Part shown: positions 1 through 64,000 of the stretch, piece after piece
How positions within the stretch are numbered: position 1 is the stretch's first letter
How the letters are laid out: each line of letters starts with the position of its first letter
IMG/VR virus record: IMGVR_UViG_3300045988_180913
Direction: 5' to 3' (one strand)
Origin: a virus
Length of the DNA: 64,000 bases
Notes under the pieces: model-generated
The model's input: the letters and a program-made list of their open reading frames with translations, nothing else
What the model was told of the DNA's origin: nothing
Database searches by the model: none
Position numbers and translations under genes: made by a program

Positions 1-54
<54 letters not shown>

Positions 55-87
55 AAAACCAACAGACAACGAAAGGAATACTAAAAA

Positions 88-423
88 ATGAAATTTAAAA
101 ATCCATATTTTAATGAAGTTGAAAAAATAGAAATGATTCAAAGGTGGATCTTACTTCATAGTTATTTGTATTATGAACTTGATAATAGTATAACATCAGA
201 TGCAAATTATAATGCTAATGCACAACAACTTATTTACTTAAAAAATAAATACCCGAAAGAATTTAAAGAAACAAGATATTATAAATATTTTTATGATTTT
301 GAATCAAGTACAGGTTTTGATTTAATTTCAAGAATAAAAGATAAGAATGATAAGGTGCTAATAAATGCTTTAAAATTGGATGCAAACATTTTAATGAAAT
401 TAAAAGAGAAAGAAAATGAATAA
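88..423 (+). CDS. hypothetical protein with NAD-dependent DNA ligase domain-Ia-like motif
   Basis: 111-aa ORF. HSYLYYELDNSITSDANYNANAQQLIYLKNKYP follows the LigA N-terminal pattern (YLY..D.P.IsD.eYD.L...L..L...yP). No adenylation domain follows. Confidence 0.35.
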   Translation: MKFKNPYFNEVEKIEMIQRWILLHSYLYYELDNSITSDANYNANAQQLIYLKNKYPKEFKETRYYKYFYDFESSTGFDLISRIKDKNDKVLINALKLDANILMKLKEKENE

Positions 424-439
424 AATTTGATGTTGACTA

Positions 440-468
440 TTTACATTTTGGTTAAAATATGTTAGAAT
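440..468 (+). promoter_or_regulatory. sigma-A-type promoter (family copy P1)
   Basis: TTTACA (440-445), 17-nt spacer, TAGAAT (463-468). An AAATATAAATAAGGAA leader follows, as in the other copies. Downstream is ORF-less and carries structured RNA plus 2 tRNAs. Confidence 0.6.
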
Positions 469-547
469 AAAAATATAAATAAGGAATAAATTAAGAGAGG
501 AAAATAAATACACAAATTATTCAATGTGTATTTGACTTTATTTTTTG

Positions 548-660
548 GCTGGTTACATTTTGTCCTCCAATTACTGAAAACGAATCCGATTACTCCTTTA
601 TGATATATGATTGTGAATGTATGAACGACAACTTAACATCCTTTCAAAAATGTAGCCAGC
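548..660 (+). ncRNA. candidate structured RNA closed by a 14-bp long-range stem
   Basis: GCTGGTTACATTTT (548-561) pairs with AAAATGTAGCCAGC (647-660), with one G.U pair. The stem encloses about 85 nt without an ORF. The element ends 6 nt before tRNA-Gln. Confidence 0.4.
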
Positions 661-666
661 AAATTT

Positions 667-741
667 AGGGATATTGCCAAGTGGTAAGGCAATGGAATTT
701 GACTCCATGATCCACAGGTTCGAATCCTGTTATCCCTGCCA
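667..741 (+). tRNA. tRNA-Gln (anticodon UUG), CCA encoded
   Basis: Hand-folded cloverleaf. Acceptor AGGGATA/TATCCCT. D-arm GCCAAGTGGTAAGGCA is like bacterial tRNA-Gln. Anticodon stem ATGGA/TCCAT with loop ATTTGAC. T-arm ACAGG-TTCGAAT-CCTGT. Discriminator G followed by CCA. Confidence 0.85.
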
Positions 742-745
742 ATTT

Positions 746-842
746 AAAAGTATGAATTGATAATAAAATATGCTACATTCTAAAAATTATTAGTTTATTT
801 AATTGTGACAAAGTTCTTCTATTTTATCAATTCATACTTTTT
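746..842 (+). ncRNA. candidate structured RNA / processing hairpin between the tRNAs
   Basis: Perfect 18-bp stem: AAAAGTATGAATTGATAA (746-763) pairs with TTATCAATTCATACTTTT (824-841). It encloses about 60 nt with no ORF and fills the tRNA-tRNA spacer almost exactly. Confidence 0.4.
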
Positions 843-847
843 AATAA

Positions 848-923
848 GGGCCATTAGCTCAATGGTAAGAGCAGCCGGCTCATAACCGGTTGGTTATAGG
901 TTCAAATCCTATATGGCCCACCA
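848..923 (+). tRNA. tRNA with CAU anticodon (Met, or more likely lysidine-type Ile2), CCA encoded
   Basis: Acceptor GGGCCAT/ATGGCCC. D-arm GCTC-AATGGTAA-GAGC. Anticodon stem GCCGG/CCGGT (G27.U43) with loop CTCATAA. T-arm ATAGG-TTCAAAT-CCTAT. G1-C72 argues against an initiator. C4-G69, C5-G68 and G27.U43 resemble tRNA-Ile2. Confidence 0.85.
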
Positions 924-979
924 AATAAGAAAATGTTAAATATTTAAATTTTAAAAAGGAGAAAAAACTTTAAATAAAA

Positions 980-1483
980 ATGGGGAAAAGAAATGGAAAA
1001 TTTTATAGCAAAAATGAAAAAGAAGTAATGAAAAGTTATGGTTTAGATGCTACACCAATGTCAGGAGCTGGGTGGCTAATTAAAGAAGATGGGCAAAATG
1101 AACATATAATAGCTCAATTAAAATCAACTGATTCAAATAGTTATAGAATAAGTTTAAATGACATTGATAAACTTGAATATCATGCTTTGGTTGAAAACAA
1201 AATACCATTATTCATTATAGAATTTTTACAAAGAAATGAAAGATATTTTGTTATAAGACCTGAAGATTTAATGAAATTAAGTAAATATTTAAAAATAGGA
1301 GAGTTTAAAGAAACAAATATATTAAATGAGTTAAATAAAAATGAAGAAAATATTGAAAATGATAAAATTAAAAAAATAACAAGTTCTAAAAAAGCTACAA
1401 AAAAGTTTTATGAAGAGCTTGAAAATGAAAGGAAAAGAAAGAATGAAAAGTTTAATAGCAGAAGATATGCTAATAAGAAATGA
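980..1483 (+). CDS. Hjc/PD-(D/E)XK-fold nuclease-like protein with basic tail
   Basis: 167-aa ORF with an AGGAG RBS upstream. The layout SGAGWLIKEDG...IIAQLKST...IPLFIIEF resembles archaeal Hjc (SG..D...IEVK), but has Q where the catalytic E would be. Confidence 0.35.
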   Translation: MGKRNGKFYSKNEKEVMKSYGLDATPMSGAGWLIKEDGQNEHIIAQLKSTDSNSYRISLNDIDKLEYHALVENKIPLFIIEFLQRNERYFVIRPEDLMKLSKYLKIGEFKETNILNELNKNEENIENDKIKKITSSKKATKKFYEELENERKRKNEKFNSRRYANKK

Positions 1484-1742
1484 TTTAAAAAATTATATTG
1501 ATAAAAGTAAAGTAAATTTAAAAAGAAAATTAATAATAGGAAACAAATATGCAATAAAAACAAAAGAACCAAATAAGATGTCAATGTATACAAATGATAA
1601 TAAATTTTTAGGATTTATAGGAATAAATAATTGTATGCTTTTGTTTGAAACAAAAGTTGGATATAATATTACTTTATCAATAAAAGATATATGTTTAAAT
1701 GTATCATGTATAAAAAATGAAAATGGAGAAATAATAAAATGA
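1410..1742 (+). CDS. hypothetical protein (start uncertain; internal ATGs at 1443 and 1467)
   Basis: ORF track. It overlaps the upstream gene by 74 nt if it starts at 1410, so a later start is more likely. Confidence 0.5.
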   Translation: MKSLKMKGKERMKSLIAEDMLIRNDLKNYIDKSKVNLKRKLIIGNKYAIKTKEPNKMSMYTNDNKFLGFIGINNCMLLFETKVGYNITLSIKDICLNVSCIKNENGEIIK

Positions 1743-2098
1743 AAAAAGTAAAAGTATTATTAGAGGTTCAATATGATGGTCACTCAGTAAAAAGAAATAC
1801 ATCTATTGATTTAAAATTTAAAGCACCATATTCAGAGCTTGTGAATTGTTTAAATTTGCTACAACTTTTAAATTGTAATGTAAGATTGATAGCTAAAGTA
1901 AATAATAAAAACAAATATGAGATAGGTACTTTCTATTTGAATAATTTGTCAATAGATAGAGATGGTGAATCAAATATAAAGTTCAATTCAGAGGTTGATT
2001 ATGTTGAATTGAATAACATCAACCTGTTGACGGAAAAAGAAACAATAATAAAACTTTTATGTACAGGTGAAGTACAAGAAGAAGATGATGAAGAGTAA
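1739..2098 (+). CDS. hypothetical protein, acidic C-terminus
   Basis: 119-aa ORF. ATGA overlap coupling with the upstream ORF. Confidence 0.6.
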   Translation: MKKVKVLLEVQYDGHSVKRNTSIDLKFKAPYSELVNCLNLLQLLNCNVRLIAKVNNKNKYEIGTFYLNNLSIDRDGESNIKFNSEVDYVELNNINLLTEKETIIKLLCTGEVQEEDDEE

Positions 2099-2132
2099 AA
2101 AATAAATTAAATATTGAAAAGAGGTAAAATAA

Positions 2133-2351
2133 TTGAAAGAAGGAATATCTTATATAACTTTAAAAAATATTTCAAAAATAATAAAAAGCACAGAAGAAGA
2201 GGTAAAAGAAATTTTTGATAATTCTTCTTTAATTGAACCAATTAATTCTGACTTGGTTTTGTCAAAGAGAAATATGGCATATAATAAAATAAAAGCTGAA
2301 ATTAAAAATTTTAAAAAAGAAATAAAAAAGAAAAAAACAGAGGAGGAATGA
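2133..2351 (+). CDS. hypothetical protein
   Basis: 72-aa ORF with a TTG start preceded by AAGAGGT. Confidence 0.5.
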   Translation: MKEGISYITLKNISKIIKSTEEEVKEIFDNSSLIEPINSDLVLSKRNMAYNKIKAEIKNFKKEIKKKKTEEE

Positions 2352-2352
2352 A

Positions 2353-2580
2353 ATGGAAAACGGGTTTAAAATTATATCAACATGTAATATTACACAAAAT
2401 AAACAACTTGTAATATCAAAGAATAAAAATGATGAAATAGTGGTTGCAAAAAGATTTACAGTATTTGATGAAGGGTTTGAAAAATTTATTTATGAAAAAG
2501 GTGCTACAATTTTAAACATAGATGAATTTAAAAAGCTTATTGATAATGTAAAAGAATATTTTTTATATGAAGAAAAATAA
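2353..2580 (+). CDS. hypothetical protein
   Basis: 75-aa ORF. GGAGGA RBS sits 6 nt upstream. Confidence 0.6.
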   Translation: MENGFKIISTCNITQNKQLVISKNKNDEIVVAKRFTVFDEGFEKFIYEKGATILNIDEFKKLIDNVKEYFLYEEK

Positions 2581-2589
2581 AGAAAACTA

Positions 2590-2618
2590 TTTACAAAAGC
2601 ATTTATATGTGTTACTAT
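2590..2618 (+). promoter_or_regulatory. sigma-A-type promoter (family copy P2)
   Basis: CTATTTACA box. TTTACA (2590-2595), 17 nt, TGT-TACTAT (2610-2618). Confidence 0.6.
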
Positions 2619-2698
2619 TAATATAGAAAATAATAAAAATCTAAAAAACCTTTAAATAAAATAAAGGTTAGAAAATGAAAAAGAAAAGAGGTATAAAA

Positions 2699-3208
2699 AT
2701 GGCTAAGAATTGGACAGTAAGTGAAGTAGTAAATGAAATTATGAGTGGAAACAAGAATGAAGTTTTCACAGATGCAGGTAAAAGATTTCCTAATGCAGTT
2801 GCATTAATTAATGGAGTAATTTGTGGACTTTCTAATGAAGATGCAAAGGAAGCATTTAAGGAATTAATGGGTGCAATGCCAGATTGGGCTACCGCAAGAA
2901 AGATTGAAGGTGCTTTTAAGGCAAAGGCTTCTGAAGATGATTCTGATGAAGATGAAGAAGAGGAAAAGAAAACCACAAAGAAAGCAAGAAAGACACCTGC
3001 AAAGAAAACTAAGAAGGCTTCTGATGACGACGATGACGACGATGATGAAGAAGAGGAAGACGATTCTGACGAAGATGAGGATGATGAAGAAGAGGAAGTA
3101 AAGAAGCCTGCAAGAAAGTCTAAGAAAGCATCTGCAAAAAAGACTACAAAAAAGTCTAAGAAGGTTGAGGAAGACGACGAAGATGATGACGATGATTGGG
3201 ACATCTAA
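2699..3208 (+). CDS. block-polyampholyte protein: globular N-domain plus alternating poly-D/E and histone-H1-like K-rich tracts
   Basis: ORF 2675..3208. The likely start is ATG 2699, after AAAGAGGT. Sequence contains DDSDEDEEEE, KKTTKKARKTPAKKTKKAS, DDDDDDDDEEEEDDSDEDEDDEEEE, KKPARKSKKASAKKTTKKSKK, and ends EEDDEDDDDDWDI. The gene has its own promoter and terminator. Confidence 0.75.
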   Translation: MAKNWTVSEVVNEIMSGNKNEVFTDAGKRFPNAVALINGVICGLSNEDAKEAFKELMGAMPDWATARKIEGAFKAKASEDDSDEDEEEEKKTTKKARKTPAKKTKKASDDDDDDDDEEEEDDSDEDEDDEEEEVKKPARKSKKASAKKTTKKSKKVEEDDEDDDDDWDI

Positions 3209-3254
3209 TCAATAGAATATAAAATGTAACCTAAAATCTCTTAAATCCCTATTT

Positions 3255-3301
3255 AGCCTATTTGTTGAAAACTTAATAAGTGCAACAAATAGGCTTTTAT
3301 T
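3255..3301 (+). terminator. rho-independent terminator
   Basis: 13-bp perfect stem AGCCTATTTGTTG (3255-3267) / CAACAAATAGGCT (3283-3295), followed by TTTTATT. Confidence 0.8.
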
Positions 3302-3320
3302 GATATTAAAGGTTTTCAAA

Positions 3321-3665
3321 ATGAAAATAATAGAGGTACAATATTTTAGTGAAAATGAAATGAAAGAAATGTTGTTATATAACAACTCAGCTTTAATGAA
3401 GTCATTGTTATTATTGTATGAATGCCAAACTGAAGAAGAAAAGAAGATAGGTGAATCATTCAATAAAAACAATGCTGGGTTTAACAAATATGATTCAAGT
3501 ATTTTAACAAAATATTCAAAAGAATTAAAGGATAAAGGAGGTTTGTACAAATATCAAATAAAAGAGTTAAGAAAAAGAATATTAAAATATAATAAACAAA
3601 TTACAAAAATAATAAATAATAAAAAGGCAAAAGAAGAAGGTGTACAATTAAAATGGGAAATATAA
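3321..3665 (+). CDS. hypothetical protein
   Basis: ORF 3300..3665. The likely start is ATG 3321 (MKIIEVQ). Confidence 0.55.
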   Translation: MKIIEVQYFSENEMKEMLLYNNSALMKSLLLLYECQTEEEKKIGESFNKNNAGFNKYDSSILTKYSKELKDKGGLYKYQIKELRKRILKYNKQITKIINNKKAKEEGVQLKWEI

Positions 3666-4006
3666 TGAAAGATGTAAATATTGATGAAGTACCATTATTA
3701 GATTGTAGGTACAAAGAAAATAGTAAAATACTTATTAAATTATTCAATGATATGAAACCTGTAAAAAACAAAAATTTATCATATCAAAATGACTTTAAAA
3801 ATGATCTTGATAATATTGAAGAATTAATGAATATGATATGTAAGAAGAAGAAAAAAGAAATATCAGCAATATCATATTTTAAAAATAAACAATATTGTAT
3901 GGTGTATGATAAAAGTTTTAAATCAAAATTAATATTAGCAACAATATATTCTCATAAGTTAAATGAATTATTCTTAAAAGTATGTGTATATTGTTATTAT
4001 AAATAG
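3665..4006 (+). CDS. hypothetical protein
   Basis: ORF 3653..4006. TAATG coupling at 3665 is the likely start. Confidence 0.5.
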   Translation: MKDVNIDEVPLLDCRYKENSKILIKLFNDMKPVKNKNLSYQNDFKNDLDNIEELMNMICKKKKKEISAISYFKNKQYCMVYDKSFKSKLILATIYSHKLNELFLKVCVYCYYK

Positions 4007-4025
4007 AAAAAAGGTGTGTAAAGAA

Positions 4026-4493
4026 ATGAAAAAAGAAATAAAATTAGATATATATACAGACGGTGCATGTTCAGGAAATCCTGGAAAAGGTGGTTGGTCT
4101 TTTGTGGTTACAAATGGCACAGAAAAGTTAAAATCTTTTAGTGGTGGTGAACTATCAACGACCAATAATAGAATGGAACTTACTGCAATAGTTGAAGCAT
4201 TAAAATATATTGAAAAAATAAAAGAAAAAAATGAAAAACAAAAACTATATGTAAGAATATTTTCAGATTCTTCATATTGTGTAAATGCATTAAATCAAAG
4301 ATGGATAAAGAAATGGCTAAATAATAATTGGACAACAAGCAAAGGTACTCCTGTGTTAAATAAAGATTTGTGGCTTGAAATAAATAAATTTGATAAATTG
4401 ATAGATTTTCAATTGATAAAAGTAAAAGGGCATTCAGGCAACATATATAATGAAGAATGTGATAAACTTGCAAAGGAAGCCATACCAAATTAA
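4026..4493 (+). CDS. rnhA: ribonuclease HI
   Basis: IYTDGACSGNPGKGGW, TTNNRMELTA, FSDSSY and VKGHSGNIYNEECDKLA match RNase HI along its full length, including the DEDD catalytic residues. Start taken at the internal ATG 4026. Confidence 0.9.
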   Translation: MKKEIKLDIYTDGACSGNPGKGGWSFVVTNGTEKLKSFSGGELSTTNNRMELTAIVEALKYIEKIKEKNEKQKLYVRIFSDSSYCVNALNQRWIKKWLNNNWTTSKGTPVLNKDLWLEINKFDKLIDFQLIKVKGHSGNIYNEECDKLAKEAIPN

Positions 4494-4514
4494 TAAAAAG
4501 AAGGAGTGCCTAAT

Positions 4515-4877
4515 ATGTTTGCTCTTGTTAAATTTTATGAAAAAGATTTTGTAAATGAATATGGTGATTTAAAAAAAGCATATTTAAATTCATGTAAATG
4601 GGTATCATCAAAAGTAATGTCAAAAAATATTGATAAAGTTGTATGGAAAACAATTAAATCTTCAGAAACAACCATAACTTTACAATTATTTTTTACATTG
4701 GATGTAAATGATGAAAAAAGGGAGCATTGTAAAGCATGTAAAGAGTTTCATAAATCATTCTTTATAAATGAGGAATATAATTGCAATTCATGCAAATTAA
4801 ATGCTTTTTTCAATAGAATGAAAAGTAAAGAAAATGTAAGTAAAGGATACTTTAAAGAAAAAATAAAGAAAGAATAA
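4515..4877 (+). CDS. hypothetical Cys-cluster protein
   Basis: AAGGAG RBS (4501-4506) lies 8 nt before ATG 4515. Contains a CKACKEF...CNSCK zinc-ribbon-like cluster. Confidence 0.6.
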   Translation: MFALVKFYEKDFVNEYGDLKKAYLNSCKWVSSKVMSKNIDKVVWKTIKSSETTITLQLFFTLDVNDEKREHCKACKEFHKSFFINEEYNCNSCKLNAFFNRMKSKENVSKGYFKEKIKKE

Positions 4878-4891
4878 AGGGAGGGAAAGTT

Positions 4892-5569
4892 TTGCCACCT
4901 AAAATGAAAAAGGTGTCTCAATACACGGAGGAAGAGCTTTTAAATTTTTCAAGAGAAGAAATGATAGATGGAATGACAGATAGAGAAGTAGCCTTTAGTG
5001 AATATTATATAAATGATTTTAATATTAAAATGGCTGCAATAAAAGCCGGCTACAAAACAATGTCAAATAAAACAATATCAAAGCTTGTAAGAAATAAACA
5101 ATGTGTTATTGATTATATTGCTTGGTTAAAAGTAAGATTATATCATAAAGCAGCAATAAGTGCAGAAGATATATTAAACGGATATGCAAAAATGGCATTT
5201 TATGATATAACTGATTATATTGAAAAAAGAGGAAATAAAATAGTTTTAAAGGACTTTGATAAAATAGATGGTCAAATAATACAAGAGATAACACAAAATG
5301 CTTCAGGTGGTATAACAATTAAGTTCCCTGATAGATTAAAAGCTTATGATAAGTTAGAGAATTATATGGACAATAACCCATATGATTGGAAGAGAAGAAT
5401 GGAAGAACAAAAGCTCGAGATAATGAAGGAAAGAATTAATATTGAAAAATCAAAAGCAGGTTTAATAAATGAAATTGAGGATGATGGGTTCCTTGACGCA
5501 TTGGAAAAAGCTGCATCATTGATGAATGAAAATGATATAGAAGAGGGAAATGTTGAAAATGGAGCCTAA
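4892..5569 (+). CDS. terS: terminase small subunit (Terminase_2-like)
   Basis: REVAFSEYYINDFNIKMAAIKAGYKTMSNKTISKLVRNKQCVIDYI matches the F..EY....N...AA..AGYS HTH pattern. TTG start after GGGAGGGA, with an alternative ATG at 4904. Confidence 0.75.
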   Translation: MPPKMKKVSQYTEEELLNFSREEMIDGMTDREVAFSEYYINDFNIKMAAIKAGYKTMSNKTISKLVRNKQCVIDYIAWLKVRLYHKAAISAEDILNGYAKMAFYDITDYIEKRGNKIVLKDFDKIDGQIIQEITQNASGGITIKFPDRLKAYDKLENYMDNNPYDWKRRMEEQKLEIMKERINIEKSKAGLINEIEDDGFLDALEKAASLMNENDIEEGNVENGA

Positions 5570-5969
5570 TTGCACATTAATTTTTGTAATTGATAAAAAT
5601 GATAATATATTGCTTTTAAATAGAGAAAATGAACCAGCAAAAGGTACATGGTGTGGTATCGGTGGAAATATAGAAAAAGATGAAACAATATATGATTGTG
5701 CAAAAAGAGAGTTGCATGAAGAAACAGGAATAAAAACAAATAAACTTAAATTATTAGGAAAGTATGACAAAATAGAATCATATATTTTTGTGCTTATTGT
5801 AAATGATTTAAAAGAAATATACAAAAAAGACTTAATAAAAACAAAAGAAGGTATTTTGTCAATAAAGAAATTAAGATGGACATTAGAAAATAATGAAGGT
5901 ATAGTTGAAGAAACAAGAAATGCATTAAACTTTGTAATTAATAAGTTAGGAGGAAATAAAGATGAGTAA
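5559..5969 (+). CDS. Nudix hydrolase
   Basis: Nudix box GGNIEKDETIYDCAKRELHEETGI (G.5E.7REuXEEXGu). The likely start is ATG 5559, downstream of GAGGGA. Confidence 0.85.
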   Translation: MEPNCTLIFVIDKNDNILLLNRENEPAKGTWCGIGGNIEKDETIYDCAKRELHEETGIKTNKLKLLGKYDKIESYIFVLIVNDLKEIYKKDLIKTKEGILSIKKLRWTLENNEGIVEETRNALNFVINKLGGNKDE

Positions 5970-6228
5970 ATTAAATTTAAGTTTAATTGTTGAAAGTGAA
6001 AATGAAACAAAAGATATTTTAATGGATATGCTAATGAACTATGATAATTTGCATATTTATAAAGTAAAGAAGCAAGAAAATATTATAAACACAGAAACAA
6101 AAGAAATAAAAAAAGGAAGTTATAAAATAGATTTTATTTTTGAAAAAGAAAGTAAAAATGCAGAAATAACATTAGAAGGAAGGCCAAAAAACTTATTAAA
6201 AACAAATACTATAGAGAGTGAAAATTAA
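5962..6228 (+). CDS. hypothetical protein
   Basis: 88-aa ORF with a GGAGGAA RBS upstream. Confidence 0.6.
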   Translation: MSKLNLSLIVESENETKDILMDMLMNYDNLHIYKVKKQENIINTETKEIKKGSYKIDFIFEKESKNAEITLEGRPKNLLKTNTIESEN

Positions 6229-6249
6229 AAGATATTTAGTAAAAATCTA

Positions 6250-6278
6250 TTTACAAACACTATATAATGTGTTAAAAT
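6250..6278 (+). promoter_or_regulatory. sigma-A-type promoter (family copy P3) with conserved leader
   Basis: AATCTATTTACAAACAC. TTTACA (6250-6255), 17 nt, TGT-TAAAAT (6270-6278). The leader ATAAATATAAGGAA...TTAGTTAAAAATTTAGGAGG runs to ATG 6326. Confidence 0.7.
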
Positions 6279-6325
6279 ATAAATATAAGGAACAAAGGTT
6301 AGTTAAAAATTTAGGAGGCAAGTGA

Positions 6326-6748
6326 ATGACAAATTTTGAAAAGTATCATGAAGAAATGATTGAGAAAAAATATAGAGCCGTGAAAGACGGAAAACCTATA
6401 TCATGTAAAAGCGCTGGTTGTTCAGAGTGTGAACTTTACGATGAAGACTCAACATGTACTTATTCATTGCTAAAATGGCTGGCGAAAGAGTACAAAGAAC
6501 CAAAACTGAAGCTGACAGAAAAAGAGATGTATTTATGTAAATCGTTAAGTAGTGGGTATATAGTAAGAGATATGAACGGTGACTTATACTTTTATGCAAG
6601 TAAGCCTGGAAAAGGTGTTTATGCATGGTGGTGTGGTAATGGTGAAATTTGCAGGCTTCCCCTAATTCCATGGTTTTCATTCATCAAATGGGAAGACAAA
6701 GAACCGCATAGCATTGAGGAAATGCTTACATGGGATGTGGAGAAATAG
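6326..6748 (+). CDS. hypothetical Cys4-module protein (paralogue group with 7407 and 7657)
   Basis: Contains CKSAGCSECELYDEDSTCTYSLLKWLAKE. Visibly richer in G/C codons than its neighbours. Confidence 0.6.
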   Translation: MTNFEKYHEEMIEKKYRAVKDGKPISCKSAGCSECELYDEDSTCTYSLLKWLAKEYKEPKLKLTEKEMYLCKSLSSGYIVRDMNGDLYFYASKPGKGVYAWWCGNGEICRLPLIPWFSFIKWEDKEPHSIEEMLTWDVEK

Positions 6749-6915
6749 TTGCGGAATATATCGAAAAGTATGAAAAAAATAGGGTAGAAAAACAAAATAA
6801 GAAAAAATATAAATATAGAAAGGCAAAGAAAATGAAAAAATTTTTAGAAATAATTACAGGTGGTATTGTAGGTATATCAATTATGTTCTTATTGTATATA
6901 GCACCAACATTATGA
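6730..6915 (+). CDS. small membrane protein
   Basis: Basic N-terminus plus a C-terminal TM segment, ITGGIVGISIMFLLYIAPTL. Confidence 0.45.
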   Translation: MGCGEIVAEYIEKYEKNRVEKQNKKKYKYRKAKKMKKFLEIITGGIVGISIMFLLYIAPTL

Positions 6916-7100
6916 AGAGAATAAATAGTGGAAAATTATCAATAGTTTATATTGATGGTGAAAAAATAAAAAGACTATTAATTGATTCATATGAATTTAA
7001 AACAAGAAAAGAAATTGTAAAATATTTGGAACAAAAATGGGAAATAAAAATAAATAAAGAAAACTTAAAAATAAAACCATTTAGAATATTGGAGGACTAA
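6912..7100 (+). CDS. hypothetical protein
   Basis: 62-aa ORF with ATGA coupling. Confidence 0.5.
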   Translation: MKRINSGKLSIVYIDGEKIKRLLIDSYEFKTRKEIVKYLEQKWEIKINKENLKIKPFRILED

Positions 7101-7105
7101 AGAAA

Positions 7106-7426
7106 ATGAATGATAAAAGCAATTATGAAAAAAGTGTTGAAAAAATATTTGAAGTAATAAGTAAAACGATAAAAGAAAAGCATAGTGAATATGCAACAAA
7201 TGATGATTATCACAATTTTAGATCATCTTCTATTTTATTAAATGAAACAATACCAGAAGCAATAGTAGGAATGATGGTAAAGCATACAATTTCAATATAT
7301 GATATGGTATGTGAATATGCTGAAGGTGCAAATTTTGAATTTGAAAAATGGGAAGAAAAAATAAAAGATCATATTATATATTTAATTAATTTATATTGTT
7401 ATTTGGATGAAACAGAAAATGTTTAA
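7106..7426 (+). CDS. hypothetical all-helical protein (possibly DUF1599/Nmad1-like)
   Basis: RBS GGAGGA. The KHSEYATNDDY...MMVKHTISIYDM...IKDHIIYLINLY layout faintly recalls DUF1599. Weak. Confidence 0.3.
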   Translation: MNDKSNYEKSVEKIFEVISKTIKEKHSEYATNDDYHNFRSSSILLNETIPEAIVGMMVKHTISIYDMVCEYAEGANFEFEKWEEKIKDHIIYLINLYCYLDETENV

Positions 7427-7628
7427 TAATATTGAAAAATATAAGGATGAAATAAAGGAGATTTTAAATAAGAATAGAAATTTTGCTTTAATAAATGGTG
7501 AAATTAAAGATTGCATGCAAGTAGCATGTTTAAGATGTAGCTTTTTGTCAGATAGATGTGATTTGAAAAAATTAAATTGGTTATTAGAAGAAGATATAAA
7601 AGAAAGTGATGATATTAGTATCTATTAA
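7407..7628 (+). CDS. hypothetical Cys4-module protein
   Basis: Contains CMQVACLRCSFLSDRCDLKKLNWLLEE. Alternative start at ATG 7419. Confidence 0.55.
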   Translation: MKQKMFNNIEKYKDEIKEILNKNRNFALINGEIKDCMQVACLRCSFLSDRCDLKKLNWLLEEDIKESDDISIY

Positions 7629-7656
7629 ATTTTGTCAATAAAAGGAGAAAAATAAA

Positions 7657-8190
7657 ATGAATACAAATTTTAAAACAATAATGAGAGAAAAATCAAGAAT
7701 GTGCAAAATGTATGAAACATGCCAAGAATGTTTTTTAAATGAAAATATGGATAAATATAATTTTCAAGATTGTAATGAATATATGATATCTGATCCAGAA
7801 TTGTTTTTAAATGATATGAATAAATGGATGGATGAAAATCCAAGAAAAACAAATAGTGATTTGTTTAACTATAAATTTAAAAATATTCCATGGTCAATAA
7901 AAAATGAAGATGGATTTATTAGATGTGGATATAAAACAGATTGTAAAGAATTAATTCCATGTAATGACTGTCCTTGGTGGTTTGAACCAAAGGATGCTGA
8001 ATGGGATGAAAGAAAATATGAAAAGATAACGGATGAAAAAGATAATACAGAAGAAGCTGTAGAAGCATCTAATGAATTAAATGATATTGATAATATAGAA
8101 ACACAAAATGAAAGTAATGAGACAACAGAGGATGATACTGAAAATATTGTTGAAATAAAAGATGAAGATAATGAATCATGGAGTGAATAA
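7657..8190 (+). CDS. hypothetical Cys-rich protein with acidic tail
   Basis: RBS AAGGAG. CKMYETCQECF...C...KWMDE, a second cluster CKELIPCNDCPWW, and a D/E/N-rich C-terminus. Confidence 0.6.
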   Translation: MNTNFKTIMREKSRMCKMYETCQECFLNENMDKYNFQDCNEYMISDPELFLNDMNKWMDENPRKTNSDLFNYKFKNIPWSIKNEDGFIRCGYKTDCKELIPCNDCPWWFEPKDAEWDERKYEKITDEKDNTEEAVEASNELNDIDNIETQNESNETTEDDTENIVEIKDEDNESWSE

Positions 8191-8192
8191 AA

Positions 8193-8498
8193 ATGATTGA
8201 TTTAATATCTAAATATAATGATAGTTTAAACAAAATTATCAATAGTGAAGAAAAAGATATGATGAAAGTTTTTGTTGTTGAGGAATGTTCAGAGCTAATA
8301 AAAGCAATAACAAAAATGGAAAGATCAAAAGGGTATTCAGATTATGTTAAATTAAGAAGTAATATAATTGAAGAAATGTCTGACGTAATCATATCAATTT
8401 TACTTTACATAAAAGAAAACAAAATAGATGAAAAAGAGTTATATGAAGAAATAGAAATAAAAATGAAAAGGAAGATAAAGGAAATAACAATAGAATAA
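8193..8498 (+). CDS. MazG-like nucleotide pyrophosphohydrolase
   Basis: VVEECSELIKAITK...IIEEMSDVIISILLY carries the EE..E / E..D all-alpha NTP-PPase signature. Confidence 0.65.
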   Translation: MIDLISKYNDSLNKIINSEEKDMMKVFVVEECSELIKAITKMERSKGYSDYVKLRSNIIEEMSDVIISILLYIKENKIDEKELYEEIEIKMKRKIKEITIE

Positions 8499-8819
8499 TG
8501 TCTAATAGAATAAAGAAAAATAGAAAGAAAAAGAAATTAATAACAAACAAAGAAATTGAAAAAATAAAAGATGATGTAACAAATGAAGCAATAAGAAAAG
8601 CATTTATTTTAATGCTATGTATACCAACAATGGTAATACATGATAAGTATGCATATATTACAAAAAAAGATAGATGAAAAAGGTAGAAATAGAGAGGAAA
8701 GGTTTATTGATTTATGTCTTGATAATTATGAATGTATATTATCAGAGAATGTAGAATTAAGAGAATTAGTAAAAATATTAAAGGACGAAACAGGTGTAGA
8801 TATTTCAAAAATAACATAG
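8498..8819 (+). pseudogene. conserved phage gene split at an A7 run (or two overlapping 59-aa ORFs)
   Basis: ORF 8498..8677 (MSNRIKKNRKKKKL...AFILMLCIPTMVIHDKYAYITKKDR*) continues in the +1 frame as IDEKGRNREERFIDLCLDNYE...ETGVDISKIT* (to 8819) if one A is removed from A7 (8662-8668). Confidence 0.45.
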
Positions 8820-8865
8820 TTTTATATTTATAAAATTAGTAAAAAGTTAGAAGGGAGCAATAATA

Positions 8866-8952
8866 ATGAAATTGCTTGACAAAATATTTTATATTTGTAT
8901 AGGATTAGTGATAGGAATTACAATATCATTAATATTTATTTTAACATTATAA
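8866..8952 (+). CDS. 28-aa single-TM micropeptide
   Basis: GGGAGC RBS. Sequence MKLLDKIFYICIGLVIGITISLIFILTL. Below the ORF-track cutoff. Confidence 0.35.
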   Translation: MKLLDKIFYICIGLVIGITISLIFILTL

Positions 8953-9237
8953 TTAAAAAAATGAAGATAATAATAAAATATAATGATGATCATATTGTAG
9001 AGCAAATTAAAAAATTGCAAAAGTTGGAAAAGAGTATGAATTAATGATTTTTTTAGAATATTATAAATATAGGAAAAAGTAATATGAAAAACCAATATTT
9101 TTGGATAGGAATTGTAATGTTATTGCTTGAGTTTATTATAATTTGGTTTTAAAGTGTTGCAGGAAAGAAGAAAAGTAAAGAAAACATAAAGAAAGAGCAA
9201 TTAAAAAAAATATTTAAATAAAAATAATTTTATTTTA

Positions 9238-9477
9238 ATGGAAGAAATAAAAGGAATTAAGCAAATTTATGAATTAAAAAAAGAAGGTGAAGAAATGTAT
9301 TTAGATGTGTTAAAATCATGTCCATTTTGTGGTAGCAAACCAGAAATGTTTGAAACATATCATAAAAGTATTAAGTATTATATAATATGCAAAAAATGCA
9401 ATATAAAAACATATGAATATGATTATAGGTTAGATGCAATAAATACATGGAATAGAAGAATTAAAGAGAATGGGTAA
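9238..9477 (+). CDS. lar: Lar-family restriction alleviation protein
   Basis: CPFCGSKPEM...YYIICKKCNIKT...AINTWNRR matches the Lar pattern (CPFCG...C..C...A...WN.R). Alternative start ATG 9295 after AGAAGGTGA. Confidence 0.7.
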   Translation: MEEIKGIKQIYELKKEGEEMYLDVLKSCPFCGSKPEMFETYHKSIKYYIICKKCNIKTYEYDYRLDAINTWNRRIKENG

Positions 9478-9514
9478 ATAATAATATAAAAGATGTGAGA
9501 AAGTAAAATAAAAA

Positions 9515-10783
9515 ATGAAATTCGATATATTCTCAAAAAAACAATTAATAGTTCTGACATGGTGGAATGAAAAAAGTAAGTTCAAAGATAAAAAGGGAAT
9601 AATATGTGACGGATCTATCAGAAGTGGCAAATCGTTAAGTATGTCCCTATCTTTTATCTTTTGGGCAATGAAAAATTTCACAGGACAGCAGTTTGGTATG
9701 TCAGGTAAAACAGTAGGAGGCTTTGAAAGAAACGTAATATTTTGGTTATTACCTATATTAAAATCAAGAGGCTATAAGGTAGAATATAAAGATAATACTT
9801 TAATAGTTAAAATAAGAGATAATAGTACAAATGAAATAAAGTTAAATTACTTTTATGTATTTGGTGGTAGAGATGAAAGATCTTTTTCAATAATACAAGG
9901 TATGACAGCAGCAGGTTGGTACTTTGATGAAGTAGCTTTACAACCAAAGTCATTTGTAAATCAAGCAATAGGTAGGTGCTCAGTGAAAGGAAATAAGTTA
10001 TGGTTTAACTGTAACCCTGATATGCCAAATCATTGGTTCAAAACTGACTTCATTGATAATAAGGATAAATTAAATATGTTACATCTCCATTTTACTATGG
10101 ACGATAATCCTTCATTAGATGAAGAGATAATAAATGACTATAAAAGTAGATTTACTGGTGTATTTTATTTAAGATATATTTTAGGTCTTTGGGCATTAGC
10201 AGAAGGTATCATTTATGATATGTATAATGAAGAAATAAATACATATGAGAAAATAGATGAAAATATTAAATTAAATAGTACAAGATATTTTGCAATAGAT
10301 TATGGAACAACAAATCCATTTGTGGTATTAGATATATTTGATACCTGGGAAATTGCATATCAAGAAAATGAAATATATTATGATAGTAAAAAAACAAAAA
10401 AGAGTTTACCTGATATTGAATATTTAAGTATGATAAAAGAATTAGAAAAAAAAGAAAATATACCAGTATCAAAAATAATCATAGATCCATCAGCAGAGAG
10501 TTTAAAGGTACTACTTAGAGATAATGGTTATATAGTAAAGGATGCAAATAATTCAGTATTGGAAGGAATTAAATGTACAGGGTCTGCTTTGTGGCAAGAG
10601 AGGTATAAAATAAATAAAAGAAACTGCAAAAATACTATAAAAGAAATTGGCGGATACGTATGGGATGAGAAAGCTATAAAAAGAGGGGAAGAAAAACCTA
10701 TTAAAATAGATGATCATGCAATGGATGCAATGAGATATTTTATCAATACTATAATGAGAAGTAGAATATTAGGTAGAATGTAG
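9515..10783 (+). CDS. terL: terminase large subunit (PBSX XtmB / Terminase_3-like)
   Basis: Walker A GSIRSGKS and Walker B GWYFDEVA. C-terminal nuclease region has IIDPSA and DDHAMDAMRY. Confidence 0.9.
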   Translation: MKFDIFSKKQLIVLTWWNEKSKFKDKKGIICDGSIRSGKSLSMSLSFIFWAMKNFTGQQFGMSGKTVGGFERNVIFWLLPILKSRGYKVEYKDNTLIVKIRDNSTNEIKLNYFYVFGGRDERSFSIIQGMTAAGWYFDEVALQPKSFVNQAIGRCSVKGNKLWFNCNPDMPNHWFKTDFIDNKDKLNMLHLHFTMDDNPSLDEEIINDYKSRFTGVFYLRYILGLWALAEGIIYDMYNEEINTYEKIDENIKLNSTRYFAIDYGTTNPFVVLDIFDTWEIAYQENEIYYDSKKTKKSLPDIEYLSMIKELEKKENIPVSKIIIDPSAESLKVLLRDNGYIVKDANNSVLEGIKCTGSALWQERYKINKRNCKNTIKEIGGYVWDEKAIKRGEEKPIKIDDHAMDAMRYFINTIMRSRILGRM

Positions 10784-10801
10784 AAAAAAGTAAAAAAACT
10801 A

Positions 10802-10830
10802 TTTACAAACTTATAAAGCTATAGTATAAT
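10802..10830 (+). promoter_or_regulatory. sigma-A-type promoter (family copy P4) with conserved leader
   Basis: CTATTTACAAAC. TTTACA (10802-10807), 17 nt, TATAAT (10825-10830). Leader ATAAATATAGGGAA...TTAGTTAAAAAATAGGAGGA. Confidence 0.7.
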
Positions 10831-10878
10831 ATAAATATAGGGAAAAGGAATTAGTTAAAAAATAGGAGGAAAAGTTAG

Positions 10879-11055
10879 ATGAAAATTTATGAGATTGCTC
10901 ACGAAAATATTGTATGTCCAAATGAATTTAGAAAAATTGAAATTATGAAAGAAAATGTGATATGGTATATTAGAAATTCAGTGAATTATGATGATATGAT
11001 TGAAAATATGCCAGACATGAGTGATGTTGAACCAGAGGAAAAGAGGAATATGTGA
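10879..11055 (+). CDS. hypothetical small protein (58 aa)
   Basis: First ORF after the P4 leader. RBS AGGAGGA. Below the track cutoff. Confidence 0.45.
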   Translation: MKIYEIAHENIVCPNEFRKIEIMKENVIWYIRNSVNYDDMIENMPDMSDVEPEEKRNM

Positions 11056-11156
11056 ATCATTTTGTAAATAGCTGGTTAGATAATCAAGTAAAAGAATTTT
11101 ATGGAACCGGGTTTTATGATCTTGGAGATTATGACTTGGTAATTGAGGATGAGTAA
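11052..11156 (+). CDS. hypothetical small acidic protein (34 aa), GTG start coupled to the upstream stop
   Basis: AAGAGGAA RBS lies 5 nt before GTG 11052, overlapping TGA 11053-55. Sequence NHFVNSWLDNQVKEFYGTGFYDLGDYDLVIEDE. Confidence 0.3.
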   Translation: MNHFVNSWLDNQVKEFYGTGFYDLGDYDLVIEDE

Positions 11157-11169
11157 AATAAAAAAATAT

Positions 11170-11196
11170 TCCCTACATTTAGTAGGGATTTTGTTA
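11170..11196 (+). terminator. rho-independent terminator
   Basis: TCCCTAC-attta-GTAGGGA followed by TTTTGTT. Confidence 0.65.
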
Positions 11197-11209
11197 TATA
11201 AAAAATAAA

Positions 11210-11686
11210 ATGGCTAAACATAAAAAAGATTACAATAGTATATTAAGATCTAAAAGAGAAGAAGAAAAACAAAGATCTTATTTAAAAAGAAATGTAAAAA
11301 TAACAATAGAAGATGTAAAGAAATTAGAAGAACTAATACAAAAAGAAAAAGAAAATGGTGTGGAAAAAAGTATATTTAAATCAAAAGGAAATTTTATGTA
11401 TATGATAAATAAACTTTTATATAATCCACATTTAATACCAAGAGAAAGACTATGTTTTAACTATGAATTTACAAATGAATCATGTAGGGGAAGATTAAGA
11501 GATGGTCGTGTAATAAGTGTTAAAATGAAAGTAGTAAATAATAAGAAAGTTTACTATATTAAAATAAATGGTAAATTGAGAGATAAAGCTATAGGTCAAA
11601 CTAAAGCTTGTGAAAAGATAAGAGATATAATAGGTTTACCGGAAGGATGGGATGATGAGCAAGGAAGTGCAAGAATCTTTACTTAA
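11210..11686 (+). CDS. hypothetical basic protein
   Basis: 158-aa ORF between terminase and portal. Overlaps the portal start by 35 nt. Confidence 0.55.
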   Translation: MAKHKKDYNSILRSKREEEKQRSYLKRNVKITIEDVKKLEELIQKEKENGVEKSIFKSKGNFMYMINKLLYNPHLIPRERLCFNYEFTNESCRGRLRDGRVISVKMKVVNNKKVYYIKINGKLRDKAIGQTKACEKIRDIIGLPEGWDDEQGSARIFT

Positions 11687-13280
11687 AGAAATTGAAGATA
11701 TGCAGCCTATAAAGTCTACTGATTCCAAAGAAGTAATAAAAGAAAAATTAAAGAGCCAAACTGAAGTATTAAATAAATTATATACAATGGATGCTTTTCA
11801 AAATCAAATGGCAAGATTAGGGTTTGGACAACCTAATTTAAATGAAGGAGCAGATTATCCTTTAACAAGGATGAGTCAAAATTATAATTTATTTACTTCA
11901 TTATATAGAAGTTCTTGGATTGTTAGAAAAATAGTTGATGTCTTCCCATCTGACATGGTAAAGAACTGGATAAAATTTAATTCTTCTTTGGATCCTGAAA
12001 AAATAAGTAAAATTAATTCAGTAATAAGAAAGACAAAAACAAAAGAAAAAATAAAAGAAGGGTTAAGATGGGCAAGACTTTATGGTGGTGCAGCTGGTTT
12101 AATATTAATTGATGGTGACGAAGATTTAAGTGAACCTTTAGATTATGATGCTATAATGTTGGACGATTATAAAGGTTTGTTAATATTTGATAGATGGAAT
12201 GGGATTTATCCTGACATAGAGTTAGAGGATGATATATCTGATGAAGAATATGGTTATCCTAAATATTATTCAATATCATTATCCGAAGCAAATAACAATT
12301 TAATGTTATCATACAATAAACAAGACTTAGTAAAAGTACATCATTCAAGAATAGTTAGATTTAACGGCAGAGATTTACCTTTATGGGAAAGACAAGCTGA
12401 AATGTTTTGGGGTGAGTCTGAAATTGAAATAGTTTTTGAAGAATTAAAGAAAAGAGATAATACATCAGCAAATATAGCTTCTTTAATATTCCTTGCAAAT
12501 ATAAGAGTATTAAAGATGAATGATTTAGGACAATTGTTAGGAGCAAGTACACAAAAGGCTCAAGAAAACCTGTATAAAGTATTACAAGCACAGAACCAAT
12601 TAATGTCTAACATGGGTATATATGTTATGGACAAGGATGATGATTTTGGATCAGAACAATATAGCTTTGGTGGATTAAATGATATATATGAATCATTCAT
12701 GTTAGATATTGCAGGTGCTTGTGAAATGCCAGTAACAAAGTTATTTGGTAGAGAGCCTACTGGATTTAATTCTACAGGTGAGAGTGATTTAACACAATAC
12801 TATGATACATTAGAAGAAAAGCAAGAAACTTATTTGCAGCCAATAATTGATAAATTATTACCAATTATATTTATGTCTACATTAGGTGCAATACCTGAAG
12901 ACTTGGATTGGGAATTTAATCCATGTATGAATGTAAATAGTAAAGATCTTGCTGATTTAGCACAATCAATGGCATCTCCTATATTTGAAGCATTTAATGC
13001 AGGGTTAATAACTAAAGAGATTGCATTAAAAGAATTAAAACAACAAAATGAAAAAACTGGAATGTGGTCAAATATAACTGATGAAGATATAAAAAATGCA
13101 AAAAATGAAGATAACTCAGGAGAATATACTAATGAAGAACAAGAATCTTTAATGAGTGAGTTAAATCCTGAACAAAATGATATGGAAGAAATATATAATG
13201 AAAATATAAATACACAAAAAGTTAGTGATTCAGGTTGGAGAGAAAGAGTGAAAGCTATACTTAGAAAAAAGGTGTATTAA
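11652..13280 (+). CDS. portal protein (DUF1073-type)
   Basis: 542 aa, positioned after the terminase. MARLGFGQPNL...YRSSWIVRKIVD...ARLYGGA is typical of DUF1073 portals. Acidic C-terminus. Confidence 0.8.
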   Translation: MMSKEVQESLLKEIEDMQPIKSTDSKEVIKEKLKSQTEVLNKLYTMDAFQNQMARLGFGQPNLNEGADYPLTRMSQNYNLFTSLYRSSWIVRKIVDVFPSDMVKNWIKFNSSLDPEKISKINSVIRKTKTKEKIKEGLRWARLYGGAAGLILIDGDEDLSEPLDYDAIMLDDYKGLLIFDRWNGIYPDIELEDDISDEEYGYPKYYSISLSEANNNLMLSYNKQDLVKVHHSRIVRFNGRDLPLWERQAEMFWGESEIEIVFEELKKRDNTSANIASLIFLANIRVLKMNDLGQLLGASTQKAQENLYKVLQAQNQLMSNMGIYVMDKDDDFGSEQYSFGGLNDIYESFMLDIAGACEMPVTKLFGREPTGFNSTGESDLTQYYDTLEEKQETYLQPIIDKLLPIIFMSTLGAIPEDLDWEFNPCMNVNSKDLADLAQSMASPIFEAFNAGLITKEIALKELKQQNEKTGMWSNITDEDIKNAKNEDNSGEYTNEEQESLMSELNPEQNDMEEIYNENINTQKVSDSGWRERVKAILRKKVY

Positions 13281-13281
13281 A

Positions 13282-13485
13282 ATGTATAATAATATTTATG
13301 GTATTAAAGATTGTATCAATGAAATAAATAAGGATTTATTGAGTGTAAGTAATGATATGTGTAATTTAAAGAATATGTTTAATAAAAGAATAATGACATT
13401 TGATTCTAATTTTGAAGAGAGGCAAAAGAATGCTAAAGTTTCAAATAACTTCTCAAAATTTAAAGTTGGTAGAAAAACCAAGTAG
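13282..13485 (+). CDS. hypothetical small protein
   Basis: 67-aa ORF starting 2 nt after the portal stop. Overlaps the next gene by 56 nt. Confidence 0.4.
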   Translation: MYNNIYGIKDCINEINKDLLSVSNDMCNLKNMFNKRIMTFDSNFEERQKNAKVSNNFSKFKVGRKTK

Positions 13486-14014
13486 AGATATAGTTGATAA
13501 TCAAATAAACTTTTTGTCAGCAAATTTTGTATTTAGTGAAGAATGGACAGATATTAAAAAGTTAGTTCAATTTACTCAAGAAAGAGCAAAAGACAATTGG
13601 TTAGTAAACATAGACTTGGGAACATCTAATGATGTAACTATCAAAATGCCAAGTGATATAAGAGCAGGAATATTAAATATAGCTTGTTATGGCGAGATTA
13701 CAGAGGAAGATGAAGATGGTGTAAAAGATTTCATAAAGAAAGTAGGAACAACAAAATATAGCATTCCAATTGTTGAATCTGGTATAAATGATGAAGGCTT
13801 AGAAATTGGCATTGTTGGTGATAAGAATTATGTACATGAGCAATTACAAGCATCTAATGAATGGAGTGTAAATCATAAATTAAAAAAATATCCAAGTGTG
13901 TCAATTATAGATAGTGCAGGTACAAATGTAATAGGAGAGGTTACATATTTGGATGAAAATAGTTTGAGAATAAATTTCTCAAGTATAATGAGTGGTAAGG
14001 CATTTTTAAATTAA
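13430..14014 (+). CDS. putative virion/fibre-associated structural protein
   Basis: ORF 13400..14014. Likely start ATG 13430 after GAGAGG. Predicted beta-rich. First gene of the fibre island. Confidence 0.45.
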   Translation: MLKFQITSQNLKLVEKPSRDIVDNQINFLSANFVFSEEWTDIKKLVQFTQERAKDNWLVNIDLGTSNDVTIKMPSDIRAGILNIACYGEITEEDEDGVKDFIKKVGTTKYSIPIVESGINDEGLEIGIVGDKNYVHEQLQASNEWSVNHKLKKYPSVSIIDSAGTNVIGEVTYLDENSLRINFSSIMSGKAFLN

Positions 14015-14028
14015 GAATTGGGGGTAAA

Positions 14029-15108
14029 ATGATATACTTAGTTAATTTAAATTTATCAGGGAACGAATTGCAAAATGCTGTAATACAACCTGTTGGTGTG
14101 TTACCTGGAAGTGCAAAAGAAGGCCAAATTGTTTATAATTCTTCTGAAAAGAATTTATATATTTATAATGGATCAGCATGGAAAGTTGTTGGAAAAGAAT
14201 ATACTTTACCTGTTGCATCTTCAAGTACTTTAGGTGGCATTAAGGTAGGTGCAGGGCTTGCAATAAATGATGGTGTTCTTAGTGCAACAGGTGGCGGAGT
14301 TGCTGATGCTGTAGATTGGTCAAATGTACAAAACAAACCGGAAGGTCTTGTTATAGATGAATCATATGTGCATACGGACAATAATTATACTAATGTAGAA
14401 AAGACAAAATTAAGTGGTATTCAAAATGGTGCAGAAGTAAATGTGCAAGCTGATTGGAATGAATCTTCAAGTTCATCTGATGCATACATAAAAAATAAAC
14501 CAACAATCCCTTCAACAGCTTCAGAGGTAGGAGCAATACCTACAAGTGAAAAAGGGTCAAATAATGGAGTTGCTACATTAGATGGTTCAGGCAAAGTTCC
14601 TGCTGCACAATTACCTTCTTATGTAGATGATGTTGTTGAATATGATAATAAATCAGCATTTCCACAAACAGGTGAAGATGGCAAAATATATATAGCTAAG
14701 GATACCAATTTAACATACAGATGGTCAGGAACAGAATACATAGAAATTTCACCAAGTTTAGCATTAGGTGAAACAAGTTCAACTGCATATCCTGGTGATA
14801 AAGGTAAAATTGCTTATGATCATAGCCAAGTAAAAACAGGAAATCCTCATAACACAAAGTTTAGTGACTTACCTGATAAACCAAAGCTTGTTAAAACACA
14901 GGAGGATACATTACCTACAACAGTAAGTACAAAAACAATTACAATTGCGGGAGGAAAAATATTTTCCACAATGGTGTATGATTCTGTAACTTTTGAAGAA
15001 GTAATTGTCGATAAAAAATATGATGCAACAAGAGCAAATGTTACAATCACTACAGCAGCAAATCCTACAAATGCATTGGCCATTGTTGTCTCATATATAG
15101 AAATATAA
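14029..15108 (+). CDS. tail fibre-like protein
   Basis: N-terminus NLSGNELQNAVIQPVGVLPGSAKEGQIVYNSSEKNLYIYNGSAWKVVG and STLGGIKVGAGLAINDGVLSA are typical phage fibre N-domains. Confidence 0.65.
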   Translation: MIYLVNLNLSGNELQNAVIQPVGVLPGSAKEGQIVYNSSEKNLYIYNGSAWKVVGKEYTLPVASSSTLGGIKVGAGLAINDGVLSATGGGVADAVDWSNVQNKPEGLVIDESYVHTDNNYTNVEKTKLSGIQNGAEVNVQADWNESSSSSDAYIKNKPTIPSTASEVGAIPTSEKGSNNGVATLDGSGKVPAAQLPSYVDDVVEYDNKSAFPQTGEDGKIYIAKDTNLTYRWSGTEYIEISPSLALGETSSTAYPGDKGKIAYDHSQVKTGNPHNTKFSDLPDKPKLVKTQEDTLPTTVSTKTITIAGGKIFSTMVYDSVTFEEVIVDKKYDATRANVTITTAANPTNALAIVVSYIEI

Positions 15109-15120
15109 TATTAATATATG

Positions 15121-15228
15121 TCAGAGGCTTCAGATTTAATTACAATAAATTATTTATATCTTATTACATTTTTCCATTAATAAAAACAAAAAGTTCATTA
15201 TGGATTAATTTGAAGTCTTATTTTTTTA
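15121..15228 (+). terminator. extended hairpin plus U-tract element (homologous to 60556..60654)
   Basis: TCAGAGGCTTCAGATTTAAT (15121-15140) pairs imperfectly with ATTAATTTGAAGTCTT (15204-15219). TATTTTTTTAT follows. Shares CAGAGGCTT / AAAGTTCATT / CTTATTTTTTT strings with the copy after dnaE. Confidence 0.5.
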
Positions 15229-15242
15229 TATGGTGATTGAAA

Positions 15243-15407
15243 ATGAAAAATTTAAGCAAAATAGATGAACAAAAAGATGTTATTGATAAGGAATATGTAG
15301 ATAATAGTGTTGCAGTAAAAGCTCCAGCTTATACTTATAGCACGACAGACCTTATTGCTGGAACAAGCCAATTAGAAACAGGAAAGCTTTATTTTGTGTA
15401 TGAATAG
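15243..15407 (+). CDS. small fibre-associated protein (54 aa; paralogue of 17060)
   Basis: MKNLSKIDEQKDVIDKEYVDNS...GKLYFVYE compared with MKILSKIENANDIPSKEFVDQK...GVLYCIYEEE. Confidence 0.45.
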   Translation: MKNLSKIDEQKDVIDKEYVDNSVAVKAPAYTYSTTDLIAGTSQLETGKLYFVYE

Positions 15408-15419
15408 GGTGAAAAATAA

Positions 15420-17036
15420 ATGGCTAAAAATGCATATGTTGGTGTAGACAATAAGGCGCGTAAGGTAAAAAATATTTATGTTGGTGTGGATACCCAGGTT
15501 CCCATTTATGAAGAAAAACAAATTACTTTTAGTCGTGAAAACATAAATGAGTTTTTTACGGTGCAGAATAATTCAGCGTATCCGTTTGAGATAAACCCCA
15601 GCACGACCAATCAGGTTGGGTTTGTACCGGGAAACATTGGTGTAAATAGTTCTACGTCACAGATCATACTTACAGCAAACCAGGTAATTGTACTCAAAAA
15701 GATTTATGCTCAATATTATACGGAACAGAATTTTGACAAACTCAACATAACCGTTAAGGGAGAAGTTATACTTAGCAATGCTTCAGGTATAGACATATAT
15801 GACCAAACTGTAAATAAGACGTTAAATGTGGGCGATAATATAGTCATGAGTTACGTAAAAGACAGTACCACCCATCATAACCAAGAAACAATGACTAATA
15901 TTATTCTTACATGTAATCCTATTACAATTAAAACTATTACGGGTTATGAAACAAAACCAGTAGCTCGAAAGATAAAAAAGGCTTATGTTGGTGTGAATGG
16001 AAAAGCAAGATTATGTTATTCAGTGGACGAAGGATATAGCAAACTAAAAAAGATAGCTCAGTACAAGTTCAACGATCAACCTAATGATATAACGTATGTT
16101 CCAGGTGAAGACGGTTGCTATATTGGTACAAATGGTGGTCGTGTGTATAAGTTTAATAATAATGCACAAATAGTATGGCAAAAAAGTGTATTTGACGAAA
16201 TTGGCTATATAAAATCAATTAGACCATTTGATGCAGTTGATGGCCAAATTATGGTTGGAGGAGTAAAAGCTGTTACTGCAATTGAACATGATGGGTTTTA
16301 TAATGAATTTGTAAAAACTATTAATGATCAAGCGAAAGGAGTTTATATATCTAATCAAAGAGGTGAGGAACATAATCGCAATTTTATTTTATATGCTACA
16401 TCAGTAGCAGGTTATTATTCATACGTATATAGTGAAGATCAATCTTTGACTAATTATCTTGTTGAAAGAGGTTCATTGCTAAACGTAAAAGAAATAAAAT
16501 GTTGTGGCTCATTTTATGTTGATCGTGGTTTTAGTGCTAATGATAGCATTAGGCATCTTATAAGTTATTATGCACATACTGGTACAAGAGAGTTTAAATT
16601 ATTTAACTCAAGTGGTTCTTCCATTGGTAATGAGTTTGAATTGTCAGCACAGACAACTACACCAATTACAGCAATAGGCTCATTTGGGAAGAGTGGGATT
16701 AAGTTGTTAGTCGGATATGGAAATGGATTGTTAGAATGCCTCGATGTATCCACTATACCTTATTCCGTTGTTTGGAGAAATAGAATATCAGATCAAGGAG
16801 CAATAACATCAATTTCCGTAGGGGAAAGAATTACGATAGTATCATATAATTACGGAAAAATTAGGATATACGATACTAATACCATGAATGAGATTGAAAA
16901 TGATGGAGACTATGTGAAAAGAATTACAGCCATTTCTCAAGGTGATACTAATGATCATATTGTTTATGTAATAAATGGAACTGGAGGGAGTGGAGAAACA
17001 AGTAATTCATTATGTGTATTTGAATATCAAAATTAG
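15420..17036 (+). CDS. receptor-binding-type protein: AYVGV-repeat N-domain plus beta-propeller-like C-domain
   Basis: KNAYVGVDNKARKVKNIYVGVD and ARKIKKAYVGVNGKARL repeats. The C-terminal half has repeated beta-strand blades (YGKIRIYDTNT...). The first ~700 nt are visibly CpG- and GC-enriched. Confidence 0.55.
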   Translation: MAKNAYVGVDNKARKVKNIYVGVDTQVPIYEEKQITFSRENINEFFTVQNNSAYPFEINPSTTNQVGFVPGNIGVNSSTSQIILTANQVIVLKKIYAQYYTEQNFDKLNITVKGEVILSNASGIDIYDQTVNKTLNVGDNIVMSYVKDSTTHHNQETMTNIILTCNPITIKTITGYETKPVARKIKKAYVGVNGKARLCYSVDEGYSKLKKIAQYKFNDQPNDITYVPGEDGCYIGTNGGRVYKFNNNAQIVWQKSVFDEIGYIKSIRPFDAVDGQIMVGGVKAVTAIEHDGFYNEFVKTINDQAKGVYISNQRGEEHNRNFILYATSVAGYYSYVYSEDQSLTNYLVERGSLLNVKEIKCCGSFYVDRGFSANDSIRHLISYYAHTGTREFKLFNSSGSSIGNEFELSAQTTTPITAIGSFGKSGIKLLVGYGNGLLECLDVSTIPYSVVWRNRISDQGAITSISVGERITIVSYNYGKIRIYDTNTMNEIENDGDYVKRITAISQGDTNDHIVYVINGTGGSGETSNSLCVFEYQN

Positions 17037-17059
17037 TGAAAACTGACGAGGTGTGCAAA

Positions 17060-17206
17060 ATGAAAATTCTTAGTAAAATAGAAAATGCTAATGATATTCC
17101 AAGTAAAGAATTTGTTGATCAAAAGATAGTTGGTCTTACTGAGCAGGAATATGAACAACTTGAAAAAAAAAAAGGAGTACTCTATTGTATATATGAAGAG
17201 GAATAA
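17060..17206 (+). CDS. small fibre-associated protein (48 aa), contains an A11 run
   Basis: Paralogue of 15243. An A11 homopolymer lies at about 17164-17174, inside the ORF. Confidence 0.4.
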   Translation: MKILSKIENANDIPSKEFVDQKIVGLTEQEYEQLEKKKGVLYCIYEEE

Positions 17207-17209
17207 TAA

Positions 17210-17368
17210 ATGTTGTATTTAAATTTTAATAAAATAAAAGATTTAACATTAAATTCAAAAATGATTAAAAAAGCTTATTTAAATAATAAATTGGTATATA
17301 AGAAAATATACTATTTTAGTTTTGATAAAGATGAAGCAGGTTGGGATCAAGGTATTTGGTTTGTTTAG
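17210..17368 (+). CDS. small ORF (52 aa) resembling the AYVGV-repeat N-terminus
   Basis: MIKKAYLNNKLVYKK echoes KIKKAYVGVNGKARL in the 15420 protein. Possibly a gene remnant. Confidence 0.3.
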   Translation: MLYLNFNKIKDLTLNSKMIKKAYLNNKLVYKKIYYFSFDKDEAGWDQGIWFV

Positions 17369-17504
17369 TGTATAAATAGAATGTATGCAATAAGATATCT
17401 GGTAACACTTGAGATAAATAAAAGATATATTGAAATTAAAAACCTTAATAAAAATAATAAAATGATTAGAAAGTAAATCTAAGTCTTGTATGAGGTATGT
17501 AAAT

Positions 17505-18533
17505 ATGAGTAAAATTGATGACTTATTATATAAAAGATGTGGAGATCCCAAAAACACATATTATTCAGAGCAAGTAATAACTCAAAATGAATATTGTGGT
17601 GTTAAAAGATGGAATGATGCTGGTTATTTAGGTGAAGGTGTTGTTGTATGGACAACAGAAAATCATAAAGGCAATTCATCAGAACATGGATGCAAAACTC
17701 ATGATAGAATATTTGATGCTGCTCCAGGTGCAACTATTATAAATGCAAGTATATCTGCAATTTATAGTAATGAAGAAATTGAAAAGTTTGAAATAATTTA
17801 CCAACCATCTCATGATTCTAATGAAAGAATAAAGTATGAGCCTGAAGAATTTATAAAAAAATTTAAAATAAAGATTATTACAAGATCTATTGGTGGAGGA
17901 ATGTTTAGTGATCCAAAATCAAGTAAAATGGGAAGATTTTGGAAAGAAATGCAAGATAAGTATAATTTAATATTTTTTAACTCTTTTGGTAATAAAGGGA
18001 ATGAGAATAAAGATGAAACCGGTGATTTAGCTATTTATGTTCAAGCTTGTCATCTGGATAATAAAGGAAAACCTGTAAGAGATTATTATTCATCAACAGG
18101 AATTTCGGATCATAATTTTATTGATTTTAGAGGATGGGATTCGGGTACTTCTTTCTCTGCTCCTTATTTAGCAGGAAAAACTGCTTTATTAATTGAAAGA
18201 TATGGTGATTTAACACAAGAAGATGTCATTCAATATTGGAAAGATCATGTAGAAGATTTGGATGATGAAGGTTATGATAAATATACAGGTTTTGGGTTAC
18301 CAATTTTAGGTGATGTAAATGAAGAATATGACTTTCCAAGCAAAGAAGGAAATAAAGGTGAAGATGAAATGAAAAAGTTTAAAGATGTACCAGAAAATGC
18401 ATGGTATAAAGAAGCTATAGATTATGTTGTTGAAAAAGGATATATGAAAGGTGTTAGTGAGGATGAATTTAAACCTGATTCACCTTTAACAAGGGCACAA
18501 TTAGCACAAGTTTTATATAATTTAGAAAAATAA
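17505..18533 (+). CDS. subtilisin-like (S8) peptidase with C-terminal SLH domain
   Basis: His motif EHGCKTH, oxyanion SFGNKG, Ser motif GTSFSAPYLAGKTALL. The C-terminus FKDVPENAWYKEAIDYVVEKGYMKGVSEDEFKPDSPLTRAQLAQVLYNL is an SLH repeat. The canonical DTG Asp position reads WTTE. Confidence 0.75.
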   Translation: MSKIDDLLYKRCGDPKNTYYSEQVITQNEYCGVKRWNDAGYLGEGVVVWTTENHKGNSSEHGCKTHDRIFDAAPGATIINASISAIYSNEEIEKFEIIYQPSHDSNERIKYEPEEFIKKFKIKIITRSIGGGMFSDPKSSKMGRFWKEMQDKYNLIFFNSFGNKGNENKDETGDLAIYVQACHLDNKGKPVRDYYSSTGISDHNFIDFRGWDSGTSFSAPYLAGKTALLIERYGDLTQEDVIQYWKDHVEDLDDEGYDKYTGFGLPILGDVNEEYDFPSKEGNKGEDEMKKFKDVPENAWYKEAIDYVVEKGYMKGVSEDEFKPDSPLTRAQLAQVLYNLEK

Positions 18534-18542
18534 GGAGAAGAA

Positions 18543-19384
18543 ATGGCTGGCATTAATGAATTTTTAATTTTTGATGAGAACAACCAAAATACATTAAGTA
18601 ATGAATCATATTCGATTGATACACAAAGGCTTAATGGAGTAGGGGGGGCATAGCAAGATCTAATTTGTATAATAAAGCTATGAGGCAGGCTACAATGTTA
18701 AGTTTTACTTTAGGACAAATCATATCTGAAAATGACGGAAATGCTACAGAGAATGCACAAGAATTAAAAGAAAGCATTAAAAATAAAGTATTAAATTCAC
18801 AATATATAGGTGTGTCTAATGAAGTAAATAGTAAATTAAGTGTTAATAATGTAGATAAAGCATTAATTAAATTAAGTCAAAATAATGAAGAGGTAGCGGA
18901 CAATAGTTTACATATTATAACTATACAAGAGTGGAAGAGCTGGAGCATTACTGTAAATGAGTTAAAACAAAAATGGGAAAATGATGCTTATGATTTATCT
19001 AAAATCCCAACTGATAGAGGAAAAATATTTAATTTGATTTTTGATACAGAGGTAAGTTGTGATTTTAGATGTGGTGACGCTGGCTTTTTTCGTTTTTATG
19101 GATACGGAGAAAGTTCTAATACAAAAGAAAGTTTATACAGTGAATACAAATACCCAGATGATGGTGAAAATGGTGTAATAAATTTTAGCACAACAACAAT
19201 ATGGAATAATGCTGGAACAGCATTTGTGTTTTATAGTGAAACTTCTAATAATAGTAATATAATTGTTGATTATATTAGAAATAAAAATACAATAAAGAAA
19301 ATAACTTTTAATAGCAACAGTGCAGGTCGTACAACCAAACCAACAAAAATTAGAACAAGAGTAAGAGCTGTAGTTGTTGAGTGA
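18543..19384 (+). CDS. tail fibre paralogue 1, frame-interrupted at a G7 tract
   Basis: MAGINEFLIFDENNQNTLSNESYSIDTQRLNGVGGA* stops at 18651. With G8 it reads ...NGVGGGIARSNLYNKAMRQAT and joins ORF 18665..19384, matching paralogues 19404 and 20945. Confidence 0.7.
18642..18648 (+). repeat. G7 homopolymer inside fibre gene
   Basis: AGGGGGGGCA. One extra G restores the frame. Confidence 0.95.
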
Positions 19385-19403
19385 ATAAAGGGAGGTGATA
19401 ATT

Positions 19404-19937
19404 TTGCCAGGTATTAATGAGTTTCTTGTTTTTAATGAAAATAAAAATAATACTTTAGAAAATGAAACTTATTCAACAGATAAGCAAAGAATTGACGGAT
19501 TACAAGCAGGTGTAGCAAGATCAAATTTGCAAAATAAGTTTCAAAGAAATGTTTCAGTGATGACAGCAACTTTTGGTAAAATAATTGCAGATAGAGGTAT
19601 GAATGCAATAGAAGAAGTTGATGAATTAGAGGAAGCATTAAAATCTACTTTTGGAAATGCAGGTGGATGGAATGTAACTTTAATTAATTTTAATGTTAGT
19701 GATTGGATTGTAGATGATACATTAAAAAAGTATGTTTGTACAAAAACAATAAATGGTATTACTTCTGATGAAGAAGAGCAATTAATTATAACAATTCCAA
19801 AGATTGAGACTATGGATTTATTTATGAAGTTTGGAATAACAAGCTATAGTCAATCAGTAAATACATTAAAATTTAAATGCAAAAGAAAACCAAATAAATT
19901 AGTAAAATGCTATATAGCATATTGTTATTTAAAGTGA
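19404..19937 (+). CDS. tail fibre paralogue 2 (short)
   Basis: GGGAGGTGA RBS, then TTG 19404. PGINEFLVFNENKNNTLENETYSTDKQRIDGLQAGVARSNLQNKF is the shared N-domain. Confidence 0.65.
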   Translation: MPGINEFLVFNENKNNTLENETYSTDKQRIDGLQAGVARSNLQNKFQRNVSVMTATFGKIIADRGMNAIEEVDELEEALKSTFGNAGGWNVTLINFNVSDWIVDDTLKKYVCTKTINGITSDEEEQLIITIPKIETMDLFMKFGITSYSQSVNTLKFKCKRKPNKLVKCYIAYCYLK

Positions 19938-19947
19938 GGTAAATAAG

Positions 19948-20531
19948 ATGTTATTAAATCCATTAGGTATGTACTCCTCAGGTGGTACAATTGAGGGGGG
20001 GCTCTGGAGGAGCTAAAGAACTTTAAAGAAATAAATACCAAATTAGATATTGATAGTTTTACAGAGCCTTCAAATATAAAAAATGTAAAAATGACAGATG
20101 TATTAGATATACAAGGCTCTGGAACATTATTTGCTTGCTTCTCTAATGGTCAAACAAGCACTGAATATCATGACCATGTTATAATTAAAATTACAATTGA
20201 TAATGAAGTTGTGTTATATTCTTGTACTTTGTTCTACAATGGTTTTGCTTATAATCAAGGGGTAGGAGTAACCTTTGCAAATAGCAATAATTTTTTAAAG
20301 ATATATAGTGTTGATAATGTAGGGTCAAGTGCTGGAAATAGAATAGAATGGGATCCAATTGATGAATGGGATAAAAGTTGTACAAAAGATGTGCAAGAAT
20401 ATAGCATATATGTAACTGATATTCCTATAGCATTTAATGATTCAATAAAAATACAAACTTATTCATTTTGCCAAAGTGAACCAAAAAATAAAAAATATAA
20501 TGTTTATGTAAGATATAAATTGGATGAATAA
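19948..20531 (+). CDS. fibre-module protein, frame-interrupted at a G7 tract
   Basis: GTGAGGT RBS plus ATG 19948 gives MLLNPLGMYSSGGTIEGGLWRS*. With G8 it reads ...IEGGGALEELKNFKEINTKLD... and runs into ORF 20091..20531, whose own ATG has no RBS. Confidence 0.6.
19995..20001 (+). repeat. G7 homopolymer inside fibre-module gene
   Basis: GAGGGGGGGCT. One extra G restores the frame. Confidence 0.95.
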
Positions 20532-20547
20532 ATTGGGAGGAAGCAAA

Positions 20548-20742
20548 ATGAATATAGTGAATCAATATGAAAAAGATGGGTATATTTTTATTGAGTATGA
20601 TAATGGTACAATTGTAAAAGAGATAAAGCAAATAAAAAATAATGATAAGGTTATATTACCTTTGTCAGAATCTGAAGTTGCAATACTTGATACCTCTGTA
20701 AATGTAGAGTATCTTGTTTGCCTTTCAGATTTGAATATATAA
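20548..20742 (+). CDS. hypothetical small protein (fibre module)
   Basis: GGGAGG RBS before ATG 20548. Confidence 0.5.
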   Translation: MNIVNQYEKDGYIFIEYDNGTIVKEIKQIKNNDKVILPLSESEVAILDTSVNVEYLVCLSDLNI

Positions 20743-20771
20743 AACTATCTATTTTTAAGGAGGTATTTATT

Positions 20772-20921
20772 ATGACGTATGAAAGATGTAAGAAATTAAT
20801 TCAGACTGGTAATTATGAGCAGGAAGATATGTTAAAGAAACTTGATGTATTTCTTTTAGCTGACAGAATTACAACTGAGCAATACAATGAGCTTACAGGC
20901 ATGATGCAAAAGAAAGAATAA
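20772..20921 (+). CDS. XkdX-like small protein
   Basis: AAGGAGG RBS. MTYERCKKLIQTGNY...LLADRITTEQYNELTG resembles the XkdX family found after PBSX-type fibres. Confidence 0.45.
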   Translation: MTYERCKKLIQTGNYEQEDMLKKLDVFLLADRITTEQYNELTGMMQKKE

Positions 20922-20944
20922 ATTCTCTTATATGGGAGGGAAAC

Positions 20945-22741
20945 ATGGCTGGGATAAATGAGTTTATGATATTTGATGAAAATAATCAAAATTCAATGAC
21001 AAATGAAACTTATAGTACAGATGAACAAAGATTAAATGGTGTAGCTTCAGGTATAGCAAGAAGCTCTCTTTATAATAAAGCATTAAGACAAGCAACAAAA
21101 ATGTCAAAAGAACTTGGATTATTTTTGTCACAAAAAGGTAATGATGTAACAGAAGATAGTGATATTGCAGGAATGCTTCAGGAGGCAATATCAAAAGACG
21201 GACTTGGTCTTAGTGAGTATTTGTATATGACAGATGCAGGAATAAGATCAAAAGATGACTGGAATTATGTGAGTGAGTGCAACCCAGGATATGCTTTTTT
21301 TGATTCATCTAATTATTTTATTTTTAATGGCTCAACTAATTCAGAAATTTCAAAAAAAGCTACCACAGTTATTTCAAATAAATCAAATATTATTTGTGCT
21401 AAGATTTTTAGTAAGCTTACAGAAAAATATATGATTATTTCAAGTAGTGATGGTGGTAAGACTTGGGTTAAAAGAATTGAAAGTGATGATCCTATGATGC
21501 TTTTGTATGATGAAAGAAAAGATTATTTTTATGCAATAACATCAGAATCAACACATAGAAAATCAACAAATGGAACAAATTGGAAAACTGCTGCATCTTC
21601 ACCAAGTTATTCAAAAGATCCATCAAGAGCAAAATATATACAATATTGTTATGCAGCAAATAATGTTGTTATATACACATGTAGTATTGCTTCTAATGGA
21701 ATAAATGAAACATATATTTCTTTAGATGGCGGAAATAGCTTTGAAAGTGGTACAATAGGAAGTGATTTTATTGGTGGTTTTAGATTAAGAGATGGCTATT
21801 TTTATAGCAATACAAATAATAAATGGTATAAATATCACAGTTTGTCAAATGATAATAATTTAATTAGTGGTGAAACTACAACTATATATGTTTCAGGTGC
21901 AGGTCAAAATCCAAAAAATGCATCTTGGACAAGTATAAATATTGACACAGAAGTGAAACAGCCTATTGCATTCTTTTTTGATATAAAAAAGCATAATTCT
22001 TCAGAAAATGTTGTTGGTTGCATTGGCCTCAATGGGTATGTGTACATAATTAGCTCCAATAATAGCTTTCAAAGAAAAACATTCTCTTATGTAAATACTC
22101 ATGGTGAAGGCATTGCTGGTACGAAAATGATTCTTTATAGAGATAGTGGTATGACAACACGTGAAGTTCCTTATGTAATAAGAGATGGAAATAATGAGTA
22201 TATTTCATTTGGAAATAATTTATATTATTTTTCTTCGAATACAATATATCAAGTAGGTAATAGTGGGTCAGGTGAAGAGTTTGACCAAATACCATATGAG
22301 TCAATAAATCCATATTATGCAGTAGCATTCTATTTTAATTATAAAGTATTATTAGAAAATAAAATGAGATGTATGTTTTATGGTTCAATTTTTGAAAAAG
22401 GCACGTATCAAAAGTATGCAATGAGAACTACAAGTAATGATAAAAAGTTATCACTTGGTAAAATGTTTATATTTGAGGAATTTTATGTATCATTAAGTAG
22501 TTATGATGCAACAATTGCTTGTAATGGAGCACCAATAATTGGTTTGGTGTCATCAATAAATGATACTTATGGCAAACCACGTTTGTATACTAAAGGTAAC
22601 TTAAGGAAAGTTGAAACAGGTAGTAACATTCAACCAAGTAATCATTATATGTTTTCAGAGAACAAAATAATGAGAATTGTAAATGCTAACATGTATGAAG
22701 AAGAAAATGCAACTTTTTCTTTAATAGAAATCATGTCATAA
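20945..22741 (+). CDS. tail fibre paralogue 3 (long; beta-propeller/sialidase-like repeats)
   Basis: The shared N-domain is MAGINEFMIFDENNQNSMTNETYSTDEQRLNGVASGIARSSLYNKALRQAT. The body carries S.DGG.TW-type motifs (SSDGGKTWVK, SLDGGNSFES), like BNR/Asp-box repeats. Confidence 0.65.
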   Translation: MAGINEFMIFDENNQNSMTNETYSTDEQRLNGVASGIARSSLYNKALRQATKMSKELGLFLSQKGNDVTEDSDIAGMLQEAISKDGLGLSEYLYMTDAGIRSKDDWNYVSECNPGYAFFDSSNYFIFNGSTNSEISKKATTVISNKSNIICAKIFSKLTEKYMIISSSDGGKTWVKRIESDDPMMLLYDERKDYFYAITSESTHRKSTNGTNWKTAASSPSYSKDPSRAKYIQYCYAANNVVIYTCSIASNGINETYISLDGGNSFESGTIGSDFIGGFRLRDGYFYSNTNNKWYKYHSLSNDNNLISGETTTIYVSGAGQNPKNASWTSINIDTEVKQPIAFFFDIKKHNSSENVVGCIGLNGYVYIISSNNSFQRKTFSYVNTHGEGIAGTKMILYRDSGMTTREVPYVIRDGNNEYISFGNNLYYFSSNTIYQVGNSGSGEEFDQIPYESINPYYAVAFYFNYKVLLENKMRCMFYGSIFEKGTYQKYAMRTTSNDKKLSLGKMFIFEEFYVSLSSYDATIACNGAPIIGLVSSINDTYGKPRLYTKGNLRKVETGSNIQPSNHYMFSENKIMRIVNANMYEEENATFSLIEIMS

Positions 22742-22768
22742 ACAAATAAGAAAATAGGATGTGTAAAT

Positions 22769-23131
22769 ATGTATATAATAAATAAAATTAATATGTCACT
22801 TCAAACCTGGAGTTATGATTATGTTCCGGAAAATTATATGATTTTTCCAAATAAGTTTTTGGAAGTATACTTCATGAGTGGAAAGAAATTTTCTGGCATT
22901 GTAAAACTTACATATAATGAAGATGAAACAGAGATAATAGATGTAAAATGGGATGAAGAAAGATATCAAAAGTTGCTTGAAAGTTATGTTGAGGAAGAGG
23001 ATGATTTAAAAACTTTTGATGATATAGTAAAAGAAAATGCATTGTTAAAAGCTCAAGTGGAAGCATTAAGCCAAAATCAGGAGTTTCTTGAAGATTGCTT
23101 AATTGAAGTTGGTCAAGTTATTTATGCTTAA
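22769..23131 (+). CDS. fibre-associated coiled-coil protein (XkdW-like position)
   Basis: 120-aa ORF. The C-terminus LKAQVEALSQNQEFLEDCLIEVGQVIYA is typical of small post-fibre proteins. Confidence 0.45.
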   Translation: MYIINKINMSLQTWSYDYVPENYMIFPNKFLEVYFMSGKKFSGIVKLTYNEDETEIIDVKWDEERYQKLLESYVEEEDDLKTFDDIVKENALLKAQVEALSQNQEFLEDCLIEVGQVIYA

Positions 23132-23158
23132 TATGATAAAAGAAAAGAGGTAATTAAA

Positions 23159-23290
23159 ATGATGGCAATGTTATTTGCAACAAAAGTTATTCTTGGTAAA
23201 ATTAGTTATAGTGAAGTGCCAAATAAGTTAAGAGATCAAGTTGATGCTATTTTAATTGAGAATGGTGTATCTGATTTAATAGAGAGGTGA
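23159..23290 (+). CDS. XkdX-like small protein (43 aa)
   Basis: AAGAGGT RBS. Sequence MMAMLFATKVILGKISYSEVPNKLRDQVDAILIENGVSDLIER. Confidence 0.4.
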   Translation: MMAMLFATKVILGKISYSEVPNKLRDQVDAILIENGVSDLIER

Positions 23291-23297
23291 TTAAATT

Positions 23298-23516
23298 ATG
23301 ATGAAAGAAATTGCTAATAGAAATATTTTTGTTAAGAATGCAGAAGAAATTAGAGACATTTGTGCCAAGCAATATGTAGATATTGGTGTAGCTCTTGATA
23401 TGTATATTGCAAATAACAAGATAGAAAGAAATGAAGAAATAATGAAACAATATCAAGAATTTAGAGAGTTATGTAGAAAGCATGCTTTAAATGATATTGT
23501 TGAAATGTTAAGATAA
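23298..23516 (+). CDS. hypothetical protein
   Basis: 72-aa ORF with a GAGAGGTGA RBS. Confidence 0.55.
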   Translation: MMKEIANRNIFVKNAEEIRDICAKQYVDIGVALDMYIANNKIERNEEIMKQYQEFRELCRKHALNDIVEMLR

Positions 23517-23530
23517 AAATAAGTTAAATA

Positions 23531-23566
23531 AAAGTACCCTGTAACAAATTATTGGGTACTTTTTTA
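23531..23566 (+). terminator. rho-independent terminator
   Basis: AAAGTACCC (23531-39) / GGGTACTTT (23554-62), followed by a T-tract. Confidence 0.75.
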
Positions 23567-23613
23567 ATATTTTATATTATCATAGTTGCAAAGAATAAAA
23601 GAGGTGTGAAATT

Positions 23614-23859
23614 ATGGATAATTTAAAAGTGTCAAAGGAAACATTAGTAAGAACAATAGTCTTAATAATTGCTTTAATTAATTCAATTTTGACAATGTGT
23701 AATATTAATCCGCTACCATTTAGTGATGAACAAATATATCAAGGTGTTTCCGCAATTGTAGCAGTTATTGCAACATTATGGGCATGGTGGAAAAATAATA
23801 GTTTTACAAAAGAAGCTATTGAAGCTGATGAATATAAGAAAAAAATAAAAGAAAAATAA
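23614..23859 (+). CDS. holin (SPP1/phi-LC3-type)
   Basis: AAGAGGTG RBS. Two TM segments (TIVLIIALINSILTM and VSAIVAVIATLWAWWKNNSFTKEA) and a charged C-terminus. Confidence 0.8.
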   Translation: MDNLKVSKETLVRTIVLIIALINSILTMCNINPLPFSDEQIYQGVSAIVAVIATLWAWWKNNSFTKEAIEADEYKKKIKEK

Positions 23860-23868
23860 AAAAATCTA

Positions 23869-23897
23869 TTTACAAACACTCTACATTGTGTTAGAAT
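23869..23897 (+). promoter_or_regulatory. sigma-A-type promoter (family copy P5)
   Basis: TTTACA (23869-74), 17 nt, TGT-TAGAAT (23889-97). The 47 nt at 23861-23907 are identical to 26601-26647. Confidence 0.75.
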
Positions 23898-23961
23898 ATA
23901 AATATAAAGGAAAAGGAAAAATTAGGAAATAAACTTAGGTAAATAAAAAAATAGGAGGTTT

Positions 23962-24252
23962 ATGATGTATATTAATTTTGAAGATAGAAATTACATAGCT
24001 TATGAGGAAAATGGAGCATTAATTATTTGTTTTGGTGATTTAAGAATATGTAAAAGATATTTAAAGTTTTTAACTGAAAAGAAGGAAACATTTTCTAATA
24101 TAGTAAGAATAGATGGTAGAGCTACTTTTGCTACAAATTGTAAAATTATGAGACACGTTAAGAAAAATAATATCTCAAAGTGCATTATATTAGTTGGTGG
24201 AAAGAGAAGATATATAGCAGAAGGAACAAGAAATTTAGTTTGCTGGAATTAG
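23962..24252 (+). CDS. hypothetical protein
   Basis: AGGAGGT RBS. First ORF after P5. Confidence 0.55.
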   Translation: MMYINFEDRNYIAYEENGALIICFGDLRICKRYLKFLTEKKETFSNIVRIDGRATFATNCKIMRHVKKNNISKCIILVGGKRRYIAEGTRNLVCWN

Positions 24253-24328
24253 TGAAGCAATTGATGAATGTAAAAATATTTGATATATTATTTAAATAGC
24301 TATAAAAAATGAATGGGAGAAGAAATAA

Positions 24329-24886
24329 ATGCCATATAAAAGTGAAGCACAAAGACGATTTTTTAATTCTGAGAAAGGAAAAGAAGTCGTAGGTAAAAAG
24401 AATGTAGAAAAGTTTAACAAAGAAAGTAAAGGTTTAAAGCTTCCTGAAAAAGTAAAAGAGAAAGATGAAACATTAGGTGAATATATAAAATCAAGTTTTG
24501 ATGAATGTAAAGATAAAGATGAAATGTTAAAAAGGAGAATTGCAACTATGGGAAAAGCTAATGATACTAATATGAAAATTTTAAAAGCACTTGATAGTAT
24601 TGAGAAGGTTGAGAGAACATTTGATTCAAAGTATGATGTAAATCATGCAGCAAATTATTTATGGACATTTGGAGAAGGAAGACCAACATTTTTAAATAAT
24701 ATTATTTCTGAAGCAGAAAGTTATGCAAAATCTAAAGGTGCTAAAACAAAAGATGAAGCAAGAAAGTATGTTATTGAATATGCAAGTAAAGAATTTGAAA
24801 GTGCTTATAAAGATCTTAAAAGAGAAGTTGTTAAAATTCTTAAAAGCGGATATGCTACATGTTTAAATGCTATTAAAAGATGGTAA
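24329..24886 (+). CDS. hypothetical virion-associated protein
   Basis: GGGAGAAG RBS. The N-terminal YKSEAQRRFF motif is common in phage head-module proteins. Confidence 0.5.
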   Translation: MPYKSEAQRRFFNSEKGKEVVGKKNVEKFNKESKGLKLPEKVKEKDETLGEYIKSSFDECKDKDEMLKRRIATMGKANDTNMKILKALDSIEKVERTFDSKYDVNHAANYLWTFGEGRPTFLNNIISEAESYAKSKGAKTKDEARKYVIEYASKEFESAYKDLKREVVKILKSGYATCLNAIKRW

Positions 24887-24899
24887 GAATTAAATAAAA

Positions 24900-25754
24900 A
24901 TGAAAAAGAAAAAATTTGATGCTTCAAATAGAATAGAGCAAAAATATACAACATTATTAAATAGATTATTAAAGCCAATAAAAAAAGAAGCTCTTAAATA
25001 TGTAAATGATAAAAGTAAATTTAAAAAAGTTTTAGAAAATGCTGCAAAGTCAAGAACTTATAAGAAAAAAGCAAAAGAAATTGTAAAGACTATTTCAACT
25101 ATGATTTATGAAAGCAATTCAAAAAGTTGGAGAGAAGCAGCAAGAAAAAGTAGTAGAGGAAAAGAAATAAAGCAAAGCATAGAAAAAGAAATTGAGGGTA
25201 ATGTTAAAAAAAGAATGGATGAATTATTTAAATATAATGTATCATTAATTGAAACATTACCTTCAAAAATATCAGAAAATGTTATAAATCATATAAATAC
25301 AGAATCTTTTAAAGGAAAAAGAGCAGAGGATATATCAAAAGAAATAAAAAGATTTTTTCCTGAAAATACAAAAGCAAATGCTAAATTAATAGCAAGAACT
25401 GAAACAAGTAAATTTAGTTCAGCATTGACACAAGTGAGATCAGAAGACCTTGGAATTTATTGGTATGTTTGGAGGACCTCAGAAGATGTATCAGTGAGAA
25501 GCTCTCATAAGGTAATGGAAAATGTATTAATAAATTATAAGTATCCAGCATCACCAGAGAGTCTTGATAAAAGACATAAATATAAAAAGATACCATTACC
25601 ATATCATGCAGGAAATATATACAATTGCAGATGCTATCAAGAACCCCTGGTTGATTTAAATGATGTAAGATGGCCACATAAAGTATATAACTGGAAAACA
25701 AAAAACATAGAAATGATGACATTGGATAAATTTAAGAAAGAATTTTTGCAATAA
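24900..25754 (+). CDS. head morphogenesis protein, SPP1 gp7 / Mu F family
   Basis: ARTETSKFSSALTQVRSEDLGIYWYVWRTSEDVSVRSSH...YHAGNIYNCRCY is the MuF signature. Confidence 0.85.
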   Translation: MKKKKFDASNRIEQKYTTLLNRLLKPIKKEALKYVNDKSKFKKVLENAAKSRTYKKKAKEIVKTISTMIYESNSKSWREAARKSSRGKEIKQSIEKEIEGNVKKRMDELFKYNVSLIETLPSKISENVINHINTESFKGKRAEDISKEIKRFFPENTKANAKLIARTETSKFSSALTQVRSEDLGIYWYVWRTSEDVSVRSSHKVMENVLINYKYPASPESLDKRHKYKKIPLPYHAGNIYNCRCYQEPLVDLNDVRWPHKVYNWKTKNIEMMTLDKFKKEFLQ

Positions 25755-25775
25755 ATGCTTGCGGAGAAATAAAAG

Positions 25776-26543
25776 ATGCTTGATTATTATAAAATAATTA
25801 AAATATTTGATGAAGATTTTGATGAAGAAAAACATCCAAGAGATAAATCGGGGAAATTTGTTAAAAAATCAAAAGAAAGCCAAAAAGGTCATAATGTCAT
25901 AAAAAATAAAAAATATTCAAGTGAAATGGTTGATCCATATTATATTAAACCTATAAATGATATAACTAATAAAAATAAATATAATGCTTTATTATATGAA
26001 TTTAAAAATAATGGTTATAATGGTAGACCAATATTAGCTATTGAAACATCTAAAGGAGAATATGAAGCTTTAACTGGAAGTCATAGAATATTAGCTGCTA
26101 AAAAAGCTGGCATAGAAATACCTGTTAAAGTTGTGGAATATAAAAAAGGAATGCAAGAATTGCTGGATGCAAATGATGATGATGAAAGAGAAAAGATATT
26201 AAAAGATTTGTATAAAAAAAGAAAAATAGATAAAGAATCATTAGATTTATTTATTGAAGAGCAAAATAGAAATTATGATGATATTGAAAGTAAAAAACTT
26301 GAAAAAGAATATGTAAAAAAGTCTAATAAATTAAAAGAGCAAGAAAAAGAAGAAAAAGAGGCAATAAAAAATAAAAATAATAAAGAAAATGATAAAAAGT
26401 ATGAAAAAGAAATGAAAGAATATAAAAATTTTTATAAAGATATGGTGGAAAAATATGGAGAAGAAAAAATGTATAGTGAAATGACAGATCCAGAGATTGA
26501 TAAGTTATTCTTATTAGAATCAAAGGCATATGGGAAATGCTAA
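25776..26543 (+). CDS. putative packaged cargo: leader + HPR..G.F linker + ParB-like nuclease domain + K/E-rich tail
   Basis: MLDYYKIIKIFDEDFDEEKHPRDKSGKFVKK, followed by NGYNGRPILAIETSKGEYEALTGSHRILAAKKAGIEIPVKVV (ParB N-domain). Confidence 0.7.
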   Translation: MLDYYKIIKIFDEDFDEEKHPRDKSGKFVKKSKESQKGHNVIKNKKYSSEMVDPYYIKPINDITNKNKYNALLYEFKNNGYNGRPILAIETSKGEYEALTGSHRILAAKKAGIEIPVKVVEYKKGMQELLDANDDDEREKILKDLYKKRKIDKESLDLFIEEQNRNYDDIESKKLEKEYVKKSNKLKEQEKEEKEAIKNKNNKENDKKYEKEMKEYKNFYKDMVEKYGEEKMYSEMTDPEIDKLFLLESKAYGKC

Positions 26544-26608
26544 TTTTTTAAAGAATTTAATGGGTATAAATAATTTTAGAAAAAAATCTTAAAATTTAAT
26601 AAAATCTA

Positions 26609-26637
26609 TTTACAAACACTCTACATTGTGTTAGAAT
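26609..26637 (+). promoter_or_regulatory. sigma-A-type promoter (family copy P6) with conserved leader
   Basis: Identical core to P5. TTTACA (26609-14), 17 nt, TGT-TAGAAT (26629-37). The leader ends TAGTTAAAAATTTAGGAGGA. Confidence 0.75.
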
Positions 26638-26691
26638 ATAAATATAAGGAAGGAAATAAAAAAATAGTTAAAAATTTAGGAGGAAATAAAA

Positions 26692-26979
26692 ATGAAAAAG
26701 TATTTAGCAATTGGTCATTTTAAAGAATCAAAAAATTTAACTTCTATTGCAATGAAAGCTACAACAAAAGAAAATTTTGTAAAGAATATGTTAGGCAATG
26801 AATTTGTTGCTTATGTAATAATTACAGAAAAAATGATGAATAAAATTGAAAGTATGTGTGGAATGGATTTGTTTAATCAGGTTAAGAAAATGACTACAAA
26901 TTATCGTAGATGGAATGATGTTATTGAGTACATTGAACAATGCTATGATATTATGGAAGATAGAATGTGTAATGCATAA
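26692..26979 (+). CDS. hypothetical protein
   Basis: 95-aa ORF after the P6 leader. Confidence 0.6.
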   Translation: MKKYLAIGHFKESKNLTSIAMKATTKENFVKNMLGNEFVAYVIITEKMMNKIESMCGMDLFNQVKKMTTNYRRWNDVIEYIEQCYDIMEDRMCNA

Positions 26980-27015
26980 TAAATAAATTTAGATAAAATA
27001 TTTGGAGGTAAAATT

Positions 27016-27159
27016 ATGTATAGGCTGGAAGTAAAGTTAGGAAGAAAGTGGAAATTAGGTTTGGTGGTTTATAAAACATTAGAGGATGCAAATGAAAGAG
27101 CTGAATATATGAAGCTTGTTGGACATAAAGTAAGAATAATTGAAGATTGGGTAAAATAA
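27016..27159 (+). CDS. hypothetical small protein (47 aa)
   Basis: GGAGGT RBS. Sequence MYRLEVKLGRKWKLGLVVYKTLEDANERAEYMKLVGHKVRIIEDWVK. Confidence 0.45.
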   Translation: MYRLEVKLGRKWKLGLVVYKTLEDANERAEYMKLVGHKVRIIEDWVK

Positions 27160-27188
27160 AAGAAAAAAAAGAGGAGTGAAAGAAAAAA

Positions 27189-27452
27189 ATGATTAATATT
27201 AACTCTGCAACAAATGTATTTAAAACAATGGATGCTGAAATAGGAAAGAAAAGAAAATATATTGCAGGTTTTGTTCCTGATAAAAATGCTGATAAAAGTT
27301 CAGTGTTTACAAAATATAAATTTTTTGAGTTTGAAAGTGAGTCATCAGCTGGGACAAATAAAAATTATGAAGATGCTATTAAAAAGGCAAGAGCATTATA
27401 TGGTTCAAAAGTTGCAAATGAAATTAAAATTGATGTTATAAGATTAGCTTAA
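27189..27452 (+). CDS. hypothetical protein
   Basis: 87-aa ORF with a GAGGAGTGA RBS. Confidence 0.55.
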   Translation: MININSATNVFKTMDAEIGKKRKYIAGFVPDKNADKSSVFTKYKFFEFESESSAGTNKNYEDAIKKARALYGSKVANEIKIDVIRLA

Positions 27453-27475
27453 AATAAAAAATAAGAAGTTAAGAA

Positions 27476-27823
27476 ATGCTTGAATATGATAAAATAATAA
27501 ATGTTTTTGTAAGAGATGCTAAATTTGAATATGAAAATGGAAAAAATCATTTTATAAAAAGGAAAAAGAGAAATGATATTCCAAAAGATATGGGTTTAAG
27601 TAAATATTTTAAAGAATCAGAAAGTAGATCTTTAAAAGATATTGATGGGAGAAAAGTAAGAGCATATACTTCAAATAATAGAACAGTTAAAAATGATGGA
27701 GAGTGGACAACTGTTTATGTTGGTGGTAAAAGAGGTAAACTTATTTCTTCATACCCACAAACAAAAGAAAGATTTGAAAATGTTATGAAAAGGGATAAAG
27801 GCATAGAGATATATAAAGAATAG
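27476..27823 (+). CDS. putative packaged cargo protein of unknown function (shares N-terminal leader)
   Basis: MLEYDKIINVFVRD is a leader paralogous to those of 25776 and 28838. Small and basic; a toxin or nuclease fold is possible but not recognisable by eye. Confidence 0.5.
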   Translation: MLEYDKIINVFVRDAKFEYENGKNHFIKRKKRNDIPKDMGLSKYFKESESRSLKDIDGRKVRAYTSNNRTVKNDGEWTTVYVGGKRGKLISSYPQTKERFENVMKRDKGIEIYKE

Positions 27824-27840
27824 AAAAGAGGTAGAGAAAA

Positions 27841-28005
27841 ATGAAATTAAGATTTATTATGAATAAAATTTTATTTTTAATTTGTATTGTACCAAATTAT
27901 ATTGAGTATAGAATGTTGTTAAAAGAAGGTTGTGTTCAAAAAGGTTTTTTTAAAGGTTTTTTTGAAGATTATAATGGTGTAGGATTTGAAGATGAGGTTT
28001 GTTAA
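27841..28005 (+). CDS. small hydrophobic protein (54 aa)
   Basis: AGAGGTAGAG RBS. TAAATG coupling to the next gene. Below the track cutoff. Confidence 0.35.
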   Translation: MKLRFIMNKILFLICIVPNYIEYRMLLKEGCVQKGFFKGFFEDYNGVGFEDEVC

Positions 28006-28833
28006 ATGATATTATTAAATACAATAGCTGGTGATATTATTGGCTCAAAATATGAATTTAGCAATATTCATAGCAAAGAATTTGAATTATTTCAAGATGA
28101 TATGCATTATACTGATGATACAGTGTTAACTATTGCAACAATTGATGCATTGCTGGAAATAAATAAAAGATATACAGAAGAAAGTTATGAGTTTGAAAAA
28201 GATATAGATGAAAAGCTTATATCTATTTTTAAAGAAAAATATTATGAATATGGAAATAAATATAATAATATTAATTTAGCATATGGTGCAAACTTTTTAA
28301 AGTGGTTATCATTTCAATATAAAAAAGCATATCCATATAATAGTTTTGGAAATGGTTCAGCGATGAGAGTTTCACCAATTGCATGGTATTCAAAAACTTT
28401 AAAAGAAGCAAGGTTGTTAGCAAAATGTTCTGCTTTTGTAACACATAATCATACACTTGGTATAAAAGGTGCAGTTGATATTACTGAATCAATATTTAAA
28501 TTATTAAATTATAATGCAGATAAAGATGACATAATAAAGGAATGCAAATATATTGTTCCAAGTAATATTTCAAAAGTATTATTTGATGAAACTTGTGAAG
28601 GAACAATACCATATGCTTATAAATGTTTTGTTGACTCCGAATCAACTGAAGATGCTATAAGAAATGCTATAAGTTGTGGAGGGGATTCTGATACTTTAGG
28701 TATAATTACTGCTTCATTAGCTGAAGCATATTATCCAGAGGATGAAGAAATATCAAAAAATGTATTAAGATATTTGGAAAAAGAATTTATTTTAAAAATA
28801 AATGAGTTTAATAATGTTGTAGCGAAAAGGTGA
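28006..28833 (+). CDS. ADP-ribosylglycohydrolase (ARH/DraG family)
   Basis: AGDIIGSKYEF, HYTDDTVLTIA, FGNGSAMRVSPIAW and CGGDSDTLGIITASLAEAYY are the ARH family motifs. Confidence 0.85.
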   Translation: MILLNTIAGDIIGSKYEFSNIHSKEFELFQDDMHYTDDTVLTIATIDALLEINKRYTEESYEFEKDIDEKLISIFKEKYYEYGNKYNNINLAYGANFLKWLSFQYKKAYPYNSFGNGSAMRVSPIAWYSKTLKEARLLAKCSAFVTHNHTLGIKGAVDITESIFKLLNYNADKDDIIKECKYIVPSNISKVLFDETCEGTIPYAYKCFVDSESTEDAIRNAISCGGDSDTLGIITASLAEAYYPEDEEISKNVLRYLEKEFILKINEFNNVVAKR

Positions 28834-28837
28834 TGGT

Positions 28838-29560
28838 ATGCTAAATGATATTGTAAAAGTATTTGATGGTGGAGAAGGATCAGGCCATTTTAATCATGTA
28901 GGAATACCAAAGCATAAAGGTGGCTCTGCAAGAAGTGGAAAATTTAAAAGTGAGCAAAATAAACAATTTAAAGAAGGTCATATAGAAACAAAAGGTAAAA
29001 GTAGAAAAGCAAAGATAAGAAAAAGAATAAAAGGTGCAACAAGTGATGAAGTTGAAAGGTATTCAAAGTCATTAGAAGCATACACAGGTATATTTTATGA
29101 TGATATAAAGAAAGCTTATAGAAACAAGTATTCAGGTAAAAAAGTTGATAAAGGTTTTGAAAAATATTCAAATGATTTGGATGATTTTATTTATAGGTCA
29201 GAAAAATATGAAGGCACAATATATAGAGGATTAAGTCTTACAGAAAAGGATGCTTCAGAAATTATACAAAATTTAAAAAAAGGTAAGACAATGGATATGC
29301 AAGGCATATCAAGTTGGAGTTCAAATAGAAATATTTCTATTAGCTTTGCAGATACAAATGATAAAGAAAAAGAAATATGTTTATTATTTAATGTCGAGAA
29401 TAAATCAGGAACTTCAATAAGAGAATTATCTGAATTTCCAATAGAAGATGAAGTTCTGCATCCAACAACATCAAGGTATATTTTAAAGGATAAAAATTTT
29501 AAAGTAAAAACTTTATCGAGCGGAAAAAGATTAATAGAAGTAAATTTAAAAGAGGTATAA
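28838..29560 (+). CDS. ADP-ribosyltransferase (R-S-E, C3/VIP2 exoenzyme type) with cargo leader and linker
   Basis: MLNDIVKVFDGGEGSGHFNHVGIPKHKGGSA leader and linker. R in TIYRGL, STS-like ISSWSS, and E.E in FPIEDEVL. Confidence 0.8.
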   Translation: MLNDIVKVFDGGEGSGHFNHVGIPKHKGGSARSGKFKSEQNKQFKEGHIETKGKSRKAKIRKRIKGATSDEVERYSKSLEAYTGIFYDDIKKAYRNKYSGKKVDKGFEKYSNDLDDFIYRSEKYEGTIYRGLSLTEKDASEIIQNLKKGKTMDMQGISSWSSNRNISISFADTNDKEKEICLLFNVENKSGTSIRELSEFPIEDEVLHPTTSRYILKDKNFKVKTLSSGKRLIEVNLKEV

Positions 29561-29562
29561 AA

Positions 29563-30048
29563 ATGGCAAAAGGTTTAAGTTTATATGAAAAGTGGAAGAA
29601 AGATAGTGAGTATGAAAATCCTGTAGGTTTTTCTGAACAAAAAATGAATAAAACAAGTGATGAAAAAATATTAGGAATGATTGACAAATTGGATGAACTT
29701 GAAGATAAAATAAATAATAATAAAGTTTCAAAAAAAGAAATAAAGAAAATAAAAAAAAATGTAGATGAAATGATTGAAGAATTAAATGTTTTGAATGAAA
29801 ATGAAATAGAAAATAAATTAGATGAAGGTCTACCATCTGAGTCAGGTAAATATAATGGTATGAATTATGAGGAAATTTTGTCAAGAGCTTTACAAATGGA
29901 AAATGATGCTGTTGAAATTAATTTGATGTTATTGGAAATTGCACCTGATGAAGATAGAAAAAAGTTTGTAGAAATAGCAAATGATGAAAATGATCATAGT
30001 TTAATATATCAAGGAATTATTAATAGATTGCAGGGCACAAGTAAATAA
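29563..30048 (+). CDS. hypothetical protein, C-terminal ferritin/rubrerythrin-like helix pair (weak)
   Basis: ALQMENDAVEINLMLLEIAPDEDRKKFVEIANDENDHSLIY. Confidence 0.35.
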   Translation: MAKGLSLYEKWKKDSEYENPVGFSEQKMNKTSDEKILGMIDKLDELEDKINNNKVSKKEIKKIKKNVDEMIEELNVLNENEIENKLDEGLPSESGKYNGMNYEEILSRALQMENDAVEINLMLLEIAPDEDRKKFVEIANDENDHSLIYQGIINRLQGTSK

Positions 30049-30060
30049 AGGTGAGAAACT

Positions 30061-30420
30061 ATGGACAATAAAGAAAAAATAGTAAAATTATTAAATATAA
30101 AATATGATGCATATAAAGAAATATTAGAGAGAAATTATGAATTAAAGTTTAAAAATTATTTTGAAAAATATGAAAATAGCTTAGATGTAATTAAAGCAAG
30201 AGAAAGACTTAACAAGTCAAAATTAAAAAATAGAGAATTATTTGAAGAATTTTTAGAAGCTATAAGGTATGTAGACTATAATAGTATAGATAAAAAAGAA
30301 AGAAATGAATTAATAAGACAATATGAAGATAAGTTTAGAGAAAATATAAAAGAAATAAATAAAAATCAATATATAATTTTTAATGAATTTTTAATAAAAC
30401 ATGAAAAAAGTAAAAAGTGA
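30061..30420 (+). CDS. hypothetical coiled-coil protein
   Basis: 119-aa K/E-rich ORF. Confidence 0.55.
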   Translation: MDNKEKIVKLLNIKYDAYKEILERNYELKFKNYFEKYENSLDVIKARERLNKSKLKNRELFEEFLEAIRYVDYNSIDKKERNELIRQYEDKFRENIKEINKNQYIIFNEFLIKHEKSKK

Positions 30421-30481
30421 TAAAAATTGTAAATAGGTAAGGTGATATTCATGGTAAGCATAAGAAGCCCAAACTTTACTA

Positions 30482-30510
30482 TTTACAATTTTTATTAATT
30501 GTATTAAAAT
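30482..30510 (+). promoter_or_regulatory. sigma-A-type promoter (family copy P7)
   Basis: ACTATTTACAAT. TTTACA (30482-87), 17 nt, TAAAAT (30505-10). Lies upstream of the capsid module. Confidence 0.6.
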
Positions 30511-30536
30511 ATAATTAAAGTGAGGGTGATAATGAA

Positions 30537-31835
30537 TTGGCTAAAGCACATTTTGGTTCAAAGATAAGTCCTAATATGAAACGTACTCCTGAAGATTTTT
30601 TAATTTGTTATAATGTGCCAATAGCAAGAACAGGGGTACAAAAATATTTAGGAAAAGAGTTAGGGTTGAATGATAGAGCCGACGAAATAATAAAAGTGTA
30701 TAGAACAGAGGAAGAAGTTTTTAATCCAAAGACAATAGCTTCATTTGAAGGAAAAGTATTTGTTGATGAGCATCCAAATGACTGGGTAACACCTTTGAAT
30801 TTTCAAACATATGGGAAGGGCACAATAACTAATGTTAGAAGAGGTGTCGGAAGAGATAGTGATTTATTGCTGGCAGACATTATAGTTTATAATTTAGCAC
30901 AAATAGAGGAAATAGAGAGCAAACAAAAAAGAGAAGTATCTTGTGGGTATGAATGTGAATATGTGCCTTATAAAGATGGGTATGCTCAAAAAAATATTAT
31001 AGGTAATCATGTGGCTCTTGTAAATGCAGGAAGAGCAGGAAGTAGAGTTGCTATAAAAGATAATAAGATAAATGAATTAAAGGGAGGTAACAAAAAAATG
31101 GGTGAAAATAAAACCTATAGAATACCAAGAAGACAAAAGACTTCTGAGTTTCTTCAGGCTGTTGGTTTAAAGCATGTTGCAATGGATGCTGATCCTGAAG
31201 ATATTATGGATGCTATGTATGATCTTGTTGAAGAGAAAAAGGTTGAGGATGAAGAAAAAGAAGTTCAACCTGCACCTCAGATAAAGAGTGAAGAAGAAAA
31301 GATGAATAATGATGAAGATGTGAAGGAAGTAAAGGAAGCTTTATCAAGTGTAAAGGATGCTCTTTATTCTATTTTAGCTTCAAATTATACAAAGGATGAG
31401 GAAGCTGAAGAAAATGAGGAAGGCATGGAATCACTTGATGAATTAGAAGAAGAATTAGAAGAAGAAGTAGAGGATGCTGAAATTGATGAAATTGAGTCAA
31501 TTGAAGAACCGGCTGAAGAAATGAATAAGGATGAAGATTATGAATTGGATGAAGTAGAAAAGACAAAGGATTCTGCAATAGAATTAATGAGAGCTTTAAA
31601 ACCTATTATTGCTTATATTCCAAATAAAAAGGAAAGAAAGAGAGTGTCTGATAACTTAGCAAAAGTTCTTAAAAATCAGGTAAAAGATGCTAAAGCAAAG
31701 AAGAAAAATTCTTCTGTATATTCAAAGATTGTAAGTGGAAGAGCAAGTGATAGTGCATATAAAAATACTAATGAAGATATAGGTGCAAAGATTGCTGAAA
31801 TGTACAATCCACATTATAAGAAGGAGGTAAAATAA
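30537..31835 (+). CDS. prohead protease/scaffold protein (XkdF / DUF2213-like) with acidic coiled-coil C-half
   Basis: TTG start after GAGGGTGA. MAKAHFGSKISPNMKRTPEDFLICYNVPIARTGVQKY...VFVDEHP. Long E/D-rich scaffold-like segment. Confidence 0.7.
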   Translation: MAKAHFGSKISPNMKRTPEDFLICYNVPIARTGVQKYLGKELGLNDRADEIIKVYRTEEEVFNPKTIASFEGKVFVDEHPNDWVTPLNFQTYGKGTITNVRRGVGRDSDLLLADIIVYNLAQIEEIESKQKREVSCGYECEYVPYKDGYAQKNIIGNHVALVNAGRAGSRVAIKDNKINELKGGNKKMGENKTYRIPRRQKTSEFLQAVGLKHVAMDADPEDIMDAMYDLVEEKKVEDEEKEVQPAPQIKSEEEKMNNDEDVKEVKEALSSVKDALYSILASNYTKDEEAEENEEGMESLDELEEELEEEVEDAEIDEIESIEEPAEEMNKDEDYELDEVEKTKDSAIELMRALKPIIAYIPNKKERKRVSDNLAKVLKNQVKDAKAKKKNSSVYSKIVSGRASDSAYKNTNEDIGAKIAEMYNPHYKKEVK

Positions 31836-31836
31836 T

Positions 31837-32346
31837 ATGCCAGGTGCAGTTATTGGAAAAGCTTTAAATTTAGGATATATTGGCAAGATATCAAGAGATG
31901 GGGATGCAATTGTAACCAATAGAATTGTTTCCGGTGAAAGTGAAGCAATTGATTTTGGTGCAGCTGTATTTTTAAATGATGATAATACTGTAAGAAATGT
32001 TACAGTTACAGGTGATGTAGGTGAGGAAACATCTACTGATACAGTTGATAAGTTTGTAGGTATTGCTGTAGCTGAAGTTGTTCAAGCTACAGAATATACA
32101 CAGCAGGCTTCTGCATATTTAAAGAATAAGGGTTGTGATATTCTTGTAAGAGGTTCTATAATTGTTGAGATGGGTACAGGTACACCTAAAGCAGGCGGAA
32201 AAGTATTCTTTAATTTTGCAACAGGTAAGTTTGATGCTACAGAACCATCTACAAAAGGTTTTGCTATTCCAGCAAGATTTACGACAGGTTATGTTGATGG
32301 TAAAGGTGGAGTAGAAATTACAATTCTTGAAAGAAATCTTATTTAA
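31837..32346 (+). CDS. head decoration/cement-like protein (DUF2190-like)
   Basis: Lies between scaffold and capsid. FVGIAVAEV...GCDILVRGSIIVEM pattern. Confidence 0.5.
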   Translation: MPGAVIGKALNLGYIGKISRDGDAIVTNRIVSGESEAIDFGAAVFLNDDNTVRNVTVTGDVGEETSTDTVDKFVGIAVAEVVQATEYTQQASAYLKNKGCDILVRGSIIVEMGTGTPKAGGKVFFNFATGKFDATEPSTKGFAIPARFTTGYVDGKGGVEITILERNLI

Positions 32347-32371
32347 ATAATAAAAGTATGGAGGTAATTAA

Positions 32372-33376
32372 ATGTTTCACGGAAACAATCAAATAAAAAG
32401 AGTATTTGATAATGCTCCTGTAGTAAGAATGTCTGATAGTGCAATTGCTTCAGGATTAGCATTTTTAAATGGAGAACTTGAAAAGAGAGATCCAAAGCTT
32501 TATGAACCACTCACTTCTGTAACATGGATGAGAGATATTGTTGCTGATACAGGTGGTGGTTGGAGTGAATATACTTCGAATTATTTTGTTGATTATGCAA
32601 CTACAGGAAGTGGAACTTCTGGAATAGTTGGTGGTCAAACAAATGATATTCCAATGATGCAAGCAAATATCACAAAAGATAATTACAAGGTATTCTCGTG
32701 GGCTAATATTCTTAGAGTACCATTTGTTGACAATGAGCTCTTGAAGACCGTTGGAAGAAGTCTTGATGATATTCTTGATAAGGGTATTAAATTAAATTGG
32801 AATAAAGACCTTGACACAATGACATATGAAGGATATGATTCATTAGATATTCATGGTCTTGTAAATCATCCGCTTGTAGAAAACGAAATGGCACAAGCAG
32901 GTGCAGGAGGTGCTACTGAATGGAAGAAGAAGACTCCTGATGAAATTCTTGAAGATATTAATAGTGTTGTTGTTGAAACGTGGGAAGACTCTGAATATGA
33001 TTTAACTGGCATGGCAAATCATATTCTCATTGACCCATCTAATTATGCTTACATTGTAACAAGAAAAGTTTCTGAAGCTGGTAATATTTCAATACTCCAA
33101 TATATACTTGAAAATAATATTGCAAAGAATCAGGGAAGAGATCTTATGATTTATCCTTGCAGATGGTGTGCAGGTGCAGGTGCAAGTGACAAGAATAGAA
33201 TGGTTGCTTATGTAAATGAAAAGGAAAAGGTCAGAATAGACATTCCTGTAATGCTTGGAAGAGTAATGACTCAGCCTGATGTACAGCAAATGGCATATCT
33301 TACAGCATATGCAGGCCAAATTGGCCAGGTTAAGATTATGTACTATGAAACAATTAGATATAAGGATGGCATTTAA
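32372..33376 (+). CDS. major capsid protein (DUF2184 / HK97-fold type)
   Basis: 334 aa, GGAGGT RBS, positioned after the scaffold. LAFLNGELEKRDPKLYEPLTSVTWMRDI is typical of this capsid family. A terminator follows. Confidence 0.8.
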   Translation: MFHGNNQIKRVFDNAPVVRMSDSAIASGLAFLNGELEKRDPKLYEPLTSVTWMRDIVADTGGGWSEYTSNYFVDYATTGSGTSGIVGGQTNDIPMMQANITKDNYKVFSWANILRVPFVDNELLKTVGRSLDDILDKGIKLNWNKDLDTMTYEGYDSLDIHGLVNHPLVENEMAQAGAGGATEWKKKTPDEILEDINSVVVETWEDSEYDLTGMANHILIDPSNYAYIVTRKVSEAGNISILQYILENNIAKNQGRDLMIYPCRWCAGAGASDKNRMVAYVNEKEKVRIDIPVMLGRVMTQPDVQQMAYLTAYAGQIGQVKIMYYETIRYKDGI

Positions 33377-33399
33377 TAAACTTTAAATTTAGAAATACT

Positions 33400-33430
33400 G
33401 AGGTGGTTTGAAATATAATCACCTCTTTAT
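33400..33430 (+). terminator. probable terminator after the capsid gene
   Basis: GAGGTG (33400-05) / CACCTC (33420-25) followed by TTTAT. Short stem and weak U-tract. Confidence 0.4.
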
Positions 33431-33457
33431 CAAATTATGTAAAAGGAGAAAAGATTA

Positions 33458-33880
33458 ATGAAAACAGGGCAGGTACAAATTTTTAGCAATCAAACAACAG
33501 TGTTTAATCATCCAAAAGATTATAATACAAAATTTAAGGTAAGAGCATTTGAATTTAGTTATGCACCTGATTGGGTGTTAGATTCAGATATGTATAAGGC
33601 GTTAGAAAAGTCTAAGAAGATTAAGCTTATTGGCAGTAGAGCTGATGTTGCTGAAATTGAAATGAATGGAAAAGTTAAATCAAATGAGATAGATAAAGCA
33701 TTAGATAGTAATGAAGAAGTTGTGAAGAAGAATGCGGAAGAAATTAATGTAGATGATAATGAGCTTCAAACATATCATGAAAAATCAAGTAAGGAACTTT
33801 ATAATCTTTGTTTAGAAAAAGGTATACAAGTTGAAAGTAAAAAGCCAAAGGAATATTATATTAATAAGTTAATTGGTTAA
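33458..33880 (+). CDS. hypothetical head-associated protein with Rho-N/HeH-like C-terminus
   Basis: SSKELYNLCLEKGIQVESKKPKEYYINKLI. Confidence 0.45.
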   Translation: MKTGQVQIFSNQTTVFNHPKDYNTKFKVRAFEFSYAPDWVLDSDMYKALEKSKKIKLIGSRADVAEIEMNGKVKSNEIDKALDSNEEVVKKNAEEINVDDNELQTYHEKSSKELYNLCLEKGIQVESKKPKEYYINKLIG

Positions 33881-33905
33881 GATATAAATGTGGGGGATTT
33901 TTTAG

Positions 33906-34391
33906 ATGAGTTATGACAAATATGTATTTAATGATATTGGTTTAATAAGCACAGCCACTAATATAAAGAAAAGTGAAAATCCCCCATTTAAGATAGAAGA
34001 TTTTTTTGCTATTTATCCACAATTTCAAGGACTTGAAGAATTACCAGATAGAATAGTCAAAATGTACATTGATTTTGCTAATGAAGTGGTAAATGTAGAG
34101 AGATGGGGAAAGCAATGGGTATTAGGTATGTGTCTATTTGTGGCACATTTTTGTACAGTATACTTGATGGCTTATTTGGACTCAAATGCTGAAGCTGCTG
34201 CTGTAATTTCCTCAGGCCAATCAAAAGGTTTGGTAAGTTCTAAGTCAGTAGGCGATGTTTCTGTCTCATATGATTTTTCATTAGCAATGCAAAATGTTGA
34301 AGGATGGGGTCAATTCAATTTAACAACATTTGGGAATCAATTTGTGTCAATATCAAAATTAATGTCTAAAGGTGGAATGTGGGTGTTATGA
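33906..34391 (+). CDS. head-tail connector protein (DUF4054-like)
   Basis: FFAIYPQF...VERWGKQWVLGMCLFVAHF pattern. Confidence 0.55.
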   Translation: MSYDKYVFNDIGLISTATNIKKSENPPFKIEDFFAIYPQFQGLEELPDRIVKMYIDFANEVVNVERWGKQWVLGMCLFVAHFCTVYLMAYLDSNAEAAAVISSGQSKGLVSSKSVGDVSVSYDFSLAMQNVEGWGQFNLTTFGNQFVSISKLMSKGGMWVL

Positions 34392-34392
34392 T

Positions 34393-35094
34393 ATGTCTAT
34401 TGAAAGCGAAATAAAAAATAGTGCATCAAATATGATAAATTCAATAGGCTTAGAAGTAGATAAGAAAGTGAAAAACTTTACTGAAGGCAATGCTTTAAGA
34501 TCTCTTGCTTTTGGTGAAATTAATGTAAAAGAATATATTGATTTAAGAAAGAAAGTAGATGAAATAGAAGGGTATGATTTGCTTATTGGAATACCTGATG
34601 AAAATTCAGGAAGAAGTAAGAATGGAATAAGCAATGCAGAGCTGGCATATGTACATACTCATGGTGTTGATAAAAAAATAGTAAGACAAAATATACAAAA
34701 GCAAATAAATGATGGAATGAATTTTAGTGATGCAAGAGAAAGAGCTCACCAAATGTATTTAATGACAAATGGTTCACCAGCATATCATATACCACCAAGA
34801 CCTATTATAGAACCTGCAATAGAAGCAGAAAGTGACAAGATAAATGAAAAGTTGTCAAAAAGTTTAAAAGCATTTTTTGATTTTGGAATAGAAAAAGGTG
34901 TTGAAGAACTAAAGAAAACAGGGATGTTTGTACAAAACAAAGTTAGATCATGGTTTACAGACTCAAGAAACGGATGGCCACCAAATGCACCTTCAACAAT
35001 AAAAGCAAAGAAAGGTAAGTCAAATCCATTAATTGATACAGGTGAACTTAGAAAATCAATAACCTATGTAGTCTCAAATAAAAATAAAGGGTAA
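34393..35094 (+). CDS. neck/head-completion protein
   Basis: ORF 34372..35094. ATG 34393 immediately follows the upstream stop. Call is positional. Confidence 0.45.
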   Translation: MSIESEIKNSASNMINSIGLEVDKKVKNFTEGNALRSLAFGEINVKEYIDLRKKVDEIEGYDLLIGIPDENSGRSKNGISNAELAYVHTHGVDKKIVRQNIQKQINDGMNFSDARERAHQMYLMTNGSPAYHIPPRPIIEPAIEAESDKINEKLSKSLKAFFDFGIEKGVEELKKTGMFVQNKVRSWFTDSRNGWPPNAPSTIKAKKGKSNPLIDTGELRKSITYVVSNKNKG

Positions 35095-35100
35095 ATACAA

Positions 35101-35484
35101 ATGTCAAAAGTTTGGTTAAATCTTGCAGATATTGTAGCAAGTCCAGAATTTACTCAACAAATAACAATTAAAAGACATTATGATGGAAAGTATGTAAATG
35201 GAAGATTTACACAAAAAGAAAAAGTGTTTAAAATAAATGCAGTTGTTTCAGTATCTGATGAAAAGACATTAAGTATGATTCCTGAAGGTGATAGAAATGA
35301 AACAACTAAAACAATACATAGTTTAGAAAGAATATATATGACAAGTTCTGAAAAGTCAAAAGGTGAAAATAGAACCTCCGATATTATTGTATATAATGGT
35401 GATGAATATAAGGTTGTCGCAATTATGGATGCTGATGATTATGGCTTTACAAAAGCTGTAGTTTCAAAGATTGGAGCTTCATAA
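35101..35484 (+). CDS. head-tail joining protein
   Basis: 127-aa ORF. Call is positional. Confidence 0.4.
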   Translation: MSKVWLNLADIVASPEFTQQITIKRHYDGKYVNGRFTQKEKVFKINAVVSVSDEKTLSMIPEGDRNETTKTIHSLERIYMTSSEKSKGENRTSDIIVYNGDEYKVVAIMDADDYGFTKAVVSKIGAS

Positions 35485-36068
35485 TGGCTGAAATTATAAA
35501 ATATAAAGAGTTACAGGATATATTTGTAAATTTAACTGCAAAATTAAGAAATATAGACTTGAATAATGATGAAGAATCAGAACTTATTAGGTTAGCGTAT
35601 CAAATAAATTCAGCACCATTTCAAGAAATAAAACAAGGTGTATCTTACTTATGGATTAATTATGCTGATAATGAAACAAATAAGCAAATCAATGAAGAGG
35701 TAAGAGAAGTTACAAATGAAAGTATAAAATATAAAAGATCACAATTGAGACAAATAGATGTACATTGGGTTTTTTATGGTGATGAAGATGTGCAAGATAT
35801 AGCATATGAATTTAGGAATAAGCTATTTAGCTACACAGCAAAAAGTTTTCTTGATAAGTATGATATAAAATTAATTTTGGATGTTCCTGAAGCAGTACTA
35901 TTGTATGAGGAAGTAAATAATCAATGGTGGGCAAGAGTTGAAATAATAGTAAGTTATTATCTTGAGTCAGCAATTGTTGAAGAAATACCATTTGTTGAAG
36001 TGGTGAATGTAGAATTGAAAGCTGAAAAAGAAAGTCTTGATAGAAAAGTAAAAATAAATGATGAGTAA
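35484..36068 (+). CDS. tail completion/neck protein
   Basis: 194-aa ORF with ATAATG coupling. Call is positional. Confidence 0.4.
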   Translation: MAEIIKYKELQDIFVNLTAKLRNIDLNNDEESELIRLAYQINSAPFQEIKQGVSYLWINYADNETNKQINEEVREVTNESIKYKRSQLRQIDVHWVFYGDEDVQDIAYEFRNKLFSYTAKSFLDKYDIKLILDVPEAVLLYEEVNNQWWARVEIIVSYYLESAIVEEIPFVEVVNVELKAEKESLDRKVKINDE

Positions 36069-36083
36069 GGAGGATGAAAAAAG

Positions 36084-37208
36084 TTGGCAAATAATATAAC
36101 TTTAAATGATATTATTGACATAAGTGTAACTTTAAGCCCAGTAGTATCATATAGAAAAACATTAAATTCTGCACTTTTTATTACTAATTCAGAAAAAGTA
36201 ACAAAAGAAGAGAGAATAAAGGAAATAGACAATCTTGATACATTAATTACACTTGGTTTTGAAACAACATCACCAGAGTATTTGGCTTTACAATTGTATT
36301 TTGCACAATCTCCTTCACCATCAAAAGCATATTTGGGCAAGAAAGATACATCAGAGCAATTTGTTGATGCAATAACAGAATGTAGACAAATTAATTATGA
36401 ATGGTATGCTTTAATAATTTTGGACTCATTAGTTAACACAATGGAAAAAAGTGATATAAAAGCAGTTTGTTCGTATGTCGAGTCTACATCACCTGAAACA
36501 ATATTTTGTTTAAATCTTGATAAAAATGTAACTGAATATGATGATATTATTGAAGAACTTGCATCAGGAAATTATCAAAAGACAATTGTACAAAGAGATA
36601 TAAGTGATTCAAATGCTGGTAAAACAGCAATTTCAGGCATAATAGGTTATAGCCTTGGATACAATAAAAAAGTGAATAAAGCATTTACCTTGGCTTACAA
36701 AGCAATAAAAGGTATTGATGCTAATGAAATGTCTTATGTAGATTTAAAGAAAATACTTAATAATAATGTAAATGTGTATGTAAAGCAAGGTTATTATTAT
36801 AGCCTGTTTAGACAAGGTACAATGCTAAATGGTGATAGATTTGATGAAGTGTATTATATTGATATGTTGGTAAACGATTTAAGAAATGAATTAATGAATA
36901 CACTCGTAAATAATCCAAAAGTACCACAAACTGATTTAGGAATTAATATCTTAACATCATCAATATCACAAGTTCTTGATAATTATGTTGATATAGAATT
37001 TATACAACCAGGTACTTGGCTTGGAAACTCAATTCTTTCACTTGAGTATGGTGATACACTTTCACAAGGATACTTAATATTATTTGATGATATTAATACT
37101 CAAAGTGGCAGTGATAGAGTTGATAGAATTGCACCTAATTGCTACATTTGCATAAAGCTTGCTGGTGCAATTGAATATATTACACTTGGTATAAATATTA
37201 GCAGATAA
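36084..37208 (+). CDS. tail sheath protein (DUF3383-type)
   Basis: TTG start after AAGGAGGA. 374 aa, directly upstream of a DUF3277-like tube gene. Confidence 0.65.
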   Translation: MANNITLNDIIDISVTLSPVVSYRKTLNSALFITNSEKVTKEERIKEIDNLDTLITLGFETTSPEYLALQLYFAQSPSPSKAYLGKKDTSEQFVDAITECRQINYEWYALIILDSLVNTMEKSDIKAVCSYVESTSPETIFCLNLDKNVTEYDDIIEELASGNYQKTIVQRDISDSNAGKTAISGIIGYSLGYNKKVNKAFTLAYKAIKGIDANEMSYVDLKKILNNNVNVYVKQGYYYSLFRQGTMLNGDRFDEVYYIDMLVNDLRNELMNTLVNNPKVPQTDLGINILTSSISQVLDNYVDIEFIQPGTWLGNSILSLEYGDTLSQGYLILFDDINTQSGSDRVDRIAPNCYICIKLAGAIEYITLGINISR

Positions 37209-37225
37209 AGGAGGATGTGATAAAA

Positions 37226-37663
37226 ATGTCTGTGAAAACTTATTCATTTTCTGATGTAAACTTAACCTTGTCTCATCCTTCATTAGGTCAAATATCAACA
37301 AATGGTATGGGTCTTGGAACGATACAAGTTAGCATGAGAACCGATAGATCATCTATTGAAGTTGCTTCAGATGGAACACCGGTTGTTTCAAAGATAAAAG
37401 ATAGAACAGGTACTCTTGCAGTAACAGCTCAACAAACATCTGATTTAAATAATAATTTAAGAAAATGGTATAATTATTTAGAAAGTGCAGCTACATCAGA
37501 ATGGTCTTTGATAAAAGCTGTAATAACAAGTAAGCAAACTGGTGATCAAGACATTATGAATGGTGGAAGTATAGTAAAATTGCCGGATAAGTCATTTGAA
37601 CAAACAGCTAGTAATATTACATGGAACTTTTTGTTTGCTGATGTAACACAAAATACAATTTAG
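37226..37663 (+). CDS. tail tube protein (DUF3277-type)
   Basis: AGGAGGA RBS. MSVKTYSFSDVNLTLSHPSLGQISTNGMGLGTIQVSMRTDRSSIEVASDGTPV...LAVTAQQTSDLNNNL. Confidence 0.65.
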   Translation: MSVKTYSFSDVNLTLSHPSLGQISTNGMGLGTIQVSMRTDRSSIEVASDGTPVVSKIKDRTGTLAVTAQQTSDLNNNLRKWYNYLESAATSEWSLIKAVITSKQTGDQDIMNGGSIVKLPDKSFEQTASNITWNFLFADVTQNTI

Positions 37664-37691
37664 AAAATGAAAATAGCAAAAAGGTGAAAAA

Positions 37692-38198
37692 ATGGAAAGA
37701 AAAATAAAAGAAATTGTAACTTATGAAGATAGAACATTTGTGATTAAAAAGATGTCTCCATTTGAGGGCATTGCTGTGTTGAAAGAAATTTTAACAAAAG
37801 CTTTACCAATTGATTTGCTTTCTTTTTTGAATGATTCAGGTGCAGGTATTGATAAGATATTGTCTATGACAAATAGCGTTTCCAAAAAAGAAATGTCAAT
37901 AGATGAGTTTGTTGTATTTCAAAAAAGATTAATGAAAAATGTGTATGAAAAGTTAAAAAGTGGAGATGTTCCGGTAATACAAGAAAATGGTGATTTTGGT
38001 GTGCTGGACATGGAAGAGAATATGTTTCTTGTAGGGTTTTTATTACTTAAAGTAATAGAGGTAAATTACAAAGATTTTTTCTTAGAAATCCTCCAAAAGT
38101 TAGGTCTTCTGGAGGATGCACAAAAGATGATGAACGAAATGAAAGAAAAGAAGCAAGAGGGAATGGCTCAGGAAACTCAAGCAATGAATTATTGTTAG
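37692..38198 (+). CDS. tail assembly chaperone (G-like)
   Basis: Lies immediately upstream of the tape measure gene. Contains the slippery site at 38075-38081. Confidence 0.6.
   Translation: MERKIKEIVTYEDRTFVIKKMSPFEGIAVLKEILTKALPIDLLSFLNDSGAGIDKILSMTNSVSKKEMSIDEFVVFQKRLMKNVYEKLKSGDVPVIQENGDFGVLDMEENMFLVGFLLLKVIEVNYKDFFLEILQKLGLLEDAQKMMNEMKEKKQEGMAQETQAMNYC
38075..38081 (+). promoter_or_regulatory. -1 programmed frameshift slippery heptamer T TTT TTC
   Basis: In the ORF frame this reads ..GAT TTT TTC TTA.. (KDFFL). The -1 frame is open from 38051 through 38434. Confidence 0.55.
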
Positions 38199-38434
38199 AT
38201 CATTATACTTCAGAAAATATAGATATGATTCTTTATATGCCTGTGTTAGCAAAGCTTTGGAAGCAATGTGAATTATGGGATGGCACTTATATTATTACAG
38301 ATTTACTTGATATTCATGAAGCCATGACAATTAAAAATATGAATGAAAAATTGTTTTTTGAAAATCAAATGAAAGAAATTGAAGCAAGTAATGAAATGAA
38401 TAGTTTGAAAAATTCTATGAACAATTTTAGATAA
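38192..38434 (+). CDS. tail assembly chaperone extension (GT-like), probably made as a 37692..38434 frameshift fusion
   Basis: Its frame is open 141 nt upstream of the nominal TTG. No convincing RBS of its own. Confidence 0.5.
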   Translation: MLDHYTSENIDMILYMPVLAKLWKQCELWDGTYIITDLLDIHEAMTIKNMNEKLFFENQMKEIEASNEMNSLKNSMNNFR

Positions 38435-38447
38435 GAGGTAATATTGT

Positions 38448-39830
38448 ATGGCTTTAAGAAATGTCATGAAGGAGTATTTGGTATCACTTGGTTTTAATGT
38501 TGACAGGAATAAATTATCAGATGCTCTTGATGTAGTTAAGCTTGGAGAAGGTAAAATTTCTTCATTAGTTTCAAAGATGTCGACAAGCCTCGGAAAAGGC
38601 ACAGCAGGTATTGTGACAATGATTGCTTCAGCAGTGGTAGCTGTAGGTAAGTTTACTACTTCTGTTGCTGAAGCTGATATGGCTACTCAAAATGCTGCAA
38701 ATTCAATGTGGATGAATGTTGATGCATATAGAGTAACACAAAATGCTGTTGAAAGTTTAGGATACTCTATGAATGAGCTTTCAACAATAGCAAGGAATCC
38801 GGAGTTAACAAATAGATTTAGTGAACTTGTTGAGTTAGGTAAGCAAACAGCTGCTCCAAAAGAATTAGATAGTATGTTAAAAAAAGTTAGAGATGTTACT
38901 TTTGAATTTGATAAAATGCAAGTGATAGCTAAAAATGGAATAAGACAAATAGTATATTACTTTCTTAAATATTTAGGTGTTGATTTAGATAATATGCAAA
39001 ATAAGCTTGCAAGTGTAAATAAGTTTTTGCAAGAAAATCTACCAAAAATTGCAGCAGCTATAGCTAAGGTTTTATATTATATTTATAGAGTTGGAAAAGC
39101 AATTGGTTATGTTATAAGTTTAGGTGCAAAGCTAATAGGTGGAATATACAATTTTATGAAAAAGTTTCCATCTACTTTTAAAGTTTTTATAGGAATAATA
39201 AGTGCAATACTTTTAGCAATTAATCCTGTTTTAACAATAATTTTAGCTGGCTTGTCTGCAATCATACTCTTGATTGATGATTATATGACATGGCAAAGAG
39301 GTGGAAAATCTTATTTTGGTGATAGTTGGAAGAAAGTAGAAGATTTTATAGAAAAAGCAAAAGATAAGTTTGAATGGTTGTTTGAAAAAATAGAATGGGC
39401 GGTTGATTATATTATAGATAGTTTAGGCCCATTTTTTGAATGGTTGTTTGATGCTTTTGATAGTGCATTTGGATGGCTAAAGGATGTTTTTAAAGGTGTA
39501 AATGAATTTGGGTATAAAGTAGGTAGCATTCCTGATTGGATTTTGAAAAAAGATCAGGAAGTAGATGAAGCAAATGAAAAAGCTAACAATTGGATAAAAG
39601 AAAAAATAAAAGGTTTTTTTGGTTCATCTGATGAAAGTGAAAGTAAAAAATCAGAAGTAAAATATCAATATGAAAGTAGTAAGAATACTAACACATCTTA
39701 TTCGCCAAATATGAAGTATGAGCAAAACATAAATGTAAAAGGAAGTGTTGATGAAAATACATTAAGGAAAATAAATCAACAAACTAAGAGAATGTTAGAA
39801 GTGTTAGATATTTCTTCTGTTGTAAGATAG
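38448..39830 (+). CDS. tape measure protein
   Basis: 460 aa, helical, with hydrophobic segments (GIISAILLAINPVLTIILAGLSAIILLI) and W/F-rich repeats (FEWLFEKIEWAVDYI, FFEWLFDAFDSAFGWL). Lies after the chaperone pair. Confidence 0.7.
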   Translation: MALRNVMKEYLVSLGFNVDRNKLSDALDVVKLGEGKISSLVSKMSTSLGKGTAGIVTMIASAVVAVGKFTTSVAEADMATQNAANSMWMNVDAYRVTQNAVESLGYSMNELSTIARNPELTNRFSELVELGKQTAAPKELDSMLKKVRDVTFEFDKMQVIAKNGIRQIVYYFLKYLGVDLDNMQNKLASVNKFLQENLPKIAAAIAKVLYYIYRVGKAIGYVISLGAKLIGGIYNFMKKFPSTFKVFIGIISAILLAINPVLTIILAGLSAIILLIDDYMTWQRGGKSYFGDSWKKVEDFIEKAKDKFEWLFEKIEWAVDYIIDSLGPFFEWLFDAFDSAFGWLKDVFKGVNEFGYKVGSIPDWILKKDQEVDEANEKANNWIKEKIKGFFGSSDESESKKSEVKYQYESSKNTNTSYSPNMKYEQNINVKGSVDENTLRKINQQTKRMLEVLDISSVVR

Positions 39831-39840
39831 GAGGTAAAGA

Positions 39841-40422
39841 ATGGCTAATGGATTGCCAATTAATTTACCTTGGCAAAACATAACAGATTCAGAATTGCTA
39901 CTTGTAAAAACAAATATAGCAGGTTACTTTTTTGATGGTTTTTTGGATGTTTCACACTCTGTGAATACAGTGGTAACATCACATCAGGTTCAGAAAGGTG
40001 CATCTATTGCTGATCATGCATATATAGAACCTGTTGAAGTTACTATGACAGTGAAAATGTCTGATGCAATGTCAGGAATGAAGGAAGCTCAATTTCAAGG
40101 TATAAGTTATACAAGATCAACAGCTGCCTATAGAATATTGAGAGAAATACAAAAGCAAAGACTTGCTTTTCAAGTACATACAAGGCTTGAGACATATCAA
40201 AATATGATGATAACAGGTCTCTCTGTGCAAGATGATTTGCAAAATTTAAATGGATTAAAATGCACAGTAACAATGCAAGAATTACTTGTTGCTTCAGAGA
40301 AGACTGTTAAAATAAGTAAGAGAGAACAGACGACTACTACAAATAATTCAGGAACAATTCAAGCAGAAGATTTAACTGATGAAAGTTTGTTATATATGAT
40401 AATGGGTAAATCAAGAGGTTAG
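39841..40422 (+). CDS. tail/baseplate hub-associated protein
   Basis: 193-aa ORF with a GGAGGT RBS. Call is positional. Confidence 0.4.
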   Translation: MANGLPINLPWQNITDSELLLVKTNIAGYFFDGFLDVSHSVNTVVTSHQVQKGASIADHAYIEPVEVTMTVKMSDAMSGMKEAQFQGISYTRSTAAYRILREIQKQRLAFQVHTRLETYQNMMITGLSVQDDLQNLNGLKCTVTMQELLVASEKTVKISKREQTTTTNNSGTIQAEDLTDESLLYMIMGKSRG

Positions 40423-40808
40423 TGAAAATGATAAGCAATATTCCAGTAAAATCACTTCCAAATCAGACAGTAAGAGTAGAGGTTAAGTTTGATGAGCAAA
40501 AACATTTTTATTTTTTAAAATTTAATTATAGTGAAGTTTGTGGATATTGGAATATGACAATATTAGATACTTTTCAAAATGTTTTAATATCAAATATTCC
40601 TCTTGTTACAGGTGGGAGCATATTGACATCTGGTAATTTATTAAAGCAATTTAGATATAAAAAGTTAGGAAGTATGATGATAGTGAAGGCTATAAATGTA
40701 AGTGAAGATATACCAAATGAAAAGCAACTTGGTGAAGAGTTTAAATTAATATGGGCAGATACTGATGTTAAATACTTTAGTGAAGGTGAAGTTGAGAAAT
40801 GGCAGTAG
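40422..40808 (+). CDS. baseplate-associated protein
   Basis: GTG 40422 or ATG 40428. Call is positional. Confidence 0.4.
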   Translation: MKMISNIPVKSLPNQTVRVEVKFDEQKHFYFLKFNYSEVCGYWNMTILDTFQNVLISNIPLVTGGSILTSGNLLKQFRYKKLGSMMIVKAINVSEDIPNEKQLGEEFKLIWADTDVKYFSEGEVEKWQ

Positions 40809-42736
40809 TTTTAAGATGTGTTCCTGTTGAATCTTATTCAGTATCTTCAAAATTTGGAAAAAGAGGAAGTAGCTTTCATTATGGTCTTGATATGCCTGGA
40901 AGAATGGGAAGTAATATTTATGCAGCACAAGGCGGTGTTGTTAAGTACACAGGATATGACGCAGATGGGTATGGGAATTATGTAATCATTGAACACCAAA
41001 GGTATAAGTTTTGTACACTATATGCTCATCTAAGTGCTTTTGGGGTTTCTGTAGGAAACTTTGTGAACCCAGGTGATGTGATAGGAAAAATGGGAAGCAC
41101 AGGAAGATCAACAGGTTCCCATTTACATTTTGAGATAAGAAATGTACCATACAGCAGTTTTTGGTCAGTGAGAGGTAACTTGACATATATACTTGATCCA
41201 CAACCTTATGTTGAGAATACAGGTTTGATGCATGGAGGCTATGGTGGAGGAATGTCATTTTCTGACACATATGAATATACATATGAAAAAATAACTGTTG
41301 ATGAAAGTAGTAAAGCTGAAACAGGGAACTATTTGTATGGAAGAAAATATCGCATAATGGTGTTTAGAGAAGATGGCACAGGGTTTGATGTGTCAGATTT
41401 GCATGTTACATTTGAAGTTTCTAAGTCTCTAACAAGGGAAGCAAATACTGGAACTGTTACAATTTATAACTTAAATACAGAAACTGAAAATGATTTGATG
41501 GTAAATTGTAATAGAGTCACAATAGAAGCAGGTTATGAAGGCTTATTCGGATTAATATATGATGGTGATGTAATTCAAGGTATAAGAGGTGTTGAAAATG
41601 GTGTTGACTATTACTTAACTCTTGTAACAATGGATTGTGAAAGATTTTTAAATAGTGGATTCATAAGTTATACTATGACAAGAGGAATGTCAAAGAGAGA
41701 TGTTGCAAAAAATATTTGTAATGTATCAACAAATCCTGTTGAATTGAATTCAATTTCATCATCATTTAATAAAGCAAAATATATTAGAGGAAAAGTTGTT
41801 TTTGGTAAGTCAAGAGATTTTCTTGATCAATTAGCTGCAACTTCTAATGCAAATTTTTATACTGATTCAGGCAAAGTGAATTTGGTAAGTGCAAATGACA
41901 TACCAGAAAATCAATTAATATACTTAGATAGTTCTTCAGGTTTAATAGGTAGCCCACAACAAAATGCAGAAGGTATTACATTTCAATGCCTAATAAATCC
42001 AAGAATAACTTTATATAGTCTCGTAAACATTCCAAATTATCAAATAGTTGAACAAGAATACTCAGATGGAAATTCATTAGTGTACACATTAGACCAAGAT
42101 CAATTATATAGGATTATAAAAGTTGATTTTTCTGGTGATACAAGGGGGCAGAATTGGTATGTAGATTGTACAGCTACAAATCAAGCAGGTGCAATACCTC
42201 AAATAATAGCTGGTCTTGTAGGAGAATCAGGTTTTACTGACTCTACCGGAAATGGTGATACTTATAATATAGAATCATATGGTAGTTCTGGAGCAGGAGG
42301 AGCAACTTCTTTTAAATCATTTGAGTACTGGACAAGTTTATCATCAAAGTCATCAATGCAATATAAATATCAACATGATGGTCGTACTTATACAGATTCA
42401 AAGGGTTTTAGAAGAAGGATTGCTGATAGCTATTCTAATGCACCTTACTATATGGTTGCAATGGGTACATATTATGGGTACACAGGTACAAAGTTACAAA
42501 TAACTTTAACTGGTGGAAAAACATTTTATGCTTTTATAGGTGATTCAAAAGCTGATAGAGATACTGATGCTTTACACAAGTATTGTGTTCATGATGGCTC
42601 TCAAATAGAATTTATAGTTGATAAGAATCAATTAAAAAAAGGTAGCCCTAAAGTTGCAAAAACAGGTGATTGTTCATATGCAGGCTTTGCAGGAATGATA
42701 AAAAGTGTAAGAACATTAAGTAAGGTGACGAGGTAG
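40799..42736 (+). CDS. tail-associated lysin: M23 peptidase N-domain fused to baseplate hub-like body
   Basis: FHYGLDM (HxxxD), GYGNYVIIEH, TLYAHLS and GSTGRSTGSHLHFEI (HxH). 645 aa. Confidence 0.8.
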   Translation: MAVVLRCVPVESYSVSSKFGKRGSSFHYGLDMPGRMGSNIYAAQGGVVKYTGYDADGYGNYVIIEHQRYKFCTLYAHLSAFGVSVGNFVNPGDVIGKMGSTGRSTGSHLHFEIRNVPYSSFWSVRGNLTYILDPQPYVENTGLMHGGYGGGMSFSDTYEYTYEKITVDESSKAETGNYLYGRKYRIMVFREDGTGFDVSDLHVTFEVSKSLTREANTGTVTIYNLNTETENDLMVNCNRVTIEAGYEGLFGLIYDGDVIQGIRGVENGVDYYLTLVTMDCERFLNSGFISYTMTRGMSKRDVAKNICNVSTNPVELNSISSSFNKAKYIRGKVVFGKSRDFLDQLAATSNANFYTDSGKVNLVSANDIPENQLIYLDSSSGLIGSPQQNAEGITFQCLINPRITLYSLVNIPNYQIVEQEYSDGNSLVYTLDQDQLYRIIKVDFSGDTRGQNWYVDCTATNQAGAIPQIIAGLVGESGFTDSTGNGDTYNIESYGSSGAGGATSFKSFEYWTSLSSKSSMQYKYQHDGRTYTDSKGFRRRIADSYSNAPYYMVAMGTYYGYTGTKLQITLTGGKTFYAFIGDSKADRDTDALHKYCVHDGSQIEFIVDKNQLKKGSPKVAKTGDCSYAGFAGMIKSVRTLSKVTR

Positions 42737-42739
42737 AAA

Positions 42740-43360
42740 ATGGCTGAGAAGAGTACAACTTTTGGTGATTATACAGACAAATCTTTATTTGGTGTAAGTG
42801 AGCTTGCAGGTGGTGATTTACAAATTTTGCAAGAATTGAGGAAACAAATAATGTTTTCTTTAAGATGCTGCTGTCCAGCTATTATAAAGAGTATAAATTA
42901 TGATGAAATGACAGTTGTTGTGCAGCCTGTAATAAAAGAAAACATTAAGTTTGGTACTCAAGAAGTGAAAGAATTTAAATTGCCTGAAATATTTGATGTT
43001 CCATTGGTATATCTTAGTAGTAAGGATGCAAGTATAACATTTCCAATTAGTGTGAATGATGAATGCCTATTATTTTTCGCAGACACATGCATAGATTCAT
43101 GGTGGCAGTCAGGCGGAATTCAATCACAATTTGAAGAGAGAAGGCATGACTTGTCTGATTGTTTTTGTTTACCATGCCAAATGTCACAGCCAAAAAAAAT
43201 AACTCAAATAAGTGAAGAATCTTTAAAATTAAGATATGGTGAAAATGAGTTTGAAGTAAAAAGTGATGGCATTTACTACAATAAAAAAAATATAATCAAT
43301 CATAAGCATCAAGTAATTATTGGTGATCAAGTGTATACAACAACTGATATGATTTTGTAA
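42740..43360 (+). CDS. baseplate spike/assembly protein V-like
   Basis: The OB-like segment CCPAIIKSINYDEMTVVVQPVIKE and its position support the call. Confidence 0.5.
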   Translation: MAEKSTTFGDYTDKSLFGVSELAGGDLQILQELRKQIMFSLRCCCPAIIKSINYDEMTVVVQPVIKENIKFGTQEVKEFKLPEIFDVPLVYLSSKDASITFPISVNDECLLFFADTCIDSWWQSGGIQSQFEERRHDLSDCFCLPCQMSQPKKITQISEESLKLRYGENEFEVKSDGIYYNKKNIINHKHQVIIGDQVYTTTDMIL

Positions 43361-43370
43361 GGTGATGAAA

Positions 43371-43736
43371 ATGAAGTATAGAAGAATGGATGAAAATGGT
43401 GATTATATTTTTGGATTAAATGAGCAAGGTTTTTTAAAAGATAATGAAGCTGTTGCACAGGCAATTCTTACAAAAATAAAGTTACTAAAAGGTGAGTGGT
43501 GGGAGGATGTAAATGAAGGCACACCATTATTTGAGTCAATTTTAGGGATAGGAGCAGTGCAAGGGTCAAAAAATGCTATAGACCTGATAATAAGAGATAG
43601 AATATTATCAGTTGAGAATGTTGAAACGATATCATATTTCAAGAGTGAAATAGATAATGCTTCACGTACATATATGTTATATTGTGATGTTGAAACTAAA
43701 TTTGGAAAAATAGAAAATTTAAATATTAATTTTTAG
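43371..43736 (+). CDS. baseplate wedge protein (GpW/gp25-like)
   Basis: ORF 43362..43736. Start ATG 43371 after AAGGTGA. ~120 aa, upstream of the Baseplate_J gene. Confidence 0.5.
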   Translation: MKYRRMDENGDYIFGLNEQGFLKDNEAVAQAILTKIKLLKGEWWEDVNEGTPLFESILGIGAVQGSKNAIDLIIRDRILSVENVETISYFKSEIDNASRTYMLYCDVETKFGKIENLNINF

Positions 43737-43747
43737 AGGTGAAATGA

Positions 43748-44914
43748 ATGGCATATTTTCCACCAACAATAGATGCTTCAGGTATAAAGATACCATCATA
43801 TCAAGACGTGCTGGATTATTTTGTTGAAAAGACAAAATCAATTTATGGTGATGATATTTATTTGTCTGAAGATTCACAAGACTATCAACTTTTGTCAACA
43901 TTTAGTTTGTTATTTTATGATGTATGCCAATGCTTGATACTTGATTATAATTCTCATAGTCCTGATACAGCAATAGGTACAGCTTTAGATAAGATTGCTG
44001 CTTATATGGGGATAAAGAGAAAGGTTGGCACTTCAAGCACAGTTTTGTTGACATGTACAGGTGATCCTGGTACAATAGTTAGTTATGGGTCAGCAATTGA
44101 TGTAAATGGATATATATGGCAACTTGAAAAAGAATTTGAAATACCTGATGAAGGCAATATAAAAGTAAATGCAAGTTGTGTTGAAAGTGGTGCAATACAA
44201 GCTCCTATAGGTACAATTAACAAGATCAATACACCAACAGCAGGATGGAAGAGTGTGACAAATGAGTATCCTGCTACAGTAGGTTCAGATATCGAAACTG
44301 ATAGTGAGTTAAGAGAAAGGCTTGAGTTGGCAGCATCTGGTCCAGCTCTAACAAATTTTGAAAGTATTATAACAAAAGTACAAGAACTTGATAATGTCAT
44401 AAGAATAAAGGGGTATGAGAATTTTACTTCAGCTTATGATGATCTTGGGTTACCACCCCATTCAATTTCTTTGGTTGTTGAGGGTGGTGATGAAAATGAA
44501 ATAGCTAATGCAATTTTCAAAAGAAAAACACCTGGCACTGATACATATGGGACAACAAAAGTTGATGTAGTGACGGAATCAAACCAAACACTTACAATTT
44601 CATTTTTTAGACCAGAATATAAAAATGTAAATATTGCTATAACAATAACAAAGTTGGAAAACTATACAGATGCAGTTGAAAACGAAATAAAAGAAAATAT
44701 ACTAAATGAATTTGCAGATATTGATATAGGTCAAACATTATATGCATCAAATTTATATTATCCAATTTTGTCTGCTTCAGGTGATATTTCATCACCTTCT
44801 TTTTTTATAAATTCTGTATCAATTAATGGAGGAATGAAAGTAGCACCAACAATGCTTCAATTATTGACAACAGATGTTTCATTGATAACAATAACAAAGA
44901 ATGAGAGTGATTAA
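43748..44914 (+). CDS. baseplate J-like protein
   Basis: 388 aa. YQDVLDYFVEKTKSIYGDDIY...DTAIGTALDKIAAYMGIKRK fits the typical GpJ layout. Confidence 0.7.
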   Translation: MAYFPPTIDASGIKIPSYQDVLDYFVEKTKSIYGDDIYLSEDSQDYQLLSTFSLLFYDVCQCLILDYNSHSPDTAIGTALDKIAAYMGIKRKVGTSSTVLLTCTGDPGTIVSYGSAIDVNGYIWQLEKEFEIPDEGNIKVNASCVESGAIQAPIGTINKINTPTAGWKSVTNEYPATVGSDIETDSELRERLELAASGPALTNFESIITKVQELDNVIRIKGYENFTSAYDDLGLPPHSISLVVEGGDENEIANAIFKRKTPGTDTYGTTKVDVVTESNQTLTISFFRPEYKNVNIAITITKLENYTDAVENEIKENILNEFADIDIGQTLYASNLYYPILSASGDISSPSFFINSVSINGGMKVAPTMLQLLTTDVSLITITKNESD

Positions 44915-45496
44915 ATGATATCTGATGTTTTGGAAGAAGAAAAATACTTAAATATAATTACGTCAGAACATAGAATGAAAGAAAAATATGTTAGTTTTGT
45001 ATCATCAATATTAAAGCCACTTTTTGACACAGCAGAATGTATATCAAATAATGAGTATTTTTTTGATTTAGAATTTGCAATAGGAGATCAACTTGATATT
45101 ATAGGTGAAATAATAGGCATAGAAAGAAGAGTTGATTTTGTATTGGATGATGGTACACAAGTTTTAAATGATGATGATTATAGATTTTTAATAAAAGCAA
45201 CAATAGCAAGGAATCATTGGGATGGTTCAAGGGAAAATATATATGAAATTTGGAATAATCTTTTTCCAAATATAAGATTAAATTTAATAGATAATCTTGA
45301 CATGTCATGCTTAATTATTGTGATGTCAGAAGGAATGACAAAAAATCAAATTAGCATGTTGTTTGCAGGTTTGATTGTTCCGAGACCTGCAGGTGTACAA
45401 TATATTTACATGTTTGGAGAAAATGCAATATTTGCATTTGATATGGATAATGAGTTCTTTAAAGGATGGGATCAAGGTCATTGGGTTGCATATTGA
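44915..45496 (+). CDS. baseplate/tail protein (DUF2612, GpI/XkdU-like)
   Basis: Follows GpJ with TAAATG coupling. DLEFAIGDQLDIIGEIIGIER pattern. Confidence 0.55.
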   Translation: MISDVLEEEKYLNIITSEHRMKEKYVSFVSSILKPLFDTAECISNNEYFFDLEFAIGDQLDIIGEIIGIERRVDFVLDDGTQVLNDDDYRFLIKATIARNHWDGSRENIYEIWNNLFPNIRLNLIDNLDMSCLIIVMSEGMTKNQISMLFAGLIVPRPAGVQYIYMFGENAIFAFDMDNEFFKGWDQGHWVAY

Positions 45497-45521
45497 TGAT
45501 TATGAAAATTTAAAAAATATA

Positions 45522-45550
45522 TTTACAAAGAATTATAAATGTGTTATAAT
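45522..45550 (+). promoter_or_regulatory. sigma-A-type promoter (family copy P8)
   Basis: TTTACA (45522-27), 17 nt, TGT-TATAAT (45542-50). Confidence 0.7.
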
Positions 45551-45556
45551 AAAAAT

Positions 45557-45676
45557 AGATGAAATAGAAAATTCAAAGAAGTTAGAAAAATATGTAAAAT
45601 GTTAAAGTTATGGTAAGGTAAATTATAATTGTTGGCAAGATTGTTTAGTAGCTACTTTTGTGGCTACTAATTTTTG
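45557..45676 (+). ncRNA. ORF-less ~120-nt transcript (sRNA or terminator-gated leader of the endolysin gene)
   Basis: Bounded by P8 and terminator 45645-45676. Only an ATG-AAA-TAG micro-ORF is present. The endolysin RBS begins ~10 nt after the U-tract. Confidence 0.45.
45645..45676 (+). terminator. rho-independent terminator
   Basis: TTAGTAGC (45645-52) / GCTACTAA (45663-70), followed by TTTTTG. Confidence 0.65.
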
Positions 45677-45699
45677 CTAAAAATAAAAGAGGTGTTGAA

Positions 45700-46371
45700 A
45701 TGAGTGTTAAAACTTATAGCCTAAAAAAAGATGGTGAAAAAAATATAACAAAGAATTTTAAAGTTAAAGAATTTAAATGTAATGACGGAAGCGATAAAAT
45801 ATTGATATCAACAGAGACTGTGAATATGCTACAAAGTATAAGAGATTATTTTAAAGCACCAGTCGCAATAAATTCTGCTTATAGAACTGAAAGTTATAAT
45901 TCACTTGTTGGTGGTGCAAAATATTCACAACATGTAAAAGGCACAGCATGTGATATAAGTGTTAGCAATGTTCCACCAAAAGCTGTAGCTTCTTTAATAG
46001 AAGAGTTCTTTCCAAACACAGGGTGTGGTTTGTATACAACATTTGTGCATGTTGATACAAGAGGGTATAAAGTAAGATGGAAAAATTCAGGATCGAATGT
46101 TGTAAGCAATTTTGGTCTTGGAAAGCTATATGAAAAATATAAAGGTAAAGAGGAGGAAGATATTGTGACACAGCAGGAATTTAATAAAATGATGAATGAA
46201 TATCTTGAAGAGTTATCAAAGAAAGAACCAAATAGCTGGTCATTAGAATATAGAAAGTGGGCTGAGGAAAATGGTGTAATTACAGGTGATCCTGATGGGA
46301 ATAAGAGATATATGTCATATGTAACAAGAGAAGAAGCTGTAAAAATGATAAAGGAAGCGTTAGATGTTTGA
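45700..46371 (+). CDS. endolysin: peptidase M15A catalytic domain plus SLH-like C-terminal repeat
   Basis: AAGAGGTG RBS. FKVKEFKCNDGS...INSAYRTESYNSLVGGAKYSQHVKGTACDI (S.H..G.A.D). C-terminus WSLEYRKWAEENGVITGDPDGNKRYMSYVTREEAVKMI. Confidence 0.8.
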   Translation: MSVKTYSLKKDGEKNITKNFKVKEFKCNDGSDKILISTETVNMLQSIRDYFKAPVAINSAYRTESYNSLVGGAKYSQHVKGTACDISVSNVPPKAVASLIEEFFPNTGCGLYTTFVHVDTRGYKVRWKNSGSNVVSNFGLGKLYEKYKGKEEEDIVTQQEFNKMMNEYLEELSKKEPNSWSLEYRKWAEENGVITGDPDGNKRYMSYVTREEAVKMIKEALDV

Positions 46372-46396
46372 TCAATAAAAGTTTAAGGAGAATGTA

Positions 46397-46804
46397 ATGC
46401 AAGATCATGAAGACTTTATTTTATTTAGGCAAAAAATAAATTTGATGATGGAAAGTTTAGGAGAAAAGATAAAAGATCTTAGCAATAGAGTTGTAAAGCT
46501 TGAAAATAAAGTTGAAGGGTCAGATCATGTGTTACTTGAATTTCAAAATGATTTGAAGTTGATAGATATTGTTGTAAAAAATATAGATAGTTCGTTAAAG
46601 GAACTAAATAAAAGTATTGATGAAAGAGAAGAGAAAATAAAAATTATTAATGATGATGAAATAAGCTCTTTAAATAATAAAGTTCAAGAAGTTTTAGAAG
46701 AGCCTACAAAAAAATATAAAAGTAGAAAAGAAGTTGTGATAAACACAATAATAACAGTTATAATATCAGCATTAGTGACAGCAATTTTAGCCAACATTAT
46801 ATAG
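46397..46804 (+). CDS. XhlA-like lysis-associated protein (coiled coil plus C-terminal TM)
   Basis: Heptad-rich N-part and TM segment VVINTIITVIISALVTAILANII. Adjacent to the endolysin. Confidence 0.45.
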   Translation: MQDHEDFILFRQKINLMMESLGEKIKDLSNRVVKLENKVEGSDHVLLEFQNDLKLIDIVVKNIDSSLKELNKSIDEREEKIKIINDDEISSLNNKVQEVLEEPTKKYKSRKEVVINTIITVIISALVTAILANII

Positions 46805-46844
46805 TTTATTTTACATTTTTATAGATGTGAGGTAAATTGTAATA

Positions 46845-47135
46845 ATGGATAATAGTTTAAGTTTTGCTAAAAGATTAAAGAAGCTAAATAAAAATTCTAC
46901 AAAGATATTATTGAATGAGATTGGCCTTGACAAAGAGTCTAAGGAGATTTTATATAAAAGATATGTTGAAGAAATGTCATTAGTTGAGATTGCTAATGAG
47001 CTTGGATACACAAAAGAATCTACAAACAATTTATTGGCTAAATCAAGAAGAGTTCTTGAAGACATTATACTTGAACAATATGAATTGATGCCAATAAAAT
47101 TGCAAATGATAGCTGATTATTTATATGAGTTATAA
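46845..47135 (+). CDS. sigma-70 region-4-only HTH protein (putative late transcription regulator)
   Basis: SKEILYKRYVEEMSLVEIANELGYTKESTNNLLAKSRRVLEDI matches region 4.2 (L...Y....S..EIA..LG.s...v...l.rar..L). Only 96 aa. Confidence 0.6.
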   Translation: MDNSLSFAKRLKKLNKNSTKILLNEIGLDKESKEILYKRYVEEMSLVEIANELGYTKESTNNLLAKSRRVLEDIILEQYELMPIKLQMIADYLYEL

Positions 47136-47227
47136 AAAGATTTAAAATTTAATATTTAAAGGTTATTAAGTCCTCTTTTTGTTTTGTTAAAATTAAAATA
47201 TACAAAACGAAAGGAGGATTTTTTATT

Positions 47228-47770
47228 TTGGCAAATTATAATTATCCAAATTATTATATGGGAAATCCATATATGCAGAATCCTATGTTAAGTCAGCAAA
47301 ATAGATTGCAGTCAATGGAGAATCAATTCTTTGGAAATAATCAGCAACCTCAACAAAATAATTTAGTTTTAAAAGGAAGACCTGTAACAAGTTTTGATGA
47401 AGCTAAAGCAAGCATGATAGATCTTGATGGATCTGTTTTTATATTCCCAGATTATGCAAGTGGAAAAATATATACAAAGCAAATAAATATGGACGGCACA
47501 GCTTCAATTAGAACTTATGAACTTGTTAACCCAATGAATATGCAGCAGAGCAATCAAGCTAATCAAGGTGCTAATGAAATTGAGAATGAATTAAGAAATA
47601 AAATAAATGTTCTTGAGGGTAAGATAAATAAACTTGAAAGTGAGGTTGTAAGATATGTTCAATCCTTTGCAAATTCTTTCACAGCTGTCAAAAGCTCAGA
47701 ATCCACAAGTAATGATGTCACAAATGTTTCAGGGGAATCCTGCTATGGAAAGAGCAATGGAGATGACTAA
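47228..47770 (+). CDS. Q/N-rich (prion-like N-terminus) protein with conserved central domain and coiled coil
   Basis: TTG start after AAAGGAGGA. NYNYPNYYMGNPYMQNPMLSQQNRLQSMENQFFGNNQQPQQNN, then KGRPVTSFDEAKASMIDLDGSVFIFPDYASGKIYTKQ. The 3' end overlaps the next ORF by 116 nt. Confidence 0.55.
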   Translation: MANYNYPNYYMGNPYMQNPMLSQQNRLQSMENQFFGNNQQPQQNNLVLKGRPVTSFDEAKASMIDLDGSVFIFPDYASGKIYTKQINMDGTASIRTYELVNPMNMQQSNQANQGANEIENELRNKINVLEGKINKLESEVVRYVQSFANSFTAVKSSESTSNDVTNVSGESCYGKSNGDD

Positions 47771-47882
47771 TGGTAAAAGTGAAGAAGAAATAAAACAAAT
47801 AGTGATGAATTTAAGCAAGCAAGCAGGAGTAGATTTTGATGGGCTTTTAAATATGGCGAAAGGTATGGGCATAAAACTTTGA
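47655..47882 (+). CDS. hypothetical small protein
   Basis: GAGG RBS 8 nt upstream. Its frame opens only at 47652, so the start is independent. Sequence begins MFNPLQILSQLSKAQNPQVMMSQMFQGNPAMERAMEM. Confidence 0.5.
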   Translation: MFNPLQILSQLSKAQNPQVMMSQMFQGNPAMERAMEMTNGKSEEEIKQIVMNLSKQAGVDFDGLLNMAKGMGIKL

Positions 47883-47943
47883 TTAAATTGCAATTTAATA
47901 AATATAAATTATTTCTTTTTTCATCTTTTTTAGGAGGTAAAAA

Positions 47944-48648
47944 ATGGCAGGAGAAATGATGGGAGCTACACCTGTGTATGATGTTTGTGGCAATAATGGT
48001 AATTTTGGTGGTGGAACATGGACATGGGTATTTTTACTTTTCATTCTTTTAGCATGGGGCGGAAATGGCTTTGGTTTTGGAGGAAGAAATGATGCATATC
48101 AAGCAGGTCTTACAAGAGCAGAGCTTTGTGATGGATTTAATTTCAATCAAATTGAGAATGGTATAAGAGGGATACAGAATGGTCTTTGTGATGGATTTTA
48201 TGCACAAAATACCACAATGCTCCAGGGTTTTAATGGCATTCAGAGAGATATGTGCCAGGGATTTAGCACATTAAATTCAGGCATAACAAATCTTGGTTAC
48301 CAAATGCAGAATTGCTGCTGTGACACAAACAGAAATATTGATGCTGTAAGATATGAAGCAGCTAAGAATACTTGTGATATAACTACAGCAATTCATGCAG
48401 AAGGCGAAGCAACAAGAGCTTTAATTAATGCAAATACAATGCAGGATCTTAGAGATAGGCTTGAAGCAAGAGATAGAGAGCTTATGACTGCAAACTTCCA
48501 GCTTTCCCAGCAAGCACAGACAGCAAATTTAGTTGATGAGCTTAGACCGTGCAGTAGACCAGCTTATATTACATGTAGTCCATATGAATCTGCAAATAGT
48601 AGATTATTTGGATATGGTCGTGATTGCGGATGCGGTTACGGATGCTAA
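47944..48648 (+). CDS. Gly-rich N-terminal TM protein with Cys-rich ectodomain and CGCGYGC tail
   Basis: AGGAGGT RBS. GGGTWTWVFLLFILLAWGGNGFGFGG, then repeated C-D-G-F motifs (LCDGFNF, LCDGFYA, MCQGFST), CCCD, and the ending RDCGCGYGC. GC-richer codons than the genome background. Confidence 0.6.
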   Translation: MAGEMMGATPVYDVCGNNGNFGGGTWTWVFLLFILLAWGGNGFGFGGRNDAYQAGLTRAELCDGFNFNQIENGIRGIQNGLCDGFYAQNTTMLQGFNGIQRDMCQGFSTLNSGITNLGYQMQNCCCDTNRNIDAVRYEAAKNTCDITTAIHAEGEATRALINANTMQDLRDRLEARDRELMTANFQLSQQAQTANLVDELRPCSRPAYITCSPYESANSRLFGYGRDCGCGYGC

Positions 48649-48688
48649 AGTGAATATTTTTAATGTATAGTTACATCATTTAATTTTT

Positions 48689-48721
48689 AGGCGGGTGATG
48701 TAATGTCATCTGCCTTTTTTT
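48689..48721 (+). terminator. rho-independent terminator
   Basis: AGGCGGGTGAT (48689-99) pairs with GTCATCTGCCT (48705-15), with 3 G.U pairs. TTTTTTTG follows. Confidence 0.6.
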
Positions 48722-48739
48722 GTTATAGGAGGTACAAAA

Positions 48740-49186
48740 ATGACTTGTGATATAAGATATCAAAAGAGTGCTTTGAATGCTTTTACAAGAGCATCACAGA
48801 CAGTGAATGCACAAAGTGTTGTTGTGTTTAATAATAATTCACCATTTACAGGTTGTTCAATTTCCCATGCAGCTGGTGGAGGTACTGTGTCATTAAATAA
48901 GCCAGGAATATATCTTGTTGAGTTTAATGCAGATGCTTCATCAGTAGACACAGCTGGTGGTACACTTACAATGCAACTTACAAATAATGGAGTTCTGGTG
49001 CCATCAGCGGAAGCAACAGCTACAGTGACAGTAAATACAGCAATTGTAAATTTAAAGTTTGCAACAATTGTGCAGGTGTTAAATTCTTGCAATTGTGTAA
49101 AAAATGATGTTGATTTGACTGTCATAAATAATGGAGTTCAGGCAAATTTGACTAATGCAAATATTGTGGTTGTCAAATTAGCATGA
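48740..49186 (+). CDS. BclA C-terminal-domain-like (C1q/TNF jelly-roll) protein without collagen repeats
   Basis: GIYLVEFNADASS...LTMQLTNNGVLVPSAEATA...IVNLKFATIVQV...ANIVVVKLA parallels the BclA CTD pattern (G.Y.I...L.IQ.NG..VPG...I.....A.III.KVA). Confidence 0.5.
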   Translation: MTCDIRYQKSALNAFTRASQTVNAQSVVVFNNNSPFTGCSISHAAGGGTVSLNKPGIYLVEFNADASSVDTAGGTLTMQLTNNGVLVPSAEATATVTVNTAIVNLKFATIVQVLNSCNCVKNDVDLTVINNGVQANLTNANIVVVKLA

Positions 49187-49359
49187 TGAAGAATAGCTTA
49201 GAAGTATTTGATATGCTTGCTTTATTCTCTATTACCACAAGTCTTTTTAATATGAGCTTAAATGAAGGTCATATTGAAGAGCAGGAGAAAAATGAAGCAA
49301 GATTAAAAAGCATTGAACAAAAGATTGATAAAATATTAAGTAAGTATGAGGTGGATTAA
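49183..49359 (+). CDS. hypothetical small protein (58 aa)
   Basis: ATGATG overlaps the upstream stop. Ends 1 nt before the next ATG. Below the track cutoff. Confidence 0.4.
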   Translation: MMKNSLEVFDMLALFSITTSLFNMSLNEGHIEEQEKNEARLKSIEQKIDKILSKYEVD

Positions 49360-50064
49360 ATGGGAATGAGATACTATAATCTTACAAAGCAAAATGAGGT
49401 AAAAAATAATTCTCCTTTAAGACCAACTGTTGTAAAAGAGGATGATGAAAAGGAAAAGAAAGACCATTATGAACATCATAAAGAAGATGATGAAAATGAA
49501 TGGGAGGAAAAGATGGATGAAAGAAGAATAGGTGCAAATGAAAAGTTACCACATGAGCAATTAATGAGAGCAATTAATGTTTTTGCTATTGGATGTGATT
49601 TTCATGAGAATGCAAGTTTAGATTCACATAAGTTAGGTTTACAAGGGTTTAAAAGATTACATAGATATTTTTCAAGAAAAGATAATGAAGCAAAAATGAA
49701 GTTAGAGCATTATTGTATTGATATGTTTGGTGAAAAAGTTATGCCTGATTGGGATAAGCTTGAAAATCCAAAAATATCAAATACAGTGAAGGAAATGCTT
49801 GAGTCATATTTGGAGCATGAAACTGAAAAGTATGCTATAATTGCTGAAATAGCAAACATTCTTACAATGAATGAGTTTTTATATGAATCACATATGTTAA
49901 GAAAAGAATTGGAGCCTGTGACAAGAGAAATCATAAAATGTAAGAGGTATATTCAAGATTTTGAAAATAGTGACTGGAGCTGGCATCATATTAGATATAT
50001 AGATAATATGCTTCATACAAAATATAAAGAAAAAGAATGTGAAGAGTTTAGTTATAAAGATTAA
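49360..50064 (+). CDS. hypothetical helical protein (ferritin-like four-helix possibility, weak)
   Basis: 234 aa with an acidic N-part. GLQGFKRLHRYFSRKDNEAKMKLEHY and ESYLEHETEKY are E..H/E..E-type pairs. Confidence 0.4.
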   Translation: MGMRYYNLTKQNEVKNNSPLRPTVVKEDDEKEKKDHYEHHKEDDENEWEEKMDERRIGANEKLPHEQLMRAINVFAIGCDFHENASLDSHKLGLQGFKRLHRYFSRKDNEAKMKLEHYCIDMFGEKVMPDWDKLENPKISNTVKEMLESYLEHETEKYAIIAEIANILTMNEFLYESHMLRKELEPVTREIIKCKRYIQDFENSDWSWHHIRYIDNMLHTKYKEKECEEFSYKD

Positions 50065-50083
50065 TTTGAAAATGATTTATTTT

Positions 50084-50118
50084 AAAGCAGGGATTTAATT
50101 TCTCTGCTTTATTTTTTT
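50084..50118 (+). terminator. rho-independent terminator
   Basis: AAAGCAGGGA (50084-93) / TCTCTGCTTT (50101-10), followed by ATTTTTTT. Confidence 0.8.
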
Positions 50119-50127
50119 AAGTTTTTA

Positions 50128-50156
50128 TTTACAAACACATTATATTATGTTAGAAT
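50128..50156 (+). promoter_or_regulatory. sigma-A-type promoter (family copy P9) with conserved leader
   Basis: TTTACA (50128-33), 17 nt, TGT-TAGAAT (50148-56). Leader ATAAATATAAGGAA...TTAGTTGAAAAAATAGGAGA. Confidence 0.75.
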
Positions 50157-50215
50157 ATAAATATAAGGAATAGATGACAAGTATTAGTTGAAAAAATAGG
50201 AGAAAGAGGTTAGTA

Positions 50216-50665
50216 ATGAGATTATGGCATGTATATTTAATTAAAGTTTTGCCAATGAAACAGCTTGTTTCACAGTGGCGTGAGTGTTGTTGTATAGCTA
50301 AGAATATAGCAAACAAAGGTACACCAAATCATTTACTTGTAAATAAAGTATTAGAGTATCATTATAATAATTTTAATCACTATACAATGTTAGTGGTAAA
50401 TGAAATGAAAAATAGAGGGTATAAAGTAAGAGAAAATTCTATAAGTAATTTTATTGACAATCTTATTAGTGGAATTGATAAGTTTAATAATAGTAAGCCA
50501 ACAATGGTGTTATTTGAAGGTTGGCATAATGAAAGGTATTTAAAGCAGTGTTATTATAATTTGCAAGAAAAATATGATTGTGGAGGCATATCAAAAGAAG
50601 AGTGGATGAAGGTTTATAAATATGTGAATTTTGCTTTAGATTTAAGATTAGATGATGAAAAATAA
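50216..50665 (+). CDS. pyrimidine-dimer DNA glycosylase-like protein (DenV-related, TIGR02328-type)
   Basis: MRLWHVYLIKVLPMKQLVSQWRECCCIAKNI matches the MRLWH..Li..LP...L..QwRE signature. Confidence 0.65.
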   Translation: MRLWHVYLIKVLPMKQLVSQWRECCCIAKNIANKGTPNHLLVNKVLEYHYNNFNHYTMLVVNEMKNRGYKVRENSISNFIDNLISGIDKFNNSKPTMVLFEGWHNERYLKQCYYNLQEKYDCGGISKEEWMKVYKYVNFALDLRLDDEK

Positions 50666-50679
50666 TTTTTAAAAAGTAG

Positions 50680-50708
50680 TTTACAAATTTTAACTTATGT
50701 GTTATAAT
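50680..50708 (+). promoter_or_regulatory. sigma-A-type promoter (family copy P10)
   Basis: TTTACA (50680-85), 17 nt, TGT-TATAAT (50700-08). Confidence 0.7.
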
Positions 50709-50714
50709 TAATTT

Positions 50715-50830
50715 ATAATTTAAAGTTTTAGTTTTGAGCTTAGAAGGAAATAGTCAAAATATGTAATATAAGTATGTAATAACTATGTCCCATAGAAGCT
50801 CTAATAAAGCTTCTATGGGACTTTTTATTT
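50715..50830 (+). ncRNA. ORF-less ~115-nt transcript (sRNA or terminator-gated leader of the replication module)
   Basis: Bounded by P10 and the strong terminator at 50787-50830. Only ATG-TAA is present. Shares AAAATATGTAA with the 45557 unit. Confidence 0.5.
50787..50830 (+). terminator. rho-independent terminator
   Basis: Perfect 14-bp stem GTCCCATAGAAGCT (50787-800) / AGCTTCTATGGGAC (50808-21), followed by TTTTTATTT. Confidence 0.85.
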
Positions 50831-50907
50831 ACTTATATTAAAAACCAATGCAAAGAAATATCTAAGCAAAATAAGGAAGAATAGAGAGGAGAAGAATAAG
50901 AGTAAAA

Positions 50908-51237
50908 ATGAAAAAGCATAATGAATTTATTGAAAATCTTAAAGTAGGAGATCTTATTGCATTTAGAATGTATGAGAATGATGCTAAGATGTATTCCGGT
51001 AAAGTAACAAGAATTGGGGCAACCAGAATAGAAGTACAGACAAAAAATGGACAAAAGCATTTTGTTGATAAAGTATTAGTTCAATGGGTAAATAATAAAG
51101 GATTTTGGCCAAAGTTTGTAATGAGTGCATTTAAAGGAATTGATATTGTAGAGGATGAAGATAGAGTGAATGAAGGGAAAGTAGAGAGTGAAGAATTAGA
51201 TGAATGGGGAATTGACGAAAATGAAGGAGATAGATAA
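50908..51237 (+). CDS. hypothetical protein (SH3/Tudor-like N-part, acidic tail)
   Basis: 109-aa ORF with a GAGAGGAG RBS. Confidence 0.55.
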   Translation: MKKHNEFIENLKVGDLIAFRMYENDAKMYSGKVTRIGATRIEVQTKNGQKHFVDKVLVQWVNNKGFWPKFVMSAFKGIDIVEDEDRVNEGKVESEELDEWGIDENEGDR

Positions 51238-51721
51238 AAAGAGTGAATTAATATTAAATAAGAAAACAAAAAGGCTATTGGATTTACAAGATGAATTAAA
51301 TGCATGTGAAAATGAGCTAAAAGATGTAAAAGAAGAAATAATTGATTTTATGAATAAAAATGATATAAGTTCATATGATGCAATGTATGGAAATGATAAA
51401 AGATTTAAAATAAATAAAATTAGGTCAGGTAGAGTTGAATATAATGTTGAGAAAATAAAGAAAAAAATAACAAAAGATCAAAAAAGTGAAATATTGGAAA
51501 AAGAAGTAGAAATAGTTGATTTTGACAGATTTGTAAAAATAATGAAATTAAAAGGTATTAAATTAAAAGATATTATAGATTGTCTTGATATAAAAGAAAA
51601 AGTAAATACAAAAAAGTTACAAAATTTGTATGAAATAGGCGGAATAGATTTAACAAAAATTAATGATTGTTATAGCATAAAAGAAAATGAGTATTTAAAA
51701 GTGAAGCAAATGGAAGAATAG
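51221..51721 (+). CDS. hypothetical coiled-coil protein (Gp157/Gam-like position)
   Basis: ORF 51200..51721. ATG 51221 is the likely start. Confidence 0.45.
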   Translation: MKEIDKKSELILNKKTKRLLDLQDELNACENELKDVKEEIIDFMNKNDISSYDAMYGNDKRFKINKIRSGRVEYNVEKIKKKITKDQKSEILEKEVEIVDFDRFVKIMKLKGIKLKDIIDCLDIKEKVNTKKLQNLYEIGGIDLTKINDCYSIKENEYLKVKQMEE

Positions 51722-51722
51722 T

Positions 51723-52652
51723 ATGAGCAAACTTTTAAAAGTATTAGATTATTATGGCATTCAATATGATGAAAAAATAATTTGTCCTTTTCATGGTGAT
51801 GTAAATCCAAGTTTAAAAATTGATCTTGAAAAAGATTTTTGGTTTTGTTTTGGTTGCCAAGAAGGTGGAGATGCATTTAAATTTTATAAAAAAATGCAAA
51901 TGCTAAAAGGTGAAACAAATGAATTAAAAATGTTGATGTCATATAATAAGTTAGTAAGAGATGAGCTAAAAAAAGAAGAAAATGGTAAAATAATTAGGAA
52001 AGGAGTTCAAAAGAAAGATCTTGCTTATTATAGGCAATGTTTATTGGAAGCAAAAGACTATTATGGCGGACTAAAAAAAGTAGATTGGACAAATGAAGAT
52101 AATGAAGCACTTGATTATATGATATATAGAGGGTATAGGAAAAGTACTTTAAATTCATTTGGTGCAAAAAATACATATAAAGATGTGTATCAAATAATTT
52201 TTCCAATTTTAGACAATGGAAAGTTTAAAGGATGGGTGTGTAGAACTTTTGATCCTGTTGTAGCAAAGCAAAGAAAATATCTTTATAATAAAGGTTTTAG
52301 GAGAAGAACAACATTAGCTGGAAATTATAAGGATTCAGAAGTTGTAATGCTTGTTGAAGGATATTTTGATATGATGAAAGCTAAGCAATTAGGAATAAAA
52401 AAAGTTGCTGCAATACTTGGTTGGAAAATTACAGATAGACAAATTGTTAAGTTAAAATCTCAAGGTGTTAAAAAAATAATATCAGCACTTGATAATGATG
52501 AGTGTGGCATAAAAGGGACAAGGCATTTAAAAAGATACTTTGATGTTGTAAGATTCCCATATCCAAAGAATATAAAAGATATGGGTGATATGACAAGTAA
52601 AGAAATGTATAAAATAAAAAATAATTTTAATGAATTACAGGAGGTATTGTAA
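51723..52652 (+). CDS. DNA primase (CHC2 zinc finger plus Toprim)
   Basis: CPFHGDVNPSLKIDLEKDFWFCFGCQEGGDAFKF. Toprim motifs VMLVEGYFDMM and SALDNDECG. Confidence 0.85.
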   Translation: MSKLLKVLDYYGIQYDEKIICPFHGDVNPSLKIDLEKDFWFCFGCQEGGDAFKFYKKMQMLKGETNELKMLMSYNKLVRDELKKEENGKIIRKGVQKKDLAYYRQCLLEAKDYYGGLKKVDWTNEDNEALDYMIYRGYRKSTLNSFGAKNTYKDVYQIIFPILDNGKFKGWVCRTFDPVVAKQRKYLYNKGFRRRTTLAGNYKDSEVVMLVEGYFDMMKAKQLGIKKVAAILGWKITDRQIVKLKSQGVKKIISALDNDECGIKGTRHLKRYFDVVRFPYPKNIKDMGDMTSKEMYKIKNNFNELQEVL

Positions 52653-53515
52653 TGGGCATTATCGACTCTATTAAAACAAGCGTAGCTAAGTCTGGAAGCA
52701 ATAAAGAAAAGATACTTTATGTAAGAAATGATAGTAAGGTGAGAGTAAGATTTTTGCAAGAATTTAGTGAAGGCTATCAATTTACTTTTCATGATTCATT
52801 TGAAAAAGGTGTAAATACAATATGCCAAGAGGAGCTTGGAAAAACTTGTCCATTATGTGGAGAAGAAAGTTTAAGAACAAGAATATTATATGCTTGGTCA
52901 ATATATAATTTTGATACAAAGAGGGTTGAAATAATGCTATTTGCAGTAAACAATTGCACCCCTGTCTCAAATCTTTTATCAATGTATGAAAATTATGGAA
53001 CAATTATGGATAGAGATTATGTTTTGTCAAAGTCAGGTAAGCAACAAAATACAACTTATTCAGTAATACCTATGGACAAGGAGAAGTTTAGGAATACAAA
53101 AGCAAAGCCATATACAAAGTCTGCAGTTCTTAAGATTTTGGATAAAGCTTTTGCATTACCTGATGAATATGCTAAAGATCAAGATTTTGATGATATTGAT
53201 GAAGAAGACTTTGATGAAGAAGAAGTAAAGAAAAGTAGAAAGAAAAAATTTAAGGAACTTGATGAAGATATGCCAGGTGTTGATGATAAAAAGAAGAAAA
53301 GTAAGACAAAGAAAAATTATATGACAATAGAAGATATGGAAGAGTTTTTAGATGAAAATGATGTTGACGAAGATGACTTTTTTGAATATCATGAAGTAGA
53401 TAGTTTTGAAGATTTTGGTAAAATAACAAAGAAAAAATTTATGTCATATTATAATGAGTACATTGAAGAAATGGAAAATGAATATGAAGAAGACTATGAT
53501 GAGGATGATGAATAG
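52652..53515 (+). CDS. single-stranded DNA-binding protein-like (gp32-style Zn cluster, acidic tail)
   Basis: CQEELGKTCPLCGEE cluster, an OB-like N-half, and a very acidic C-terminus ending EEDYDEDDE. Lies between primase and nucleotide genes. Confidence 0.5.
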   Translation: MGIIDSIKTSVAKSGSNKEKILYVRNDSKVRVRFLQEFSEGYQFTFHDSFEKGVNTICQEELGKTCPLCGEESLRTRILYAWSIYNFDTKRVEIMLFAVNNCTPVSNLLSMYENYGTIMDRDYVLSKSGKQQNTTYSVIPMDKEKFRNTKAKPYTKSAVLKILDKAFALPDEYAKDQDFDDIDEEDFDEEEVKKSRKKKFKELDEDMPGVDDKKKKSKTKKNYMTIEDMEEFLDENDVDEDDFFEYHEVDSFEDFGKITKKKFMSYYNEYIEEMENEYEEDYDEDDE

Positions 53516-53859
53516 TGAAAAGCCTTTATAAAAAACAAATTGAATTTCAAAACAATTTATTAAGAAATGAAAAATATGATATTGAAAATGTAGTACTTCC
53601 AGAAGATAATATATATCTTTTTAAATATCATATGCTTCAATTATTGTCTGAACTTGGTGAAGTTCTTGAATCTGACAAGAGGTGGAAAAATTATAGAAAT
53701 AAAAAGTTTGACTTTAAAGAGAAGAGAAATGAAATTGCAGATTGCTTTATAGTTCTTATGAATGTAGCAATGAGTTCAGGCATGACATATGAAGAAATAT
53801 ATAAAAGCATAGAAGAAAAGATAGATGAAAATTTTGAAAGGGTAAAGAATGAGGGGTAA
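53515..53859 (+). CDS. dimeric dUTPase-like / all-alpha dNTP pyrophosphatase
   Basis: GTG start coupled to the upstream TAG. QIEFQNNL...HMLQLLSELGEVLESDKRWKNYR...EIADCFIVLMNVA is like the dUTPase_2/MazG superfamily. Confidence 0.6.
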   Translation: MKSLYKKQIEFQNNLLRNEKYDIENVVLPEDNIYLFKYHMLQLLSELGEVLESDKRWKNYRNKKFDFKEKRNEIADCFIVLMNVAMSSGMTYEEIYKSIEEKIDENFERVKNEG

Positions 53860-53861
53860 AT

Positions 53862-54293
53862 ATGTTTATTATTTTTGAAGGTGCTGATAAGACAGGTAAA
53901 AGTACTTTAATAAAAAAATTAAATGAAGTTACTGATTATAAGCACTGGGTTTTAGACAGAGGAATTATTTCATCAATTGTATATAATGATATATACAAAA
54001 GAAAAAATGAAAAGATGTATTTTAAATATCTTGAAAAAATAAAAGAAATGAATCCTTTGATTATTTTTACATATTCAAGCATAGAAAACATAGAAGGTAG
54101 ACTAAATAACTCAAAAGAAGAATTACCAAATGTTCAAAGAGAGTATGGTCTTGAAGGAATACAATTTAAATTTTTAGACTATATTCAAAAAAGCGGTTTA
54201 AGATATGTAATTGTATCAACAAATGAAACAATAGAAGAAAATTTAGATTACATTTTAAAGGTTATAGAAGAGGAAGAGTTAAATGAAGAATAA
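53862..54293 (+). CDS. dNMP (thymidylate-kinase-like) kinase
   Basis: P-loop IIFEGADKTGKSTL, as in Tmk (I.FEG.D.sGKsT). Short, at 143 aa. Confidence 0.6.
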   Translation: MFIIFEGADKTGKSTLIKKLNEVTDYKHWVLDRGIISSIVYNDIYKRKNEKMYFKYLEKIKEMNPLIIFTYSSIENIEGRLNNSKEELPNVQREYGLEGIQFKFLDYIQKSGLRYVIVSTNETIEENLDYILKVIEEEELNEE

Positions 54294-55440
54294 AAATGAA
54301 AATCTTACATTTGTATTTGATGTAGATGATACTATATGTCATACAAGTAATAGAGAGTATAAGAATTCGGTTCCAGATGTAGAAGTCATTGAGAAAATAA
54401 ATAAATTATATGATTTAGGAAATAAAATAGTATTATACACTTCAAGAGGTATGGTATCTTGTGATGGTGATATAGAAAAAGCTATTGAAAAAAATGAAAG
54501 CATATTAAAAGAATGGCTTAAAGAAAATGATGTTAAATATAGTGAATTAATTTTTGGAAAGCCTATAGCAGATTTTTACATTGATGATAGATGCATGAAT
54601 GTGAAAGGATTTAAAGAATCAAAGTTTGAAGAGTTTAATACAGGTAAAAGTGGTAAAAAAGTATATAGGTTTGGTGAATATGTTTTAAAGTTTGCAGACT
54701 TTTATAAAAGAACAAGGATGAAAAATTTTGAAAAGTATAAACCTAATGATATAAGATCACCAAAGATAATATCAAGCTTAAATAATAAAATATATATAGA
54801 GTATGTTGATGGTAAACCTCTAATTGATCTGGTAGCCAATGGTAATTATGATTTGTTTTCAAAGTTATTTTTTAAGGATATAAATAAGTTAAAAAATAAA
54901 GATAATTTTACAATTGGAGTTGACATTGTAGATCTATTTCATAAATTAGATTTGAATGTAAATAATGATAAAGAAGAATACTATGGATTAAATGATGTTA
55001 AGCTTGTTGACAAAGCAAAAAGATTAATAAGATCAGTTTCAGGTACATTATACGAAAATAAGTCAATGTCCCATGGTGATATGATAATGAGCAACATATT
55101 ATATTCAAAAGATGGACTTATATATCTTGACTCAGAATTTAATATGTTTTGTAGTACCTACATAATGGATTTAGCAAAAATGTATATGTCATTTTTAGGT
55201 TACGAAAATATTTTTGGCATATCAGAAAAGAAGATTAGTAAGTCTTATATAAAAAGATATTATAAAGATGTAAAAGTTAGATATGGTAAAAAAGTAGCTT
55301 TTGCAATGGTAGCTTTAACATATCATTATATTGTAAGACTTATAAGATATAATAAAGATCAATTGCAAAATGTAAATAAATTGATTGCAATTCTGGAGGA
55401 ATATAATGGAAAACAAATTAAAGAGCTCCTTGGAAAATAA
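54283..55440 (+). CDS. bifunctional HAD-family phosphatase / APH-ChoK-fold kinase
   Basis: HAD motifs FVFDVDDTICHT (DxDxT), LYTSRG and GKPIADFYIDDR. Kinase motifs SHGDMIMSNILY (HGDxxxxN) and IYLDSEF. Confidence 0.7.
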   Translation: MKNKNENLTFVFDVDDTICHTSNREYKNSVPDVEVIEKINKLYDLGNKIVLYTSRGMVSCDGDIEKAIEKNESILKEWLKENDVKYSELIFGKPIADFYIDDRCMNVKGFKESKFEEFNTGKSGKKVYRFGEYVLKFADFYKRTRMKNFEKYKPNDIRSPKIISSLNNKIYIEYVDGKPLIDLVANGNYDLFSKLFFKDINKLKNKDNFTIGVDIVDLFHKLDLNVNNDKEEYYGLNDVKLVDKAKRLIRSVSGTLYENKSMSHGDMIMSNILYSKDGLIYLDSEFNMFCSTYIMDLAKMYMSFLGYENIFGISEKKISKSYIKRYYKDVKVRYGKKVAFAMVALTYHYIVRLIRYNKDQLQNVNKLIAILEEYNGKQIKELLGK

Positions 55441-55849
55441 AAAAGTAGGATTTACATCAGTTGTAGGTGACTTACTACATGCAGGACATGTTGTAATGTT
55501 AGATGAATGTAAAATGTATTGTGACTACTTATATGTAGGAATAATTATAGATCCAACAAAAGATAGGTCATTTAAGAATAAACCAATTCAATCTTCTTTT
55601 GAAAGATATTGTCAAGTAGTATCACATAGGTCAGTCGATGAAGTAATACCTCTTGATGGAGAAGATGACTTATTGTTAGCTTTAAAAACATTACCAATAA
55701 ACATGAGATTTGTAGGGGAAGATTACAAAGGAAAAGATTTCACCGGCAAAAAAGAATGTATTGATCTTGGTATTGATATCATTTACAATAAGAGAAAACA
55801 TGGGCTTAGTTCAAATGAGCTTAGAGAAAGGATTGAAGCAAATGCATAA
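55406..55849 (+). CDS. HxGH nucleotidyltransferase (cytidylyltransferase-like; TagD / RfaE-domain-II type)
   Basis: GGAGGAA RBS. GFTSVVGDLLHAGHVVML (HxGH), VDEVIPL, VGEDYKGKDFTGKKE and KHGLSSNELRERI (the RxxGxST-like end). Confidence 0.75.
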   Translation: MENKLKSSLENKKVGFTSVVGDLLHAGHVVMLDECKMYCDYLYVGIIIDPTKDRSFKNKPIQSSFERYCQVVSHRSVDEVIPLDGEDDLLLALKTLPINMRFVGEDYKGKDFTGKKECIDLGIDIIYNKRKHGLSSNELRERIEANA

Positions 55850-56819
55850 AAAAGTATTTGTTGGAAAAGCAGGTCAAAAATTAATTTTTGATAGAGATAG
55901 TAAAGAGGCAAAAAGAAACAATATGAATGGTGGGTTAGATGCATATTTGTTTTTTGATTTGTTATTCAAAAATTTTAGTGATGTAGAGTTTTATATGTTA
56001 GGTGATTGTGATAGTGGAATTAAAAAATATAGTAATGTAACGTATGTTGACACAATAGAAGCATTAAATGGTAATGAGTTTGATTGTGGTTTGATATTTG
56101 CAGGTGTTTATAATAAAGATGATAGATTATGTAAATATTTAACTAAGAAGAATAAAACAAAATGGTATATGTTTAGTACAGATCCAAGATGTTTAATGCA
56201 AAATGTACAACTTAATAAATATCCTGAAAAAATATATGCTTTGTCAAATAGTTGTGTTGTATACTTACAATCTTCTGAAAATGCAAAATTATTTAGAACA
56301 CATTATCTTCCTTTAGAGAGATTAATGATAATGAGTAATATAAAACCACCAAAAATAGATAAAGATCTTTCAGTGGTCATATCTACATCCAGTAGTGATA
56401 TATATGATAGGGAAAAGTATATCATAAATTATGTAAAAATAGCAACAAGTTTTTTTGGTGAAAACAAAGTACAGGTATATGGCAGGTTAAAAGAGGAAAA
56501 TATTAAAAAATTAGGTAAACAATATAAAGGTGTTTTAGATTATGATGAATTTATAAAAGTTTTTAGAAGAGCAAAATATACTTTATGTATGCCATCAAAT
56601 GAAGGGTGGGTAACATCAAAATATATAGAAGCTTTAAATAATGATGTTGTACCATTTTTTCATAAAGATTATGGTATAGAATTAATTAAAAATGTAAAAA
56701 ATATTGAATATGAAGAAGACTTTGAAAAATGTTTAAAAAGTATAAAAAATCAACTAAATTATGATGAAAATTATAAAGGTGAAGAAATAATAAAAGAAAT
56801 AGAAAAAATATTAAAATAA
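55842..56819 (+). CDS. GT-B-like transferase resembling T4 DNA beta-glucosyltransferase
   Basis: The ORF 55761 frame with ATG 55842 overlaps the upstream stop. KWYMFSTDPR is compared with T4 BGT KIYYLFTDIR, and WVTSKYIEALNNDVV with FITLRVWETMASDAV. T4 sequences are recalled from memory. Confidence 0.45.
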   Translation: MHKKVFVGKAGQKLIFDRDSKEAKRNNMNGGLDAYLFFDLLFKNFSDVEFYMLGDCDSGIKKYSNVTYVDTIEALNGNEFDCGLIFAGVYNKDDRLCKYLTKKNKTKWYMFSTDPRCLMQNVQLNKYPEKIYALSNSCVVYLQSSENAKLFRTHYLPLERLMIMSNIKPPKIDKDLSVVISTSSSDIYDREKYIINYVKIATSFFGENKVQVYGRLKEENIKKLGKQYKGVLDYDEFIKVFRRAKYTLCMPSNEGWVTSKYIEALNNDVVPFFHKDYGIELIKNVKNIEYEEDFEKCLKSIKNQLNYDENYKGEEIIKEIEKILK

Positions 56820-56831
56820 GGAGGAAAAAAT

Positions 56832-57773
56832 ATGTATATTGAAGTAAATAGTGTTGCTGAAATATATAAGACTTTAGGTAGAGAGCTATTGATGAATGGT
56901 GAAAAAGTCTATCCAAAAGGTATTGAAACAAAAGAAATATTAGCTCCAAAAATTAGATTATTAAATCCTAAAAATAATCTTGCATATAATGAAAGTAGAA
57001 AATTTAATCTAATTTATGCTTTAGTAGAAAGCTTAATGTTATTTAATGAAACAAAAGAAGTAAAATATTTTAGTAAATTTAATAATAATATTATAAATTA
57101 TTCTGACAATGGAAAATCTTTATATGGAGCATATGGTAAAAGAATAGCTCCAATGATAAAAAAAATTATAAACAAACTTAAAAATGATAAAGATTCAAGA
57201 CAAGCTGTATTATCAATATATAATAATGATTTTTATATAGATACAAAAGATGTACCATGTACATTAAGCATTCAATTTATAGTAAGAAATGAAAAGTTGA
57301 ATGCAATAACAACAATGAGAAGTAATGATATAATCTGGGGATTACCATATGATATATTTATGTTTACAAATTTACAACAAGTTATAGCAAATACTTTAAA
57401 TCTTAAATTAGGATGGTATGAGCATAATCCCACAAGTATGCATGTATATTCAAATCATTACAATATGCTTAAAGAAATGTCAAACACTTGTGAGCCAATT
57501 GAAACAAATAATGATTTAGATTATTCATCATTTAAGTATCAAGCATGTAAATATTTGTTGCCAATTGTATTTGATGATTTGGATAATGATACAAGTGAAA
57601 ATGAATTAGAAAATATATGTAAGATGTTATATGATAAGCAAGAACTTGAGTATCTTATATTGATAATGAAAGAGATAATGTATAGAAGAAAAAAATATGA
57701 CTCTATAATTTGGAATATAAAAACACCTGAATGGTCTAAAAAATTTACAAAGAGGTGGAAAGAAAATGCTTGA
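56832..57773 (+). CDS. thymidylate-synthase-family pyrimidine hydroxymethylase-like enzyme (Asp at base-specificity position)
   Basis: DSRQAVLSIY, catalytic VPCT, MRSNDIIWGLPYD and SMHVYSNHY parallel ThyA and T4 gp42. The residue after G-L-P-Y is D (as in gp42 D179), not N (ThyA N177). Confidence 0.7.
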   Translation: MYIEVNSVAEIYKTLGRELLMNGEKVYPKGIETKEILAPKIRLLNPKNNLAYNESRKFNLIYALVESLMLFNETKEVKYFSKFNNNIINYSDNGKSLYGAYGKRIAPMIKKIINKLKNDKDSRQAVLSIYNNDFYIDTKDVPCTLSIQFIVRNEKLNAITTMRSNDIIWGLPYDIFMFTNLQQVIANTLNLKLGWYEHNPTSMHVYSNHYNMLKEMSNTCEPIETNNDLDYSSFKYQACKYLLPIVFDDLDNDTSENELENICKMLYDKQELEYLILIMKEIMYRRKKYDSIIWNIKTPEWSKKFTKRWKENA

Positions 57774-60540
57774 TTTGCATAGGCATACAGAATTTAGTAC
57801 ATTTGATGGATTTGGTAAAACAAGTGAAGTTGCTAAATATGCAAAAGAAATAGGATATGATGCTCTTGGCATATCAGACCATGGCAATATGTCAGGTTTA
57901 GTTACTCATTATTTTTCGTGTAAAGAAAATGGTATAAAGCCAATAATGGGTTGTGAAGTTTATTTTATGCCAAAGTTTAAACAAACAAGAACATCATATC
58001 ATTTATGTTTATATGTAAAAAATTTAAAAGGGTATAGAGTTCTTAATGAATTGGTAACAAAAGCAAATTTTGATAATTTTTATTATAAAGCAATAATTGA
58101 CTTTGATATGCTTGAAAAAAATCATGAAGGATTGATTTGCACATCAGCTTGTATAGGTGGAGCTATTTCAACTTTAATTTCAAAAGGAAAAGATGATGTA
58201 GCATATAATGTTGCAAAAAGATTTAAAGATGTTTTTGGTGATGACTATTATATAGAGATTCAACCTTATAAGTTGACAGAAAAAGGGCTACAGGAAGCTG
58301 TAAATATTAAATTAATGCAGTTGGCAAAAAAATTAAAAATAAAATGTATATTGACATCAGATTCACATTATATAAATAAAGATGATTTTGATACATATTT
58401 AAAAATGCATGATATTGCAGGTCATAAAGATTTTGGTGCTCAATATGAAGAAAGATATATGCCAACAAAAAAAGAATTAATAAAAAGATTTGTGAAAATG
58501 CATGGTGATGATAGTGAATTATTTGCAGATGAAATAGAGGCAAAAAAATTTGCAAAGACATGCATAAAAAATCTCGATGAAATATCTTCAAAAGTAGATG
58601 ATGAAATTCTTGAAAAATTACCATTAGCTTTACCTGTTTTTAATGAAAATATAAATAGTACAAAATTATTAAAATTAAATATAATTAAAGGTTTAAAGAA
58701 AAGAGGAAAGTATAATAAACAATATCTTGATAGATGTAAAGAAGAATTTGAAGTAATAAAGTATCATGGTTTTGAAGATTATTTTTTAATGGTTCAAGAT
58801 TATGTGCAATATGCAAGAGACTCTGGTATTGAGGTTGGACCAGGAAGAGGGTCAGTTTGTAATAGTTTAGTTGCTTATGCTCTTGGCATTACAGATGTGG
58901 ATAGTATAATTTTTGATTTAGATTTTAGAAGATTTTTGAGAAAAGATAAGAAAAAATTTCCAGATATTGATATGGACTTTGAAACAAGCAGAAGAGGAGA
59001 GGTCATTGAATATCTTGTAAATAAGTATGAAAGTAAAGCAGCAAGAATATGTTCATATGGATTATACAAAGTAGATAATTTATTAAATGATTTATTCAAA
59101 ATTTGTGGATTAAAACTTGCTGATAAAGATGATCCTGAAAAAAGTGAAAAAGATAAAACAATTATATCGATTCAAAAAGCAATAAAGAATAAAGTAAAAG
59201 AATATATAGATGAAGAAACATCTTCATTTAATTATGATGAAGCTCAATATGATGAAGAAATAAAATATTATAACAACAAATATGATGATATTATAAAACA
59301 TTTTAGTAAGCTATATAAAAAAGTAAGATTCTTTGGTACTCATGCAGCTGGTGTTGCAATCTCAGGATCAAACATATTAAATTATACCTCAATAGTAAGA
59401 AGAGCAAAAGATATGTACACAACTACATATGATCTTGTTGATATTGAAAATATTAATGTAATTAAATTTGATATGCTTGGTCTTAGAACAATGAGTATTA
59501 TGAAAGAGTTAAGAGATATAACTGATAGTGATCATTATTTTAATTATGATTTGCTAAATGATGAAAAAATATATGAAGAATTTGGAAAAGCAAATACAGA
59601 TGGTATTTTTCAATTTGAAGCAAAAGGTGCAAAAAATATACTAAAAGAAATTGAATGTGATTGCTATCAAGATGTAATTGCCGCAAGTGCATTAAATAGA
59701 CCTGGTCCATTATCATTAGGTATGGTGGAAGAATATGCAAATGAAAAGAAAAATGTAAGAAATGGTATAAAAGAAAAAAATCATAAAGATAATATATTTT
59801 TTCAATATGCAGATGATACTTATGGTACATTCGTTTATCAAGAGCAGATCATGAAAGTATGCACTGAACTTGGTGGAATGACATGGGCTGAGGCTGATAA
59901 GGTAATGAAATTTTTAAAATCAGGCTCAGGCATGACAGAAAAAGCACTTGAAATAAAAATGCAAGAAGAAGAAAAGCTTACAAATAAATTTGTTGAAGGT
60001 GCAAGCAAAAAAGGAATAAAAGAAAAAGAAGCAAGAGAAATTTTTAATAAACTTTTAGTATATTCATTTAATAAAGGTCATGCTGTTGGATATGCATTGA
60101 TTTCAATAGAACAAATGTTTTACAAAATTTATTATAATACACAATTTTGGTATGTTACATTAAAGTATGCAAATGAAAAAGATGTACCAAGATTGAGTTC
60201 AAAAGCTGTAAAAGATGGTTGTGTTATTTTACTTCCTCATGTAAATGGAGCAGCATATCATAAGATAACAAAAATAGATGGAGATGTTTGCATAAGAGAA
60301 GGAACTTCCACAATAAAAAATGTCGGTTTAAAAGCTGCTCAATATATAGAAGAAGAAAGAAACAAAAATGGTAAATTTAAAGACTATGATGATTTTTATG
60401 ATAGAATGGAACCATATAGAAGAGTTGTAAACAAAAGAGTTTTAGAAGCATTAAAAGAAAGTGGAGCATTAGAGTTTGATAAAAAAATATATTTTGGTAG
60501 ATGTCAAAAATATAATAGTGCTCTATATGGTAGGGGGTAG
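57766..60540 (+). CDS. dnaE: DNA polymerase III alpha-like replicase (DnaE type, PHP domain)
   Basis: PHP motifs LDLHRHTEFSTFDG, ISDHGNM, GCEVY and TSDSHY. Palm motifs FPDIDMDF, HAAGVAI and KFDMLGLRT. 924 aa. Confidence 0.9.
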   Translation: MLDLHRHTEFSTFDGFGKTSEVAKYAKEIGYDALGISDHGNMSGLVTHYFSCKENGIKPIMGCEVYFMPKFKQTRTSYHLCLYVKNLKGYRVLNELVTKANFDNFYYKAIIDFDMLEKNHEGLICTSACIGGAISTLISKGKDDVAYNVAKRFKDVFGDDYYIEIQPYKLTEKGLQEAVNIKLMQLAKKLKIKCILTSDSHYINKDDFDTYLKMHDIAGHKDFGAQYEERYMPTKKELIKRFVKMHGDDSELFADEIEAKKFAKTCIKNLDEISSKVDDEILEKLPLALPVFNENINSTKLLKLNIIKGLKKRGKYNKQYLDRCKEEFEVIKYHGFEDYFLMVQDYVQYARDSGIEVGPGRGSVCNSLVAYALGITDVDSIIFDLDFRRFLRKDKKKFPDIDMDFETSRRGEVIEYLVNKYESKAARICSYGLYKVDNLLNDLFKICGLKLADKDDPEKSEKDKTIISIQKAIKNKVKEYIDEETSSFNYDEAQYDEEIKYYNNKYDDIIKHFSKLYKKVRFFGTHAAGVAISGSNILNYTSIVRRAKDMYTTTYDLVDIENINVIKFDMLGLRTMSIMKELRDITDSDHYFNYDLLNDEKIYEEFGKANTDGIFQFEAKGAKNILKEIECDCYQDVIAASALNRPGPLSLGMVEEYANEKKNVRNGIKEKNHKDNIFFQYADDTYGTFVYQEQIMKVCTELGGMTWAEADKVMKFLKSGSGMTEKALEIKMQEEEKLTNKFVEGASKKGIKEKEAREIFNKLLVYSFNKGHAVGYALISIEQMFYKIYYNTQFWYVTLKYANEKDVPRLSSKAVKDGCVILLPHVNGAAYHKITKIDGDVCIREGTSTIKNVGLKAAQYIEEERNKNGKFKDYDDFYDRMEPYRRVVNKRVLEALKESGALEFDKKIYFGRCQKYNSALYGRG

Positions 60541-60555
60541 AGTTTAATAATATAA

Positions 60556-60654
60556 TCAGAAGCTTCTGAGTGAACCTATATTAGCTTTAAGTAGACATTG
60601 TCTATAAAAACCTAATAAAAAATAGAAAGTTCATTCAGAGGCTTATTTTTTTTA
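60556..60654 (+). terminator. extended hairpin plus U-tract element (homologous to 15121..15228)
   Basis: AAGCTTCTGAGTGAAC (60560-75) pairs with GTTCATTCAGAGGCTT (60629-44): 16 bp with 2 G.U pairs. ATTTTTTTT follows. Inner hairpin TAGAC-att-GTCTA. Confidence 0.6.
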
Positions 60655-60656
60655 TA

Positions 60657-60685
60657 TATACATTTTAATAAAAATGTGTTATAAT
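60657..60685 (+). promoter_or_regulatory. sigma-A-type promoter (family copy P11, weaker -35)
   Basis: TATACA (60657-62), 17 nt, TGT-TATAAT (60677-85). Confidence 0.55.
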
Positions 60686-60726
60686 TATATAGTAACAATT
60701 TAGTAATTTAGTGAAAGGATTAGTAA

Positions 60727-61638
60727 ATGGAAGATAAAAAAAGACTTGAAATAATGAAATTATGTAAAAAGATAGAAGATAAAAATGGTGAAGGATCAAT
60801 CTATAGTTTAGGGTCAAAAAAAGCAAATATGAATATACCAAGAATTAGCACAAATATAGAAGACTTAGATTATATACTTGGTGGTGGAATTCCAAAAGGA
60901 AGAATTATGGAAATTTACGGCCCAGAATCAAGTGGTAAAACAAGTTTAGGTTTACATCTTTGTAGTTTATGTGACATGGCTTTATATGTTGCAGCTGAAG
61001 GTACATTTGATGCAAGTAGAGCAAAAGTATTTGGTAATAAGCCAAAACAACTATTAGTTTATAGGCCAAGATATGGTGAAGATGCTCTTGACAGAGTAAT
61101 GGAATTTACAAAAGTAGGAATCCCATTAATAGTTGTAGACTCTGTGCCGGCTTTAATGCCAAAAGAAGATTATGATAAAGTAGATAAGAGTCTTGAAAAT
61201 GAACATAGAATTGGCGGAGTAGCAAGACTTTTAAATAAAGCATTACCTGTACTTGAGAGAGAGGTTGAAAAATCAAACACAACAATAGTGTTTATTAATC
61301 AAATAAGAGATAAAATGAATGCATTAATGTTTGGTGAAAAAACTGATACACCTGGTGGAAAGGCATTAAAATTTTATTGCAGTGTTAGAGTTCAAGTAGG
61401 TAGAAGAGCTTGGATAGAAGTCCCAAATAAAGATCCAAGAAATAGTTCAGACAATCAAAAAATAGGTATTATTACAAAATGTAAAGTGCAAAAATCAAAA
61501 ATTTGTAATCCATTTGGTGAATGTGAAATACCAATGATTTTTGATAGAGGATATGTAAGTTATGATGATGTATTAACAATAAGAAAAGAAATAATGGCAG
61601 AGAATAGAAGGAAACAAAAAGAAAAGAAAGAAGGATAA
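60727..61638 (+). CDS. recA: RecA recombinase
   Basis: GGGIPKGRIMEIYGPESSGKTSLGLH, VVDSVPAL, IFINQIRDKM and DTPGGKALKFYCSVR. Confidence 0.9.
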   Translation: MEDKKRLEIMKLCKKIEDKNGEGSIYSLGSKKANMNIPRISTNIEDLDYILGGGIPKGRIMEIYGPESSGKTSLGLHLCSLCDMALYVAAEGTFDASRAKVFGNKPKQLLVYRPRYGEDALDRVMEFTKVGIPLIVVDSVPALMPKEDYDKVDKSLENEHRIGGVARLLNKALPVLEREVEKSNTTIVFINQIRDKMNALMFGEKTDTPGGKALKFYCSVRVQVGRRAWIEVPNKDPRNSSDNQKIGIITKCKVQKSKICNPFGECEIPMIFDRGYVSYDDVLTIRKEIMAENRRKQKEKKEG

Positions 61639-61856
61639 TGTTGAATATTTTCAATAAACCTGAGAATTATAAAAATAAATCTCCATGTAAAAACTGCAAA
61701 GCAAGATATTTACATTGTCATATGGATTGTATAAAATATAATAAATATATTATAGATATACATAATGAAAAGAAAGAAATTAAATTAAAAAGAAATAATG
61801 ATAATGTAGTTTTATATGATTATATGTTTAAAAAATATAAAAAAGGTAAAAGGTGA
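61638..61856 (+). CDS. hypothetical Cys/His-cluster protein
   Basis: CKNCKARYLHCHMDC. ATAATG coupling. Confidence 0.5.
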   Translation: MLNIFNKPENYKNKSPCKNCKARYLHCHMDCIKYNKYIIDIHNEKKEIKLKRNNDNVVLYDYMFKKYKKGKR

Positions 61857-61862
61857 AAATAG

Positions 61863-62660
61863 ATGAGTTTTAATGACAATTTAAGAAAAGCAAAAAATGG
61901 AAGTTTAAATGATAAAAGTATTAATGATATGATAATAAAGCAAAAGTTTTCAAAATTATTTGTATTGATGAGAAATGCAAGACATCTTGATGAAAAAAGA
62001 CAAGGTTTACATGCATCAGCAATTATTGATTCAGATAATCATTTTTGTTTAAGAGAACAGGTTCTTTCTTTATTATTTGAAATGGATCAAGGGGAAGAGT
62101 TGCCTATAAAAGCTTTACAAATATTTGCAGCAGGAACATCAATACATGAAAAATGGCAAAATATGATTGAAAAATTATCAGGTGAAAAAGGCAATAGTAT
62201 TAAGTTAATAAAAAATGAAGCAAGAAGTTTTAATGAAAAATATGAAATTTATTATACACCCGATAGTATAGTGGAAATTGATGGTATAACATATATAATG
62301 GAGTATAAGTCAATGAATACTTATGCATATCAATCAGCAATAAAATCAATTAATCCACATCCGAGTGCAAGAAAACAAATACAACTTTACATGTTTTTAA
62401 CAGGTATTGAAAATGGTATCATATTAATAGAAGACAAGAATAGTCAAGAATTTATGACATATAGAGTAAAGTTTAATTATCATGAAGTTCTTCCATATAT
62501 TTCAAGATTGATTGATGTACAAGAAGCAAAAGAAGAATTTTTAGATTCAGGGGATTTACCTCAAAGAATTTGTAAAAATGCAAAAGCAAAAAGAGCTTGT
62601 GAATGTTCAATGAAAAGTGCATGTTTTAATTTGAAGAAATGTAAAAGGATAGATCAATGA
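61863..62660 (+). CDS. PD-(D/E)XK exonuclease, Cas4/RecB-like with Cys cluster
   Basis: GLHASAI, N-terminal Cys in HFCLREQ, YTPDSIV...IMEYKS (D...E.K), QIQLY, and C-terminal CKNAKAKRACECSMKSAC. Confidence 0.65.
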   Translation: MSFNDNLRKAKNGSLNDKSINDMIIKQKFSKLFVLMRNARHLDEKRQGLHASAIIDSDNHFCLREQVLSLLFEMDQGEELPIKALQIFAAGTSIHEKWQNMIEKLSGEKGNSIKLIKNEARSFNEKYEIYYTPDSIVEIDGITYIMEYKSMNTYAYQSAIKSINPHPSARKQIQLYMFLTGIENGIILIEDKNSQEFMTYRVKFNYHEVLPYISRLIDVQEAKEEFLDSGDLPQRICKNAKAKRACECSMKSACFNLKKCKRIDQ

Positions 62661-62908
62661 CAAGAGTGACTCCTAAATATGAAACAATTACAGTTAGAAG
62701 AGCAAATGATAAAATAGTAAGAGATAGTACTATATTTGATCAATGTGATTGTTGCAATAAACTTGCAAATATAGAGATAGAGTTTACAAAAAGAGTACCA
62801 AACAGCACAGAAAAAGGTTGTGGTAGACCAAAGAAACAAATAAAAAAATGGTATTTATGTAAAGAACATGCTAAAGAGGTTAGAAAAATTTTAGATTATT
62901 TTCAATAA
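62657..62908 (+). CDS. hypothetical zinc-ribbon protein
   Basis: CDCC...C..H cluster. ATGA coupling. Confidence 0.5.
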   Translation: MTRVTPKYETITVRRANDKIVRDSTIFDQCDCCNKLANIEIEFTKRVPNSTEKGCGRPKKQIKKWYLCKEHAKEVRKILDYFQ

Positions 62909-62928
62909 ATAAAAGGGGATGAAATAAG

Positions 62929-63513
62929 ATAAGTAAAATATGTATAGGTATAGATCAATCATACAAAAATACAGGTTGGTCAATTTGCAAAAATAATAAG
63001 ATAATAAAATACGGTAATATATCACCACAAGCCTCTGAGACAAACTCAGATAAAAGAAAATATATTATCAATAATATTAGACAATTAATAGAAGAAAGTT
63101 TATTAGAAGTAAAATCTGATCCTAATAAAATAATCATTATAGTTGAAAGAATAAGACTAAGAAGTCAAGGATTTTTAAACGTTGATTATATCAAATCAAC
63201 AGCAGGTCTAATTATCAATATTATTGATTTAGCACATGAATATAATATTAATGTTTATTCTGTGGACACAAGAAGTTGGAAAAGTAAAATAGTAGGTAGT
63301 TCAAAAGGAAAAAAGAAACAAGTACTTATAACAAAAGGAAAAAATAAAGGAAAATATAAGACAATTACTGACAATAAAATAGAAACTTTGGAATATGTTA
63401 AAAATAATTTAGGTATAGACACGAAAGGAGATGATGATATAGCTGACGCAATTTGCATAAGTAAATATGGTTTTTTACCAAAAAGCTTACGTAATTTAAA
63501 GTTAGAAAAATAG
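62929..63513 (+). CDS. RuvC-fold Holliday junction resolvase, no canonical start codon
   Basis: The frame is open from 62923. ISKICIGIDQSYKNTGWSI (first Asp), IIIVERIRL (Glu), and GDDDIADAICI (last Asp pair). GGGGA RBS lies 9 nt before ATA 62929. The first ATG/GTG/TTG is at 63262, deep inside the fold. Confidence 0.65.
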   Translation: MSKICIGIDQSYKNTGWSICKNNKIIKYGNISPQASETNSDKRKYIINNIRQLIEESLLEVKSDPNKIIIIVERIRLRSQGFLNVDYIKSTAGLIINIIDLAHEYNINVYSVDTRSWKSKIVGSSKGKKKQVLITKGKNKGKYKTITDNKIETLEYVKNNLGIDTKGDDDIADAICISKYGFLPKSLRNLKLEK

Positions 63514-63522
63514 GAGGAATAT

Positions 63523-64000
63523 ATGAGTAATTTAAGTAATTTTAAAAGTAGTTATAATGTAGAGATGAGAAAAATATTAAAAAAGAAAGACAAAAAGATA
63601 AAAAAGACAAAAAGATATATATATTTATTAATAATATTATTGATAATTTCAATGTTTTCAACAGGATTATTTTGTAATATATATGATAAAGAAATAAAAA
63701 AATTGGATAAAAAAATAGTAGAACAAGAAATAATGATAGAAAACTTAAATGATAAATTAAAAAGAAAAAATAATGAAATAAACAATAAAAACATAGAATT
63801 TTCTAAATATAAAAATGAAAAAGAAAATGAAGTAAATGAGTTAAATAAAAAAGTAAAATTATATGAAAAACAAACAGGTATTATTGATAATAAAGTGACA
63901 AGTAAAGTAAATTTAAATATATCAGATTTTAAAAGTTGGATGCCATACACAGCAATAACAGATAGGAGCTCACTGCAATATGAACTTACAAGAAAAGCAA
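63523..64000 (+). CDS. membrane-anchored coiled-coil protein (partial; runs off the window)
   Basis: AGGAGGA RBS plus ATG 63523. TM segment YIYLLIILLIISMFSTGLF and a K/E/N coiled coil. No stop before position 64000. Missing from the ORF track because it is open-ended. Confidence 0.6.
   Translation, partial: MSNLSNFKSSYNVEMRKILKKKDKKIKKTKRYIYLLIILLIISMFSTGLFCNIYDKEIKKLDKKIVEQEIMIENLNDKLKRKNNEINNKNIEFSKYKNEKENEVNELNKKVKLYEKQTGIIDNKVTSKVNLNISDFKSWMPYTAITDRSSLQYELTRKA

Follow-up and report, generated by a model that had tools for sequence, protein, structure and literature searches.

In contig 53, a subclass III cluster, a HAD-like/APH-like bifunctional enzyme, a cytidylyltransferase and a GT-B DNA glycosyltransferase have been described, and all three genes were essential in E. 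coli for the production of Hep-5hmC (449 u) and di-Hep-5hmC (641 u), that is, 5-heptosyl- and 5-di-heptosyl-methylcytosine (Pyle, Lund, O'Toole, Saleh; 10.1101/2023.12.21.572611; Cell Rep 2024;43:114631). A related logic underlies the Afh pathway to arabinosyl-5-hydroxycytosine of T-even-like phages (RB69 gp45-55, DLP3 gp76-83, HY126 AfhE/AfhF, and LC53), in which AfhE converts arabinose 5-phosphate to arabinose 1,5-bisphosphate, AfhF removes a phosphate to give arabinose 1-phosphate, and a nucleotidyltransferase domain then forms UDP-arabinose (PMC13326640). The T4 system comprises the gp42 dCMP hydroxymethylase, gp1, gp56, and the alpha- and beta-glucosyltransferases, and the bacterial ADP-heptose pathway (GmhA, HldE or HldA + HldC, GmhB) leads from a sugar phosphate through the 1,7-bisphosphate and the 1-phosphate to an NDP-sugar. 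Here we analysed a 64,000-nucleotide stretch of viral DNA, the window (IMG/VR record IMGVR_UViG_3300045988_180913), which originates from a low-GC gut phage and provides a new example of the trio already reported by Pyle et al. in 2023-24.

The window carries, within the replication module of the phage, six co-directional genes whose ends mostly overlap or nearly abut (Table 1). Judged computationally from the domains they encode, the homologies of these, the conservation of catalytic residues and the linkage of the genes, they most probably form a DNA-hypermodification operon that would make its own activated sugar and attach it to 5-hydroxymethylcytosine (5hmC) in DNA; for this phage we infer the substrate, the nucleotide, the acceptor and the order of the reactions.

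Table 1. The six genes at 53515-57773 of the window, with the products assigned to them and the evidence for each assignment
Product	Coordinates	Strand	Evidence
All-alpha NTP pyrophosphatase (dimeric-dUTPase/MazG type), 114 aa	53515..53859	+	Pfam, PHROG, synteny
Thymidylate-kinase-like (Tmk-like) P-loop nucleotide kinase, 143 aa	53862..54293	+	Pfam, PHROG, NCBIfam, synteny
HAD phosphatase (~aa 1-125) and APH/choline-kinase-fold sugar(-phosphate) kinase (~aa 126-385) in one protein	54283..55440	+	
HxGH (cytidylyltransferase-like) sugar-1-phosphate nucleotidyltransferase, 147 aa	55406..55849	+	Pfam, PHROG, NCBIfam, PDB
GT-B DNA glycosyltransferase related to T4 beta-glucosyltransferase, 325 aa	55842..56819	+	Family profile
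Thymidylate-synthase (TS) homologue with (d)CMP hydroxymethylase signature, 313 aa	56832..57773	+	Pfam, PDB, residues

A first-pass annotation of the window had read the third gene as a complete HAD phosphatase core joined to an APH/ChoK-type kinase core, and we found every motif on which that reading was based (DVDDT, TSRG and GKP...IDDR for the former, HGDMIMSN and LDSEF for the latter) in the 385-aa product, the ATG of which, at 54283, overlaps the stop codon of the upstream Tmk-like gene. The HAD half matched phrog_1238 (1.4e-27) and TIGR01689 (1.5e-18) as well as the PDB sequences 9iqw (4.5e-18) and 1xpj (6.6e-16), and it is 41% identical to the AfhF-like phosphatase of LC53 (E 4e-20). 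The kinase half gave a weak Pfam match to RIO1 with its own sequence (1.2e-3) and a marginal one to AfhE by pairwise BLAST (E 0.19); profile-profile comparison with AfhE-type kinase domains using hhalign returned a probability of 97.9% (E 5e-13). Moreover, the AlphaFold2 model of the fusion (pLDDT 90) retrieved APH, macrolide, choline and ethanolamine kinases in Foldseek with a probability of 1.0 and E values of ~1e-8. Across 42 homologues, residues D13, D15, T53, K93, D101 and D102 of the HAD half and G121, S123, K136, H264, D266, N271 and D283 of the kinase half are invariant. Some relatives carry precomputed Choline_kinase Pfam matches.

The mechanical open reading frame of the nucleotidyltransferase begins with a TTG at 55385; since a GGAGG precedes the ATG at 55406, we assign the start to this ATG, so that the gene overlaps that of the fusion by 35 nt and encodes a 147-aa product, matching the ~147-aa HxGH enzyme overlapping the fusion that had been described from the letters. 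Its LHAGH and VGEDYKGK motifs are present, RKHGLSS aligns with RTEGIST of TagD, and the protein matched Pfam CTP_transf_like (1.9e-9) and phrog_7878 (3.5e-24). In line with its proposed proximity to RfaE domain II and TagD, rfaE_dom_II is the top NCBIfam family (2.8e-15, with 56.4 bits against an equivalog cut-off of 181.5) and TagD a close second (4.2e-12, also under its equivalog cut-off). The relatives of the enzyme are likewise nearest to the HldE domain II family.

These similarities bear on what the nucleotidyltransferase activates. TagD also provides its best sequence match in the PDB (1coz, 5.1e-9), choline and ethanolamine kinases have the same fold as the kinase half, and Choline_kinase matches occur on some of the relatives, all of which would suit an enzyme that makes CDP-glycerol, CDP-ribitol or CDP-choline by TagD or LicA/LicC logic, with the phospho-alcohol going to DNA. 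We consider this very unlikely, because the adjoining transferase is a homologue of T4 beta-glucosyltransferase, a sugar transferase, and not a TagF- or LicD-type phosphotransferase, the homology of the kinase half is specifically to AfhE, a sugar-phosphate kinase, and the synthesis of a CDP-alcohol from an alcohol phosphate has no place for a HAD phosphatase; in addition, one related locus (L017) has acquired an NDP-sugar epimerase/dehydratase, and the products of contig 53 are sugars. Of the two donor routes that the first-pass annotation had offered, the NDP-heptose logic of kinase, phosphatase and nucleotidyltransferase agrees with rfaE_dom_II as best NCBIfam family and with the heptosyl-5hmC that Pyle et al. 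obtained from a like architecture, whereas the LicA/LicC or TagD route is the weaker one; the window has no phospho-alcohol transferase of the TagF/LicD type downstream.

We examined how the fusion and the nucleotidyltransferase are arranged in relatives. The two occur together in 41 of 42 viral loci, with the nucleotidyltransferase immediately downstream in 39 of the 42, and three fusion arrangements exist (HAD-kinase, HAD-nucleotidyltransferase and nucleotidyltransferase-HAD-kinase); this co-occurrence and threefold fusion uphold the proposal that kinase, phosphatase and nucleotidyltransferase make up a self-contained activated-donor pathway. In all 41 informative viral loci and in all 5 genome loci the pair is carried by a phage contig and has as its neighbour a glycosyltransferase, for the most part of a kind that modifies DNA; other DNA-modification genes usually accompany it. 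The partner in the loci examined is a beta-GT-like, an alpha-GT-like (PF11440), a TAGT or a GT2 enzyme, the last being found in L012, and one such context consists of ParB, TAGT and radical-SAM clusters. Among ~186,000 representative genomes there are only 5 full-length fusions, all of them in the same DNA-modification contexts. The epimerase/dehydratase of L017 sits between the nucleotidyltransferase and the glycosyltransferase; NCBIfam did not tell dTDP-glucose dehydratase, GalE, LegB and heptose epimerase apart for it, and it therefore gives no clue to the sugar.

This linkage also speaks to whether the product is destined for DNA at all. The family name of TIGR01689 is 'capsule biosynthesis phosphatase', PHROG labels mention LPS heptose enzymes, and effects on LPS sugar pools have been speculated on by Pyle et al. 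(10.1101/2023.12.21.572611), so that the trio could be an auxiliary envelope or capsule set which is unrelated to DNA and changes the glycans on the host surface, for instance to exclude superinfecting phages. We regard this as extremely unlikely, since none of the 41 informative viral and 5 genome loci is a polysaccharide or envelope locus, the pair lying beside a glycosyltransferase on phage contigs in each, and since in the window the genes reside within the replication module, overlap the Tmk-like kinase gene and are followed by the beta-GT homologue and the dCMP-hydroxymethylase-type TS. Across the loci of the relatives the homologues are thus linked to DNA modification rather than being envelope enzymes apart from it, and this linkage, together with the AfhF-type phosphatase (41%) and the AfhE kinase homology, supports the first-pass interpretation that the product is transferred to DNA and not to the cell envelope, as do the T4 beta-GT homologue next door and the glycosyltransferase beside the pair in every relative.

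Profile comparison places the window glycosyltransferase in a GT-B family that has the DNA beta-glucosyltransferase of T4 as a relative. Its gene, whose ATG at 55842 overlaps the stop codon of the nucleotidyltransferase, encodes a protein that has no Pfam match with its own sequence and resembles gene 6 of Agathobaculum phage AB434P2 at 32% identity (E 8e-40). A deep profile search yielded 291 relatives, and 31 of 61 relatives matched Pfam Glyco_trans_1_2. When a 61-sequence family profile was run with HMMER against the PDB sequences, T4 beta-glucosyltransferase was the sole match (1.4e-8), an earlier 7-sequence profile having given none, and hhalign aligned the family with the T4 enzyme over 288 columns with a probability of 96.4% (E 1.4e-9). 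The flanks of the pair are as first described, with a Tmk-like kinase upstream by Pfam and a T4 beta-glucosyltransferase-like gene downstream by HMMER and hhalign. The AlphaFold2 model of the glycosyltransferase was poor (pLDDT 65) and gave weak Foldseek matches to the GT-B enzymes MurG, BshA and the phage HY126 glycosyltransferase 9iqz; direct BLAST of the 352-aa open reading frame of the window glycosyltransferase found no similarity to the LC53 arabinosyltransferase or to a TAGT protein. Neither hhalign nor HMMER aligned the invariant TDPR motif of the family with the FTDIR segment of beta-GT that holds the catalytic Asp100. By eye, KWYMFSTDPRCL can be matched with KIYYLFTDIRLP, which we note as a lead only.

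The last gene indicates which base is likely to be modified. The TS homologue matched Pfam Thymidylat_synt (9.7e-26), and its best PDB match is the CMP 5-hydroxymethylase MilA (5b6d, 3.4e-22). Among the diagnostic residues of this family, N177D marks a dCMP substrate, L143D/E a non-methyl product, and D169N the 5-hydroxy-dCMP synthases (PMC13326640). In E. coli ThyA numbering, the window protein has D in place of L143 and of N177 and keeps D169 and the catalytic C146, while the controls RB69 and LC53, both makers of 5-hydroxy-dCMP, displayed L143E, D169N and N177D as published. Since D169 is retained, the predicted product is 5hmC, not 5-hydroxycytosine. The first gene of the operon matched Pfam dUTPase_2 (3.8e-6, over the gathering score) and phrog_173, NTP pyrophosphohydrolase, and is kept at the same position in the type-A loci L001, L008, L009, L017, L018 and L024; the second matched Pfam Thymidylate_kin (3.9e-7, over the gathering score), phrog_761 and TIGR00041 (3.7e-8), is conserved in L008, L009, L017 and L024, and has a Tmk-like counterpart in the equivalent place of the RB69, DLP3 and LC53 clusters. 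Neither protein had a significant match among PDB sequences. From these weak family matches and from position, the pyrophosphatase may be dCTPase/dUTPase-like, providing dCMP and excluding dC from DNA, and the Tmk-like enzyme may be a 5hm-dCMP kinase.

As to the identity of the sugar, by analogy with contig 53 it is probably a heptose. The two loci have the same three-gene architecture, and their likeness was judged by this architecture and by shared family labels, the HAD-APH protein being labelled TIGR01689 and the nucleotidyltransferase CTP_transf_like/TIGR02199; both loci also have a GT-B enzyme of T4 beta-GT-like architecture, and 5hmC is the acceptor in contig 53 and the likely one in the window. 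They differ in how 5hmC would arise, which in contig 53 is post-replicative, by a C5-methyltransferase and a 5mYOX/TET-like dioxygenase, but in the window pre-replicative, by a TS-type hydroxymethylase; our scans of the window found no DNA_methylase or Tet_JBP domain. Furthermore, the GT53 enzyme of contig 53 has 429 aa and is classed as GT4/BshA-like, compared with 325 aa for the window enzyme, and, unlike the contig 53 cluster, the window comes from a low-GC gut phage and lacks a sugar-phosphate isomerase. Across the window we detected neither such an isomerase (GmhA or KdsD type) nor a further sugar gene: no SIS domain was present in 49 further plus-strand open reading frames of at least ~135 aa, the module genes being scanned separately, and the LC53 isomerase used as a phmmer query had no match within the window. 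Thus, the sugar precursor must be supplied by the host. Literature searches yielded neither a later study in which the NDP-heptose is identified nor one that deals with the DNA of Agathobaculum phages.

The same pathway logic and DNA target would also fit a hexose or a pentose, the latter being either arabinose, as in RB69 and HY126, or ribose or xylose formed directly out of a pentose 5-phosphate. The window shares with the Afh systems the homologous HAD phosphatase (41%) and APH-fold kinase (hhalign 97.9%), whose Afh counterparts AfhF and AfhE use arabinose phosphates, the succession of kinase, phosphatase, nucleotidyltransferase and GT-B DNA glycosyltransferase, and the presence of a TS homologue and a Tmk-like kinase in the cluster. 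The lack of an encoded isomerase suits a substrate abundant in any host, such as ribose 5-phosphate or a hexose 6-phosphate, and the assignment of a heptose was made for another contig, by mass only, after expression in E. coli. Nevertheless, a pentose or hexose appears unlikely to us. Whereas the Afh kinase has a MurU-type nucleotidyltransferase as its fusion partner, the window kinase is joined to the HAD phosphatase, and the window nucleotidyltransferase is of the unrelated HxGH superfamily, nearest to the heptose-1-phosphate adenylyltransferase family; no PF00483 domain is present in the window, nor did the nucleotidyltransferase domain of LC53 AfhE find a match there. An arabinose-5-phosphate isomerase is missing from the window but present in RB69, LC53 and L093, the window TS lacks D169N, the two glycosyltransferases have no detectable similarity, and the sole tested example of the architecture yielded a heptose in E. 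coli, a host in which arabinose 5-phosphate also occurs.

Compared with the bacterial route to ADP-heptose, the trio would perform the same steps, and it includes a HAD-IIIA phosphatase and an HxGH nucleotidyltransferase as that route does; it differs in having an APH-fold kinase rather than a PfkB (or GHMP) one, in lacking GmhA, in a nucleotidyltransferase that scores under the equivalog cut-off, and in the predicted transfer of the product to DNA. With T4 the window shares the N177D and L143D state of the TS homologue, a glycosyltransferase homologous to beta-GT at the profile level, and the placement of these genes in a nucleotide and replication module. Unlike T4, which draws on host UDP-glucose, the window phage appears to encode its own donor synthesis; its nucleotide kinase is Tmk-like instead of gp1-like, and the phage carries a PolIII-alpha and has a low-GC host.

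Taken together, we propose a pathway with two branches. In the base branch, drawn by analogy with T4, the NTP pyrophosphatase would provide dCMP, the TS homologue would convert it to 5-hydroxymethyl-dCMP, and the Tmk-like kinase with host NDP kinase would raise this to 5hm-dCTP; its use by the phage replicase would then put 5hmC into the phage DNA. With a nucleotide kinase and an NTP pyrophosphatase encoded alongside the TS-type dCMP hydroxymethylase, the modification should be pre-replicative and the replacement of cytosine is probably complete. In the sugar branch, the APH-fold kinase half would phosphorylate a host sugar phosphate at its anomeric position to a sugar 1,x-bisphosphate, the HAD half would remove the distal phosphate to leave the sugar 1-phosphate, and the HxGH nucleotidyltransferase would join this with an NTP into a phage-specific NDP-sugar. 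Finally, the beta-GT-like GT-B enzyme would move the sugar onto the hydroxyl of 5hmC in DNA. The benefit is likely to be protection of the genome against restriction and other nucleases.

The window thus represents a pre-replicative, TS-driven case of a cassette previously shown only in a methyltransferase/TET context, and it places this cassette in phages of human-gut anaerobes. Through its phosphatase and kinase homology the heptose-type cassette is tied to the arabinose (Afh) pathway, with the nucleotidyltransferase exchanged for a non-homologous one, and its transferase partners are of the beta-GT-like, alpha-GT-like, TAGT and GT2 kinds. More tentatively, the donor may be neither heptose nor arabinose, being made directly, with no need of an isomerase, from a phosphate of central metabolism, for example ribose 5-phosphate or a hexose 6-phosphate, or carrying an unusual nucleotide such as CDP, and the cassette may be portable across at least four unrelated glycosyltransferase families. 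This is a doubtful though conceivable reading; if true, a group of gut Clostridia phages would bear, on a 5hmC that takes the place of all cytosine, a glycan not seen before, and three of the at least four families would be known DNA-modifying types. The same module is present in two phages in culture, AB434P2 and AB434P3 of Agathobaculum, which makes the native modification directly measurable. Such modifications determine the response of phage DNA to restriction enzymes, CRISPR and sequencing chemistry, which makes them relevant to gut virome work and phage engineering.

The window has a G+C content of ~27%, is phage sequence and carries essentially all of its genes on the + strand. One of its ORFs joins an HAD phosphatase to an APH-fold kinase, the HAD half matching phrog_1238 (E 1.4e-27) and TIGR01689, 'capsule biosynthesis phosphatase' (E 1.5e-18), as well as PDB entries 9iqw (4.5e-18) and 1xpj (6.6e-16). 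For the kinase half alone Pfam gave next to nothing (RIO1, 1.2e-3); an AlphaFold2 model with 42 homologues as input was confident (pLDDT 90, pTM 0.86), and Foldseek matched it to aminoglycoside, macrolide, choline and ethanolamine kinases (probability 1.0, E ~1e-8). Catalytic residues of the HAD half (D13, D15, T53, K93, D101, D102) and of the kinase half (G121, S123, K136, H264, D266, N271, D283) were invariant in the 42 homologues, which argues that both halves are active. From ATG 55406, the likely start because GGAGG directly precedes it, the HxGH nucleotidyltransferase (NT) has 147 aa and overlaps the fusion gene by 35 nt. Since the stop of the upstream thymidylate-kinase-like (Tmk-like) gene also overlaps the start of the fusion gene, and the glycosyltransferase (GT) gene starts at ATG 55842, inside ATGCATAA, the Tmk-like, fusion, NT and GT genes look translationally coupled. 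These results bear out the first-pass annotation, which had read a complete HAD core and a kinase core in one ORF and an overlapping NT of ~147 aa; its ORFs and every motif it quoted are present in the window. The NT matched Pfam CTP_transf_like (1.9e-9), and the best match throughout its family was HldE domain II (2.8e-15 in the window, to 4.8e-23 in relatives), at scores far under the equivalog cut-off and with TagD a close second.

Features of the window and of homologous loci (L numbers)
Feature	Position or loci	Strand	Remarks
dUTPase_2/MazG-type NTP pyrophosphatase	53515-53859		upstream of fusion; Pfam, above gathering threshold
Tmk-like protein	53862-54293		upstream of fusion; Pfam, above gathering threshold
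HAD-kinase fusion	54283-55440	+	385 aa
HAD phosphatase half	residues 1 to ~125		
Kinase half	C-terminal 260 residues		
HxGH NT	55406-55849		
GT	55842-56819		325 aa, within longer 352-aa ORF
Thymidylate synthase (TS) homologue	56832-57773		directly after GT; best solved relative MilA CMP hydroxymethylase, 3.4e-22
ADP-ribosylglycohydrolase family protein	28006-28833		PF03747, 5.7e-26; mid virion structural region
Pyrimidine-dimer DNA glycosylase, DenV-like	50216-50665		PF03013, 3.1e-18; replication module
Putative replicative DNA polymerase	57766-60540		924 aa; PolIII alpha-like by reading of translation alone; replication module
RecA homologue	60727-61638		3.5e-57; replication module
NUDIX- and RNase H-domain proteins	1-11.7 kb or 42.7-62.7 kb		among 22 ORFs in these two stretches
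Type A loci	window, L001, L008, L009, L017, L018, L024		L001 28-5582 (OP172633, OP172634)
Type B examples	L004 9430-13510; L005 10001-14830; L006 8535-13518		
Type B, further loci	L010, L019-L022, L025, L027, L028, L030-L046, L048, L061, L088, L089, L091, L092		
Cassette with alpha-glucosyltransferase-like protein	L023 5656-10120; L026 6428-12163		473 aa, PF11440; with TS homologue
Sugar epimerase/dehydratase, NAD-dependent	L017 9536-10579		between NT and beta-GT-like gene; Pfam Epimerase, 4.3e-52
NTP_transferase-HAD-AfhE-type kinase	L007 10001-11890; L076 (contig GVMAG), L079, L080, L082, L084, L086, L087		~630 aa
HAD-NT single ORF	L047, L049, L052-L054, L083		~240 aa (236-260 aa at match position)
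Arabinosylation cluster	L093 5586-10497		RB69/LC53-like, complete

The first-pass annotation had also called the gene after the NT DNA-glucosyltransferase-like, and this label proved correct. The 352-aa ORF gave no match in Pfam, PHROG or NCBIfam; phage AB434P2 of Agathobaculum has a clear homologue in the equivalent place (32% identity, E 8e-40, alignment from residue 34), and a deep profile search with the GT family collected 291 relatives, with Glyco_trans_1_2 of Pfam matched by 31 of 61 sampled. When the family profile was compared with all PDB sequences, the sole significant protein was T4 DNA beta-glucosyltransferase (beta-GT; 1.4e-8), and hhalign aligned the two near end to end (96.4% probability, E 1.4e-9, 288 columns), placing the conserved R190, K260 and E263 on beta-GT R191, R269 and E272, which have a role in UDP binding. 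The structure model of the GT was poor and gave weak GT-B matches in Foldseek, one of them the phage HY126 DNA glycosyltransferase 9iqz. Profile comparison thus makes this orphan gene without a Pfam match a beta-GT relative, an identification that is new here. For the TS homologue next to it, residues in E. coli ThyA numbering are diagnostic: N177D indicates a dCMP substrate, L143D/E a non-methyl product and D169N a 5-hydroxy-dCMP synthase (Lee et al., PMC13326640). L143D, C146, D169 and N177D are seen in the window protein and in all its homologues in related loci. In agreement with the publication, the two controls, from RB69 and LC53, have L143E, D169N and N177D. These residues predict a dCMP hydroxymethylase, and the DNA would carry 5-hydroxymethylcytosine (5hmC).

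Gene linkage across relatives, new in this analysis, was near-perfect. A large protein collection held ~70 clusters of HAD-kinase fusions, all metagenomic, and we analysed 80 IMG/VR loci and four contigs of an assembly collection. A fusion of 300-480 aa occurred in 42 loci, a count that overstates independence since it includes many near-duplicates, with a span of 28-98% identity to the window protein; the NT was present in 41 of them, in 39 immediately downstream and overlapping, and L029, the single locus without it, is truncated where its contig stops. Also new is the pairing of a single donor cassette with four families of glycosyltransferase. In type A loci an NTP pyrophosphatase and usually a Tmk-like kinase precede the fusion, NT, beta-GT-like GT and TS homologue, and the beta-GT-like family was confined to this type among the loci analysed. 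Type B (~35 loci) comprises ParB_N, one or two TET-associated glycosyltransferases (TAGT), fusion, NT and a conserved radical-SAM protein of the PA0069/Rv2578c family (415-460 aa). In L004-L006, the loci with Pfam data, neither a TS homologue nor a TET/JBP domain was detected within 10 kb. In type B phages, ParB or the radical-SAM enzyme may be what makes the acceptor hydroxyl of the base. Two further loci have a T4 alpha-glucosyltransferase-like protein, in L026 followed directly by a C5 cytosine methyltransferase, and L012 has two GT2 genes with the cassette. The epimerase/dehydratase of L017 suggests an additional tailoring step on the NDP-sugar in some of the phages. The HAD-NT ORFs, which match both the HAD domain and the HxGH NT, are a third type of fusion among the three activities; L013-L016 seem to have HAD and kinase as separate genes. 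A scan of ~186,000 species-representative genomes yielded five full-length fusions only, all on MAG contigs and all in type A or type B contexts. Envelope or teichoic-acid homologues unlinked to DNA modification were thus not found, and the proposal of the first-pass annotation that the activated donor serves DNA was not refuted.

The HAD domain links the window to the arabinosyl-5-hydroxycytosine (Afh) pathway. Searches with it returned 392 phage records, mostly T-even-like phages in which the HAD is a separate small protein adjoining an 'NTP transferase'; these are the arabinosyl-5-hydroxycytosine phages. There, Ara5P comes from an arabinose-5-P isomerase and is converted to Ara-1,5-bisphosphate by AfhE (RB69 gp52:53), whose C-terminal domain is an APH-like kinase. 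One phosphate is taken off by AfhF (RB69 gp51), the HAD phosphatase; AfhE then forms UDP-arabinose with its N-terminal, MurU-like domain, and GT-B enzymes arabinosylate the DNA last (PMC13326640 and work cited there). The HAD half in the window shares 41% identity with the AfhF-like protein of LC53. PDB entry 9iqw comes from the same deposition series as a TS homologue (9iqu) and the 'phage HY126 glycosyltransferase' (9iqz), which makes it probable that 9iqw is AfhF of HY126. BLAST aligned the kinase half with AfhE marginally; profile-profile comparison gave 97.9% probability (E 5e-13), with HGDxxxSN, IDPR and YDxAK...GY in common. The fusion is thus AfhF and the AfhE kinase joined in one chain, a homology link between the cassette and the Afh pathway that is newly drawn here. 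In place of the MurU-type nucleotidyltransferase stands the non-homologous HxGH enzyme, a swap for which the evidence is also new. Bridging the two architectures are ~20 metagenomic proteins of ~630 aa (P0071-P0091), with NTP_transferase (PF00483), HAD and AfhE-type kinase in that order in one chain. At least some lie on giant-virus (NCLDV-like) contigs, as judged from TFIIS, RNA polymerase Rpb5, Hint and RING domains encoded by L007. The L093 cluster (arabinose-5-P isomerase, AfhE-like, AfhF-like, TS homologue, GT, Tmk-like kinase) lies on a 120-kb contig binned as a MAG of Candidatus Izemoplasma (wall-less, Bacilli-related); it may be a mis-binned phage contig or an arabinosylation pathway outside Proteobacteria phages.

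The cassette is not new in kind. For contig 53, the supplement of Pyle, Lund, O'Toole and Saleh (bioRxiv 2023; Cell Rep 2024) gives the product 'HAD+CTPtransf+GT ... Heptose ... DiHeptose' and the family labels found in the window (TIGR01689, CTP_transf_like/TIGR02199), a likeness of architecture and labels; their survey found GT-B DNA glycosyltransferases associated with ThyS more often than with TET-like enzymes, and APH phosphotransferases among their neighbours. Architecture and DNA-glycosylation function were therefore already known, and the window cassette is a further member of this HAD-APH, cytidylyltransferase and GT-B type, which a gut phage of low G+C content here combines with a pre-replicative route to 5hmC like that of T4.

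We consider the following general mechanism quite probable. The TS homologue would convert dCMP to 5hm-dCMP, which would then be phosphorylated, the Tmk-like kinase and NTP pyrophosphatase taking the roles of T4 gp1 and gp56, as position and weak family matches suggest. The APH-fold half would phosphorylate C1 of a host sugar phosphate, the HAD half would remove the distal phosphate, the HxGH enzyme would nucleotidylate the resulting sugar, and the beta-GT-like enzyme would place it on 5hmC in DNA. This order follows two models, the AfhE/AfhF biochemistry (PMC13326640) and the classical heptose pathway. No GmhA- or KdsD-type isomerase is encoded in the window. Heptose is the leading candidate for the sugar, held tentatively at just under an even chance, because the only tested example of the architecture gave heptose (Pyle et al.) and the best match of the NT family is always HldE domain II; the low scores of that match and the missing isomerase are real caveats on heptose. 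The donor-pathway interpretation is supported, and the observation behind it confirmed.

AB434P2 and AB434P3, two phages of Agathobaculum butyriciproducens that are in culture, also carry the type A module; in both, its genes are annotated as hypothetical and the TS homologue is labelled deoxyuridylate hydroxymethyltransferase; N177D points instead to a dCMP substrate. These cultured phages are a place where the modification chemistry can be checked.
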